Assembly (NCBI RefSeq): GCF_030028105.1
Contig: NC_092381.1
Location: 64,258,505-64,322,504 of the forward strand
Reading direction: 5' to 3'
Origin: Mobula birostris
Lineage: Eukaryota
Length of the DNA: 64,000 bases
Shown here: positions 1-64,000 of the stretch, piece by piece
How positions within the stretch are numbered: position 1 is the first letter of the stretch
Layout of the letters: every line of letters starts with the position of its first letter
Position numbers and translations under genes: made by a program
The notes under the pieces: generated by a model
Told to the model about the DNA's origin: nothing
The model's input: the letters and a program-made list of their open reading frames with translations, nothing else
The model's database searches: none

Positions 1-784
1 CATCTGGAAGAAGGTTCTATGGTCTGATGAAACCAAAATTGAGCTTTTTGGCCATCAGACTAAACACTATGTTTGGTGTAAGCCAAACACCATACATCAT
101 CAAAACCACACCATCCCTACCGTGAAGCATGGTGGTGGCTGCATCAGGCCATGAGGATGCTTCACTGGAAGGCTCGTGAAGGTAGAGAGTAAAAGGAATG
201 CAACAAAATAGGGGGCAATCCTGGAGGAAAACTTGATGCAATCTGCAAGAGAACTGCAACTTGGGAGGAGATTTGTTTGCCAGCAAGACAATGACCCAAG
301 CTTAAAGCCAAAGCTAAACGGGAACGGCTTAAAAACAACAGAATTAATGTCTTGGAGTAGCCAAGTTAGAGTCCAGACCTCAATTCAATTGAGAATCTGT
401 GGCTGGACTTGAAAAGGACTGTCCACTCATGATCCCCCATACAATCTGACAGAGCTTGAGCAGTTTCATAAAAAAAAAGGGGGAAAAATTGCAGTGTCCA
501 GATGTGCAAAGCTGGTAAGAGACTCAAGGCTGTAATTGCTGCCAAAGGTGCATCTACTAAGTACTGACTTGAAGGGGGTGAATACGTATGCAATCAATTG
601 TTTTGTGTTTTATATTTCTAATTAATTTAGAATCACTTTGTAGAGATCTGCTTTCACTTTGACACGAAAGAGTATTTTTCTGTTGATCAGTGTCAAAAAA
701 GCCAAATTAAATGCACTGTGATTTAATGTTGTAAAACAAAACATGAAAACTTGCAAGGGAGGTGAATACTTTTCATCAGCACTG
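1..784 (+). mobile_element. Tc1/mariner DNA transposon, 3' half (decayed transposase + right TIR)
   Basis: Translates to [23 protein letters not shown] and SPDLNSIENLW motifs with frameshifts and stops; ends ...CAGCACTG followed by TA (785-786). Confidence 0.9.
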
Positions 785-803
785 TATCACTGTTAGTTCT
801 GTG

Positions 804-995
804 ACACAAACTTGAAAAATCTGCAGATGCTGGAAATCCAAGCAACATACACGAAACGCTGGAGGAACTTAGCAGGCCAGGCAGCATCTATGGAAAAGAG
901 TAAATAGTTGATGTTTCAGGTCAAGACCTCAACTGTTCATTCTTTTCTATAGATGCTGCCTGGCCTGCTGAGCTCCTCCAGCATTGTGTGTGTCG
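804..995. mobile_element. Penelope-derived palindromic short element (hammerhead family, core deleted)
   Basis: Inverted arms GCTGGAGGAACTTAGCAGGCCAGGCAGCATCTAT / ATAGATGCTGCCTGGCCTGCTGAGCTCCTCCAGC; flanking direct repeat ACTGTTAGTT(C/T)TGTG at 789-803 and 996-1010. Confidence 0.8.
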
Positions 996-2184
996 ACTGT
1001 TAGTTTTGTGTCATGGCTCAGCACTTTATGCTAGTTAGGTGACCTTAGGGGATAGTTTTTTCCCCCCATGGGATGTGGGTAATCCTGAAAAGGCCACTTT
1101 TATGATCTACCTCTAGTTGTCGTTAAGGTAGTCAGGCTGAATCGTCCTGTAAAGTGCCAAAATGACATCAATGTTAAACCATATGAAGTGTCTGATAGGC
1201 AATGGTGAAAAATAGGGGCTTTGCATGATACAACAGTTTTTATAAGCATAGCACACTTAACAGATTAATTGAGTTCAAATTCATTGGTTTTTTTGATCAG
1301 CTTTAAACTGGCAACTTCTAACAAAAGTACCTTTAAAGTCCAATCTGAATAAAACTCGGGAGACCAGCTTCTCATAGTCACAACAGTTTATTGTGCACCA
1401 TCCTGCAGGAGTTTGAGACCCAGTTGTCGAAGGGAAGGCACGTAAGTACTGCCACCATCTGACAAGTGGGCCCACTTAGTCAGGTTACAGCTGTATATTT
1501 ATACATATACATAAGCCCCATATATTACTGTTGCAAGATGTTATTAGAACTGGTACGTCCACCAAGTCTGTTGGTGCAAAACTTAATTACTTAGATTAGA
1601 AAGTCTGCTAAATCAAGGTTTAATTACAGATGGATGTACTTTCCAGTCCTTATCAGTTATTCCCTTTGCTAGGCCCTGACTTAATTACAGATGGATATTC
1701 ATTCCTGTCCTTATTGGCAAGTCCTTCTCCAACTCAAACGAGGGTACAACGTACAATGTTATCAAACTCCCAATGTCTCTCTGCAAACCAAGGAGAACTG
1801 GTAGCGAGCCTGTCTTAGCTAACTGCTGAAGACAGTTTACTTCACTTCAAAAATTCCTATTCAATCCCAATTATTCTTTTAGCCAGAGGTTACATAGGTT
1901 CAAAATGATTTTTTATATCCAGTGCTCGTGACAGAACAATACATACTGAAAAATGTTATATTTATAAAGCAAATTCAATAATCCTGAACAGCACTCTCGC
2001 TCTCTCTCCTGCTGCTCCTGAGGGATGATCCTTATAACACACATCAAAGTTTGCTGATGATCCTTGTGTTCGAGTGATCTCTCTTGCCCTCTAAGCTGTC
2101 GGCGGATGGTGCTGCGATGGAGCAAGGTTTAATCGAGGTGGACTGTAGTTTTTATGATGTTTCTATTTCTAGTTCTGGTCACTT

Positions 2185-2490
2185 TTTTTTGTTACGACTG
2201 TTGGTCGATATTTGAATCAGGGTGGTCTGAGCACTGAGCATTTGAACACTGAGCTGAATTGAACAGAACTGAAATGTGCCTTTTGATTTTGTATTTTGCT
2301 TTTTGGCTTACTTTTTTGTTGCTGTTTACACAATCTTTTTGCGTGCAGGGGGGAGTGGGGCTTGATGTTTGATATTTTTCTTTCAATGGGTTGATTCCAT
2401 GGTTGTTCTTTGTGTCATGACAGTCTGTTGAGAAGACAAATTTCAGGGTTGTACGCTGCATATGTACTTTGATAATAAATGTACTTCGAA
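2185..2490 (+). mobile_element. Non-autonomous retroelement fragment with Rex1-like LINE tail
   Basis: Ends ...GGGTTGTACGCTGCATATGTACTTTGATAATAAATGTACTT, resembling the tails of the Rex1-like copies ending near 42850 and 52590. Confidence 0.55.
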
Positions 2491-2785
2491 TCTTTACAAA
2501 TGAGTATGGCTTAACAGATTTGTTACATTCCAAAGCAGCATCTAAAACACAGTATATATCTTAGTAGATACAATAACTCAATCATCACATTGATCAGTTT
2601 ATTACATGTTCATCAAACAGATTACACAAAACAAATAAAATAACAGACATTTCAGAATCCTGCGGTAAGAATTTGTCTTCGGATGGGATCTGTGGACCTT
2701 ATGTTAGCTGGAGAAAAAGGCCAACATATGCTGCCGACCATATGTTAGTGATATATCTCAATGATTTAGGTGAAAATGTAGATGG

Positions 2786-3425
2786 GTGGAGGAGAAGATG
2801 GCAGCACAACGCAATGCGCGCAGCTCTCCGGTGAAATGATATCGTATTTGTAAGTAGGACACTGTGCACAATTCTGATTTCATGGAGACAGACGTGAGAA
2901 GCACAGAGGAACATCTGGAGAAATTTCTGAAGTGCCCGGTTCGCTGCCGCTGCTACTGTACGATCGAGAATCTTCGGAGGGAAGGCCCCAAAATCCCCAG
3001 TTTTGCCTGCTGCTGGTGAGCGAGGCTGGGGTCGAAGCGTTCGGCAGAGATGGTGCTCGGTACTTGGTGTCGGAGGGCTGACCAGAGCTCAAAGTTTTCC
3101 GACGACTTAGAGTCGGACTGTGGTCGGGCATGGCAGGGAGAGTTTTCTTCCTTCTCCTGTATGCGTGAGATGTGGGACTTTCGAGAGACTTTGGACTTTT
3201 TTTTTTACTGTGCCCATGGCCTGTTCTTCATTAAGTTATGGTATTGTTGCACTGTTGTAACTATATGTTATAATTATGTGGTTTTTGTTAGTTTTTCAGT
3301 CTTGGTCTGTCCTGTGTTTCTGTGATATCACACCAGAGGAATATTGTATCATTTCTTAATGCATGCATTACTAAATGACAATAAAAGGGGACTGCGTGTC
3401 CTCATAATCTAATCTAATCTAATCT
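2786..3425 (+). mobile_element. Short non-autonomous retroelement with AAGATGGC 5' start and (CTAAT)n tail
   Basis: GC/CpG-rich 5' part beginning GAAGATGGCAGC, no real ORF, AATAAA at ~3380 then a tandem CTAAT tail at ~3405-3425. Confidence 0.6.
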
Positions 3426-3591
3426 GCGTCTTGAGTCACCGATGACCTCGCGTGCGTTCAAGTTCAATAGTGGGTGTGACAGGGAATGAGGAAAGGTGCA
3501 GCTGACTCATAACATTTCATATTGCTAAATTGTATCGTTTCCTTGCGGCCCGGTAGCACATGCTTTGTGGCCCGGTGGTTGGGGACCACTG
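3426..3591 (-). mobile_element. hAT (Charlie/Buster-like) left-end fragment
   Basis: Reverse complement of the left ends at 14955 and 29217 (CAG.GGTCCCCAACCACCGGGCC...CAGCTGCACCTTTCCTCATTCCCTGTC). Confidence 0.8.
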
Positions 3592-3889
3592 CTCTACACC
3601 TCCTTGAAAAGGTGTAATATTTTTACTGACTCATGCTTATCCCTGACCCATGACTATTCAAATTGGAGAAGCAGCATTTGGAGTGGTACTGTTAACCTAA
3701 GTCCCTTCACCAGAATATCTCAAAAACCAAGTGTTTATTGAGTGCTCCACTCATTAAGCCCTTCCTTCCCCACAGGCGGTTAAACATTCGCATCATTTGT
3801 CAGCTCAGCAGCCAAAGAACTGGAATGGAACAAAGCCATCCTCAAACCCGCAGGACCGCCTAAAAAAGCAACAATGCATCAACATTTCA

Positions 3890-4235
3890 CCATCCATTCA
3901 GACAAAATAGCAGTGAGAGGAGTTGGTGGGTGATGGGCAGTAGTATGTGAAGGAAGAGTAAGAAACAGGGTAATCATGGCTGGGGAGAGTTTGTGTGTTT
4001 GTAGGAAGAACTGGGTAGATGAGGAGAGGGAAAAGGGACTGAGGGAGAGCAAGTTACACTGAAATTGGAGAATTCACATTTAAGCCCATGGTTTATAGGC
4101 AACCCAGGTGGAATATGAGTGCTGTTCCTCAGTTTGTGTTTAGCCTCATAGTCTGGCAGTGTACATTGAGGACTGACAGTTCAGTGTGGAAATGGGGTGG
4201 GAAATTAAAATGGCTTGCAAACAAGAGCTCCAGAT
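3890..4235 (-). mobile_element. Penelope-like element (PLE) remnant, GIY-YIG endonuclease C-terminus
   Basis: Minus-strand translation LLFASHFNFPPHFHTELSVL..HCQ followed by a frameshifted EQH...GLN segment resembles the vertebrate PLE C-terminal motif (VA.HFN.P.H...DLSV.GL....RKLEEQHLIF.LG.L.P.GLN). Confidence 0.7.
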
Positions 4236-4479
4236 TGCCATTACCTATGATTTCCAAGTTTGCTTCCATTGCTCGTATTAAAATAGAGAAACAATATTGG
4301 CTATTTTCCAATCCTTTGGAACATCACCAGTGCTGAAGTGAAAACAAAGATTGCTGTCAAGGTCCCAGTAATCTCCTCTCGTTTCTCTTGATAACCCGTG
4401 ATAGATCCCATCAAGCCATAGAAAGTTACCCACCTTAATGTTCTTCAAGAGATCCAAAACCTCCTCTCCTTGGTATCAA

Positions 4480-4611
4480 ACAACAGGAATTCTGCAGATG
4501 CTGGAAATTCAAGCAACACACATCAAAGTTGCTGGTGAATGCAGCAGGCCAGGCAGCATCTGTAGGAAGAGGTGCTTGGCCTGCTGCATTCACCAGCAAC
4601 TTTGATGTGTG
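4480..4611. mobile_element. Penelope-derived palindromic short element (young subfamily, centre deleted)
   Basis: Arms CACACATCAAAGTTGCTGGTGAATGCAGCAGGCCA / TGGCCTGCTGCATTCACCAGCAACTTTGATGTGTG; perfect 14-bp TSD CTCCTTGGTATCAA at 4466-4479 and 4612-4625. Confidence 0.85.
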
Positions 4612-5221
4612 CTCCTTGGTATCAACATGCCCTAGAACATCAGCATTGTCCCCCCCCCCCCCCATCCTATTATCCTCCATGCCCTCTTTGGTGAATACTT
4701 ATGTTAAGTACAGTTTACCCCCTGCTTTTAGTATGTATAAAATGTCTTGGGATTCTCTTTAATCTTACACAACAATGTCATTTCACAACCCCATGTAGCC
4801 TTCCTGATTCTCTGTTTAGTTTCTTTCCTGCTTCTTTTGCACTTCTCCAGGTTTCTGTCCTATTCAAGTACCTTAACCTAACATATACTTTTTGTTTTTG
4901 ACTAAATTTGCAACATCTCTCATCATACATAATTCCCAAATCTTGCCACCTTTGCTTTCCTTCCTTATAGGAACATGTTAGTCCTGAAATCTGACCAACT
5001 ATCTTTAAATGACTCCCACATCAGATGTTGTCTTTATCATTAACAACTGCTCCCAATCTACTCTCCCCAGCTCCTGCCTTGTAACAGTTTACATTTCACA
5101 GGTAATGTTATGTACAATATGAGATGTTAAAATTCAGATGTTCCTGGAGAGCAAAGTTAGTAGGAGAGCTGGATAAGGATATCACATCTTGCCATGATAT
5201 CATCAGGATCAGGTTAGTGTA

Positions 5222-6780
5222 CAAACCCCATTTCCAGAAAAGTTGGGATATTTTCCAAAATGCAATAAAAACAAAAATCTATGATATGTTAATTCACGTG
5301 AATCTTTATTTAACTGACAAAGGTACAAAAAAAAGATTTTCAATAGTTTTACTGACCAACTTAACTGTATTTTGTAAACATACACAAATTTAGAATTTGA
5401 TGGCTGCAACACACTCAACAAAAGTTAGGACAGAGGCATGTTTACCATTGTGTTACACCACATTTCCTTTTAATAACACTTTATAATCGTTTTGGAACTG
5501 AGGATACTCATTGTCGTCGATTTGCAATTGGAAATTTTGTCCATTCTTGCTTGATATAAGACTTCAGCTGCTCAACAGTCTGTGGTCTCCGTTGTCTGAT
5601 TCTCCTCTTCATGATGCGCCATACATTTTCAATAGGAGATAGATCTGGACTGGCAGCAGGCCAGTCAAACACACGCACTCTGTGTCTACAAAGCCATGCT
5701 GTTGTAGCCCGTGAAGAATGTGGTCTGGCATTGTCCTGCTGAAATAAGCATGGACGTCCCAGGAAGAGATGTCGCCTTGATGGCAACATACGTCTCTCTA
5801 AAATCCTAATATACACCTCAGAGTCAATGGTACCTTCACATACATGCAACTCACCCATGCTGTGGGCACTGATGCACCCCCATACCATCACAGATGCTGG
5901 CTTTTGCACCTTTCGCTGATAACAATCTGGATGGTCGTTTTCATCTTTGGCACGGAGAACTCGATGCCTGTTTTTTCTGAAAACTAGTTGAAATGTGGAC
6001 TCACCTGACCACAGCACACAGTTCCACAGTCTTTCGGTCCATCTGAGATGAGCTCGGGCCCAGAGAACTCGCTGGCGTTTCTGCATAGAGTTGATGTATG
6101 GCTTCCTCCTTGCATAATACAGTTTTAAGTTGCATTTCTGGATGCAGCGATGGACTGTGTTGAGTGACAATGGTTTTCCGAAGTACTCCCGAGCCCAGGT
6201 GGCTATAATTGTCACAGTAGCATGACGGTTTCTTAGGCAGTGCCGCCTGAGGGCTCGTAGATCACGCGCATTCAACAGTGGTTTCTGACCTTGCCCTTTA
6301 TGCACTGAGATGTCTCTGAATTCTCTGAATCTTTTCACAATATCATGTACTGTAGATGTTGAAAGACCCAAATTCTCTGCAATCTTGCATTGAGAAATGT
6401 TCCTTTTGAACTGACCAACAATTCTCTCACGAATTTTGGCACAAAGGGGTGAGCCACAACCCATCCTTGCTTGCAAAGACTGAGCCTTTGATGGACGCTA
6501 CTTTTACACCCAGTCATGATACCTCAGCTGCTACCAATTAGCCTGCACTTTTCAATCTTATTTTAACTCTGTCTCAACTTTTGTTGAGTGTGTTGCAGCC
6601 ATCAAATTCTAAATTTGTGTATATTTACAAAATACAATTAAGTTGGTCAGTAAAACTATTGAAAATCTTTTCTTTCTACTTTTGTCAGTTAAATAAAGGT
6701 TCACGTAAATTAACATATCACAGATTTTTGGTTTTATTGCATTTTGGAAAATATCCCAACTTTTCTGGAAATGGGGTTTG
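5222..6780 (-). mobile_element. Full-length Tc1 (DD34E) transposon with ~200-bp TIRs and TA TSD
   Basis: Starts CAAACCCCATTTCCAGAAAAGTTGGGA and ends TCCCAACTTTTCTGGAAATGGGGTTTG; TA on both sides; contains a transposase ORF. Confidence 0.97.
5508..6464 (-). pseudogene. Tc1 transposase, inactivated (first catalytic D->G; premature stop ~20 codons from the end)
   Basis: ATG at 6464 (MGCGSPL...); paired-like HTH; LWSGE instead of WSDE; FQQDNARPH...SPDLSPIE with 34-residue D-E spacing; TGA where the sister copy (29833-30297) reads LVSSVPKRL. Confidence 0.9.
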
Positions 6781-7230
6781 TAGTTATCAAGAGAACAGGA
6801 GCTTCCACCATCATTTAATATAATTTGTTCTGGGTTTCTGTTGACATTGGGATTTAAGTACCATATTTGCCTTGAAATAGCAAGTTTCTAATTTTCCAAG
6901 CATCTAGTTTAAGTGCTGCTTGTGACAAATCCTACAATGTTGAAAAAGGGAACTTGGACCAAATGCAAGGAGTTCCTCTCATCTAGACTCATGAAAGCAA
7001 TCATGTAAGCTGGACAAATATGAATGAGAAAAGACTCCTCAAAATATATGCTTTAAAAGCTCCTCTACTCAGCATTGATGTCTGAAAGAGTTTCTAGCAT
7101 GTCTCAAGGTGTGTGAGATGATGAGAGGAAGAGTTGCAGATGTATATCAAAGTCTTGGAGCAACACGCATTGGCATCACATTCACTAGGAAGTAGGTTGA
7201 GAATGCTGAAAATAACTTCAGTTCCGGCTC

Positions 7231-7781
7231 AACACACACAAAATGCTGGAGGAACTCAGCTGGTCAGACAGCAGTTTTGAACATGAAAAAACAGTCAATG
7301 TATCAGGTCAAGACCTTTCATCAGGACTGGAAAGGAAGGGGGGAGATTCCAGTCTAAGAAGGTGGGGGGTGAGGGGAAGGAGACCAATATAGAAGGTGAC
7401 AGTTGAAGCCAGGTGGGGGGGGGGAGGAGCCAAGGAAGTAGGAAGCTGGGTGCCTCTCCTTCTTCCCTTTCTCCCATAGTCCACTCTCCTCTCCAATCAG
7501 ATTCCTTCTTTTCCAGTCCTTTACTATTCCCACCTATCACCTCTCAGCTTCTCATTTCATTCCTGCTCTGCCACCCACCTGGCTTCACCCATCATCACCT
7601 TCTAGCTTGTCCTCCTTCCCTTTCCCCAATTTCATATTCTGACATCTTCCCCCTTCTTTTCCAGTCCTGATGAAGGGTTTTGGTCCGAAACGTCAACTGT
7701 TTGTTAATTTCCACAGCTGCTACGTGACCTGAGTTTCTCTGGCATCTGGTGCGAGTTTTTCTGGATTTCCAGCATCTGCAG
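7231..7781 (+). mobile_element. Penelope-derived non-autonomous element with inverted terminal hammerhead-bearing arms
   Basis: Left arm (7231-7330) is inverted relative to right arm (7655-7781); GA-rich/CT-rich internal region shared with copies at 13385, 21209 and 41073. Confidence 0.85.
7662..7699 (+). ncRNA. Minimal type I hammerhead ribozyme motif
   Basis: CAGTC-CTGATGA-A-GGGTTTTGGTCC-GAAA-C-GTC^AACTG: intact catalytic core, weak G-U-rich stem II, stem I with one mismatch, palindromic ACGT stem III; predicted cut after 7694. Confidence 0.7.
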
Positions 7782-8649
7782 TTTATTCATTTTTGGCTGT
7801 CATATCTCAGAACAGGAGTTCAAGCTACATCTCACAAATGAAAGGGAAATGTGCCAAACTTGGTGTACTATGTTTTCTTAGCCAAAAAAAACTGGAAATA
7901 CTCATTAAAAGAAACATCTACTAATGGCACCCATGTTTAATCAAATGAGTTAATTCAAGAACTGGAGTCATAAGATAATTAAACTGTTTAGCAGTCACTT
8001 TCATTTCAATATATTGTACGAAGGTCGCCTATTATTACAATGGAACTTCACACGTCACAACTGCTATAATGTGATAATGCAGAAGTAGACAAAATATACT
8101 TAACGTGACACAAGACCAAAATTGTGAAAATAATTACCCCTTAAAAAAATCATAGTATGTGGCATGCAAGTTTCAATGCTCAATCTGGTTAATATCAGAT
8201 ATTTATATTTTTTTAATGCATGCACTCTCCAGGGCTCACTAAAATAAGCAATATAAAATATTTGATATCCCCATATGACAAATTTACCAGCTTTATTTAA
8301 ATTGCAAACATTATAATATTTTATAAACCTATTTTATTAAAATTGTATCAGATTGTACAACTCACAGCTTTATTAAAATATTTTCCTTTCAATAATTTTC
8401 CATCTTCCTTTGTGCATGCAAATATACTAGGACAAGCAAAGAGCATTCAACCTGCTCCATCAGGTATAACAATCGTTTAAATTCACTCTCTCTACATTTC
8501 TCCATATCTGCCATTACCCTAATTTTTTTAAATAAATACCATTTTAAGATATTTCAACTCTACAATCACTGCCTTTTGAGACATTTATTCTGATTTTACC
8601 AAAGATCAGAATCGCTTATTTCTTTTAGATTTGATCATCAGAAGGTAAA

Positions 8650-9040
8650 GGTCACACACGCCATTAAAGTTCCCACCCTCTGGGCCATGTCATCTTTTCA
8701 CAGCTACCATCAGGCAGGAAGTACAGAAGCCTGAAGTCCCACACCACCAGATTCAAGAACTTCCCTTCAATCATTCAGTTCCTGAACCAACTAGCAAAAT
8801 GCTAATCACTACAGCTTATAACACTATGACTATTTTGACTACTTTGCACGGGAGTGGACCATTTTTAAAAAATTCTAATTGTGTTCCTTCTTGTAAAAAT
8901 TGTTCATAATTTATGCTTACCTCATTTATTTATTGTCAATGTTACTTGTATCATCCTAAGAGCCTGATACAGCTGAAAGTAAGTTTGTCATTACATCTGT
9001 GCGTATACTTATTTGTGTACAACATTTGACTCTGAATCAT
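8650..9040 (+). mobile_element. Rex1/Babar-like LINE 3' fragment
   Basis: HPLGHVIFSQLPSGRKYRSLKSHTTRFKN-like C-terminal motif plus 3' UTR. Confidence 0.7.
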
Positions 9041-10089
9041 ACTGTAGTTCCTGTGGATTCATGCATTTAAACCACACTTTTTCAGGTGACCAACATCCTT
9101 TATTTCCTCTTTGCTGTACATGGAATACACTTAGTTCCCAGGTGACATTGTGAGGTAATAGGCCTAAAAAAAACAAGGGCTTTAATATCTCCTTGTTCCC
9201 TTTCAAATCATGCGCCAACAAGTTTTGTAAATTTGCAATAGCTCACCACCACTTCCCACATTTAATTAGAGACAGGTGATAAATGCACAGTCTCCAGCAA
9301 TACCCAAACCCCAAAAATTAGAACTTCAATTTCCCTGTGCTGTCTGGGATTCTCTACACAAAACTGGATGCATGCTGCCAACCAGGACAAGATCAGCATA
9401 AACAATGAGGCTGAAGGGGGCAGCTCTGGCCTCTAGATTCAGTTTCTTTGGTTGAGTCTGTGGGGTGAATAGAGGGATACTGCTAAGAAACTTCCAACGG
9501 GGCTTCACCAGGACTCTCCGCATAACTGTTGGCAGTGATCAGCAGGCAATTATAATAGGACATTATTCCCTCCATGTCACTGCTGTTCTTGATCTTCCCA
9601 CAGACAGAGCTGTGTGATTTGCTGCTATGTGTGCAGCATGCAGTGTGCACTGGAACATTATGAAAACAAATTAACTGTTGCATTTTATTTCTTGCAATCA
9701 ATTATTTTGATATTTTATATATTTGGAGATATACTTGGTTTATCATCAATCTTCCCCACATGATGGTTGATCCTTGCACCGGATACCAATAGATAGTAAG
9801 ATGTAAGATATTGCACTTTTATTAATAGAGTATATGTTCATGTAATGGGGATCTCTCTCTAACTTTATATGGTTGTACTAAATAATGAGAAATAGAATTG
9901 CAGATTTACACCCTGGATGGATTTGTTTCTTATGCGTCCAGTTGATGAGGTTCCAAGCTCAGAACATACAATCGAATATTTAACCTCAGACTGGCAATAT
10001 TGGCTGACTTTCACTAGTTCAAATAGTTTGTTAAGAGGCAGTATCCCACTGATGAAACCTGACTTAAAACACAAGCTGTATCTACTTAC

Positions 10090-10139
10090 TTGTCACAGGA
10101 CCTTTGGTAGGTATGCCACTGTCTTCATTGAGGTAGTCC
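10090..10139 (-). CDS. Candidate 50-nt internal exon of the unidentified minus-strand gene (DYLNEDSGIPTKGPVT; phase 2 -> 1)
   Basis: Acceptor ctttatattgcag|GGAC, donor ACAA|gtaagt; only one of three frames is open; lies in non-repeat sequence. Confidence 0.6.
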
Positions 10140-10391
10140 CTGCAATATAAAGAAAGTATTAGTAGCTTTATTGTCCATTCTTTAAGCAGGTGAACTGGGT
10201 TTTACTTAAAAATGCATGAACCAATTGGTCTATTGTAAACTCATTAGTGTTCCAGTATAATAAAATTCCATGTCACTTACATTCATTCTACAGTTATCAT
10301 TCTCTTCTTGCATTATATTCTAAATACCATGCATGTCCTAACAAAGCAGTTTTATCTTCTTACAATGTTGTTCTTGTAAGCTCTTTATGAA

Positions 10392-10480
10392 TCCAGATGA
10401 AGGGTCTTCACCCACAACAACCACTGTCCATTTCCCTCCACAGATGCTGCCTGACCAGCTGGGTTCCTCCACCATCTTGT
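10392..10480 (+). mobile_element. Degenerate Penelope hammerhead-arm fragment
   Basis: CCAGATGAAGGGTCTT...CAGATGCTGCCTGACCAGCTGGGTTCCTCCA similar to the family arms; core mutated. Confidence 0.6.
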
Positions 10481-10950
10481 TTTCACCACTTTGAAACCTG
10501 TGTTTGTTAACTACTACCCATAGCTGACTGAAGTAAATACATAAAATTATGGAAACATTCAGTAGGTCAAGCTGAATCTGTGATACATAAAAAATAGGCT
10601 TTAGATTTCAGATCAAGACTATTCATCAGAATGTAACAATGAGAAAATGTTAGGTTTAAGTTGCAGATCAGGTGAGTGAAAGATAGAGAGAAGAATGGAA
10701 TATCCTTGATAGGATTAGGCTGGGATTACTATGGTTATTCACTGCCTGGTTGACAGATTAATAAGAGCTGTTAGAGCAAAAACACAAAGAAAGGAACAAC
10801 ATGAGGGCTTTGAATTACAGATCAGAGCTTTTGCAAAGACCCAAAACCGGAAGAATGCTGGAAATGCGCAACAGATCAAGCATAGTTTCACTAACACACA
10901 TAAAATTCTCTACTTTCTCTTTTGACCAATAACTCTGTGGTTTGAGCAAA

Positions 10951-11290
10951 TACACTCAGTAGCCACTTTATTAGGTACAGAACTACACCTGCTTGTAATG
11001 CAGATATCTAATCAGCCAACCATGTGGCTGCAACTCAGTGCATAAAAGCATGCAGACATGGTCAAGAGGTTCAGTTGTTGTTCAGACCAAACATCAGAAT
11101 GGGGAAGAAAGGTGATCCAAGTGACTCTGGCCGTGAAAGGATTGTTGGTGCCAGATGGGGTGGTATGTGTATTTCAGAAACTGCTGAGCTCCTAGAATTT
11201 TCACACACAGAGTCTCTAGAGTTTACAGAGAAACAAAAACCTACCAGTGAGCAGCAGGTCTACACTTGCTAATGAGAGGTCAAGGAGAAT
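10951..11290 (+). mobile_element. Tc1-family non-autonomous fragment (left end)
   Basis: TACACTCAGTAGCCACTTTATTAGGTAC terminus; MGKKGD.SD..R..IVGAR.GG transposase start; inverted relative at 19860-20334. Confidence 0.8.
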
Positions 11291-12319
11291 GGGTAATCGA
11301 AAGAAATTTCACCATGTGAACACACCAATGGAGATATCCAGAAACTGTTGCAAGTAATTCACCATTGCTCCATGGGCTGTTTCTGAAACTGGGGCTAGGC
11401 TTGGGAGAAAAAATGTGGGTTAAATGTTTCATCACTTCCATTTTATACTTGGATAGTCTACAGGTTTGATCAGGTTGTAAAGTTTAATATGTATGAAGGG
11501 AAATTATTACTGAGACCTTAATTTTGAACAGTATTTGAAATGTATTTGTTTCATTAAGTACTTTTTAACCTACTCAGTTTTTTTCCCCATCAATAACTGA
11601 AATTTGGGTGACAATTCCCCCATTTTGTTGTACACAATATTACCTTAAATACTACCCCAGTTGAAATCTGCTAACTCGGCTTGGCCAGATATAAAATTTG
11701 AGATCTATTCTGGTCCATATACATTATGTAATGTATATTTACAAGGCAAATATGTCATTATAGTTTTTAAGTAAATTATTACTGTGCAATTGTGTCGTGA
11801 TCATTTTCTAGACATCTGTTTTCTGTGCGCTCACAAAGCAAATGCAAAATCTGATAGCAACAACACAGTTCCAAATCTAGGTTAATGGTGTCCTGGAGGC
11901 AATTAGTTCAAAAGGCATAGGTTACTTCTCCCCCAGTTCTCTTGAAAAGAGTGAGCCCTTGGCTGCTATAGGGAGAGGGTTACCTTCTGTACTTGATAAC
12001 TGCAAACTTGCATTCAGCTGTTCAATATTGTGCTAGGTAGACATGAATCACTTGTATAGCTGAGAGCATATAGACAATTCAGCATTCTGGAAAGAGGGTT
12101 TACAAAATTCTATGAGTTAAATTCACACACATTTAAACACAGTAATGCTGCTCCAAATCATTAGAAGAATACTCTGAGGAATGTGAGGAATATTCAGCAC
12201 CTGAGAGAGTAATGGAATTAATGTACAAGCTGCACAAGTAATGTCTGGCCTGCTGGGTATTGCAAACATCCTTTGTTTTTCTGATTTCAGACATCCTTTA
12301 TATTTTGCTTCCAAAAATG

Positions 12320-12595
12320 GGCACCATGGTAGCATACTGGTTAGCATGACACTATTACAGTTCGGGGAATTCTGGAGTTCAATTTTGGTGCCATTCTGTA
12401 CAGAGCCACTGTATGTCCTCCTTGTAGAATGTGTGGATTTTCCCCGAGTGCTCCGCTTTCCTCCCACAGTCTGAAGACGTACCAGGTAGGTTAATTGGTC
12501 ATTGTAAATTGTCCCATGATTAGGGTTAATCGGGGTTGTGGGGTTGCTGGGCCGGCATAGCTGGAAGAGCCTACTCCACACTGTATTGTAAATAT
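12320..12595 (+). mobile_element. tRNA-derived V-SINE (HE1-like)
   Basis: A-box/B-box-like head (TAGCATACTGG, GTTCAATT) and V-domain GTGTGGATTTTCCCCGAGTGCTCCGCTTTCCTCCCACAGTC. Confidence 0.8.
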
Positions 12596-13384
12596 TGAGT
12601 TTATTCCTATTTCACAGAGTGATTAAGATCTGGATCAAAAACTTGTGACTTAGCAGCATCAAGAAGGTTTCATTGTATTCAAGTCAATTATTCTAACAAC
12701 AAACCATGTCATGCACAGTACAATTTTGGTTAGTAACCTTCTGGTATTTAGGACATATCATGTCAAATTATGGAACTGAAGGCGGCTTTTGTGGTGCCTA
12801 GTAAACAAACAACACTCAAGAATTGTAGCACACTATCCAAATATTTCAAAACTCTGTGGGCATACTATGACAGAAACCTCAGATTATTAGAAATATAATT
12901 CTGAGTGGGAGCTTTAAAAGGCATCCTGGACTATGGGAGCAGAATTCAGCAGCATGTCCTTACTGGGATGCTGAGCCTAAAAACAGGAACTGTGTTAAAA
13001 TATTTCTATAAAATTATATACAGCATTTCACATAAAAAGAGGAAAGAAAAAAACTGGAAGATTACAAGAAATATTAAAAATAAAGTTTAAGAAAATAAAT
13101 TAATATTTTCAACAAGATGTACTTAAAATCTAAAGTGTGATGTTTTATACCTACATCGCAAATTTTAAGTGCCTGGGAGGTTTAGTAGAAATTATTCATC
13201 ATGCTGTAAATTTCACTTATACAGTAAGAGACATTCATTCATCTTTTCTGGCAAGTTTAATGGTTATATTTCTCAACTTCACATCTACAAGGTGTCTTAT
13301 GGCTGAGGCACAGATACCAAGCAGATCTGGCTGTGGCTACTCAACTTCATTGTTTAGCTCTTTACAGTTGGAGTTTTGAATTTG

Positions 13385-13690
13385 CTCCTCCCCTTTCCCT
13401 TTGTTCCATCGTCTTCTGTCCTTTCCTATTAGATTCCCCCTTCTCCAGAACCTTTATCTCTCTCAGTAATCAGCTTCCCAGCTCTTTACTTCACCCCCCG
13501 AGTTTCACCTATCTACCACCTTGTACTTCTTCCTCTCCCCCCCCCCCCACTTCTTTACACTGACTTCTCCCCTTTCTTTCCAGTCCTGTTGAAGGGTCTT
13601 GGCCAGAAACTTCATCTGTTTACTCTTTTCCATCAATCCTACCTGACCCGTTGAGTTCCTCCAGCATTTTGTTTGTGTTGGGATTTGCTG
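13385..13690 (+). mobile_element. Penelope-derived element, right arm with decayed hammerhead
   Basis: CT-rich body then CAGTCCTGTTGAAGGGTCTTGGCCAGAAAC (core CTGA->CTGT) and GAGTTCCTCCAGCATTTTG. Confidence 0.75.
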
Positions 13691-13789
13691 TCTGATTTCC
13701 TCCACAAGTAAGAGTACATAGTTAAGAAATCATACCTAAGTTTCCAATCCTAAACTCTGGAGGCAAGCAGCAGAAAATTGCAGGTTATT

Positions 13790-14680
13790 TTCTACTGATT
13801 CCCACAAATGGGGAAGTGACAAATGTAATCTGACTACTTAAAAGAAAGGGAAAAACAGAGAATTATAGACCAGTTTGCTTACCATTGGAAGTGGGAAATA
13901 GTGTAGTCCATTATAAATATACACTAGCAGGACACTTGAAAGCATTAACAGGATTGGATAAATCCAGGGTGGGTAGAAGAAAGAAAAATTATATTTTACA
14001 AAACTATTGGAAGACGCAATAGTTGAATTGACAAGGGAGAATCAGTGAATGTGAAAGTAAACATTCAGGTTCAGAAAGCAGTTAAGAAAGGTCTTGGCTT
14101 TCGTTGCAAGAGGATTGAGTATAGGAGCAAGAATGCCTTGATGCAACTGTGCATGGCATTGATGAGACCCTAAGTAGAATTATATATGCTGTTTTGGTCT
14201 TGTTATCTGAGGAAAGCAGATCAACAGCAATTTATTAGACTGATTCCTGGGAACGTAAGGAACTGCATACAAGCAGAGATTATTTCGATTTGGCCTATAC
14301 TCACTGGAGTAGAGACAGATGGGCGGGGCTCTCACTGAATTCTACTAAGTTTTAACAGAACAAGAAAGAACAGATGAAGGGAGAATGTTTCAGATGGCTA
14401 GGTGTTCAGAACCAGGAGTCATAGCCTCTAGGTATGGAGTATGCTATTTAGAAGCAAAATTATGAGACATTTTTTCATTCTGAAGTTGGTGAACTGGTGG
14501 AATTCTCTTCTGCAGAAAGCAGTAAAAGCTGTCATAAAATACACTCATAAAGGGAGGTAGGTATAAAATAAATCAAGGGATATGCTAAATAAGAGAAAAC
14601 GGGACTAAAATGAATATTCCGCCATGATAAATGGACAGGCCCCAATGGCCTACTCCTGCTCCTATTTCCTATTATCTTTG
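13790..14680 (+). mobile_element. CR1 LINE fragments (RT and 3' end)
   Basis: NYRPV.LT-like and 3' GGCCTACTCCTGCTCCTAT motifs; many indels. Confidence 0.75.
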
Positions 14681-14720
14681 CTTCTATCATTTATCTTACT
14701 CAAATAGAATTCACTTAAAA

Positions 14721-14799
14721 CAGGGGTCCTAACCTTTTTTATGCCATGGAGCAATACCATTAAGCAAGAAGTCAATGGACCCCAGGTTGGGAACACTTG
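14721..14799. mobile_element. ~80-bp hAT MITE
   Basis: CAGGGGTCCTAACC...GGTTGGGAACACTTG inverted ends; sister copy at 51360-51438. Confidence 0.7.
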
Positions 14800-14888
14800 A
14801 TATAAAGAGAATCTGATGGATAAAGGGAGAAGTTAATGTTTGAAAGAATGGCAGGTGAACTGCAGGTTTGAACAGAGCCATCTTCTGT

Positions 14889-16525
14889 AAGGGATTCTTG
14901 TATACTTTAATATACAAGGGATTAATCTGCAAGGGATTCTTGTATACTTTAATACAGCGGTCCCCAACCACCGGGCCGCGAAGCATGAGCTACCAGGCTG
15001 CGAGGAAACGATATGATTTGGCAATATGAGTCAGCTGCACCTTTCCTCATTCCCTGTCGTGCCATTACGCATGCGAGGTCATTACCAGCGCGTCATCCGT
15101 GTCAGCGTGGGAAGGAGATCAACTCCTTAAGCTTGCAAATGATGGCGGGCTGAAAGGTATGTTTGACATAACATCTCTGCCGGTATTCTGGATCAAACTC
15201 AAGGCTAAATATCCTGAGATAGCCACGAAAGCACTGAAAACGTTGCTTCCATTTCCAACATTTTTCTGCAAGGCGGAGTTTTCTGCAATGAATGCAACGA
15301 AAACTAAATTGCGGAATAGAATGGACATAAGGAACCCCATTCGAGTATCGCTGTCTCCCATCACCCCTCGATAGGACCATCTCGTTGCAGGGAAACAAGC
15401 CCAGGGCTCCCACTGATTCAGCGATATTGGTGTGTTGCAATGATTTCATATGTTCATACGAGGAAAATATGTGCTGTGTGTTTAATATCCAAACAATACT
15501 TAAAATGTTATGATGCTATTGACTTACTTTATAACCATATAACAATTACAGCACGGAAACAGACCATCTCGGCCCTTCTGGTCTGTGCTGAATGCTACTC
15601 TCACCTACTCGGCCCATAACCCTCCATTCCTTTCCTGTCTATATACCTATCCAATTTTTCTTTAAATGATAATATCGAACCTGCCTCTACCACTTCTACT
15701 GGAAGTTCGTTCAACACTTACTTCAAGCTCCCCTGATAAGTGACTTATCACTATATTCATGCGAGGAAAATGTGTGCTGTGTTTAATATTAAATTTGTTA
15801 GATAAACCCTTTTAGAAACAAAATTGAGTATATTAGCCACTTATCGCCTATATTCCAGTCGTGATTAACACCCCCTTCCGAACAGAATCCCCAAGAATGA
15901 TTTGAAGAAGAAGAAGAAAAAAAAAAAATCAGCAGGTACATGCATGCGCAGGTCACGCATGTGCACTGACGCCCGCACAAGGCTTCATGGTCATTGTAGT
16001 CTTCCTCTGGGTAAACAACGTATTTGACTGCTACTCTTGTCCATTGGCAATCCTACCCCCCGCCCCGCCCCGGGTCAGCCGGTCTGCAAGGATATTGTCA
16101 ATATTAAACCAGTCCACAGTGCAAAAAAAGTTGGGGACCCCTGCTTTAATATGCAAGGGATTAACCTGCAAGGGATTCTTGTATACTTTAATATACAAGG
16201 GATTAATCTGCAAGGGATTCTTGTATACTTTAATATACAAGGGATTAATCTGCAAGGGATTCTTGTATACTTTAATCTACAAGGGATTAATTACAAGGGA
16301 TTCTTGTATACTTTAATCTACATGGGATTCTTGTATACTTTAATATACAAAGGGATTAATCTGCAAGGGATTCTTGTATACTTTAATCTACAAGGGATTA
16401 ATTACAAGGGATTCTTGTATACCTTAATCTACATGGGATTCTTGTATACTTTAATATACAAGGGATTAATCTGCAAGGGATTCTTGTATACTTTAATATA
16501 CAAAGGATTCTTTGTATACTTTAAT
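14889..16525 (+). repeat. 42-bp minisatellite (AAGGGATTAATCTGC + AAGGGATTCTTGTATACTTTAATATAC) split by a hAT insertion
   Basis: Units at 14889-14954 and an array at 16144-16525. Confidence 0.95.
14955..16143 (+). mobile_element. Non-autonomous hAT (Charlie/Buster/SPIN-like) element with transposase C-terminal remnant
   Basis: TIRs CAGCGGTCCCCAAC / GTTGGGGACCCCTG; 8-bp TSD CTTTAATA (14947-14954, 16144-16151); hATC dimerisation remnant FWIKLKAKYPEIATKALKTLLPFPT...KQAQGSH. Confidence 0.92.
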
Positions 16526-17270
16526 AGATTTATAGAATTATGCAGCACTGAAATAGGCCCTTTGACCCAATCTGTCCATGCCAACTAAGTTGCCTACCTG
16601 AGCTAGTCCAACTCTCCTAGTCTGGCCCATGTCCTTCTAAACATTTCCTATCCATGCATCTGTCTAAATGTCTTTTAAATGTTGTAATTATGCCCATCTC
16701 TACCATCTCTTCTGGCAGCACATTTCATATGCTCAAGTCCCCTTTTAGTCTTTCTCCTTTCATCTTCAACCTATGTCATCTAGCTTTATACTCCCTTACC
16801 TTAGGAAAACTGATCATCCACTTATCCATGCCCCTCATGATTTTTTATACCTTTATAAGGTCAACCTTTAGCTCCCTCTGCCTCCAGGGGAAAAAATTGT
16901 CTCAGTCTATCCAGTCTCTCCTTGTAATTCAAGCACTCCAGTTCTGGTGCTATTCTTTACTGCACTCTATGCACTTCAATGACATCAATCATAGCATCGT
17001 AGCTAGGTGACCATAACTGCACACAATACTCCAAGTCTCACCAATGTCCTATATGGCTATAACATGATATCCAAGCTCTTCAAACACAATATCTTAACTG
17101 ATGAAGGCAACTGTGGAAAGGTCTCTACATCACCATGTCTACCTGTGTTGTCATATTCAAGTAACTATGTACTTGCACCCTTTCGTCTCCCTTTTCGACA
17201 ATACTCTCTAAGGCTCTGACATTTAACTCTGTATATCTTGCCCTGGTTTAACTTCCCAAAATGCAAGCTG
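16525..17270 (-). mobile_element. CR1 LINE 3' fragment
   Basis: Typical CR1 tail (CAGCACTGAAATAGGCCCTTTGACCC read on +) and decayed ORF2 end. Confidence 0.75.
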
Positions 17271-17444
17271 GTTGCTAACAATAACCAATATTGATTAATA
17301 AAGTCCCTTCCATAATCTTGCAAAGTGTTCCTACCAGGCTTTCCCTAGAGCACCCAGATTCACTCTTAAATGGCAATACAAGTAATCTATGCTTCAAAGA
17401 TAGGAAGTTGTCTCAGGTTTGTTTTAAAACTTACTTGTCACCAC

Positions 17445-17672
17445 TGTTATGTTTTGAAACTCCAAGACACAAAACTAATTGAAAGAAAAACACCTCATGT
17501 ATGCTTTGTTTTTGCTTTAGTGAGGCACGCACTTATGTCATAGTGGCATAATGACGTATGGCATTCATGCACTTTTACATATAACCTGTAATGAATTATG
17601 TAAACAAAGAATGCTTAATCAAATATATTTACAATGTTACTCAAATATTACTGAAGCATTAAATATACAACA
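17445..17672 (-). mobile_element. Solo LTR related to the Gypsy LTR at 55741
   Basis: TG...CA ends; reverse complement TGTTGTATATTTAATGCTTCAGTAATATTTGAGTAACATTGTAAAT matches 55741 TGTTGTATATTTAATATTTCAGTGGGATTTGAGTAATATTGTAAAT. Confidence 0.75.
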
Positions 17673-17849
17673 CATATCATCAAGACCAATCCCAATCCTG
17701 ACACAAAAAGACTTCACTGGATGCTTGTATTCTAGAAGAAATCAGCAAACCATAACCTGGAGACTAGCAGACTTTGACGATGGGGTACGATGGGTATTGA
17801 TACTTGGGTCCAGCTATTTAAGAACTGTAGTTACTGTAGCTGAGTGGAC

Positions 17850-18730
17850 CAAAAGCTATATTTGCCATTATTCTGACGATATAATACTAGGTGGGATTAT
17901 GAACAGTGACTAGGATGTGAAAGGGCTTCAATGCCCTACAAACTAGCTAAATGACTGGACAAGAAGATACCAAGTAGAAAAACAGAAAACTGTAGGGTTA
18001 CCCACTCAGATACACAGGAGAACAGCAGAGTATTATTTAAACAGCATTAGACTGAGAACATTGATGTTCAAATGGACCTGGGTGCCTTTGTACTTGAGCC
18101 ACTGAAAGCCAATATGCAGGTGCTGCAAGCAAGTAGAAAGGCATGTTGACATATACTGTGTGGGAATTTGACTACAGATTTCAAGCAAATTTGTTAAAAT
18201 TATATAGGGCCTTGGTGAAATTGCACCGAATGTATATTGTACAGTTTATAGCTCCGTACCTAAAAACAGAGGAATATTTGCCATTGAGAGAGTGCAGTGA
18301 AGTTTCACTGAAAAGATTCATGGAGTGGCCTTATGAGGAAAGAATTAGCATATTAGGCATGTATTATCTCATTTTCTTCAGAAGAATGAGAAATGATCTC
18401 ATTAAAAATAATATTTTAGAAGACTCAATGTCGGATATGGCGAGGATATTTCCTGAGCTAAGCGATCAATAACCAGGGATAAACCATGTAGGACTGACAG
18501 GAAAAGAAGCTTCTTCACTCATTTGGTGGTCAATCTTCGAATTCTCTGCCCTAGAGGGCTCTGGAATGATTAGTCTTTGAGTTCCTTCAGAATGGAGATC
18601 AATAGATTTTTGGATATTAACAAAATCAAATGTTATGAAGAAAAATAGCACTGAAGTAAGACAAATTAGTCATTTTCTTTATGAATGGCAGAGAAGGCTC
18701 AGGGGGCTGAATGGTTTACACCTGCTCCCA
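17850..18730 (+). mobile_element. Old CR1 LINE fragment
   Basis: LLKLYRALV..H..Y.VQF..PYLK and RRMRNDLI motifs, CR1-type 3' end. Confidence 0.7.
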
Positions 18731-19579
18731 GTTCTTTTTAAACTCCGGTTACTTTTACTCTTCTCATTTTAGTGAAGTTAAAAATTCCCCCCAAAGTCAA
18801 ATCACCTAACCCAGCATGGACCAGAAGTGAACATAGGCTTTCTTGGTCATTACAATTAAATTACTGCATTGTTCTGCTACCCATCGGGGAAATCAAGAGT
18901 AAAGCATTTAAAGAATCAACCTGAAAGCTGCAGTGTATGTGGTATATTATGCAGAGTAAAGTACTACTGGAAAGATGTAAAAATTTGTAGTTTAAACTTT
19001 GTGCCCAGAAGAGATTAGTAAACCATTTGGGATTTGTTCTTATGGTTTAAAACAACATCAGAATGCTGCTTTCAATTAATTACAACTAGAAACAGCAAAT
19101 TAAAAAGTCTTAAATCCTGCAGATTGTTAGTAATGGAATCATGGCTACAAATAAAGCCGGACTCAAACCTGATATGAATTAAGGAGGAGTGAACTGGAGC
19201 AGTTCATGATGGGTGAACGGTTGAGTGAGTGAAATGGTCATGCAATGAGGTAACTGGTGCAGAGCGACATTTTTTAAATTTTTCATAGGAAGCAAGTGAC
19301 CCCTGCAAATCTACATTTAATGCCAAACCCCTACCCTAAGCAGATGGTGGTCCTTCCTAAACTGCTGCAGCTCTTGTGGTGATGGCACTCCCTCAATGGA
19401 ATGGTAATGAGAACAAATATGGTCACCATTTCAATCTCACACTTCCTCAAACAGCCATGCAGAATGAATGTGTTGCAGCTTATTGTGGGACTAATGAAGT
19501 CTAGTTTAAAATCAATTTCTTTCAGCAGAGAATGAAACATTGACTGGAAATTGTAATGTCTCCACAAACGCTCATAGAG

Positions 19580-19855
19580 CTATAGAATCATAGGCTTGTA
19601 CAGCACAGAAGCAGGCCTTTGGACCATCAAATACCTACCAATATTCAGTCCTTTCTTCTGCTCATCTAGTTACTCATTAAACTTCAGAGTATACTAATAT
19701 GGCAGTACATTCCATATTGCAGCCATCCTATTAGTGAAAAACTTTTTTCAGATCCCTTCTGAACCTCTTACTCCTTGCACTAAACTTCTGCCCTCTAGCT
19801 GTTACAGGGAAAAAAGTTTTCAACTACCTACCTTATATAATCCCCTAATTTTGTA
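19580..19855 (-). mobile_element. CR1 3' fragment
   Basis: TACAGCACAGAAGCAGGCCTTTGGACC tail motif. Confidence 0.55.
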
Positions 19856-19859
19856 CTTC

Positions 19860-20334
19860 GGGGTGTTTGTGGTCTTTTGTTGCTGTAGTCCATAAACTTC
19901 AAGGTTCAACATGTCGTGCCTTCAGAGATGCTCTTCTATACACCACTTTTGTAATGCATGTTTATCTGAGTTACTGTCACATTCCTGGCAACTTGGACCA
20001 GTCTGGCCATTCTCCTCTGACCTCCTGCATTAACAAGGTGTTCTAACCCACAGAACTGCCACTCTCTGGCTGTTTTATTTTGTTCTTTCGTATGATTCTC
20101 TGTAAACTCTAGAAAATGTTGTGTGTGGAAATCCCAGATCAGTAGTTTCTAAAATACTCAAACCGCCCTGTCTGACACCAACAATCATTCCCATTCTCAC
20201 ATCTGATCCGAACATCAACTGAACCTCTTGACCCCATCTGCATGCATTTCTGCATTGAGTTGCTGCTACATGATTGGCTGATTAGATATCTGCATTAAAG
20301 AGCAGGTGCACCTAATAAAGTGGCCACTGAGTGT
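19860..20334 (-). mobile_element. Tc1-family non-autonomous fragment
   Basis: Ends GGTGCACCTAATAAAGTGGCCACTGAGTGTA, the reverse complement of the 10951 terminus. Confidence 0.8.
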
Positions 20335-21208
20335 ATGACTAGAGCTCTTTCTGATAACGAGGTGCTGCTGATTATTTTGATGATTTCCAATTGAGCATAG
20401 ACATTGGAAAAGTCCTATCTTGTGAATATCTTTGATTCTGTTGATTCTCTTCAAAATTCTTCAGTGGATGGAGGATATCAGCTATGACTTGACTTAGTAA
20501 TTGCATAGGATCTCGCCAATTGGCCCACATAAACACTATTGGCATGTGACATTCTATCTAAATGATTTTTTAAAAAGCACTTTACTTTCTTCCAGATGTC
20601 AAATTGAAGTGTGGCAAAAGCCTTTCAGAATATGTGTTGTCTCTCAACAAATATTAGTTCCACCACTGTGGCCAAGCTTCCTCTCACAGGATCTCTCCAC
20701 TTTGTGAAACTGACACAATTGCTACCATGGCAGGAAATGGGGAAACCACAGAGCCACAAGACCAATTATGGACATCTGCATAAGCTGAACAACAGGCAAG
20801 GGCCAGTTTTATCCAAAATCTCTTTCACCTACTCTTACACTTGGCTGGTCGCACAGCGAATTTCAATGACTCAAGAATGCTTCTATACCTGTTTTATCCA
20901 TTCATCCACTATTCTTCCAAAAACAGCACTGACTTATTAAGATTATGCTTGAATTTTCTTGCAGCAGATGAAATCTGCAGGGTAGCCTCATATCTCCTTC
21001 AACCCAGGGAAAAGGGACATTGTCAGACCCAAAGTTTAATGACCGTGAGAGTATACAGGGCCTTTGCGTTTAAAGGCTCTGCAAGAGAAAGAGACCCTTT
21101 GGCTTTAAAGGCAAAGCAGAAGACATGGCTCCATTAGCATGTACCTGGACATTCGCCTTCATTCCTCATCTTTTATTCTCTGAAGGACTGAAGCATTAGC
21201 TCATTCTA

Positions 21209-21480
21209 GTGCCCTTCCTCCTTCCCTTTCTCCTATGGTCCACTATCCTCTCCTGTCAGATTCCTTCTTCTTTAACCCTTGAGCTCTTCCACCCATCACT
21301 TCCTAGTTGCTTACTTCATTGCCCTCCCCCACTGACCCATCTTTCTATTCACCCAGTCTCACTTGTCACCTGCCAGCTTGTACTCATTCCACTCCCCACC
21401 TTCTTATTCTGGATTCTTCCCCCTTCCTTTCCAGTTTTGATGAAGGATGTCGCCCCAAAACATTAACTGCTTTTTCCTTT
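21209..21480 (+). mobile_element. Penelope-derived element, decayed
   Basis: CT-rich body plus CAGTTTTGATGAAGGATGTCGCCCCAAAACATTAACTG (degenerate hammerhead arm). Confidence 0.7.
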
Positions 21481-21589
21481 CTTAATTGCTAGATTGTTGA
21501 TAGATACTGAAACATGCTCCAGCCAAGATTCTTTAAGCTCAATGGAAGGATGAGTAAATCTCCTTGGCCAGCACCCTCAGGACTGAGGC

Positions 21590-22030
21590 ATGGTTTACAC
21601 TTAGTTGTCTACTTTGGGCAGACCACACTGAACAGATGCTTGACACCAGACTCCCAAACCAGACCCACTCCTCTGAGCTGTCAGGTTCCAGGTGGAAGGT
21701 GGAAAGGATTCAAGGACACATTCAATGCTCCCTCAGAGAAATTCACAATCGTCATTGGCTCCCATGGCTGCTCATGGTAGAGATCGCATTCTCAGGTTGG
21801 TATTGAGAATTTCAAGTCCATGTATCAGGAACATATTGAGGCCTGCGTCAGTGGCCAAAAAAGAGCACAACATCTTTCACAAAGACTACCTGATCCATCT
21901 GTTCAGGTAACTCCTGCCCCATCTGTAGAAGAGTCTATGGGTTCTCACAATGATGTCATTAGCCAAGCCAGAACACCCACACAATAGTGAAACAAATCAT
22001 CTTTGATCCTGTGGGACTGCAAAGAAGTTG
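21590..22030 (+). mobile_element. Old RTE-clade LINE 3' fragment
   Basis: W.DH..QM.DTRLPNQ and GG.WKGFKD motifs across frames. Confidence 0.55.
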
Positions 22031-23059
22031 TTACTGAAAAGTGTGACGTAAATATTCACTGACTTAGATGACAAATGGGAAACGAATACATTTTTTTGCA
22101 AGTTGTCCCACATTTGGGACAGCACTCGTGGCATAACTTTGTACAGTATGTTATCTTCTCAATTCCATGACTATGTTTCTAAGCCATTATAGTTATACTC
22201 CATGACACTGAAAATAATTCCCTCAGGATAATTTTTAAATCTGCATCCCCACTTCTCAATGTGATCTTCCATGGCCTCCAGTAATCTCACAAGACTTTTC
22301 ATGACCCACATCAGGCACCAAGCACCTCCTTTAATAGATACTGAAACGGCTTAAATCAGTTCTTCAAATGATGCCACATACTCACACAGCCATTACCCCT
22401 AAACATACACCAGACCTCCAACAATGTGGTTGTTATTCACTAGACTGTAAAGACCTCATAATGAGGTTAGAGGAAGAACTGTGCATGCGTCATTCAACAC
22501 GTCAAATGGGCAAGGTTTAGTCATCCATTACAATCAGGCACAAACTTTCCAGCATCTTGGATGTTTCCCTTTACCATAACAGTGGTTGAAGAACAAAAGA
22601 GAGCAATTGCAAGGTGTTTCTCAGTGTGTACTAACTTTGGTGGCATAAGCAACGTCATATAATCTTCAGGGTCAAAATATTTCACTGAACATAATACAGA
22701 ATAGAGAATCAGCTTTATTATCATTAATGTCGCATGTTGAGTGCACGGCTATTGTGACATCACACAGATGTTAGAGAGATATGAAGATTAACAATAATTC
22801 TGTACTGCATTTGGCAGCAATAATACAAGGGAATTATTTTAAATTCTAAAAGACAAGTTACACTCAGGAGACATATTTAGTTCCACCACTTCAATCAAAA
22901 CAATGAGAAACAGCACAATAATATTTTTCCAAAAACAGCCAGTGAGATGGGTTTATTATGCTGAATGTGTAGAGGATTAAATGTTGAAGCATGTTGGCAA
23001 ACTGAGTCAGCACAAGTTCAATTTTACAAAAAATAATCACTGTTTTCTGAGGACAGCAA

Positions 23060-23325
23060 TGACTAATTCTAAAGGTCATAATTTTAAGGTGATTGGAAGT
23101 AAGTATAGGAGGGTTGTGAGAGGTAGGTTAAAAGCGCTGGGTGCATGGAAATCGCTGCTGGGGTGGTGGTAGAGGCAGACAGTATACATTAGTCATTTAA
23201 GATACTCTTAGATAAGCAAATGGATAAGAGAGAAATGAAGGAAGGCTTAGAATGATCTTGGACTAGGTTAAAAGGCTGGCACAACACTATGGTCCAAAAG
23301 GCACACACTATTATGTTCTATTCCC
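23060..23325 (+). mobile_element. CR1 3' fragment
   Basis: KGHNFKVIGSKYR...GAWKSL motif. Confidence 0.7.
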
Positions 23326-23704
23326 TGTTTAGACCATTCCCTTCCTAAAGGGCTAACCTGACATTAGAGTTGGTGAAATAAATTGGACACTTATCACCTA
23401 TCTCCCAACCACTATCTAGCAAGTTGGCTAACTGTGAATCTGGATGCTGAGAAACATCAAGCTTTTTGACAGCGGAGAACTACTTATTCTAGGCCTCACT
23501 CGCTATCCCGAAATAAATATTTTCCAGCAAGTCATTGGATGGGACTTAGAAAATAGATTCCACCCTCAATATTTCAGTAGTCTTTAGATCCAAACGTAGA
23601 TCCAAACGTAGAACCTTACTACATTACAACTCAGATTTAGTTAACTCAAGTACAAACCAAGAATCACTTGCCTATGGGCATATGTAACTTTTGTAGAAAG
23701 AATA

Positions 23705-24715
23705 TCAAAACCAGAATCAGGTGTATTAACCCTTGCATATGTCAGTGAAATGTATTGTTTTGCAGCAGCAGTACAGTGCAGGATATAAAAATTACCTTTT
23801 TACAATAAATAAAGAGTGCAAGAGACAATTAACAAGGTAGTGTTCATGGACCGTTCAGGAATCTGTTGGCAGAGAACAAGTTCTTCTTAAAACATTGAAT
23901 GTGCGTTTTCAGGTTCCTGTACTTCCTTCCCTATGGTAGTAACATGATGAGAGAATGTCCTGGATAGTGAGAGCCTTTAATGATGGATGGTGCCTTCTTG
24001 AAAGTGTCTTCAAAAGGTGGGGAAGACTGTGCTCTGCAGTCTTTTGCGATGCTGTGCATGGGAGACTCCATACCAGGCTGTGATATAACCAGTCAAAGTG
24101 CTCTCCACTGTATGAATATGCAAGAGTTTTTGTTGACACCCCAAATCTCCCCAAATTCCTAATAGAGTCTTCATGAATACATTAATGTGTTGGGCCCAGG
24201 ATACAGTCGATCACCTGAGATGATGACACCCAGGAACTTGAAGCTTCTCACCCATTCCACTGCTGATCCCTCAATGAGGACTGGTGTGTGCTGCTCAGAT
24301 TTCACTCCCTTCAGTCTACAATCAATTCCTTGGTCTTGATTGCCAGGTTGCTGTTGCAATACCACTCAACCAATCAATCTATCTCACTAACGTACACCTC
24401 CTCATAACCTCATAAAATTCTGTCAACAAGAGTAGTACCATCAATGAACTGGTAGATGTTGCTTGAGCTGTGTCTAGCCACACAGGCGTAGAGCAACCAG
24501 CACAGTGCACATACTTCAGGTGTGCCTATGGCAATTGTCAGCAAGGAGATGTTACTACCGATCTGCACAGACTGTGGTCTCCCAATAAGGAAGTCAAGAA
24601 TGCAGTTGCTGGAGGTACAGAGACCCAGCTTTTGAAGCTTGTTGGTTAGCTGTGAGGGGATAATGGTGTTGAAAGCCGAGCTGTAATTGATAAAAAACAG
24701 CCTGACATATGTTTT
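23705..24715 (-). mobile_element. Rex1/Babar-like LINE fragment
   Basis: PVLIEGSAVEWVRSFKFLGVIIS motif; (AGAATC)-type tail at ~23710. Confidence 0.8.
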
Positions 24716-26615
24716 GCTGATTATTAGGTTGCTATTTTATTAGATGGTTTTCTCTGAAATAATTGTCAGTGAATAAATTACTTCTGAAGTAGAATCAGTG
24801 TTATTTTGTTTGACATGGTATCCTAGCAATTATGTTCGATTAGACACTCAATGTTTAGGAATTCAAATAGCTAGTTGCAAATGGCTCTGAAAAAAAATAT
24901 GGAAGTAGTCAGATCTCTTCAGACAGTTCTTAGTTCACTAATATTCTTCAAACAAAGGAACTTGCCATACAGTCTACTTGGAAACAAAGAACGTTTTTTT
25001 AAACGATTGTATTAACCAAGATATATGCACCAGTTTAAATGTCTGGTAATGCAGCTCTTAATTCTCCCTTGGCCTCTGTAAAACTGCAGTGTGCCTTCCA
25101 GTCATCAGGCACAGGAAGCAATTAGATAAAGTGCTCACATTGCTTCTGGCCAGGAAAGCCAAAATATAATAAAAAGTTTAAATGCAATTTAATGTAGTTC
25201 ATTATTGCAATATTACAAAGCATGATGAATGCCAGTTCATTTTCAGGTTATTGAATTATCTCTGGTAAATTAGATTAGGGTTTGCATTGGTAGAATCCAA
25301 AAGTCACTTTTTTTTATTTTTAGTGCACATTTACATATGTGTTCATTGAAGTTCCTTGGAACGGGAATATGTTTGAATTAGCATTTCTGAGGTATTGCCT
25401 ACAATATTCCAACCATTAAAGTGAATGATCCATTAAATGTAGACTCTGTTTTCCTGGGTTTCCAGTCTGTTGTGTTGTCCCCAGGCAAGACTTCCTATAG
25501 ACCTTTTAAATATTTCCTACAAATAAAAGAGTGGTCCAAACTAGGAGCAGAACACAAGTTCTCTGTCCTGCTTTGCACTTGTGTAATATTTTAATTCCTA
25601 GCCAAGTTTAAAATCTTTCTTAAATTGACTTTAATGAAACCAAATCATAATTCAGTGTGTTGAATAAAAGGGCAGTTTTATTTTGTTTTTGATTTATGTC
25701 TGCAGTCAGGACTAAGAATAGGTCCTGAGAAGTATTTTTACTGGCAAGAAAGGACTGATGTTTAAAGCAAGAACAGAAAGCATCAAACTTTAGAGCTGTC
25801 TCCATCACTAGAATGCACTTAAATTCCTCAAAGAGAAATTTATAATAGGTTTGGCAGATCTCCATAAAAAGGGCTCAAATCTGATGCCTGGATGGCAAAA
25901 TATACAGGCAGATGATGGATTACTGAAAGGGAAGTGAGCTCATTGCAGTACATAAAGTCTTAAATCTTATAGGCAGACTGAGTATGGAATATTACTTACT
26001 AAACACGGCAAATTTCAAGTGAAAACTATTTTTAAACTTATAAAAAAAAACTTTACTCTGAGGGTGATACATGATCGAGAAGGTGAGGAAGGAGGATTAA
26101 GATACTGTGTAGCAAGAATCTAACTCTGAGACACAAACTATTAGGAGGATCAAGAACTGCATGGTATTTTCACTGTCTCAATTATTCCAACTGTTTGCCC
26201 TGCTCCATTCTACTCACCATAAACTTTAAGTCATTGAAATGTTCGTAGTTTCTGTCATAACTGAAAATAAGTCCCCGGATTTACCATAATTCTTGTTTGC
26301 TAATCCATACAGGGCCTTACATAAGCCGTATCACAATTTTATATTTCTTATCCCTGCTTTCAAATCTTTCCATGGTCTCTCCAGCCTCATCTTTGTAATT
26401 TCATCAGCTCCGTAAGCCTCTGAGATTCCAACATATCTTAAATTCTAAACCCCTAGTCATTCCAGATATAATTGTTGCATATCTGATGGTCGTACCTTCA
26501 AATGCCAAAGCCCTTAAGTTCTGGATTTCCCTTCTTTGCCTCTCAAATGCTACCTTAATGTCTTTCATAACAACCTCTTGAAACGTGGGAGATACAGTAT
26601 TGCAATATTTTCTTA

Positions 26616-26828
26616 CGCAAACAACAGGACTTCTGCAGATGCTGGAAACTCAAGCAACACACATAAAAGTTGCTGGTGAACGCAGCAGGCCAGGCAGCAT
26701 CTCTAGGAAGAGGTGCAGTCGACGTTTCAGGCCGAGACCCTTCATCTGACGTCAACGTGAAACGTCGACTGCACCTCTTCCTAGAGATGCTGCCTGCCCT
26801 GCTGCGTTCACCAGCAACTTTTGTGTGC
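26616..26828. mobile_element. Penelope-derived palindromic short element (young subfamily)
   Basis: Near-perfect inverted arms; TSD TGCAATATTTTCTTA at 26601-26615 and 26829-26843; minus-strand hammerhead with core mutation CAGATGA. Confidence 0.88.
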
Positions 26829-28369
26829 TGCAATATTTTCTTATGAGTTTTACCTCAGTCCTGAAATTCAAAACTCAGATTCAAAAAGGGCACATCGTAA
26901 ATTTAAGTCCAAGTTTTAAAACTATTTTAATCAAAGATATACTAAAGATCTTTTCTGATTAATTGGCTTACATACACCCCTTTCAAAAAATAATTACAAC
27001 TGTGACTTCATGTACTGAGAGGCATAATATAAGTAAAATTTCACATGTAGATTTAGTGGGTTCTCAAAATTGCTGCAACAGATCAAAGAATCAGAACTCA
27101 GAACTGGTCATAATCATTGCCCCCCCCCAAAAAAAAAGACTAAGGCATATTTTAAATGCTTACCTTACACAAATTTTAAACTTTTGCAATAATAGCAAAT
27201 CACATTTATTAGCTTTATGCTTTCTTTGCAGAAGCTTTGATTATGTAAAGTACATACTGCCTGGATGAGAACATCAATTGCTCTCAATTATTAGTTACTC
27301 GGGCTATATCACACCATTGTGGAACTTGCCAACCACCAGCAGAAAACCTAAATTGCCCTCAAAATTATCTAATTGGAACCAGTCTTAATTTGTTTGTTCA
27401 GCAGTGACACTTTGCCCCCTGTACTGTTTGTAAAAAAATGTCCTTGAATCATACAGCTGTTAAAAAGCTGTTGAAGATTGTGCTGAGAGCAGTTTTTGCC
27501 CAGTGCTGAATATATGTTGACTAGCAAGCCTTCCCTTCCCGTCAAGATCTATTCTCTGCTCTAGTCAGTTTCAGAAAGTCACTTGCAGCATTCGCATTCT
27601 TCTCCTGGAGATAAGCTGCATAAATGAAATGGCCGATTTAGCCCTTTCTACTAAGACTGCTATTGATAAATCTTTCTGATTCTGCTACTTCTGTAGAGCT
27701 CAAGTGTGCAGCCCTGCCTGGCTGACAACAGAAACTGTTGTACATGAGTACAGTACCATCATCATATTAACTGTGATTACAGCATATTTTGTCTCACAGC
27801 ATTTCAGCCTGTGTTCACAGCACAAGACAGTCCCCATCAGTTGCATGGATTGCTACCAAATGAAATTCTTGTTTGTATGGGGAGTTCTGGAATGGACTAA
27901 TGACTGCTTTTATTTTCCAATTGGCTATTAATTACCCATTACTTTTCACAAGCCAAAAAACACTTGACATTTTATAACTACAAAATTTAACATCAAGAAC
28001 CATTCTTGGAAGGGCATGTGATCCAGAACAAAATCACAGCAGGAAATGGCTTGCTGAGCATTCTTTACTGGTGTGTATCATATGCCTAGTCCCAAGTGAG
28101 TAACATTTAAAAAGGAACAAAGGAAGAATAAGTCAGAAGTCAGGATCACTCAGAAAGAAAATTTTGAAAGTAATGTTTGCAGCTCCATCTCCATCAATTA
28201 TTCAGCATCTTTTCACAATGATCTGAGCATATTGTGTAACTGATACACACAGGCACATTAATCTAATAATCAAGCAGCTACTGCCTCTCAGGGGCTCATC
28301 CCTGGGCAGGCATACTTGGTCTAAGGTTTCTGCCACAGACATCAAAATCAGCATTAGAAGAATACTTAC

Positions 28370-28416
28370 CTTCTTGTCGAGGTAAACCACCTTTCTGATC
28401 AAGATGAGTATATGGA
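28370..28416 (-). CDS. Candidate 47-nt internal exon (PYTHLDQKGGLPRQE; phase 2 -> 1)
   Basis: Acceptor tttgtttgcctatgtgccttag|TCCA, donor GAAG|gtaagt; phase fits ATG TAC AA of the 37878 exon, giving MYNPYTHLDQKGGLPRQE. Confidence 0.65.
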
Positions 28417-29216
28417 CTAAGGCACATAGGCAAACAAATTCTATAGATCATCACTGCATAGAATGCATGAGGCATTTTTGCAAGATAGGAATTATTTCCT
28501 CTATGTGCACATTTTTGCAAAGCTTTTCCAGAAGCCTTTTACTTGAGTGTCCCCTTGGTAATGATGTCATTGATTACAGAAAGATATAAGAAATGCCATT
28601 GGGAGTTAGGAGGATCAGAAAAAGCAGTATCACTTTCTCCTGACTTAGTAAGTCTGTACTCACATCAATATCAGTTTTTTTCCATTTTTATCTCATGACT
28701 GAAGTGCTTCTGGAGTCATTAATAAATATCAATATTCCCCTTTATCCTCTTCAGACACCCTGCTCAGTAAAAGTTAAACTGACTACAATAATATTACTTT
28801 AATTCTGTTTATTGAGAATCTGCTTGCTTTTTTTATATTTTTCTACTAGTGTTTTTGCAGAACATGGGGATATAATCTATGCAAAGAACAATAAAGACCA
28901 ATAAGAAATGGCAGTATAATATATGTGAAGCAAAAACTGAGATACTGGAAAACTAAAGAAACTGAAAAATACACAGGCAGATACTCATCAGGTTAAGCAA
29001 AATCCAGGGAAGGATCAGACACATCAATGTTTCAGCAGGGATGGTTTTGCAAAACATGAAGATCACAATCTAAAGAAACATTCAAATTGTCTTTCCACGT
29101 AACCTACTAAGAGTTAACAGAAATTATATTTTTCTATTCTGCTAAAGGCAATACACATAATCATTCAAGTACATGTTTTACAATAAAATCCTCTTTAAAT
29201 GTGGCATACTTCAACA

Positions 29217-31262
29217 CAGCAGTCCTGAACCACTGGGCTACGGACTGGTACCGGACACAAAGCATGTGCTACCGGGCCGTGAGGAAACGATATGAGTCAG
29301 CTGCACCTTTCCTCATTCCCTGTCACACACTGTTGAACTTGAACATAGGGTTGCCAACTGTCCTGTATTTGCCAGGACATCCCGTATATTGGGCTAAATT
29401 GATTTGTCCCATACAGGACCACCCTTGTCCAGTATTTCCGCTGCTAAGGTACAGCTTTCCTATGAAACTATTCGTGCGGAAATGGCGTAAAGCGAAGAAG
29501 CAATTACCATTAATTTATATGGGAAACATTTTTGAGCATTCCCAGACCCAAAAAATAACCTACCAAATCATACCAAATAACACATAAAACCTAAAATAAC
29601 ACTAACATATACCAAACCCGATTTCCAGAAAAGTTGAGATATTTTCCAAAATGCAATAAAAACAAAAACCTGTGATATGTTAATTCACATGAATCTTTAT
29701 TTAACTGACAAAAGTACAAAGAAAAGATTTTTAGTAGTTTTACTGACCAACTTAATTGTATTTTGTAAACATACACAAATTTAGAATTTGATGGCTGCAA
29801 CACACTCAACAAAAGTTGGGACAGAGGCATGTTTACCATTGTGTTACATCACCTTTCCTTTTAATAACACATTTTAATCGTTTTGGAACTGAGGATACTA
29901 ATTGTAGATTTGCAATTGGAAATTTTGTCCATTCTTGCTTGATATAAGACTTCAGCTGCTTAACGGTCCGTGGTCTCTGTTGTCTGAGTCTCCTCTTCAT
30001 GATGCGCCATACACTTTCAATAGGAGATAGATCTGGACTGGCAGCAGGCCAGTCAAGCACACACACTCTGTGTCTACAAAGCCACGCTGTTGTAGCCCGT
30101 GAAGAATGTGGTCTGGCATTGTCCTGCTGAAATAAGCATGGACGTCCCAGGAAGAGACGTCGCCTTGATGGCAACATATGTCTCTCTAAAATCCTAATAT
30201 ACGCCTCAGAGTCAATGGTACCTTCACATACATGCAATTCACCCATGCCGTGCGCACTGATGCACCCCCATACCATCACAGATGCTGGCTTTTGCACCTT
30301 TCGCTGATAACAATCTGGATTGTTGTTTTCATCTTTGGCACAGAGAACTCAACGCCCGTTTTTTCCAAAAACAAGCTGAAATGTGGACTCATCTGACCAC
30401 AGCACACGGTTGCACAGTCTTTCAGTCCATCTGAGATGAGCTCGGGCCCAGAGAACTCGCCAGCGTTTCTGCATAGAGTTGATGTATGGCTTCCTCCTTG
30501 TGTAATACAGTTTCAAGTTGCATTTCTGGATGCAGCGACGGACTGTGTTGAGTGACAATGGTTTTCCGAAGTACTCCCGAGCCCAGGTGGCTATAATTGT
30601 CACATTAGCATGACTTTTCTGTGCACTTTTCAATTTTATTTTAACTCTGTCCCAACTTTTGTTGAGTGTGTTTTAGCCATCAGATTCTAAATTTGTGTAT
30701 ATTTACAAAATACAATTAAGTTGGTCAGTAAAACTATTGAAAATCTTTTCTTTGTACTTTTGTCAGTTAAATAAAGGTTCACGTGAATTAACATATCACA
30801 GATTTTTGTTTTTATGGCATTTTGGAAAATATCCCAACTTTTCTGGCAATGGGGTTTGTAGTAAAAGCAGGAATGATATGATAAAGACACAGCCTATATA
30901 AAGCAGAAATAATGTATGTACAGTGTAGTCCGGAAGATTAAGCCAAAACCGATTTGTGGGGAAAAAAAAAATCGGCACGTATGCGCCTGCACATGTCACA
31001 TACGCGCACGTCACGCATGAGCACACAGGTGCCCGCGCAAGGCTTCATGGTCATGGTAGTCTTTCTCAGGGTAAACACAAGTGTCCCGTATTTGACTGCT
31101 ACTTTTGTCCCTTATTTGGCAGTGAGAAAGTTGGCAACTCTAACTGTAAAAGATATGTTGAGCTGAGTTTAACACTACTTGCACACCAGCCCCCACCCAC
31201 CGGTCAGTCCGCAAGAATACTGTCAATATTAAACCGGTCCGCGGTGCTAAAAAAGGCCCCTG
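29217..31262 (+). mobile_element. Composite hAT non-autonomous element containing a Harbinger-like TIR pair and a nested Tc1
   Basis: Ends shared with the 14955 element; internal AGGGTTGCCAAC (29347) / GTTGGCAACTCT (31130-31141); possible TSD CTTCAACA/GTTTAACA. Confidence 0.8.
29612..30858 (-). mobile_element. Internally deleted copy of the 5222-6780 Tc1 family
   Basis: Same TIRs and TA TSD; transposase pieces at 29833-30297 and 30349-30633; N-terminal DNA-binding region deleted at ~30615. Confidence 0.95.
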
Positions 31263-31278
31263 GTTTAACATTCCTTTG

Positions 31279-33206
31279 CAGTGAATTCTGGTTAATTGGG
31301 CTATCAAGTAATCAAAGCAGCTGGCTATTTGAGAGAACTCTTAAAGATCAAAAACAAATTGCAAAAATAGCCAGGATTCCCTTCTTTTATTTGGGAAATA
31401 TGCCGCTTAATTGGGGCAGGAGATGGTCAGTCACATGCACTTGTGTGGTTGTTAGACACTGCACCGAGCTTAGAGCGAACAGTCGTGTTTGCTTGTGTTA
31501 CATTAGCTATTTGGGCCAATGAACGCCGATTCAAAAAGCAGTGATTTTTGACATCTATTTTATTTTGACATCAAAAAAAAATTTTTGAGACTCTTGCCGA
31601 GGTGCCATGAAAAGATTTGACACTAGCTGAAAAAATAACCTGACTGGACCAAATTAAAAGTTATTCGCCATCATCAGCTAGAAAATATAACTGGAGTGCC
31701 GAAATCTACAATTGCAAGCTTGATACATCAGCAAGATAAACTGCAAGAAGAATGCACATTATGAGAGGGACAACAGGGAACATCCCAAAAATTAAAATGT
31801 AAAGTTAAGGGGGTCCACATGTTGAAGAGGCTCTCAATCAATAGCTTTCCATTGTAACTGGACAAGGTGTGCATGTCAATGGACCAATGTTAAAAAAAAA
31901 CAAACAAGAATAGCTAGCTAAGAAGCTGGGTCACAAAGATTTTAAAGCAACAGATGGCTGGTTTTCTCAATAGGCATCATATTAAATTCAAGAAAGCACA
32001 TACTGAGAAAGGTAGTGCTGATGTTGTAAGTACAAAAACACAGAGATCTACAAACTCCCCAACTTGTTTCAAAAATTTTGTGCAGATGATATTCACAATG
32101 TCAATGAAATAGGCCTTTTTTAAAAATCACACTGTACTAAATTGTTCCCTTTGCTACAAACATGTAACACTATCGGGTTCAAAGAAAGCAACTGATCACA
32201 TAACTGTGCTGTGTTGTTCAAATACATCAGGAACTGATGAAAGGAAATTGTTGTTTTTGGGAAAAGCGTTAAACCTTGATGCTCTAAGGGGAGAAGAATG
32301 GATAGTTTATCAATCGAGTATTATGCTAATAAAACGCATGGAAGACTTCTGAAATCTTTAAGAAGTGGCTGATTGATGAATTCAGATATGGAGCTACAGC
32401 AGAAACCAAGCAAAGTTCTTCTGCTTGCTGACAATTGTGCAGCACACCCCAATGTAGAGTGTTTGAGGAACGCACAGATGGAATTTCTGCATGCCAATAC
32501 AATATCCTTGGTGCAGCCAATGGATATGGGAATCATTAAAAAGAAAGACATTGTATCATGGAAATTTGGTGTACCACATTCTCAAAGCAACAAAGAAAAT
32601 CTACTTGCATCTTCTTCAACAGCTGAATAACTGAGTGCAAGGGTTAACCTTTCACAGTCAGTGGTAGCTGGTGAGAAATAAGCAGCAAGACAATTCAGGA
32701 CCATTTTGCACACCACAGTTTCAAGCATTCAAGCTTGGGTTTCCCGAAATGGTCAGGAGCAAAAATGAAACAATTTTACCACTTAAACAAGTTAGGAACT
32801 ACAAAGAATTTGAAGGTATCCACAATCATCTTGAATGCTACAATGAAAATTAAGATTTGGAGGATACAATCGTCAAAAGCATTTTATGAAGGCTGTCTAT
32901 TATCTGCACTAGGTATCTGCACTGATTTTGTTCATTTAGAGTCAATCAAAAGAACACAGCAGTGTACACTCAAATTTCTCTGATGGTAGCCATTAGGAAG
33001 AATTACACAGTTTTATAGTATTGTAGTGGTGTAATTTGTTCTGTATTTCATTTAAATACATATTTGCTACTCAGTTAAACAGTAGTTTGTCTTTTTTTAA
33101 TATACCTTTTTTTAACTATTTCCATGAAACTTCAGCTAATTGGGTAGCTGCTTAATTGGGCCAAAACATACTGATCCCAATGTGTCCCTATTAATCAGAT
33201 CCACTG
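31279..33206 (+). mobile_element. Tigger/pogo-like DNA transposon with decayed transposase
   Basis: TIRs CAGTGAATTCTGGTTAATTGGG / CCCTATTAATCAGATCCACTG+TA; CENP-B HTH remnant, FKATDGW, LLLADNCAAHPN...LVQPMDMGII. Confidence 0.88.
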
Positions 33207-33283
33207 TATTTGCTAATTTTAACAAACAAAATGAGGTATAAAGTGGTGAAAAATCTGTGGTAAAAACTCCTCCAGAGTTTAAA

Positions 33284-33678
33284 AACACAAAAGATTCTGA
33301 AAATGCTGGAAACCCAGAGTAACTCACACAAAATGCTGGAGGATGTTTGCACAACACTATTACAGCTTGGGGTATTGGAGTTCAGAGTACAATGCTGGCA
33401 GCTGACTTTAAGGATTTTGTACCTTCTCCCCATGACAACATGAGTTTCCTCCATGTGCTCCAGTTTCCTCCCACAGTCTAAAGACTAACAGTTAGTATAT
33501 TAATTGGGCATTGTAAATTGTCTTGTGATTAAGCTAGGGTTAAATATGTGAGTTACGGGGTGGTGTGGCTTGAAGGCCTGTTCTGCACTGTATCTCTAAA
33601 TAAAACTCAGTCGATTACACAGCATCTTTAGAAATGAAAACAGTTGATGTTTTGGGCCAAGACCATTCATCAAGACAG
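33284..33678 (-). mobile_element. Penelope-derived arm interrupted by a V-SINE
   Basis: ACACAAAATGCTGGAGGA at ~33328 resumes as AACTCAG...GATGTTTTGGGCCAAGACCATTCATCAAGAC after the SINE. Confidence 0.7.
33346..33603 (+). mobile_element. V-SINE (HE1-like)
   Basis: Homologous to 12320-12595; V-domain GTGCTCCAGTTTCCTCCCACAGTC. Confidence 0.8.
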
Positions 33679-34217
33679 ACTTTCTTAATAGAGGGGTATA
33701 AAATTTTCATCAATCAATAATCAAATACAGATTACTGACAAATACCCTGTAGATGAGGTAACATCTGACGATAGGGTAACAAAAATAAGATTTCAGGTCA
33801 ACAACCTTTTATCAAAATGTTACTGAATCTCAAAGTTTATCTTTTTTATATGAAAAGATTTGAGATATTTCTGAGATGCAATATGAAGTTCACTAAATGA
33901 ATTAAGAACAAGAGCAGTTTTCTGCAACTGCATAATTAAACCCAAAGAGTCAGTCAAGATTATGCTTAGTGTAAACAAAATTTATAGAAAGAATTATTTT
34001 TCCAGGTATCATCAGTAAGTCAGCAGCATCAGAACTGAATAGTACTTAAGGCATTTTTGACTGACAGTATGGACTTGGGTCTATTGAAGAGAATATGCCA
34101 GCAACTTGGGTGATAGTATATTGAATGTACAGAGGGGGGAAGAAAAAGAGGGTCCATGAGCTGCAAGAGCAACAAAAGTGCTGATGAGAACATTATGATA
34201 AACTGTGAAGGTATGAT

Positions 34218-35320
34218 GTGGATTATGTGATAAAAACACCAAATCAAAGTAGACCAACACAGCTTTGTCATATAAGTATGATAAAACCATATTATGAGAA
34301 ACAGTCTGCTACTATGACTGTTGTGGTCAATAATAATGAGTCTGATCCCACTAGGAACTTAATGGATGATTCATCTGAAACTCATTTTAAACCCAACATT
34401 ATTTCTGCCAGGCTACCAAACTCAACAATTCTGGAAAATATTGAAGAGAAATTAGCTCATTCGCAGCCAGAGCAGAGGCAGCAGATGAAGCAGTTAATTT
34501 TTAAATATAGGGATTTATTTCCAGAGGTTTCTAAAAGAACCACAGTGGCTTCACATGATGTAGATGTTAGAGATACCAAACCCATAAAGCAACATCCATA
34601 TCGGATGAACATGGAAAAATGTGAACCTGCTGAACAAGAAATTAAGTATATTTTAGAGAATAATATTATTAGACCTTCTAATTCAAATTGGAGTTCACCG
34701 TGTGTTATGGAGTCTAAGCCAGACAGTAGTATTTGGTTTTGTACAGATTACAGGAAGGTGAATGCTGTAACAAAAACTGATGCATATCCAATCCCTAGAG
34801 TGGATCATTGTGTGGATAAAGTGGGAAAAGCAAAGTTCCTTACAAAGATTGATTTGTTAAAAGGTTATTGGTGTGTTCCATTGACAGATAGCGGTAGAGA
34901 GATTTCTGCATTTGTAATCCCATCTGGGTTATATGAATATAATGTTCTTCCTTTTGGGATGAAGAATGTACCAGGTACTTTCCAGCAGATGATGAATTCT
35001 GTGATTCATGGGTTAAGAGATACAGATGCCTATATTGATTATTTAGTTACAGGAAATGATACTTGGGAAGCACATATTACTGCAGTGGCAAAGCTATTGG
35101 AAAGGCTTTCAAAAGCTAACTTAACTATTAACTTAGCTAAAAGTGAATTTGGTCATGCCACTGTGACTTACCTTGGTTATGTTGTTGGTCCGGGCTTGGT
35201 TAAGGAAAATGGTTATGGAAATAAATCAAACTCCAATTCAGCAACAAAGTTTGATGTTACAGGAGTATAATATTTTGATAACTCATATTAAAGGTAAAGA
35301 TAATGTGATTGCTGACTGTA
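34218..35320 (+). pseudogene. Gmr1-like Gypsy pol remnant: integrase C-terminus, then RT, then truncated RNase H
   Basis: DYVIKTP...QLCHISMIKPY (IN tail) precedes PIKQHPYR, WSSPCV, FCTDYRKVN, LPFGMKN and AYIDY (YIDD mutated); LQEYN..ITHIKGKDNVIADC RNase H end at ~35255-35320. Confidence 0.9.
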
Positions 35321-35364
35321 CATTCAACATCTAGATAGACAATGTAATTTTTTTTAATGGAGTG

Positions 35365-36341
35365 TGTGACTATATCCTGAGTTATTCATTATGGACTGTG
35401 CTTTTAAAAAGAGAGAGAGAGCATGCAGCTGTACAGCACAAACAACGAGGGAGAGGGACAGGGAGAGACGGAGACTGCTCACAGTTTGTTTGGGATTTCT
35501 GCAAGGACACNNNNNNNNNNNNNNNNNNNNNNNNNNNNNNNNNNNNNNNNNNNNNNNNNNNNNNNNNNNNNNNNNNNNNNNNNNNNNNNNNNNNNNNNNN
35601 NNNNNNNNNNNNNNNNNNNNNNNNNNNNNNNNNNNNNNNNNNNNNNNNNNNNNNNNNNNNNNNNNNNNNNNNNNNNNNNNNNNNNNNNNNNNNNNNNNNN
35701 NNNNNNNNNNNNNNNNNNNNNNNNNNCAGCTGGTGTTCAGCACAACAGTATCTAAACCAGGGTAATTGCTTGTTTCACAGGACACGCAGACGCACTAAGG
35801 TGTGGTGAAGTTACCACTATTGTTCAGGTGCCCACAATTATGGGACTGAGGATCGATTGTGAGGGATCGATCTGTGATTATTAGTGCGTGAAAGAGCGAC
35901 CCTGTGGAGTCTACCCGTGTGTCTAACCTTTGCCTGGGTTGGTGGACTATCACTTGAAGATGGTGCTCTTAAGTTGGTCAAGTTTGGCTAACTTGGAAGT
36001 TTCAGAGGACAACCGGAATAGTCGACGGCATCAGCTTACTTGGACAACTACAACACCTCTCTCTCTCCATCACTACTCAACTCAATACCACAAACTGAAC
36101 TGATTTCATTTATCCATCTTCGTGAGACTGTATCCATTTAACCCCCTAGGCTTGAAGAAGCTTGGTTTTTATATTTCCACACTTATATATGCATGAACTT
36201 TGCTAACCTGTTTGGTTTATCTGATTTTATATTACTGTATTGCGTAGTTACTAATAAATGAGCACTAGTTAACAGCAATACCAGACTCCAAGGTGTTTTC
36301 CATTTCTGCTGGTTCTTTAACCCATCATGGGGTACGTGACA
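35365..36341 (+). mobile_element. LTR inserted in the Gmr1-like 3' region, spanning the N gap
   Basis: TG...CA termini (TGTGAC...GTGACA), 4-bp TSD AGTG at 35361-35364 and 36342-36345, AATAAA at ~36253. Confidence 0.65.
35511..35726. other. Assembly gap (216 N)
   Basis: Run of N. Confidence 1.
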
Positions 36342-36515
36342 AGTGGTATTTTAACATTTGTAACACTCCTACTGTATATTAGCTTGCAAAGTGCTGTATG
36401 ATAATACTGCGTACATTGTGTATGTTGTAGATTTTATACACTTGTATTTTTTTGTAAATAGTTGTTAAAATTTTGCTCATAAAAGACCAAAATTTTCCTT
36501 TTTTTTAGAGGGAGG

Positions 36516-37294
36516 TGTTAAATACCTCATGGGTCTCTTGTGACTGTCTTATGACCATGATGTAATTGAGTATCTTGTGAGCATGATGTAATGGCCTTGT
36601 GATGTGGGGTGGTGTAATTTTCCCGCTAGTGTGAGGTCACGTGATGACGTTCTCACAGGTATATAACGGTAAATTCCTGTAGTTACGCAGTTGATTCGTT
36701 GTTTAATTCGTCAGTTACTCCGTTATGCCGCATATTCGTCTCAAGACGCAGTTTCATTTTAAAGTGGAGTTTTATTTTCTATTGTAAGTCTAGTATTGGA
36801 GAGTGAAGACCTTACTAAAGTACGGGAACCTGAAGGATTGAGTAAAGTTGGTGTCGTTCGGCGGTTTAATGAAGGATCGACCTTATTGAATCTTCATTCA
36901 GGAATAGTGGCCTGCATCTGAGATAACCCCTGTAAGATCAGAAAGGTTTGTGCAGTGTTCATTCGCCAGTTCCTTTAAGCCGTTTTATTTCCTTCGTCGT
37001 GAATCCTTTGGACAGAATCAGCAGTAACGTCACGTCTTTGAAGAAAACCATTTCCAGAGAAGTCTCTCCTTATTGACTGTGTAAATCCACTTGGACTTTC
37101 GAATTTACCATTTCAAGACTGTGTTCAAATTTACCACTTTTAAGAACTGTTCCAGAGTTGCCGTAGCAGTTAACTTCCAGTTAAGTTAGTAATTTGAATA
37201 CTTTTCGCTATTGTTGAGCAGAGTTTAATAAATGTTCACGTTTGTTTTTAAAACCTGACTCAATTCTATATTCATTGTTGCTGGTCATGTGGCA
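36516..37294 (+). mobile_element. 3' LTR of the Gmr1-like element
   Basis: Preceded by polypurine tract AGAGGGAGG; starts TGTTAAA, ends ...TGTGGCA; TATA-like box at ~36660, AATAAA at ~37227. Confidence 0.7.
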
Positions 37295-37877
37295 CTGAGC
37301 AATCAGACTCAGTTATAAACATCTCTGACTGAGATTTGCGATTCACGATTGTAATGAAAATCTAAACAAGTGCGTGCTGTAATGCTGTTTGCAAGTGATA
37401 GAATACAAAGAATGATCAGTGAGTAGGGGGGCTCAAGTGTTACAGTGCAGAAATAGATGCTCCATACTCTATTACAGGTGGTATATTCTTTAACAAAAAT
37501 CACGATACAGAAAATCAATGGATCACAAATCAAACATTTCATTCCAGCCATGGTACAAAAAGAAAGTACAAGGATATTCCCTTAAGGAATTAGTTTGGAC
37601 AGGCATGGCACTCTGATATTGAACACGTACAGTTGAGGAGATCACAAGTTCTATCTTCCAACAATGTTAATTTGATTTCAAGTTAGGTAATAGTGAGAGC
37701 ACTAGTAATGACCAGTACATTGGGATAGAGAGTGGATAAAGATTGTTCAGGGCTTCAAAGAACATTCCAATGGATACTTCCCCCCACCCCCACCATCAAT
37801 GGAAAAAAATTATTGAACAATAAGATGAATGCTCAAAATCAATGCTATCCATGGCTAAATTTCTTGGAAATACTTAC

Positions 37878-38014
37878 TTGTACATGGTAAACGGCCCAGT
37901 TGGTGAATGGCCACTTCCACGAAACTTTGAAAAAACCCTGGAAGCTGCTTAATCTAATCTTTGAATTATTTGTCTTCATTCTCTTCTTAGACCTCTCAAT
38001 AGTTTGCGTTTAAC
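37878..38014 (-). CDS. Candidate exon 2 (137 nt): mostly 5' UTR, start codon ATG TAC AA at 37885-37878
   Basis: Acceptor gtgactcttaccag|GTT, donor CAA|gtaagt; ACCATG Kozak context with an upstream in-frame TGA. Confidence 0.65.
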
Positions 38015-38680
38015 CTGGTAAGAGTCACAAATTGATTTCTCACTTACAGTGCTAAAAACTCAACTGCCTTTCTGTCAAAGTCATTCAGAAGCACCTTCAA
38101 TGGTAACTCAAACCATAAAAAAATCTATTTTCCTTCTCTGGCAGAATACACTGCTGACCCTCTACTTTGTTTAATATGATATCTATTAAAATGTGAAAGC
38201 TTGCTAAGACATGCAAGTGAGTCACTGATTTGTTGCTGCATGAAATATAGAAGCAGTGAAGACACACCTTTTGCTTGTGAGATCAATTTTTAAATCAAAA
38301 TAATTTGTTACGACACATCATCCAGCCTACCTATAGATTGCAGATCATTACAGTAATATGTACGTATATTACAGAACACTTACTTGCACCTGAAATGTCA
38401 GAATGTGTCAACATTTTTGAATAAACTCCCTTTTCAGATTTTAAGCGATTATTAGTGATTAAAGCAGATCTAGCAATGTCAGCCCATCCATTGTAATTAC
38501 TGCAAATTACTATGTAAATAATGAATACACCAAGAAGACCTGATATGTTCAATGCCAAACCTTCACTCTCACACCTCCACTATTCTCAACATGATAGAAA
38601 AGGTCTATTAATATGCAATAGAATGACTTAATTTAGTGATACAATTGAGCAACTTCCAAAGCTAACAATTGATATCTCTC

Positions 38681-38899
38681 ACAAACAAGAGAAAATATGC
38701 AGATGCTAGAAATCTAAGCAACACACGCAAAATGCTGGAGGAATTCAGCAGGCCAGGCAGCATCTATGGAAAAGAGTACAGTCGATGTTTCAGACTGAGA
38801 CTCTTCAGAAGGGTCTGAGCTCGCAACATCAATTGTACCCTTTTCCATAGATGCTGACTGGCCTGCTGAGTTCCTCCAACATTTATTGTGTGTTGGTTG
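38681..38899. mobile_element. Penelope-derived palindromic short element
   Basis: Inverted arms fused at CTTCAGAAG; TSD AATTGATAT(C/T)TCTC at 38667-38680 and 38900-38913. Confidence 0.85.
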
Positions 38900-39389
38900 A
38901 ATTGATATTTCTCCCTACATCATTCTATTAAATGATGAATAGTGTTTTTTTGAATGACAAAGGTAAATGTATCTGACTACAATACCACAGTTGTGACATA
39001 TAACTGGGAACTGGTTTTTCAGCATACATACACCTATTGTTTTTCAAAGTACAATATGGCATTATTCCAAAACCTTTACTGAAACTTAGTAAATGATGAT
39101 TAAATTGACTGGGAAAATGCTGTAATATTTTTATGAGTTATTTACTGACCATCTGTTGTCATTGATCAGTGATGGGGAAACGGAGATCAAGGAAGTATTG
39201 TTCATTTAATACAAGATTTATATTTCTATATATACACTGAGAGAAGCAGTACAATTTATAAAAAAGGGAGAAGAGGCATTTTTCTAGAGCCATATGTTTT
39301 ACCACCAGCAAGAGATCAGATCTTGCTGAATTTGTTGATAAATAAAAAACCAGAATTGGTTAACAACCTGAAGACAGATCTTTGAAAAT

Positions 39390-39815
39390 AGAAATAGAAT
39401 AGTGCAGCACTGAACAGGCCATTTGCCCACAATTTTATGTTGATCTTCATTCTAATTGATATGAAATGTTAACTTCCTGTGCATCATGTATAGCCTTCCA
39501 TTCCCTTCACAGTCATGGTTCTCTCAGAGCCTCTTGAACTCCAAACTGCTTGCTTCCACTACTACCCCACCACACTCTGCATAAAGAAACTCGCTCCTTA
39601 AACTTCCACCCTGCCCCATCTTAAAAGCATGTACTCTGTTATTTGACATTTTTACCCCAATATTCTGACTGTCTGCCGTATCAATGCTTCTCATAATTTT
39701 AAAAGCCTCCATCTGGTCTTCCTTCAACCTCCAACATTCACAGGAGAACAATCTAAGTGTGTTCAACATTTCCCTGTAGCTCATACCCTCCTCTGCACCC
39801 TCTCCACCATCTCCA
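39390..39815 (-). mobile_element. CR1 3' fragment
   Basis: (AATAG)n tail on +, MSYRE.LN.LRLFS.E.WRL..D..EAFKIMR motif. Confidence 0.8.
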
Positions 39816-40446
39816 CAGTATAAGGGAGAAAGAGGAGTTCAGAGAAACGATTTAAAGTAAGACAATTTTTGGAGCAAGATGACACCGGTGAACCACAGCG
39901 ACATTCTGTGGGCTACATACAAAACTTCTAAATATACTTCTTTTGAGTTGCTCTCAATGCAATCTGCAGGATGTAATTTCCCTTTACTTTTTCCTTACAT
40001 ATTTTTAAACCGACTTAATGAACTACAGACTTCACGATCTTCTGAAGGATTCAGCAGACTTAACCTTTAAGCAATCAGATAAGCAGATCCAGCACCTTTA
40101 AGTGGATGAAGGTTCTTCACTATGGCTGAAAGCGAGGCGGGGGTTTACTCCAAGCTAGACTGAAATGCAGAGAGATGAAACCCCCTCTACCCAGCATCTT
40201 ACTAGGAAATATGCAGTCACTGGAGAACAAAATTACAAAATTGAGGACCCAAGGGCAAGACTGCTGTATCATATGGAAATGAGGAACTGTATTCTCTGTT
40301 TTACCGAGGCATGGTTTACTCAGAGTACACCAGATATGGCAGGCAGACCTGAAGGCTTCTCAATACGTAGGATGGACCAAACTGCTGATTCAGAAGGATG
40401 TTCAACAGATATAGCAGGATTTGGATGCTTTCACCTCTTACAAAGT

Positions 40447-40866
40447 TGTCGTCGTGGCCATCCCTCGAGGTCGAGGATGATGGTCTTCATTCTGAAGAAG
40501 TGGCCCATAGAGCAAAGACGCCTGTGCGTATATTTGTTTAACGTGTACTTCATGTTGCACTCCAAGAAGCACACGATACTTCACAAATCAACCAACTGAT
40601 TCCAATGGCATGGAAACCACGACGATTGGAGCTGATGGATTTGTTGCAGCCTTCATCCGCCTTCACAGTTGTTGAGTTCGAAGTAACTTCGTCCGCCTGT
40701 TCCACCGTTGAGGTCTCGGTTGGATTGTTCTTTGTCAGGGACCTCACCCTCGACCTTACTGCCATGGGTGACCCTACCAGGAGCATAGCTCCAGACGGTA
40801 TTGCTCTCGGGATCACAGGACCAGACAAGCTTCTCCACCACAACAAGGTGACAATCCACAGAGAAG
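40447..40866 (-). mobile_element. RTE-derived short non-autonomous retroelement with structured 5' leader
   Basis: 11-bp TSD TCTTACAAAGT (40436-40446, 40867-40877); (ACG)n-like tail; 5' GGATTGTCACCTTGTTGTGGTGGAG...GGGTCACCCATGG...AAGGTC resembles RTE/Expander 5' UTRs. Confidence 0.75.
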
Positions 40867-41072
40867 TCTTACAAAGTGAAATAAAGTGACATAGGTGACA
40901 ACAGGGCTTTGCTTCCAGATGAGCTCAATGCCTCCTATGCTTGCAAGGAGGAACCACCAAGAACTCTCACACCCCCTGATGACTCTGTGATTTCAGCCTC
41001 TGAGGCTGATGTGACAGCACTGGAGAGTGAAACCACAGAAAGCATCCGGCCCAGATGGGATTCTTGGCCGGG

Positions 41073-41345
41073 GCAAACATGAGAAAATCTGCAGGTGCTG
41101 GAATCTTCTACCCTCTCTCATCAGATTCCCCTCCTCTAGCACTTTATCTCTTTCACCAATCAACTTCCCAGCTCTTCATTTAGCCACCCCCCCCCACAGT
41201 TTCACCCATCACCTGCCACCTTGTACTTTTTCCTCTGCTCCCCCCACCTTCTTGCTCTGACTTCTCATCTTTATTTCCAGTATCAACTGTTTATTCATTT
41301 CCATAGATGCTGACCAACCTGCTGAGTTCCTCCAACCTTTTGTTT
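41073..41345 (+). mobile_element. Penelope-derived element nested in the Rex1-like LINE
   Basis: AAATCTGCAGGTGCTGGAA head, CT-rich body, AGATGCTGACCAACCTGCTGAGTTCCTCCA arm; hammerhead core deleted. Confidence 0.75.
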
Positions 41346-42956
41346 AAAAACCAGTGCTGATCAACTGGCTGGAGTGTTCACGAAGATCTTTAACCTCGTA
41401 CCTTAGCAGTCTGAGGTAACTACCTGCTTCAAGCAGGCTTCAATTATATTGATGCCCAAGAAGAATGTGGTAACCTGCCTCAATCAGTATTGTCCAGTAG
41501 CACTTACATTCATTGTGACAAAGTGCTTTGAGAGGTTGGTGATGAAACATATCAACTTCTAGCCGAGAAGCCGCTTGGGTTCAGTCCAATTTACCTACCA
41601 ACACAACATTTCATTGACTCCTCGTTCAATCCTGGAACATCTGGACAACAAAGGTGCATACATCAGGATGCTCTTTATCGGCATTCAATACTATCATCCC
41701 CTTAAAACTAATCAATAAACTTCAAGACTTTGGCCTTAATACCATTGGCAACAACATCTCCTCCACAGTCACCATCAGCACAGGTGCATCACAAGGCTAT
41801 GTGCTTGGCCCCCTGCTCTACTCACGTCACACCTATGACAGTGTGACTAAGCATAGCTCTAATGCCATACTGAAGTTTGATGACGACACCACTGTTGGAG
41901 GTTGAATCAAATGTGGTGATGAATCAGCATATAGAAGGAAGATTGAAAACCTGGCTGAGTGGTGCCTTAACAACAACATCTTACTCACTGTCAGCAAGAC
42001 CACGGAAGTGATTATTGATTTCAGGCATAGGAAACCAGAGGTCCATGAGCCAGGGCCCATCAGGGGATCAGACGTGCAGTGGGTCAGTGACATTAAATTC
42101 CCTAGCGTTATCATTTCGGAGAACCCGTCTTGGGCCCAGCACTTAAGTGCAATCATGGAGAAAACATGGCAGTGCTTCTACTTCCTCAGAAGTTTGCAAA
42201 GATTCAGCGTGACATCTAGAACGTTGACTAAATTCAAAAGATGTGTGGTGGTGAGTATATTGTCTGGTTGCATCACAGGGCTTTGGTGTATGGAAACGCC
42301 AATGCCCTTGAATGGAAAATCTTACAAAAAGTAATGGATATAGCCCAGCCCATCACAGGTAAAGCCCTCCACACCAGTGAGCACATCTACATTGAGCATT
42401 GTCAGAGAAAAACAGCATCCATCATCAGGGACACCCATCATCCAGGTCATGGTCTCTTTTCACTGCTGCCATCAAGGTGGTGGTGTAGGAGTGTCAGGAT
42501 GCACCACAAAGTTCAGGAACAGTTATTAGCTCTCAACCATCAGGCTGCTGAACCAGAGAGGATTAACTTTACTCAACTTCACTTGCCACATCACTGAACG
42601 GTTCCCATACCTTATGGACTCACTTTCAGGGACTTTCCATTTCATGTTTGATATTTATTGCTCATTTATTATCATTTCTTTTTTTAATCTTTTGTACATT
42701 TTTTGTCTTTTGCACGTTGGTTATCCATCTGTTAGGTGTAGTCTTTCATTGATTCTATTACTGTTATTAGATTTATTGAGCATGCCCACAAGGAAACGAT
42801 TCTTAGGGTTGTATATGGTGACATACATGTACTTTGATAACACGTTTACTTTGAACAAGATATAAATTGATCACATGGTGTATAAGACTGAACTGTAATG
42901 TGTATCAATAGCAGGGAGTATTCAAATAAATAATTGATATTGTACTAAATCGAATA

Positions 42957-43776
42957 CAATGGATTCCAGTTAGTTGGGCCACTGGTTAATTAGGGAGCTA
43001 CATATTTAGGATAACTCTTAAAGAACAAAAAGTAATCAAGAAAATAGCCGAGGTTCCCTTCATTTATTTGGGACACTATGCTGCTCATTTGGGACAGGAG
43101 ACTGTTGCTGACCAATTTCTAATTAGTGCCAGTCACTTGCATTTGTGTGGTCATTAGGCACTACACCATGCTAAGAGTGAACAGTTTTTAAATAGCAACA
43201 ACTGTGTGTGTTTCTGTTCAAAAAGCAGTTATTTTTGTCACTGATAGTTGGCAAGAAAGACAATTCAGAACAGTTTTGCTCACTGTGGTTTCAAGCTTTG
43301 AGGCTTAGAAATGCCAGAAACAGCTGGAAGTGAAAATAAAACAATCGCATCCCTTCAACAAATTAGAAACTATGAAGAATTTGATGGCAATGACAGTTAT
43401 ATTGAATGTTACAATGAAAATGGAGATTTGGAGAATGCAAAGCATTTTACGAAGACAGTCCATTATCTGCCCTAGGTGTCCATGCTGATTTTGTTCATTT
43501 ACAGTCAATCTAAAGAACTCAGTGGCATACACTGGATGAATTCCTCCATCAATAGTCATTAGGCACTAATATACACTTCTACAGTACTGTAGTAGTATTG
43601 TCATTGTTCTAATCTATTCTGCATTTCACTTAATATTTATTACTCAGTTCAACTGTAGTTTGTCTTTTTTTATACCTTCGTAATAATTTCCATGAAACTT
43701 TGGCTAATTGGGCCAGCTGCCTAATTGGGCCAAAAGGCACTAGTCTCGATGTGTCACCATTAACCAGAATCCACTG
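42957..43776 (+). mobile_element. Tigger-like non-autonomous deletion derivative
   Basis: TA-flanked; ends homologous to 31279-33206; most of the transposase is missing. Confidence 0.85.
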
Positions 43777-44064
43777 TAAACTATTCCATTGCCCAAAAAA
43801 TGAGAAACTAGACTCAACAAATACAGTAAGTGAAGAGAAGGCTTATACAAATGCAAAGAAAATTGGAAATGCTCCAGGTAGAATACAGTGGAGAAATTCA
43901 AAATAAAATTACAAGGAATACTAAAGGTAAAAATAAAGGTATTTGGAAATACATTAAGAATGGTAAAGTGGAACATGTGTCCTTCAGAACCAGAGCAAAT
44001 TGCAGGCAAAGGATAGACCTTGAGTAGATAGTCAGATTCAGAATCAGGTTTAATATCACAGGCA

Positions 44065-44415
44065 TATGTTGTTTTTTTGAGGAGGATGCAAAGAATATCA
44101 TGAACAAAACTAATATCTAATGAGGATGTCATGAACAGAGCAAACACAAAAGGAGAAATGATGTATGAGAGCATGAAAAGGCAAAGTAACTTCATTGCAC
44201 ATGTGATTAGGAAAGAGGAGTTAGAATACACGGTAATTATGGGAAAGATTGAAGGGAAGAAAGCAAGAGGAAGACAAGGACAAATAATAATGGAGACAGC
44301 AGCCAGAGAATTGGAAATGAATACAATGAATTGATCCACTTGACCCGAAACAGGAATGTGTGGGCAATGGCAGTGAGAGCTCAAACTGGGCACGGCGCCT
44401 GATGATGATGATGAT
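44065..44415 (+). mobile_element. RTE (BovB-like) LINE 3' end
   Basis: HVIRKEELEYTVIMGKIEGKKARGRQ motif; (GAT)n tail. Confidence 0.85.
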
Positions 44416-44642
44416 ACGTTGTGAAGTTTGTTGACTTTGCAGCAGCGGTACAAAATAATAGTGAAAAAACTGTGAATTACAGCCTTCACACTTCTGTACC
44501 TCGTTGCTAATGGTAACAATGAGAACAATGCATGGCCTGGATGATGGGGGTCCTTAATGATAAATGCTGCCTTTCTATGGTATTGCTCCTTGAAGAAGTC
44601 CTGGAAACTACGGAGGCTAGAGCCCTTGATGAAGATGACTCA

Positions 44643-44849
44643 AACACAAGGAATTCCGCAGATGCTGGAAATTCAAGCAACACACATCAAAGTTGCTGGT
44701 GAACGCAGCAGGCCAGGCAGCATCTCTAGGAAGAGGTACAGTCGACGTTTCGGGCCGAGACCCTTCGTCAGGACGAACGTTGACTGTACCTCTTCCTAGA
44801 GATGCTGCCTGGCCTGCTGCATTCACCAGCAACTTTGATGTGTGTTGCT
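44643..44849. mobile_element. Penelope-derived palindromic short element (young subfamily)
   Basis: Near-perfect inverted arms; TSD TG(A/G)AG(A/G)TGACTCA at 44630-44642 and 44850-44862. Confidence 0.88.
44739..44774 (-). ncRNA. Minimal type I hammerhead ribozyme motif (best-preserved copy)
   Basis: Minus strand GTC-CTGACGA-A-GGGT(CTCG)GCCC-GAAA-C-GTC^GACTG: intact core, 4-bp stem II with tetraloop, GUC triplet; predicted cut after 44744. Confidence 0.75.
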
Positions 44850-46167
44850 TGGAGGTGACTCAGTTTACTCTGCTTTGATCCTATGCGGTAAACCCCCCAG
44901 ATGGTGATGCAGCCAGTTAGAATGCTCTCCACAGTACATCTGTAGAAATTTTCATGTGTTTTTGGTGACATACCAAATCTTCTCAAACACCTAATGAAAG
45001 ACAGCCACTGTTGTGTCTTCTTTGTAGCTACACCGATATGTTGAGTCTAGGTTAAATCTTCAGAGATATCAACACACAGGAACTTGAAATTGCTCACTCT
45101 TTCCACTTCTGATCCCTCAATGAGGACTGGTGTGTGTACCTTCCTCTTACCCCTTTTAAAGTCCACAATCAGTTCTTCAGTCTTACTGATATTGAGTGCA
45201 AAGTTATTGCTGCGACACCACTCAACTAGCTGATATACCTCTCTCCAGTACACTCTCTTATCACCATCATGCATAAGAAAAAGAAACTGAATATGAATTA
45301 ACAACTGGTACCCTTCATAGTGAAGGTCATCTCTTTCTCCAATATCTGTAATTGATCTTACTCAGTGATACAGATCAGTATTGGGATATCAAATTCTTAC
45401 CATGTAGTGTATAGCACTAATTTATATCAAACAAATCACAACTGCATTCCCCAACTTTCAGATGATACCACATCAAGAAAATGTTTAGTAGCTAGTGAAT
45501 AAAAGTTGCAAGAGAGGCTGACAGACAGGACAAAACAGCAGATGGAATTCAATGTTGTGAAACCATAAGGTCACCCATGGTTTGATCTGAGAAAGATAAA
45601 AATCTGACAAGGATAATTTGGAATATTTCCTTCATGGAAAAAATTTTAACTGCAGATTTGGGCATCTATGTGCATAAATCACTGGAAGCTTTAGTTCAGA
45701 TAGACAAATTAATCCAAGGCTAATATAAGCTTTCATTTTTTGGGGATCTATATTTCAAAAATGATGCTTTGTTTAAAATACCGGAGCTGATAGTAAGTAA
45801 TTGATCTGAAAAGTTAATTCTGTTTCTCCCTTTTCAGTTGCTGCATGACCTTCTGAGTTGTTCACTGCTTTTACTCAAGAAACATTGCTCTGCAGGAATT
45901 GCAGTGACATGACTTCCCAAAAATAAAATTAGGCCTCAAAGTGTAAAAATATAGGGTTGCATAAATTTATCTAAAACTCACACAAATTCAGAAAGGAAAA
46001 AATTATTTTCACAAAGATATGTTCTTTTAGTTCATAACAGATCTTACAGCTGGGGCAATTTCACTACATTAGAAGAAAAGACCTTGTAAAACTACAATGA
46101 ATAGACAAAAATTTAAATGTAAGGTGAAACTATAAAGTCAATAGCAGGATCCTTAATAGCATAATGT

Positions 46168-46778
46168 AAACATAGAAAAACTACAGCACAATACAGACCC
46201 TTTCACCTACAATGCTGTGCGAAACATGTAGTTACTTTAGAAATTACCTAGGGTTACCCACAGCCCTCTATTTTTCTAAGCTCCATGTACCTATCCAGGA
46301 GTCTCTTAAAAGACCCTATCGTATCCGCCTCCACCATCATCACCGGCAGCCCATTTCACACACTCACCACCTTCTGCTTAAAAAATTTACCCCAACATCT
46401 CCTCTGTACCTGCTTCCAAGCACCTTAAAACTGAGCCCTCTCATGATAACCATTTCAGCCCTGGGAAAAAGCCTCTGACTATCCACACGATCAATGGCTC
46501 TCATCATCCTATACACCTCTGTCAGGTCACCTCTCATCCTTCGTTGCTCCAAGGAGAAAAGGCAAAGTTCACTCAACCTATTCTCGTAAGGCCTCCCCAA
46601 TCCAGGCAACATTCTTGTAAATCTCCTCTGCATCCTTTCTATGGTTTCCACATCCTTCCTGCAGTGAGGTGACCAGAACTGAGCACAGTACTCCAAGTGG
46701 GGTCTGACCAGGGTCCTATATAGCCATGGCATTACCTCTCGGCTCCTAAACTCAATCCCATGGTTGATGAAGGCCAAC
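46168..46778 (-). mobile_element. Relatively young CR1 3' fragment nested in an older plus-strand CR1
   Basis: LYRTLVRPHLEYCAQFWSPH...RRMRGDLTEVY ORF2 C-terminus; the flanking plus-strand CR1 resumes at ~46785-47270. Confidence 0.88.
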
Positions 46779-49399
46779 TTTAGTGTACAGAGGGATCTTG
46801 GAGGCAAACTCCATAGCTCCCTGAAAGTAGCCAGAAAAGTAGCTAGGGTGATAAATAAAGTATATGGTATGCTTACCTCCATTGGTCAGGACAGTGAATA
46901 TACAATTTAGGAAGTTATGTTGCAGCTATGGCAACGCATGTACTGATTGCGCCATTACAGGAAGGACTGAGGGTTCGTTAAAGGTCAGAATTATTTTCAC
47001 AGAGTAGAAATGCCAAGTATTAGAGGAGATACATTTATGGTGAGGGGGAAAAGTTTAAAGAAGATGTGCTGGGCAAGTTTTTTTTCCTAACAAGTGCGGT
47101 AGGTAGCTAGAACAGGCTACCAGGGGTAATGGAAACAAATAAGATAGTGGTGCTTAAGAAGCTGTTAAACAGACATGAGTATAGGGCAAATGGGGGTAAA
47201 TGGATCAATTACAGGCAGAAGAAGCCAGTTTAATTTGGCATCATGCTCAGCAGAGACACTGGGCCTGGGCTATGTGAAGAATTAGGGAGTATGAGTTACT
47301 GGCAAATTATCATGATGGTTACATATGAAATACAAAGAACCTTAGGGTTGTGTTGTGTAAGTGATTCTATTAACTATCAGTCATTTAGAGGGAGAACTAG
47401 AATGAGTTATGGCCAAATATACTTATGATAAAGTAACTAATTAGGAGGATAAAGTTGCAAAAAGATGAAACAGTCAAAGAAATCACATTATAAGTATTTG
47501 AGCAAAATGATAGGAATGTATAAACTTTGAAAAGACAGATTTAAACTGCAAACATAATTATGTGCTATAAGTATCCACGGCATCATGCTTGTAGAGTGCA
47601 AGCTCTTTTATACTGAGAATACTTTTGCATTTTATTTTCCATTTTCTGCCCTGCTTTCAAATTATTTGAAACCTGATTGGGATATGAGGCTCAAATAGCA
47701 TTAATAGCTGAGCATTGAAAGAAGGCGGCTAATAGGATTCTGTTCATTTGGAAAAGAAACACCAGCTTGAACTAGTTGTGCTGAATATACCATTTCTGTA
47801 CCATAACTTCTATGTCATTCTATTCACCCCAATAGAAATGAAAACTGACAGGTGTGTATAATAGACACACACACACACACCCCAAATTGCCAGTGTTCAG
47901 ACGGATTCAGTTTGAAAATCCACGCCAATGCTCTTCCTTGGCTGAAATTTTCAACCCAGAAAATTTCAAAAACTCTTGAGGGGGTGAACTCAAAAAGTTA
48001 TCTTTTTAAAACTTTAATGCCAGGGTACAGATAGATTGCCTCCAATGACTGTGTGAGGACGAACTTCTTTGAAGTTTCAATGTGAAATATTACTTCAAAC
48101 TCTTGTTGAATCAGTAAGCCATTTGGGGATTGAATCACTTAATTAACAGAATGGCTCCTTTATGTAGAAAACCTAACAAAGAATGCATAAAATAGTTTTA
48201 ATTATATACAACTTGCATCTATTTTCCTGCAATTCTTTTGATATATTCAGAATCTCCACTATGTTTTTTGCAGATACCACAGAAATGCTCAGTATCAGTT
48301 ATATAGTAAGATGTCTAAGATAACGTCAATCACTGAAGTGATTAATTAAAGAATTTAGCCAAATGGCCCATCTTCTGGATGGCATATTATGGCTGCAATG
48401 ACACCAAATCACTTCTGCAAGTAACAAGTTTATTTTTCTCCCAGTATACCTAAGATATTCAAGTAAAGATAAAATATACAGGAGAGTGAGCATCATCCAT
48501 GGAAAAATGTAGGAGCAATACAAAATCAAAATAAATGCAGCAATGCACTGACTGAACTAACCAGCTCACTCAAATCAAATCCCACCATAGTAAACATACT
48601 TGTCTTTGGTCTAACTTATCAAGTATCAACTTCAGTCAAAGGGCAAGAAGAACATCTGCTATCTTACCTCATTTTCGCATTTCTGTTAAAATCAAGGCCC
48701 ATTATGTAGTCTCATCTTCCAGACTGCTATTCCCATGATATTAACCTTGTATGATCCTTTTCCTACATTATTCTGTCTTTCCTTATTTAGTCATGTATTA
48801 TACCTCCTGAATTACTGAAAATAAAGGAGAGTATACTTGTAGCATGTTACATAGAAATTCAACATAGAAATTGGATTTTTACTTGAATTTCCTAATAAGT
48901 TCAATGTACACATTCAAGTCATGTGTTAAGGTAGACTACAAATCACCAATGTGTGGTTATAGTCTTAACTTATTTATCTTTCAAACAATATGAAATTTTA
49001 AACAAAATACAGAACTTGTTCTACTTTGTGTATGGTCCTTGGGGAAGAACTGAAGTAAAAAATATCTCCGCAGGAAATGCTCCTCCACATTTTAATCCTG
49101 ATATAAACAATCACTCAAGCCCTTCACAGAAGTGACTCTCCTTTAAAAGGCCTGATTATTACTTCGATGTCGGCAATTGTAATAAATATTAAAAACATTA
49201 CTTATTGAGATGATTTGCCAACTGTTTCAAATGTTCAACTTCGAATTGACCTGTAATAACATTTCATTATAAAGCAATTATTATTCTTTCTAGCGCCTCT
49301 ATGAAATTCTAATGAGTGAAAGCATATGTAGTCTTAAACGGTCTGGTTTGACATGTATAATGAACAGTCCGGCAGGGTTACCTAAGGAGTTGCACCATG

Positions 49400-50480
49400 T
49401 ACTTATTTATTGCTTTAAAAAATTGTCCGGAGGCGTTAAGACGCAGGATAATCAAAAACAAGTCTATCTGGAGACAAGCTACCACATGCAACCTCCCAGA
49501 GAGAAAGAGAAAAGGGGAAAAAAAATCTACCACAGGAATGAACAGCCAGAGACTGCAGCAAAGCGCCTGGACTGCTGCCGAAATCACAATCTGGAATCGC
49601 GAACCACAAGGAACGTGGTCATCATTCCAATGACTATCAATCATCGGGAAATGGATGGAGGCAGCGTCCAAAGCCGTACAATTCATGCCAAACAATCCGA
49701 CTTCTCCGTCATTGTATTTTTTGAAACGTACTTACCTTCCTGCACTGTGTATCCAAGTTTCATCGTTTTTCCAACCCCAGTCCATTCCCCGGATTGCCTG
49801 CGTGGAATGTTTTCTTGTGGTATCCAGAGAATGGAGGTGTGTTAATCCATCTGGTACCATTGGTGGAGGCTGCAATGAGGAAAGTACATGACTGGGAACT
49901 GGTGGAGGGGGCTGCGGGCACGGCGCGTGTGCAGCTGTCAGAGCGGTTGATGAGAAAGGCGCGCGCGCACACACGCACACGCCCGGGGCTCGCCTCGCTC
50001 TGCCCGCTTCCGTGCGCCAGCCTGGCGACTGCAGTTATTTCATCACCTCACAATGTTGCTGCCAGGTAGGCAACAAAATGTCCCCACTGTCTATCTGGCT
50101 ATTAGTAACCTAGAGGCTGCCTTGCCAAAAAAAACAATCAGAATATATAAACTAATTACTTTACAAAGTGTCCTAAAACGTGCTGCAGCAACAGAACACC
50201 TTTAATCATAGCAGCGACGAACATGACTTTTTATTTGACCCTTGAACTTTCAAATGGAGCTTATTTGAAGATGTTGTGCAGTCTCGTTCCCGCCTCTCGC
50301 TCAATTAAACCGCTTCCTTTAAAAACGCGCATATGCCGTCGGCGCTGTGGACAACCGAAGAAACAAAAAAAATGGAGTAGGCCAATCTGCCCCTCGAGCC
50401 AGCGGCCTTTCAATAAAGTCCCGGATAATTCGATCTTGATTTCAACGCCACATTCCTGCGCTGTCCCTATTCCATATGCC
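49400..50480. promoter_or_regulatory. CpG-island-like promoter of the minus-strand gene
   Basis: Sharp local CpG/GC enrichment in non-repeat DNA (GCGCGCGCGC, GC-rich tracts); ETS-like CGGAAGCGG on the minus strand at 50004-50012. Confidence 0.75.
49736..49980 (-). other. Candidate exon 1 (5' boundary approximate)
   Basis: Perfect donor GAAG|gtaagt at 49736/49735 inside the CpG island. Confidence 0.7.
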
Positions 50481-50800
50481 CTGATTGTGTTGTACTTCAA
50501 ATGTCTGTAGACCTCTGCTTCAGTATTTTCAATGACGACTCCTCACCCGTACTATCTTCTCACAGCCCTCCTCGGGTAGGGAACTACAAAACCGAGATCT
50601 TTTGAACGAAAATAGACCTAATTTCTGTCTTTGAGGCCAGATTTGCAGACAATACAAAGGTAGATGGAGGAGCAGTCAGTGCTGAAGAAGCATTGAGTCT
50701 GCAGAAAGACTTGGACAGATGAGGAGAACTGAAAAAGAAGTGGCAGGTGGAATACAGTGTAGAGAGGTATTTGGTCATGAATTTTGGTAGAAGGAATAAA

Positions 50801-51061
50801 CTTACTTACCGAAGCCCATCATCCCTACTAGGGCATAGGCTGCCAACAGCAGCTCCCCAGAATGCTCTGTACTTGGCCAGTTTTTCAAGTTGTTTCTAGA
50901 TTTAGCAATCTTTTAGGTGTATCCTTCCTCACACAGGATTGAAGTTCTTGAAGCTTCTGTCGGCATTTCTATAGCTCTGGGATTTTGCGGAATGGGCTTG
51001 CTAGCCCCATGTCCAACCTCTTCCAACCACAGCCAGGATTGTGACTGTCCATGATGGAGTT
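50801..51061 (-). mobile_element. RTE-associated SINE with a decayed twister ribozyme at its 5' end
   Basis: TSD AGAAGGAAT(A/G)AA (50789-50800, 51062-51073); (GTAA)n tail; 5' AACTCCATCATGGACAGTCACAATCCTGG...GGAAGAGGTTGGACATGGGGCTAGCAAGCCCATTCCGCAAAA. Confidence 0.7.
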
Positions 51062-51359
51062 AGAAGGAATGAAGGCATAGACTATTTTCTAATCAGAAAA
51101 CAAATTCAGAAATCAGAGGTGCAAAGGGAATCGGCAGGTCTAGTGTAGGATTCCCCGAAGGTTAGCCTGTGAAAGGATTAACATATAAGGAGTGTTTGAT
51201 AGCACTGGGCCTGTACTCGCAGGAGTATAGAAGACTGAGGGGATCTCATTGAAGTCAATCAAATATTGAAAGGCCTAGATAGAGTGGACATGAGGAGGAT
51301 ATTTCCAATAGTGGTGGACAGAGGGCACTGCCTCAGAATACAAGGATATCCCTTTAGAA

Positions 51360-51438
51360 AAGGGGTTCCCAACCTTTTTTATGCCATGGAGCCTTTCATT
51401 AACCAAATGGTCTGTGGACCCCAGGTTGGAAACACCTG
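51360..51438. mobile_element. ~80-bp hAT MITE
   Basis: Inverted ends; 8-bp TSD CTTTAG(A/G)A. Confidence 0.8.
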
Positions 51439-51589
51439 CTTTAGGAATTTTTTTAACCTGAATTTGGTGAATCTGTAGAATTCATTGCCACAGACAAGAC
51501 AGCTGTGGAGGCCAAGTAACTGGGTATATTTAAAGTAGGGGTTGATTTATTCTTGTTTAGTAAGGGTATCAAAGTTGCCGGGAGAGGGC

Positions 51590-52600
51590 AGAAGTTTATG
51601 TGAGTTTGTCATGTTGTCTAAAATTTTGACAACATTCTATAAATGTACAGTGGAGAGTACTCTAACTGGTTGCATCATGGCATGGTATGGAAACACCAAA
51701 GCCCAAGAATGCAAAGGCCCACAAAAATTGATGGATACAAATCAGTCCATCACAGGCAGAGCCCTCTCTACTATTGAGCATATCTACAAGGAATGTTGCC
51801 ACAAACAGACAACACCCAGCATCAAGGATCCCTGCCATATAGGCCGTGCTCTCTTCTCACTGCTGCCATCACAAAGGAGGTATTGGAACCTCAAATCTCA
51901 CACACTAAGTTCAGAAACAGATATTACCCTACCCCTATCAGGTTCCTAAACTGGTATGGATAACTTCACTCACCACAACTCTGAACTGATTCCTCAACCT
52001 ATAGACTCCCTTTCAAGGACTCTTTGACTTGTATTCTTGGCATTTTTAAAAAATTTGCATAATTTGTCTTTGTTCCATGTTAAGAAGATAGAACATTGAA
52101 ATCTACAGCACATTACAGGCCCTTTGGCCCACAATGTGCCAACCATGTAACCTACTCTAGAAACTGCGTAGAATTGCTCTAGCGCATAGCCCTCTATTTT
52201 TCAAGCTCCATGTACCTATCTAAGAGTATCTTAAAGGACCCTATAATATTCGCTTCCACCACCACCACTGGCAATACATTCCACGCACCTACCACTCTGT
52301 GTGAAAAACTTATCCCTGACATCCCCTCAGTACCTATTTCCAAGCACCTAAAAATGATGCCCCCTCGTGTTAGCCATATCAGCCCTTGGAAAAAGCCTCT
52401 GGCTATCCACACGATCAATGCCCCTTATCATCTCATTCACATCAATTGTGTTAGTTGTCAGTCTTTGTTTATGTATAGTTTTTCATAAATTCTAATGTAT
52501 TTCTTTATTTTCCTGTAATACTTGCAATAAAGTGAATTTTGAGGTAGTATATGGTAACATATATGGACTTCGATAATAAATTTACTTTGATTTTGAATAG
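51590..52600 (+). mobile_element. Rex1/Babar-like LINE 3' fragment with a nested minus-strand CR1 tail (52085-52440)
   Basis: FYKCTVESTLTGCIMAWYGN...ALFSLLPS motif; tail GATAATAAATTTACTTTGA. Confidence 0.82.
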
Positions 52601-53428
52601 TTACCAGGGCAGCTGAGGTTGTGGTTACAGTCAGTTCAGGGGAAGCATCTTAGTATTATAGTTTCTCTTCAATATCAATTTTTAAATGCTCATTAACATT
52701 TGTGGAATGTCCCTCCCTACCCCAGTTTAGGAGGGCCTGTGCTGGAGAACAGTATTTTTTATATTAAAAGATATAGCTGACTTCCTAGGATCATCAGATA
52801 TGGATGCATAGCTGTACTTCGTTGAATATTATTCTGTGTTACACTCATGGTTGGGGAGATGACACATTAATATATTATGCATAATTTCCTTGAATGAAAA
52901 TGTAACTATGTGTTATCAAGTTTAGTAAGATAGCTCAAATTTGACACCATTTTGTTTTAGTTGTGGGTCTTTAATGGTCCTGCTAAAAATTAATCCAAAC
53001 CTTTTTAATAGTGTCTTTTACTACTGCAGATTTGTGTTTAGTGGCACACTTACAGATCTTCCTCCCTAACCTTTGATTGGTTGGTGAACTGTTTACAGAT
53101 CACCATGTCTGTTGCTCTTAACCAGTTCATAGGAGCTTCAGAGGAAGATTTGATTGATTCACTTTCTAAATTTAGTCTTGACAAAGATTATTCATGATTC
53201 TGAACAAAGAAGTTTGATTATGAATTCCTTACATAGAATAGGCACAAAAAAATAGGCCCATCAAAAATCAACCAATTACACTAATACTACACTAATCAAT
53301 TTATTTTCCCTACATACTCTCTGCTCTCACTACCAAGGCCCCCACACCCCCACCACTTGCTAGCCTCCACTCCGGATATTCTACCACTCCATTTCAAAAT
53401 AAGGGCAATTTATAATTGCCAAATAACC

Positions 53429-54047
53429 CAGACATCCCACCCTGCAAAAACTAATTTCAGGGAGGTAGCACTATCAATTTGCGGGAGACTTCCGGGAGAG
53501 GTGGGATGTCTGCAATAGAGTAGCTCCTTAGCAGCTAGTTTAAATAACATTAGCTATGCTAATGAATGAATGACACCTGTTAAACTCACCTCAACATGTC
53601 TTTTACGGTCTTAACCCACCATGGGCAATAGAAAAGTCACTGTTGCAAACAGTGCAGTGAGCAACACTGTCATTATTTTGACCCCTATTAGGCAGGGGTA
53701 CACTTTAGTGTAGTCTGGGGTGATGTACGTTTTATATTTTTTTTGGAACACTCTACAATGGTGCACTCTCGCTCGCGCACGCTCTCTCTCTCTCGTGGTC
53801 ACTCGCGCGCTCTCGCTTGCTTTCGCTCTCGCTCGCTCTCTCTCACTTTCTCACTTGCGCTCTCGCTTGCTTTCTCTCTCACACGCGCGCTCTCTCTCGT
53901 GGTCGCTCTCGCACTCTATCTTGCTGTTCTCTTGCTCGCTCTCAAAAAAATCAATTTCCGGGACATTGTATATAATTTGCAGGCATCAGGGAGGCACTAT
54001 TAACATGCGGGAGACTCCCAGAAGTTCCGGGAGAGGTGGGATGTCTG
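53429..54047. mobile_element. Non-autonomous TIR DNA element (possibly hAT-like) with internal (CT/CG)n microsatellite
   Basis: 13-bp TIR CAGACATCCCACC / GGTGGGATGTCTG; right end duplicated internally at ~53460-53512; flanks AATAACC/AATAATC. Confidence 0.7.
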
Positions 54048-55189
54048 AATAATCTATCAACCCTCTGTCATTTTTTCTATCGTGGTTAACCACTTATTTG
54101 GACTTCTGGTCACTAAGTGAACCTTTATCCCCATTTCCTTCATATCTTCAATTATCAAGAAGTACACTAAATGCTAATGTGTTCTATTTCACTCACACCT
54201 TGTTCAGAAAATCTTTGAGTGCAGCTTGTTCTTTGTTTCCGTTTCTAATAAAACCTGACTTGCTATTAAAATGCCCTTGTTGAACATAAAATCTCAAAGT
54301 AGATAACAGATCATGAGCAGGTATTTATTTGAACTATTTTGGCTTATTAACAGTGAGGGTTAATGCATTTATAAAGCTAATGGTTCTTACCTTCCAATAA
54401 AATCTATTGCAGAGTGTATAATCTTCTCCTGAGACATAAGAAACTCCAAATATGTCGTCTATCCTAAGGCCCTTCAGAGTGTCTATGTTGCAGCCCACGG
54501 AACAGTTAGTCACCCAACACAATTCTTAAAAGTCTTGATGTAACAATTATTATTCAGAAGCAGTATTAGATCCTACACTTGGATCCCCAAGTTTGCTTTA
54601 AAACCTTCACACTAGCCATGGTGACTATGCCCCATTATTATCATTGTACTGTTTGACATTCAGCTTACTCCTGCACAGGCTTTTCACATGCTGCACCTGG
54701 CTATTGTAACTAATACCTTAATAACCTGATTTCTGAAATAAGGTACCGTAGTTAATGTAGACAGGGGGAGAGCGGCTGATATGTCAAAGCACCCTGCAAA
54801 TGAATCACTTTCATCTTGGTTAGATTTTTGATTCCTTGTGGTTTTACCTTTTCTTATGTCAATATTAAATTCTGCTCTATTTCTGAAAATACAATATGTT
54901 ACATTGGAGCCAAAGTTTCAAATAATCTGCTTGCTGGAATGATTGTTAATGATAAATTCAAGCAGCACATTCAACTAAAGATTCAAACGTGCAATAAGAA
55001 ATGTGGAAGTTTTGATGAATCCGAGTAACATTAAGTACATACTCTCGTACTCTCAGTCACTTCATGCCACAGAAACCGGCATAAGCACCAGCCTGATGGG
55101 CCACAAGGCTCGGGACAGACTTTAACTTTGACATAATACATAACAATAGTCACTTGACCTATCTTCTCCAAATCTATCCTCATCCAAAT

Positions 55190-55640
55190 CTGTTAGCATG
55201 ATCCTTTGTTCCCTTCACCTTCATATTCTTTTCAGGCATCAGTGCATTTAGTTCAGTCTTTCTCCTTGGCAGCAAGTTTCACAGCTTCACAAAACAAAAG
55301 ATGAATTCCATACCAGATCTCTATGTTACTATCTTACATTGATGGCTCAAATGATGCTTTTCTTTCTGTTTCCATTCTATTGAAAGCTTTCAGACTTTTA
55401 AAGAACTCTGTAAGGTACCCTTCAGCTTCCCTTTCTCAAGAGTAAAGAAATCTAGTCTGTTCATTGCTTCCTGATTTATACCCTCATATATCTGATGTCA
55501 CCTTTGAAATCTTCTCTGCACCTTTCCATCCTCTCAATCGCATTTTGTCATATAGCAAGCAGAATTGCAGAGTGTTCCAAAGTGGTCCAATTAAGATTAG
55601 ATACAGTTCAGCATAAAATCCCAAATTTTCAATTCCTTCA
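55190..55640 (-). mobile_element. Old CR1 fragment
   Basis: Decayed CR1 3' ORF2 sequence (CTTCTCTGCACCTTTCC...CAGAATTGCAGAGTGTTCCAA). Confidence 0.55.
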
Positions 55641-55740
55641 CTCTAGAAATTAATCTTTATTAGTTTTCATTCCCAATAACCTTTTTTTCCTTAACTCCTA
55701 AAGCTGCAACTTTCAACCTATTTTCCCGGATGAAATGTAC

Positions 55741-57360
55741 TGTTGTATATTTAATATTTCAGTGGGATTTGAGTAATATTGTAAATGTATTGTTTATGTA
55801 CACACCTCACTTAATGTAAAAACGAATATACAGGACTTTCGTCCCAGCTGCCTTGATTTCCTTTCATTTAGTTTTTGTTTTGAGTTACAAGAGATAACGA
55901 GGTATTTTTAAATGAATCCGAGATGACTACCTACTTGTTGAAGCGCAGCAAGAAGTTCAAGTTTTAAAAAAAGTGCAGTGAGATGTTCAAGTTTTGAAAA
56001 AAAATCACAGAACATTTTCTTTGCAAAAGGAAGGATGATCGAGTAAAACAAAAGGCAGAAAACAGAAGAATTCATGGGTTCAAAAACAGTGTGTACCGGG
56101 TGATAATAATCATTAACGAAAAAAAACTGAAATGGCTGGCTATATCAGAAAGATAGACACGATCAATTGCTCAACAGATAACTGGCTCATTTATATTGAT
56201 CTAATTGAACAGTATTTTAAAGCATATGGAATAGGCAATGAGAAACAAGTACCAGTTTTGCTGAGTGCATTTTATTTAAAGTCAGAAAATTTGCTTAGAA
56301 TCTTAACTGCTCCAACCAAACAAGCTCAAATTACCTTTTCTGCTATCATGAAAGTAACGCAGGAACATTTAGAACCAAAACTACTGTTGATTGCAGAACG
56401 CTTTAGTGGAATCAAAAGGGAGGGGAGAATATTTCAATGTACGTGGCAGAATTGATGAAGTTGTCTGAGCATTGTCAGTTCAGTAATGGACTTAATGGTG
56501 CACTGAGAGATCATTTAGTTTGTGGAATCTTACAAGAAAGTATTCAAAATGGCTTCTAACTGAAGAACAACTTAGATTTAAAGATCAGTTAAAATTGCTG
56601 TATCAATGGAAACAGTAGTCAGACATAATTGAGTTGCAGTCAGGAATGAAAGTGAGTGTGAACAAAATTGCAACATCTAAACAGAAGTGTGCCTGGCGAA
56701 ACAAATTGTGTTATAATTGTGGCAGCGGCTCACATATATCAGACCAAGCAGGTTTAAAGGTGAAATTTGCAGGAAATGCAACAAAGTAGGACTATACAAA
56801 GAGCATGTAGGCAGACAAAAATAAATGAACTACACAGGGTAGGGAAAAGGATAAAAAGTCAAGTTGCAGTTTGAAAAAGAACACTAATCTGCATGCTCCT
56901 GATGAATAAACTGATAATTATGAGAATTACATAGGACTGAGTAGCATTGTGATTTGTATTGTGAAAACTAACAATATGGCTTACAACGAAAGTAAATGAC
57001 AAATAATTAAAATGGAATTTTACGTTGGACACTGGCTCAACTGTTGCAGTCATTCCACAAAATGAGTTTGAACAGTATTGCAAAGATACTAAAATGAAGC
57101 CTGCAGATATCCAATTAAGTACATATACTGGAGAAAAGATAGCTCCTGTGGGAATGACATTCGTAGCAGTGAAATACAACAACCAACAAGCCATATTGGG
57201 TCTGTATACAGTAAAAATAGGGCCAGCTTTGTGGGAGTGCCTGTTGCGAAGACAACTACAACTTGATTAGAGATCGATCCACCATTTGCATGCCACATCC
57301 TCTGTAACAGACCCAACCAAAAGCAAATTACGAAAGGTACTGGATGATGCCACAACTGTC
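55741..57360 (+). mobile_element. 3'-truncated Gypsy LTR retrotransposon: 5' LTR, gag with zinc knuckles, protease
   Basis: LTR 55741-~55898; gag MAGYIRKID...IEQYFKAYGI; CYNCGSGSH and CRKCNKVG knuckles; protease DTGS motif at 57025; many stops. Confidence 0.88.
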
Positions 57361-60300
57361 TCTATGCTGTACACCATGAACCATTGCCCAACACAAGGTA
57401 AACAGGTGTTGGTGCCAACCTCTGTGCCTCTGTTTAGAAAGCATATTGGATCAAGAAAGGATCACAGTGCTCAGAGGAAGCGTGGAAGAGATGATAGCAG
57501 TGGTCCAACAGCATCAGTTTCTATAGGCAACATATCTGAGAAAGCTTCCGATATGTTAATCAGGCAGTTACTTGGATCCAATTCATTGTGTGCATGTGTG
57601 AGAGAGGAGAAAGAAACTTCACTACCATGCTCTACATAGCTATTGAGACAGTTGTCCACCCTTGTGAAAGATAAGGAACGTCTGCTGGTGAAATATTGGA
57701 TAATGGTTATCAGCTACAGAATTTCATATTTCAATCAATGCCTGGAGAAATGGAAAGAAAAGGAACAGAGGGAAGCCTGTAATGAAGACAAGTGAATCAG
57801 GAAGAAAAGCAATACTGCATCTTGAACTCATCTGCCAGTCTAAACTGCTTCAAGTATTAAGTGACTCATGGGACACATTTCCAACAGCTGACCATCTGGT
57901 TATTTATCCAAAATTGGTATGGTACTTAGACCTTCTTAATTTTTTGGATTTCCCCAGGAGGCATTGTTCCTTGATTTGCAATATGAAGCAGCCACTTGTA
58001 AAATATTGAAACCAAATAAGCAATCCAGACTTCTTTGGAGGCTGAGTTTGATGGAGAAATCTGATCATTTTGTTTTCATTTGTATAAACTATTTCTTCCT
58101 TGTGTGGAAACTGCGTAAACATTTCATCTTCAGAGATAGCACCAGTCTCTCTCCCCCCCCCAGTAGTTTAACAGCACACCATTTATGCAGTTTTATACGG
58201 TGGGGGGAGAAGTTATCTAAAGAAATATTCAAGAAAATCATCATACAGCTGAAGTGCAGGACCATGCAATTTTAGTATCCTTATATTCATTAATAATAAA
58301 TTTGGAAACCTGAAAAAAGTATTCCCAGATTCCATAGATTAAAAAAGTATATGTCTGTAAAACGTTGCTATTTGGAAACTTCCTCTACATTACAGTAAGC
58401 AATTTATTGCTTGATCCAAGTTGTGATATTCTGGCATTGGATTCCACATAATTACAAGTGGCCAAGAGGATGTGTTGGTGGCTACAAGTCAGTCAGGTTT
58501 GGAGTCTGTGGTTTCCATCATGCCCATATGGTTGACTGAAAGCTCTGAAAGTAAACAAATACAGCACAATCCAAGTCAGTGATTTAGTTTCAACTGGAGA
58601 CTGTTTCCTAAAGTCTAAGTTATTTTTGGAAGCAAATAGCTGATGTTTGAAGTAGCTTCATTTTTTCTGGACCATGTTTAAAAGAATAAAAATAATTTAC
58701 ACAGTTTAAAATATAGGAAAGATCAATATTAATTAATTCATTACTATATATATATATATATGAATGCATGTTATTTTAACAAAGTTGTGAATTTTACCTC
58801 TTATGTTAAACGTTAATATTGATAAATTATTTTTTTTCTCTATTCTCCACTTCCACAACAACTGGTTTTTAGACTTCTAACTTTTCATATGACCATGGAG
58901 GGAGTGCTTTCAGTTGTGAAATGTAAGCTGTAAATCTCTTTTCAAAACAATGCATTTTTAGTCTTTGAAAAGATATTCTGGTCTTGAGCATACTTTTCCT
59001 AGTTGGTGTCTAATCAACATTGTGTGAAACTTCTTGGGATAGTGGATGTTATTAAAGGTATAACTTAAATGTAAGCTATTGTTGAACTTGATATCACATT
59101 ACCTGTGCCAACATTTATGCATTTATATATGTGGACAATACATATCATCAACATAAATATAAAATAATCTATCTGGTTTCATGTATTTATCTAATTATAT
59201 ATGTGGAACAGTTACTAAACGAAAATTACCAAAGGAAATCTTAGCTGAAGTACTATTAAATTGCTGGGAGGAACAGACTGATTTTCAAAGTATAGGAAAA
59301 TTGGGAGTGGTGTAGAATGTCCATCCAGTCCAATGTTTTACAGTATCATCTGAAGTTCAAGTTATTCAAATGGGATAGTGATTTCTACATTCTTACTAAC
59401 ATTTAATTTTGGCTGATTTCATTCAAGTATTAGTACAGACACAGGTTGGTTTGAGGATAAAGAAGTACAATTTTATACTATAACAAGCAGATTAATGCAG
59501 CTATTGTCAATTCTTAATTCACACTGCAAGTTGGGTCAAGCACATAAGAATGAGTCACTCTGATGTAATAAAATTATGCTCTGTACTAAAGCACAGGATG
59601 TTTTACAATTTGTGCCTTGAGTATCTATCAAGCCCTGTCTTGGAAAGATAGATAATTCTATGATTGTTATTAAAATAATTTCAAAACTCACAATGATTTT
59701 GTGTGGATAGAAAATGCATCAAATCCTTTGGTACATGCACTGAATGAGAACATCACCAATTTCTCCAGGAACTATGGAGATCCACCCACTATATTTGCAA
59801 ACCAATTTCCCCCGGGATCAATAAAGTATGACTATGACTATAATCTAGTCTGAACTCACCACCATAATATCTGAGCAGATTCTCTCATTCTTTTGTAGCA
59901 CAAAATTAAGTAACAAGTTATTGCAGGTCTTTTCTTTCCCACAGGTTTGATAAGTAATACTTCAAATTTTACATTGTTCAGTTCAAATTAAACAGTATCA
60001 GATTGTTAGAGAATCCTGATGGTTTGGCATCTGGCTCTTGCATTTCTTCAGATTGTGAGTGTGATGTTTTTCCAGAGTGCAGGAGGGATGTGCGGCTAAA
60101 GCAGGGGTCCAGAGTATGAGCAGTTCTTTAAACTTTGTCCACATACATACAGTAAATGCTTTTTAAGACAGTATGCAGGATAGAACAGCACTGTGACATC
60201 AGGGAGCAGTTTGATATCCTCTTTGGTCAAGGAGGAGCCACTCCTGAAGAGATCACTGATCATTGAGTAGTAAGATGCCATAAGTGGAGAAGGTTGCTTT

Positions 60301-61379
60301 CTTAAGTGGCATGGGCACAGCCCAAGAGGTGTTAACAATTCTCCAAGAGCAAAGCCACATTGCAAATATGGAATTACCTGTCTTTCATGACAGGGAGAAG
60401 TTGCATGTTAGCAGATTGCTGTCTTGCATGCTCCCATAGATGCCACGATGAGCAGAAAGAGGCTGAGATATGCAGAGACTAATATGTCAATCCCTCACTC
60501 CACAACAACTCATACCTTTCTTCGGAATGAACAGGTTTCAAATCAGAATGCAAAGAGAGCTGAGGAAAAGAATGAGATTAGAAGAGCATTGTTTCAAGTT
60601 CATTGTCAGTTCACCTCCAAGTTTGGAAATTGAGACAAAGGTGCAGGAGATTAAATGTCAGCAGATTGTTGACCAACTGCATGCCCAGACCTTAAGAAGT
60701 TGCTTTGTTTGCTGATTCAGGGCACTGATCACCCCATCACAAGACCACCAAATTATTTCCCATCAAGGCCTCTTAAGGCAACATGTTGAACTATGCTGTG
60801 CAGCTAGAAATTCCAGACCAGTCCTTCATTTGGCCCTGGGTTGCAGTCTAACATCAGCTCATCTTGGACAAGAGTGTCTCATTGGGCATTAAGGACATCT
60901 GTGTAGACTCGAAAGGAAGGGTGATTTTTAAGCACCCAGACCACAGACACAGAGGTTTCAAAACCTAATAAAACAATAAAACTAGAAGAAATTAAAGGTT
61001 CACACAAAAATGTTATAATTCATGATTTTGCTAGGATTTGATGTTTTTTGTTGTTTAAAAACTATTTGGACACCAACACTGTTCAAACATATTATTTAGG
61101 GTAGATCATATTCTTCAAAGTGAAAAGTGGCACTATTGTGGCATCTACTATAAATCCTGTTATTCTTCATCCAAAAACAGTAGTAATGGACTGCTGCCAA
61201 AAGTGTCTTACCCGATGGGTTTATTCCCAGTGAAGACCTCTGTCAAACAAACCTGAATTGTTGCCTCAATTCTTTTGTCAGATTGTCCAAATGTTGTTCT
61301 TCACTTCCAACAAACTTCCTATAATGGGAAGCAGTTCAGCTCCAGACTAAGGTTACTCAATCCTCAGCAGTCAATTTCC

Positions 61380-62320
61380 AGGTACTTACTGAGTTTACAC
61401 ATGCTTAGAGGCTGATCTCCAGGCCATTGCTGGCACTTTACTGAAGCATACAGGATGATAGGCCTCCTACTCAGTATGTGTAAAATAAAGATCCTCTGTC
61501 AACATACCTCTACAGCATCAGATTCCCTCCAACAACGAGATATTGGAACATGTGGGGACCACTTCCCGTATCTCTGGACCTATCTCCCAGTAAAGGCAGT
61601 CATCAGTGATGAAGTTCAACACTACCTTCAATGTGCAAGCATAGACTGTAATCTCTTTTTGAAAATCAAAATTGATGGTTTAGCTTGAAAGTTAATGATA
61701 TGCCAGGCAGTAGTGATCCTTGCCTTCTGAGATCTGCTTCTGAGATCTCAATTACCCACAATAGGTATTACAAGACTCTGGAAAAATACCAATAGTTTTT
61801 CCACAAGGTCCTTCAAATTCATTGGAAGAGCATGTGAACCCAATGTTAGTGTCCTCTTATTGCAACATAGTGCCCAACTTCATGAGTAATCCATCGACTA
61901 TGTTGGGCAGGCCATATCAGTACCAGATTACCGAAAAAAAAATCACTTTATTCCAAGCCCTGTCTTGGGAGGGGTTTAACAACAGAAGAAAAAAAATCAA
62001 AAATGTGTTGAAAGCCTCTAAGAAGACTTGCAACACCCCCGGTGAGAAACCAAATCTGCGATCCATGATTGCTTCAGATGGAGAAGGTACATTTGAAATG
62101 GTATTGAGAGCCCAGGTCTATGCAACAGATGCAACAGATTACATAAACTCTGCATAAGTGTCTGAAGGAGAGGATCATCTCACAAACTACCCACCAATCT
62201 GCACGTCTCCCATCTGTGGAAGAGTCTGAAGTTCCCACATTGGCCTCATTAGTCACTTCAGAACCAATAAAACGGGAGTGAAAGTAAGTCATTCTCAATC
62301 TCAATGGACTGCCTAAGAGG
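61380..62320 (+). mobile_element. Old RTE-clade LINE 3' fragment
   Basis: RRKK.KNVLKASKK.CN motif and RTE-type 3' end CAATCTCAATGGACTGCCTAAGAG. Confidence 0.6.
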
Positions 62321-62449
62321 AAGGCATTACTGAGGCACACAATGAATAAATACATTAACAGTCAAATGCTGGAGAAAGCATTCACTGTTAGTTTTAAACT
62401 GAGGAATATATCTGATCAACTTGCGGTTAGTTAGAACTTTGATAGTCAA

Positions 62450-63200
62450 CAGAAACATAAGAAATATGAGCAGGAGTAGGGCACTAGGTTCCTTCAGTCT
62501 GCTCCACCATTCAATAAGATCATGACTTAGCATCTATTTCCCCACTCTCTCCCCTTGTTCAGATGTCTGTCAATCTCCAGTTTAAATATTTTCCGTGACT
62601 TCTGCTGTGCAGCTTTCTGGGTTAGAGAATTCTAAAGAGTCAGAAGAAATTCATTCTCCTCTACTTCTTAAATGGCTGGCCCCATATTTTGAAACTGTGA
62701 TTCCTGATTTTAGTTGTACCCAGTTGAGAAAACATCTCAGCAGCCTTCCTGTCAATCCCCCACAGATTCTTGTACGGTATGTTTCCATACGATCACTTCC
62801 CATTCTTCTAAAGTCCAGTGAGTACAGGCCAGCTTGCTCAGTCTCTTTTTATACATCAAACATTTATCCTAGGAATCATTATACTGAAATCTCTCACTAC
62901 TTCCAATGTAGGAATATCCTTCCTTAAATATGGAGAACAAAACTGAACACAATTCTCCAAGTACATGTTTATCAATATCCTGTAAAGATGCATCAGAACT
63001 TTGCAACTTTTATAATTATACTCTATATCCTTTCAGTAAAAAGCGACATTACGTTAGTATTCTTAATGCTTGCTGTACCTGCATGCTAACCACTTATTTT
63101 ATACTATGGATTCCTCAACACCGTTTGTATTACGGCAGTTATATAATATTTCATTCTTCTTCCAAAGTGGATAATTTCACATTTTCACACATTACATTCC
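62450..63200 (-). mobile_element. CR1 fragment
   Basis: GAAACATAAGAAATATGAGCAGGAGTAGG tail on + and decayed ORF2. Confidence 0.75.
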
Positions 63201-63793
63201 ATCTGCTAGCTCCCTTACTTGCTGACTTATATAACCACCCTCTCATCTCCCAATGTCAGCAGTGTCTCTTTAAACATTAATAAAAAGCATCCAAGAAATA
63301 CAGTGTGTTCCTAATTGTTTTGGGAGTCATCCAAAAATATTCTTCCATAAAACTAAGCTAATGTGGATCCCTCATGGCTTTGGTGGTGCTAATCCAATAG
63401 ATTCCCTAGGCTCTCGAACACTCTTCTAATACACTTTCTTTTGTTAGATATTACATAAATGGTGTAATAGAACATAGAAAAATACAGCACAGCACGGGCC
63501 CTTTGACCCACAATGTTTTGCTGGTCCAGAATCAGAATCAAGTTTATTATCACCAGCATGTGTCGTGAAATTTGTTAACTTAGCTGCAGCAGTACAATGC
63601 AATACATGATAATATAGAAAGAAAAAAATAAATAAGTGAATCAATTATAGTAGGTATATATATATATATATATTAAGTAAATTAATAATGGTGCAAAAAC
63701 AGAAGTAATATATATATTTTTAAAATTATGTAAATCTACTTCATGATCAATCTAACCCTTTACTCCTACATGCCACATAAACCTCCATATTTC

Positions 63794-64000
63794 ATGGTAG
63801 CACAGTGGTTAGTGCAACGCTATTACAGCTCAGGGCATTTGGAGTGCGGAGTTCAATTCTGGCACCATCTGTAAGGAGTCTGTACATCCTCCCCTTGGAA
63901 CTGCAAGGGTTTTCCTTGGAGATTCCAGTTTCCTCCCAGAGTCCAAAGATGTACCAGGATAATTAGTCATTGTAAATTGTCCCGTGATTAGGCTAGGGTT
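63794..64000 (+). mobile_element. V-SINE (HE1-like), cut by the window edge
   Basis: ATGGTAGCACAGTGGTTAGTGCAACGCTATTACAG head, B-box GTTCAATTC, V-domain. Confidence 0.8.

Follow-up and report, generated by a model that had tools for sequence, protein, structure and literature searches.

The hammerhead-bearing repeats of a 64,000-nucleotide stretch of the Mobula birostris genome (contig NC_092381.1, positions 64,258,505 to 64,322,504; hereafter the window) are, with a probability of roughly 0.8, the 5'-truncated and often 5'-inverted 3' ends of a protein-coding Penelope-like element (PLE), which encodes a reverse transcriptase (RT) and a GIY-YIG endonuclease and whose minimal hammerhead they carry. 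The repeated unit (hereafter the arm) is the 3' repeat of the PLE itself and is continuous with the open reading frame (ORF) in longer copies. The initial annotation, made from the window alone, had recognized a Penelope-type minimal hammerhead mobilized by a PLE, and this was borne out. Its further proposal of an ORF-less, retrozyme-like non-autonomous family was not: the arm is the RT plus GIY-YIG element's 3' repeat, short and long copies have their alleles in common, and tandems were found at one of 52 sampled loci. Penelope ends with minimal hammerheads have been described from many animals, so the repeats are of a known kind and, as a family, ordinary.

Link of the arms to an RT and GIY-YIG element

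Twenty-five loci picked solely by the hammerhead core have a common 3' end and differing 5' ends. Five of them (L005, L014, L015, L020 and L022) continue upstream into GIY-YIG coding sequence, and L005 reaches the YIDD motif of the RT. Among 30 loci picked by the RT, 14 have a strict hammerhead match 1,348–1,471 bp downstream on the same strand, and most of the others align through the region. The mobilizing PLE that had been postulated should share the terminal repeat, and an autonomous-type element of this kind was found: in L076, two hammerheads 3,534 bp apart flank a frameshifted RT and GIY-YIG ORF, the hammerheads lying within a 194-bp direct repeat. This ORF comprises RT motifs, a C-x4-C-x2-C linker and a GIY-YIG domain of the CCHH type, with two cysteines between GIY and YIG and downstream histidines visible in the translations. 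Weak Pfam matches to RVT_1 and GIY-YIG were obtained for L078. In L076–L078 an ORF with an RT plus a GIY-YIG domain at its C terminus is placed between terminal repeats; every long copy examined is frameshifted or truncated, and no intact ORF was present among 8 long copies.

The best protein matches (77–88% identical) are named from Mobula hypostoma and Hypanus sabinus. According to the available excerpts of PMC8557442, Neptune and Nematis have a CX2-5CxxC linker between RT and endonuclease, which Penelope/Poseidon lack. Judged by the linker motif alone, which fits Neptune or Nematis and not Poseidon, the element is likely of the Neptune type. PLE endonuclease sequence is also contained in three NCBI host-gene models from Hypanus and Mobula, namely a divergent kinase, mucin-2 and a chitinase-domain protein (P0003, P0005 and P0015), through either exon capture or annotation error.

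The copy at position 7231 of the window shows the same link. A PLE ORF lies directly upstream in 17 of its 29 best genomic homologues, with the endonuclease part in 16, and this ORF mostly stops about 80–160 bp before the equivalent of position 7450. The GIY-YIG relic annotated at 3890-4235 is weak in the window itself (tblastn 4072-4248, 33%, E 0.002) but clear in 17 of 19 genomic homologues; it is a decayed C-terminal GIY-YIG coding piece with the 3' UTR of an older related PLE (3890..4248, minus strand). No hammerhead arm was detected after the relic at that locus, and about half of the 19 homologues have a decayed arm downstream at the expected place. The relic thus comes from an older PLE relative and not from one that partners the neighbouring copies.

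The hammerhead motif and the integrity of its cores

The motif is composed of stem I, CUGANGA, an extra A, a G-rich stem II, GAAA, a loop-less ACGU helix III and GUC, as annotated; the features by which a minimal hammerhead is recognized (core letters, an extra base after A9 and a palindromic, loop-less helix III) are all present. Positions are given below as offsets, where 0 is the G of GTC just before CUGA and the predicted cut comes after +30. A profile derived from 13 arms recovered 20 arms in exactly the 11 loci named previously, and none in reversed control DNA. The consensus proposed earlier equals the column majority of 30 copies of an older subfamily, except for the base after the cut, which is CpG-decayed.

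Two cores had been called intact. The type I hammerhead at 7662..7699 (plus strand; predicted cut 7694/7695) keeps every core letter, but the closing pair of stem I beside the cut, C7666-A7695, is mismatched; its stem II includes two G-U pairs. The motif at 44739-44774 (minus strand; predicted cut 44744/44743) keeps the catalytic letters, but its stem I is reduced to 3 pairs because the copy begins at 44774 (offset 0). The remaining arms of the window are decayed or cut within the motif.

The G-C pair assumed at 10.1-11.1 turned out to be a minority allele in the young subfamily, where base 11.1 is U in 45 of 61 arms (G-U in 45, G-C in 15); G-C is the majority in the older subfamily. By hand count, 70 of 100 cores among the matches listed have G-U instead of G-C. 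Other CpG letters are decayed in just 1–8 of the 61 young arms, and therefore the main source elements had the G-U pair. L290, L300 and L301 represent a third subfamily of arms, whose stem II loop and downstream sequence are distinct. Rfam scans gave no hammerhead family match for the window (E up to 1) or for one intact copy (E up to 10), and the miRNA-like Rfam matches obtained are explained by fold-back copies.

Copies within the window

The main arm of the 7231 copy (7450..7797, plus strand), identified by the profile and by homologues, is the 5'-truncated 3' end of an older-subfamily PLE and consists of a pyrimidine-rich 3' UTR, the hammerhead, a downstream repeat and a tail of about 40 bp from about 7758. 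It is accompanied by an inverted 5' arm without a tail (7228..7420, minus strand; 72.5% identical to 7571-7757), inside which lies a decayed hammerhead with a broken GAAA box (7292-7329, minus strand). No target duplication was found for this copy. In the predicted fold of 7228-7800, nearly the whole 7662-7699 motif is paired to the antisense arm.

Other fold-back copies are located at 804..993 (minus arm tailed, plus arm without tail; target duplication of 10 bp or longer), 4476..4619 (young, cut downstream of the hammerhead; 14-bp target duplication), 26615..26831 (young, each arm cut within the hammerhead; 15-bp target duplication), 38680..38903 (older; target duplication of 9 bp or longer), 41073..41346 (old and rearranged) and 44638..44853 (young, 94–95% identical to RT-linked copies; 7-bp target duplication). 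The minus arm of the last starts at 44774. Two old, decayed, convergent arms occupy 10383..10631. Solo arms of the older subfamily with decayed cores are found at 13387..13693 and 21209..21490 (both plus strand; the 3' part of the latter is missing), and an old arm at 33284..33696 (minus strand) is split in two by an unrelated repeat.

Repeats of other kinds were also noticed. Two copies, about 94% alike, of a 1.2–1.6-kb element with inverted ends of about 215 bp are present at 5220-6784 and 29613-30862, and this element resembles a DNA transposon or MITE. A minisatellite-like array spans 16144-16526, with a related piece 1.2 kb upstream (14884-14954).

Abundance

The density of this family, described earlier as very high, is about one remnant per 6 kb in the window and in sampled stretches alike. 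The sample comprised 31 stretches of 10 kb at arbitrary round coordinates on large contigs, and the profile search of these 310 kb detected 66 arms in 52 loci, from which a genome total of about 670,000 remnants is extrapolated. In the 4.01-Gb genome, the exact 34-letter core has 6,161 matches, a looser core (every conserved letter, three pairs in stem I and either G-C or G-U at 10.1-11.1) 51,525, and the 30-letter stretch just downstream of the motif 63,097, with 0 matches in each backwards control. The scale, both in cores with all conserved letters and in remnants per kilobase, is of modest note, and insertion junctions can be counted because young copies number in the tens of thousands. 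Repbase or Dfam may already list the family.

Anatomy of the insertions

The 3' ends of the copies form two groups about 40 bp apart, the difference being the tail, which is found on a single arm in all 7 window palindromes. Forty of the 52 sampled loci are solo arms, 10 are divergent inverted, one is direct and one convergent. Five window palindromes are flanked by 7–15-bp target duplications. Truncation at the 5' end, an adjacent inverted copy, a 30–40-bp tail at one end and target duplications are likewise described for insertions of EN+ PLEs of the Neptune and Nematis types (PMC8557442, PMC3846280, as excerpted), with which the element also has in common a single ORF with RT and C-terminal GIY-YIG, a cysteine linker and partial tandems.

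The short copies could instead constitute a self-propagating, SINE-like non-autonomous family with its own start site, re-copied in trans by the PLE protein. Their sharp common 5' end and defined 100- or 135-bp units would suit such a family, and excerpts of the literature indicate that PLE promoters can be internal (PMC2377424) and that pLTRs can mobilize sequence in trans (PMC3846280). We nevertheless consider this improbable, as the short copies have no private alleles: four polymorphisms (offsets 22, 36, 48 and 86) occur at equal frequency in 47 short and 48 long young arms. U at 11.1 is found in 32 of the 47 short and 35 of the 48 long copies. Given these shared allele frequencies, the short copies are not a separate lineage; moreover, the same short product would result if transcription of the autonomous RNA began internally, close to its front (PMC11167929, in part).

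Less probable still is a non-LTR retrozyme, in which tandem units would be cut by dimeric hammerheads, circularized and reinserted by a PLE. Rare mini-tandems do exist (129 close junctions genome-wide, including an array of 40-bp whole-motif units in L312), but a direct tandem was found in a single one of the 52 sampled loci, and just one of 102 copies starts near the cut site. The paired arms are inverted, so that in RNA they would pair the ribozyme away, and retrozymes are defined as tandem repeats in the excerpts available of PMC7229834 and bioRxiv 10.64898/2026.07.22.740005. The L312 array (G000:C4:178772335-178772527), with about six 40-bp units that are each a whole minimal hammerhead, is the nearest thing to a retrozyme seen here.

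With the repeats taken as PLE 3' ends, the PLE protein would nick DNA and, some 65 or 105 bases downstream of where the cut is predicted, prime reverse transcription, and synthesis that stops early or folds back would yield solo arms and palindromes. The template RNA would still be uncut, because most copies span the cut site.

5' ends and a possible transcription start at stem I

The 5' ends were mapped for 102 unique young arms around 99 of 100 loci among the matches listed for the 30-letter downstream query, anchored downstream of the motif. Forty-six arms extend at least 95 bases upstream, 22 start at -2..+1 and one starts within 2 bases of the cut on either side. The pile-up at -2..+1 (p 4e-20 against a uniform distribution) includes 13 non-inverted and 9 inverted copies. 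Exact copies with a non-element base before A(-1) number 2,580, and 29 or 30 of the 30 viewed copies with an A(-1) start are truncated at that point. Within a set of 30 copies that include the ORF start, 2 of 20 measured begin at -8..+5, and 2 more do so by eye among the other 10, so that the pile-up is weak in this set.

Cleaved RNA was considered as the usual template and rejected, with 1 of 102 starts near the cut and 0 of 20 among the ORF-start copies; as 46 of the 102 arms run far upstream and just one starts near the cut, templates are normally uncut. We lean towards the view that about a fifth of young copies reach the true 5' end of the RNA, which would put the start of transcription on stem I's first strand. 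The site fits the pyrimidine-pyrimidine-A initiator consensus. If the RNA starts there, the transcript would have the ribozyme at its extreme 5' end.

A splice acceptor, pausing or microhomology joining might also have produced the pile-up, an explanation that concerns the start-site step only and to which we assign a lower, though still substantial, likelihood. Upstream of the motif, just before +1, lies a pyrimidine tract that ends in AG, an intron of D. virilis ends at helix I (PMC4209133, in part), and six junctions overlap target sequence. On the other hand, 15 of the 22 piled-up starts lie at -1..0 or -2, and 4 more at +1, so that most include letters upstream of the AG; no common upstream exon is visible; and if a helix caused pausing, this should occur on its 3' side.

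For a transcription start at stem I, an untemplated G could serve as a trace of the cap, as it has been read at full-length 5' ends of LINE-1 and SVA (PMC4859970, in part). The evidence here points both ways. A G stands before 8 of 11 starts at -2/-1, and the foreign base before A(-1), counted by hand in 100 among the matches listed, is C in 44, G in 33 and A in 23. At junctions fixed by a target duplication, the extra bases end in G in 4–5 of 9, and 6 more join by microhomology; this comparison was confined to rows with a detected duplication (15 short copies, L176 being dropped as spurious).

Junctions at the predicted cut site

Genome-wide, 129 places show a new A(-1) start no more than 12 bases after the 3' part of a hammerhead, and in 20 of these mini-tandem junctions, from about 18 loci, C17 is exactly where the upstream piece ends. 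In 100 among the matches listed, C17 is the commonest exact join by hand count (16, vs 7 for +37 and 4 for +33); a further 8 listed rows end at C17 and are joined to starts at -2..-6. The 30 junction loci viewed are 5' add-ons to ordinary short copies and not insertions into older copies. L469 offers another junction beside the cut site: a hammerhead piece that stops at +28/+29 runs into the beginning of a longer copy.

Together with the stem I pile-up, the C17 junctions hint at occasional cleavage in vivo and a start on the ribozyme. They are a lead only: a six-base palindrome is centred on the cut site, a preference is also seen for other end points, and few such events occur. A bolder proposal, which we put forward as tentative and rather doubtful, is that stem I's first strand is where capped RNA begins and that the ribozyme acts as a self-decapping switch removing the first 32 bases, with the C17 joins as fossils of cleavage. 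For such joins to arise, the reverse transcriptase would have run off the 5' end and jumped onto the 5' cleavage fragment of a partner RNA, joining exactly at C17.

Stem covariation and predicted folding

Compensatory stem changes were not seen among the subfamilies within this genome, where covariation is invisible because the stems barely vary between subfamilies. A candidate stem I subfamily with covariation, in which the inner pair of stem I is T-A, was discarded, as its 117 matches resemble decayed copies of the main family. Metagenome loci with the same core (at least 123) gave 94 distinct motifs, picked by core match and of unestablished kinship to this family, in which the four positions left free by the search pattern pair in stem I in 84, 84, 73 and 56 of 94, vs shuffle maxima of 77, 54, 45 and 42, related rows being counted repeatedly. 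Such pairing in sequence data supports the hammerhead architecture, and not the activity of this family. The metagenome contigs concerned (L320-L442), probably animal host DNA, contain a wide variety of minimal-hammerhead families whose stem I clearly covaries.

The best predicted fold of the monomer is a rod, in which G5-G8 pair with 15.2-17 (-12.6 vs -8.6 kcal/mol for the hammerhead fold). In the two-strand prediction, the six-base palindrome around the cut beats the four-base helix III (-20.5 vs -13.3; the full active dimer lies outside this score). Since the rod wins in the monomer and the palindrome in the two-strand fold, low or assisted activity is expected, and the hammerhead is predicted to cut weakly, requiring either a dimer or the help of a protein. 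Low or assisted hammerhead activity is documented for S. mansoni (PMC4209133) and for PAc of Anolis (PMC11167929), both sources being available in part. The predicted inactive rod of the monomer would keep most templates uncut.

Comparison with known systems

The literature is compared here as far as the available excerpts extend. The minimal hammerheads of PLEs described in PMC4209133 have in common with the present family the type I topology, a short helix I, an extra base between 9 and 10.1, a palindromic 15.2-16.2 and no loop 3. As here, they are mostly single motifs of truncated PLEs, with opposite-strand pairs 100–700 bp apart. They differ in helix II (3–4 bp here vs 7–8 bp in S. mansoni) and in the conserved G10.1-C11.1, which is G-U in most young copies of this genome. 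Thousands per genome are reported there for fish, coelacanth and frog, and the looser-core count given above is several times the 4,000–9,000 of that report. Cartilaginous fish are not named in the excerpts available, and its supplements may include elasmobranch motifs. Its discussion treats the in vivo role of the PLE hammerhead as an open question.

A sharp 5' pile-up at the front edge of the hammerhead, as found here, is not mentioned for EN+ PLEs in the excerpts of PMC8557442 and PMC3846280. The Poseidon element PAc of Anolis (PMC11167929) resembles the present one in that the tail arises because RT starts at two sites downstream of the hammerhead and uncut RNA is the main template. The ORF of PAc starts at stem II, whereas the long ORF here apparently starts after the tail, and for PAc no RNA ends were detected at the cut site, in contrast to the 20 genomic junctions on the cut here. 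Non-LTR retrozymes (PMC7229834; bioRxiv 10.64898/2026.07.22.740005) share the type I hammerhead and the link to PLE pLTRs; as described there, they are ORF-less tandem arrays with mostly canonical hammerheads and circular RNAs, whereas the repeats here are dispersed solo or inverted ends of an autonomous element. The supplements of the bioRxiv report cover one cartilaginous fish and so may list this or a related family. A literature search retrieved no paper on Penelope elements among stingray transposable elements.

The stem I pile-up and the cut-site junctions constitute two precise predictions for CAGE and cyclic-phosphate sequencing. If the C17 joins are indeed cleavage fossils, they would represent genomic evidence of in vivo cleavage by a minimal hammerhead of a PLE.

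Follow-up and report, generated by a model that had tools for sequence, protein, structure and literature searches.

A short, internally deleted RTE derivative in Mobula birostris with an RNA 5' end likely set by twister-type self-cleavage

The window analyzed here, a 64,000-nucleotide stretch of Mobula birostris contig NC_092381.1, contains a single copy of a short retroelement, which lies on the minus strand from position 51061 to 50801 (261 nt) and begins with the bases AACTCCATC. The insertion is bounded by a 12-bp TSD with one mismatch, or 13 bp when one ambiguous T is included. On the minus strand, the 5' TSD occupies positions 51061 to 51072, and its last A doubles as position 1 of the element, the first A of AAC; the 3' TSD occupies positions 50788 to 50799. 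The element itself is composed of four parts, all read on the minus strand: a decayed twister-type head without P3 and without the 5' strand of P1 (51011 to 51061), in which the base predicted to come just after the cut is position 1; the remaining 5' untranslated region (UTR) of a parent RTE, as far as a deletion junction at parent nucleotide 142 (50921 to 51010); the final ∼110 nt of that parent, comprising the end of its open reading frame (ORF) and a 3' hairpin (50814 to 50920, with the hairpin placed by eye at about 50814 to 50840); and a (GTAA)n tail (50800 to 50809). These coordinates confirm the initial annotation, which had described a 261-bp minus-strand insertion with a 12-bp, once-mismatched TSD and a (GTAA)n tail. 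The same annotation held that the insertion splits an older repeat, and indeed the decayed RT frame of the host repeat, which spans 50639 to 51160 on the plus strand, runs on across both sides. By its motifs, this host repeat appears to be CR1-like. A search for the empty site with the host repeat gave matches that spanned its downstream part only.

The head of the window copy matches the central twister motif at 11 of 16 positions, and two of the differences, at head positions 16 and 27, are CpG changes that preserve pairing, just as had been annotated. Nonetheless, G13, C26, and G30 (Osa-1-4 numbering) are altered in this copy, and 1 nt is deleted. It is very likely dead, since G13 and G30 are positions that tolerate no change in the available text of PMC5113685; the copy had already been considered probably inactive. 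An Rfam search of the window alone, with matches accepted up to an E value of 10, returned no twister. Private changes in the linker have also given this copy a stretch of ∼9 nt (51019 to 51027) that complements its TSD and start (51058 to 51066, minus strand), by chance or by a template-switch mutation.

A search of the 4.0-Gb M. birostris genome with the element gave at least 2,361 candidates, the 40 that were scored being 74 to 78% identical, and a query with the 3' end gave at least 3,505; both counts are lower bounds. The 30 loci that were retrieved have their start in common and unrelated flanks. With 40 scored candidates at this level of identity and flanks that are unrelated, the match of the window insertion to a family is beyond chance, and the family is real. 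Its window copy consists of parent nucleotides 1 to 142 joined to the parent's last 110 nt, with the ORF deleted, and the family is an internally deleted, noncoding, high-copy form, ∼250 nt long, of a Perere-3-like RTE LINE. Mean non-CpG divergence from the majority sequence is ∼10% for short copies and 12.7% for long ones, so the family is old; it looks extinct. The corresponding value for the window copy is 17.6%. The short element occurs twice in the same orientation at one locus, 1.2 kb apart (L016:279-529 and 1501-1731), and in two single copies (L010:1441-1500 and L145:495-620) the head is partly duplicated in tandem at the 5' junction.

Copies with longer 5' parts lead into the start of an APE domain. 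Queries with ORF parts returned 21 candidates for APE and 90 for RT in the same genome. Twelve long loci were retrieved, all of them with the head and seven with the tail region, and eight cover 832 to 987 of the 1,000 amino acids of a single-ORF APE-RT-DUF6451 protein. The long parents are decayed. Homologues of the parent protein occur in Schistosoma, gastropods, and fishes; a search with a short C-terminal peptide found no match. The parent is a single-ORF APE-RT (RTE-type) LINE, its clade name being taken from this architecture and the Schistosoma homologues.

Nearly the same head was present at 2 of the 41 metagenome RTE loci that had upstream DNA. Both of these elements, L154 and L162, are intact, and both have C-G at the base of P4. 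The L154 head is identical to the best M. birostris heads at 49 of 52 nt; the frame of this element stays open for 1,031 amino acids, and its contig starts precisely at AAC and stops at (GTAA)n. A TSD lies at the AAC of L162. The twister head is patchy among the related RTE loci (2 of 41 upstream regions, L149 to L224). In a quick tree with no named Repbase reference included, the nearest metagenome sequence to the M. birostris parent was L150 (SH-aLRT 94), the 5' end of which differs. Another locus, L161, gave a weak HDV-like match with an E value of 0.28. These observations suggest that 5' ribozyme modules are lost or swapped. A scan of 20 metagenome loci at Rfam gathering scores found no ribozyme, and no relative was found in viral contigs.

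With the Rfam twister-P1 model, heads matched at 7 of 20 loci (25.7 to 35.7 bits) and at 6 of the 62 candidates scored genome-wide (39 to 42.6 bits), and 0 of 14 control genomes gave a match. The RF03160 gathering score of 67.2 bits, the cutoff of a model that takes in P1 and P3, was reached by no copy (25.7 to 42.6 bits for M. birostris copies, 40.2 to 41.6 bits for L162 and L154). Given these scores and the P1 that it lacks, the head is not filed as canonical RF03160. We aligned the heads of 105 loci and left out those that scored below 60, which gave 102. In the majority head, none of the four P2 pairs is lost, nor are the T1 and T2 pseudoknot pairs or the two catalytic positions; the positions of low identity in the alignment are CpG pairs. 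All eight positions named in the accessible part of PMC5113685 have the expected base (offsets +6 and +3). G13, G30, A46, and G48, described there as intolerant of change, are majority-conserved across the 102 loci. The initial annotation had proposed comparing genome-wide copies with the twister model, and the comparison thus came out divided, with the pseudoknot pairings kept and the gathering score never reached. The first 29 nt of the head are kept exactly at seven places in the genome.

Among the 13 core pairs of the majority head the sole break is an A·G at the base of P4, which leaves that helix with three of its four pairs. The A is present in 78 of 88 copies and the G in 79 of 93. An exact-match search of the M. 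birostris genome found the A form seven times and the canonical C form not once; a canonical C14 subfamily was accordingly rejected for this genome. In L031 and L036 an A-U replaces the A·G, T being present in 4 of 93 copies. As described in the available portions of PMC11662667, twisters that were tested tolerate P1 defects and any base at −1, and P4 mismatches other than those at pair 4 are tolerated on average. Nested folding, a model without pseudoknots, gave P2 and P4 probabilities near zero in three of the four intact-core copies of this genome and of at most 0.28 in the fourth, with a competing helix preferred over the active fold; by the same model, likewise without pseudoknots, P4 in L154 had a probability of 0.54 to 0.64 and L162 folded poorly. 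In a covariation test of 17 distinct, hand-picked heads, 205 of 500 shuffles scored as high, a test to which neutral decay of copies leaves little power. Judged by its sequence, the head resembles a P1-less T-variant twister and likely worked like one.

When 29 loci were chosen by their 3' end alone, the alignment started at head position 1 to 3 in 20 and at position 1 to 10 in 22, so the tabulated 5' ends are not scattered. By eye, the rest comprise one 3' end of a long element, two copies that start at position 1 and have internal deletions (L056 and L066), one true truncation with a TSD (L052), and three of ambiguous type. Complete copies, defined by a head start within 4 nt and a tail that was found, numbered 67; a TSD was detected in 23 of these, the other 44 having none that could be scored. 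In a scan of ±15 nt, 22 of the 23 TSDs ended no more than 2 nt from position 1, compared with 2 TSDs at scattered offsets among 260 mismatched flanks. This agrees with the annotated proposal that the element begins at the predicted 3' cleavage product of a twister. One or two leading A's of the head fall inside the TSD in 13 of the 23 copies, and 4 nt do so in L162. Microhomology at the 5' junction is the likely reason.

Bases upstream of the head are unconserved. Among 64 copies, excluding those picked by Rfam, the −1 base was T in 20, G in 10, A in 20, and C in 14. The element has no 5' strand of P1 of its own, and in the same 64 copies the flanks supplied 1.91 of 4 P1 pairs against a background of 1.98. 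Selection for flanks that form P1 is ruled out, as the pairing equals background.

The deletions that removed the ORF are clustered at two hot spots, at which 139 to 147 nt of the parent 5' end and 102 to 116 nt of its 3' end are kept, or 215 to 223 nt and 60 to 70 nt, respectively. Two junctions are common to 15 and 13 copies, the first of these classes being favored by the query, and many others are singletons. In all, 23 classes of retained length were found among 67 copies, and no diagnostic non-CpG bases common to a junction class were found. Duplexes predicted between the 5' UTR and 3' end of 19 elements averaged −28.4 kcal/mol for cognate and −25.1 kcal/mol for noncognate pairs (permutation P = 0.00025), a difference that is confounded by GC content and is reversed in 5 of the 19, in which the cognate pair is weaker than its own noncognate mean. 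One helix, predicted for L149 to L196 and the M. birostris parent, joins 5' UTR nucleotides ∼118 to 146 with the last ∼105 nt and lies on AQD codons near the C terminus. It shows compensatory changes, by eye, in L154 and L157, and both of its strands are kept by nearly all junctions. By these predictions, the two ends of an RTE RNA in this group seem to pair with each other.

Three other explanations of the element have to be weighed. It is extremely improbable that the element is a standard Pol III SINE to which an RTE tail is joined and whose head resembles a twister fortuitously. Loop L4 is slightly B-box-like, but the word in question, at position 17, has two mismatches and there is nothing more: the element has no A or B box at zero mismatches and no B box at one, no tRNA was found in 11 of 11 loci, and there was no tRNA or 5S match. 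Moreover, the parent LINE itself begins with this head, and intact RTEs elsewhere bear the same one, by which the Pol III reading is contradicted. The initial annotation was correct in denying the element a Pol III promoter and in placing it in a nonautonomous, RTE-tailed family with a twister-type head. Its label of SINE does not hold; neither a tRNA, 5S, or 7SL head nor Pol III boxes, which make a SINE in the strict sense, were found, and the element is a parent RTE minus its ORF, that is, a bipartite element or SIDE. A more serious alternative, though in our judgment an unlikely one, is that the head derives from a twister that had already become a vestige in this lineage, and that an internal Pol II promoter or a cellular nuclease set the 5' end at an inherited boundary. 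A fixed 5' end would also be expected from an internal promoter, and this counts against an explanation by self-cleavage. The A·G at the base of P4, the competing helix in nested folding, the lack of enrichment in P1 pairing, and the subthreshold Rfam scores are all consistent with a vestigial head. Set against these are the majority conservation of all four intolerant positions, the coincidence of the boundary with the predicted cut site, the tolerance of twisters to P1 and most P4 defects that is described in the available part of PMC11662667, and the fact that, of the core pairs, the A·G alone is broken.

It might also be that only the long parent RNA was cleaved and that short copies, never themselves templates, were made repeatedly at insertion by an RT that jumped past the ORF at the base of a stem between the 5' and 3' ends. 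The many junctions clustered at two hot spots, the absence of class-diagnostic bases, and the predicted end-to-end pairing would fit such jumps. The tails speak against them, however: CTAA tails were present, by eye, on 13 of 16 long 3' ends, which were collected with a single query and may belong to a single subfamily, and on none of 67 short copies, and GTAA tails were present on 0 of 12 copies of junction class C compared with 9 of 28 in classes A and B (Fisher P = 0.037). Junctions common to 15 and 13 copies, and short candidates in the thousands compared with 21 to 90 for ORF parts, are likewise difficult to reconcile with an origin anew at each insertion, and we regard it as improbable. 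Since the tails are unlike those of the long parents and class C lacks GTAA, the short templates likely spread on their own, their independence from the long RNA being inferred from the tails. The TSDs, tails, and shared junctions of spread by target-primed reverse transcription (TPRT) are all present. Tails within one junction class vary, and GTAA, GAA, GAT, and CCAA were all observed.

We conclude, with a probability of roughly 0.7, that this insertion represents a decayed copy of an internally deleted, Perere-3-like RTE derivative and that twister-type self-cleavage set the 5' end of that derivative's RNA. The two-part anatomy, the parentage, the register of the twister, the TSDs at the predicted cut site, and the lack of Pol III boxes were observed. 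The remainder of the pathway is proposed as follows. A copy read through within a host transcript would fold into the double pseudoknot, with the host flank supplying the −1 base and, by chance, a partial P1. The RNA would then cut at N^AAC and free an RNA of ∼250 nt, the 3' end of which would be recognized in trans by the endonuclease-reverse transcriptase of the parent. Insertion would follow by TPRT, often with microhomology of one or two A's at the 5' junction. Pairing of the 5' UTR with the 3' end may have placed the deletions at the two hot spots, after which several short masters would have spread independently. Copies of the family thus likely excised themselves from host transcripts with no need of a promoter, a behavior that is known for a blood-fluke retrotransposon.

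A more far-reaching version is possible but, as a whole, short of probable. It would make the family a promoterless, twister-processed short retroposon whose thousands of copies, in an animal genome of 4 Gb, exceed those of its parent by one to two orders of magnitude and that used a minimal twister without P1 or P3 and with A·G at the base of P4. The short form, a stem minus its ORF loop, would have arisen repeatedly by end-to-end pairing, and a few intact-core copies may still cut host transcripts today. If self-cleavage is correct, ribozyme-headed deletion derivatives extend from HDV and R2 to twister and RTE and to a high-copy family, and an RNA cut out as 5' and 3' ends would need no promoter. 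Kojima's suggestion that 5' ribozymes explain why few LINE clades spawn bipartite parasites would become testable. Natural intact-core copies exist in the genome, so a test needs no reconstruction. Four of them lie at C32:6611073-6611127, C22:33151157-33151211, and C6:171621475-171621503, all on the minus strand, and at C35:16330915-16330969 on the plus strand; the first has, by eye, U at −1 and three of four P1 pairs. Heads of this kind are missed by the Rfam cutoffs.

The family may already be catalogued with its head unrecognized, and the supplement of PMC11662667, covering about 1,000 organisms with many fishes among them, may list this head. The initial annotation knew of no such family described in elasmobranchs, and no twister-headed short RTE was found in a literature search confined to published papers; the link between twisters and RTEs and the existence of ribozyme-headed deletion derivatives were already in print. 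In the passage available of PMC7761336, truncated, catalytically competent twisters are described as a conserved feature of RTE-superfamily elements at their 5' end, with a citation to work in preparation, and that passage gives no data, taxa, or short forms. The portions available of PMC6765202 and PMC13725137 contain nothing specific. The supplement of PMC8501958 gave no match to the first 13 nt of the head and none to shark or coelacanth names.

The closest autonomous counterpart is Perere-3, an RTE-clade element from Schistosoma mansoni that has T-variant twisters at its 5' end, for which cleavage was shown (PMC8501958). According to the available text of that paper, Perere-3 shares with the family a 5' twister, a TSD beside the AA of the cut site, a 5' strand of P1 that comes from the flank, and a GTAA tail, and, like the family's parent, it has a single APE-RT ORF. 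The P2, L4, and L1 of the family and the next 15 nt match the S. mansoni twisters (PMC8501958, Table 1). Perere-3, however, is an autonomous element; in its twisters P3 is present, the P4 base is paired, and the linker is 5 nt long, whereas the family has no P3, an A·G at the P4 base, an 8-nt linker, mostly noncoding 250-nt forms, and cleavage that is predicted. Among nonautonomous elements, RTE-N1_Lch, RTE-N2_Lch, RTESINE, and WALLSI3 are bipartite RTEs of 250 to 290 bp composed of an RTE 5' end and 3' end, and it was proposed that 5' ribozymes may account for this group (PMC5786205). RTE-N2_Lch, with 214 plus 70 bp, resembles junction class C here, with about 220 plus 67 (PMC5786205). No twister is named in the available text for these elements, and their likeness to the family is one of description, not of Repbase sequences. 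The R2 SIDEs of Drosophila are, like the family, nonautonomous and composed by internal deletion of a 5' self-cleaving ribozyme and a LINE 3' end, but their ribozyme is HDV-like and they are site specific for rDNA and rare, as described in the portion available of PMC3414825. The family, in contrast, is twister-type, RTE-derived, dispersed, and present in thousands of copies. The HDV-bearing elements of trypanosomatids are reportedly akin to R2 SIDEs in joining a 5' ribozyme to a LINE 3' end. Twisters on RTEs, ribozyme-headed SIDEs, and bipartite RTEs have all been published.
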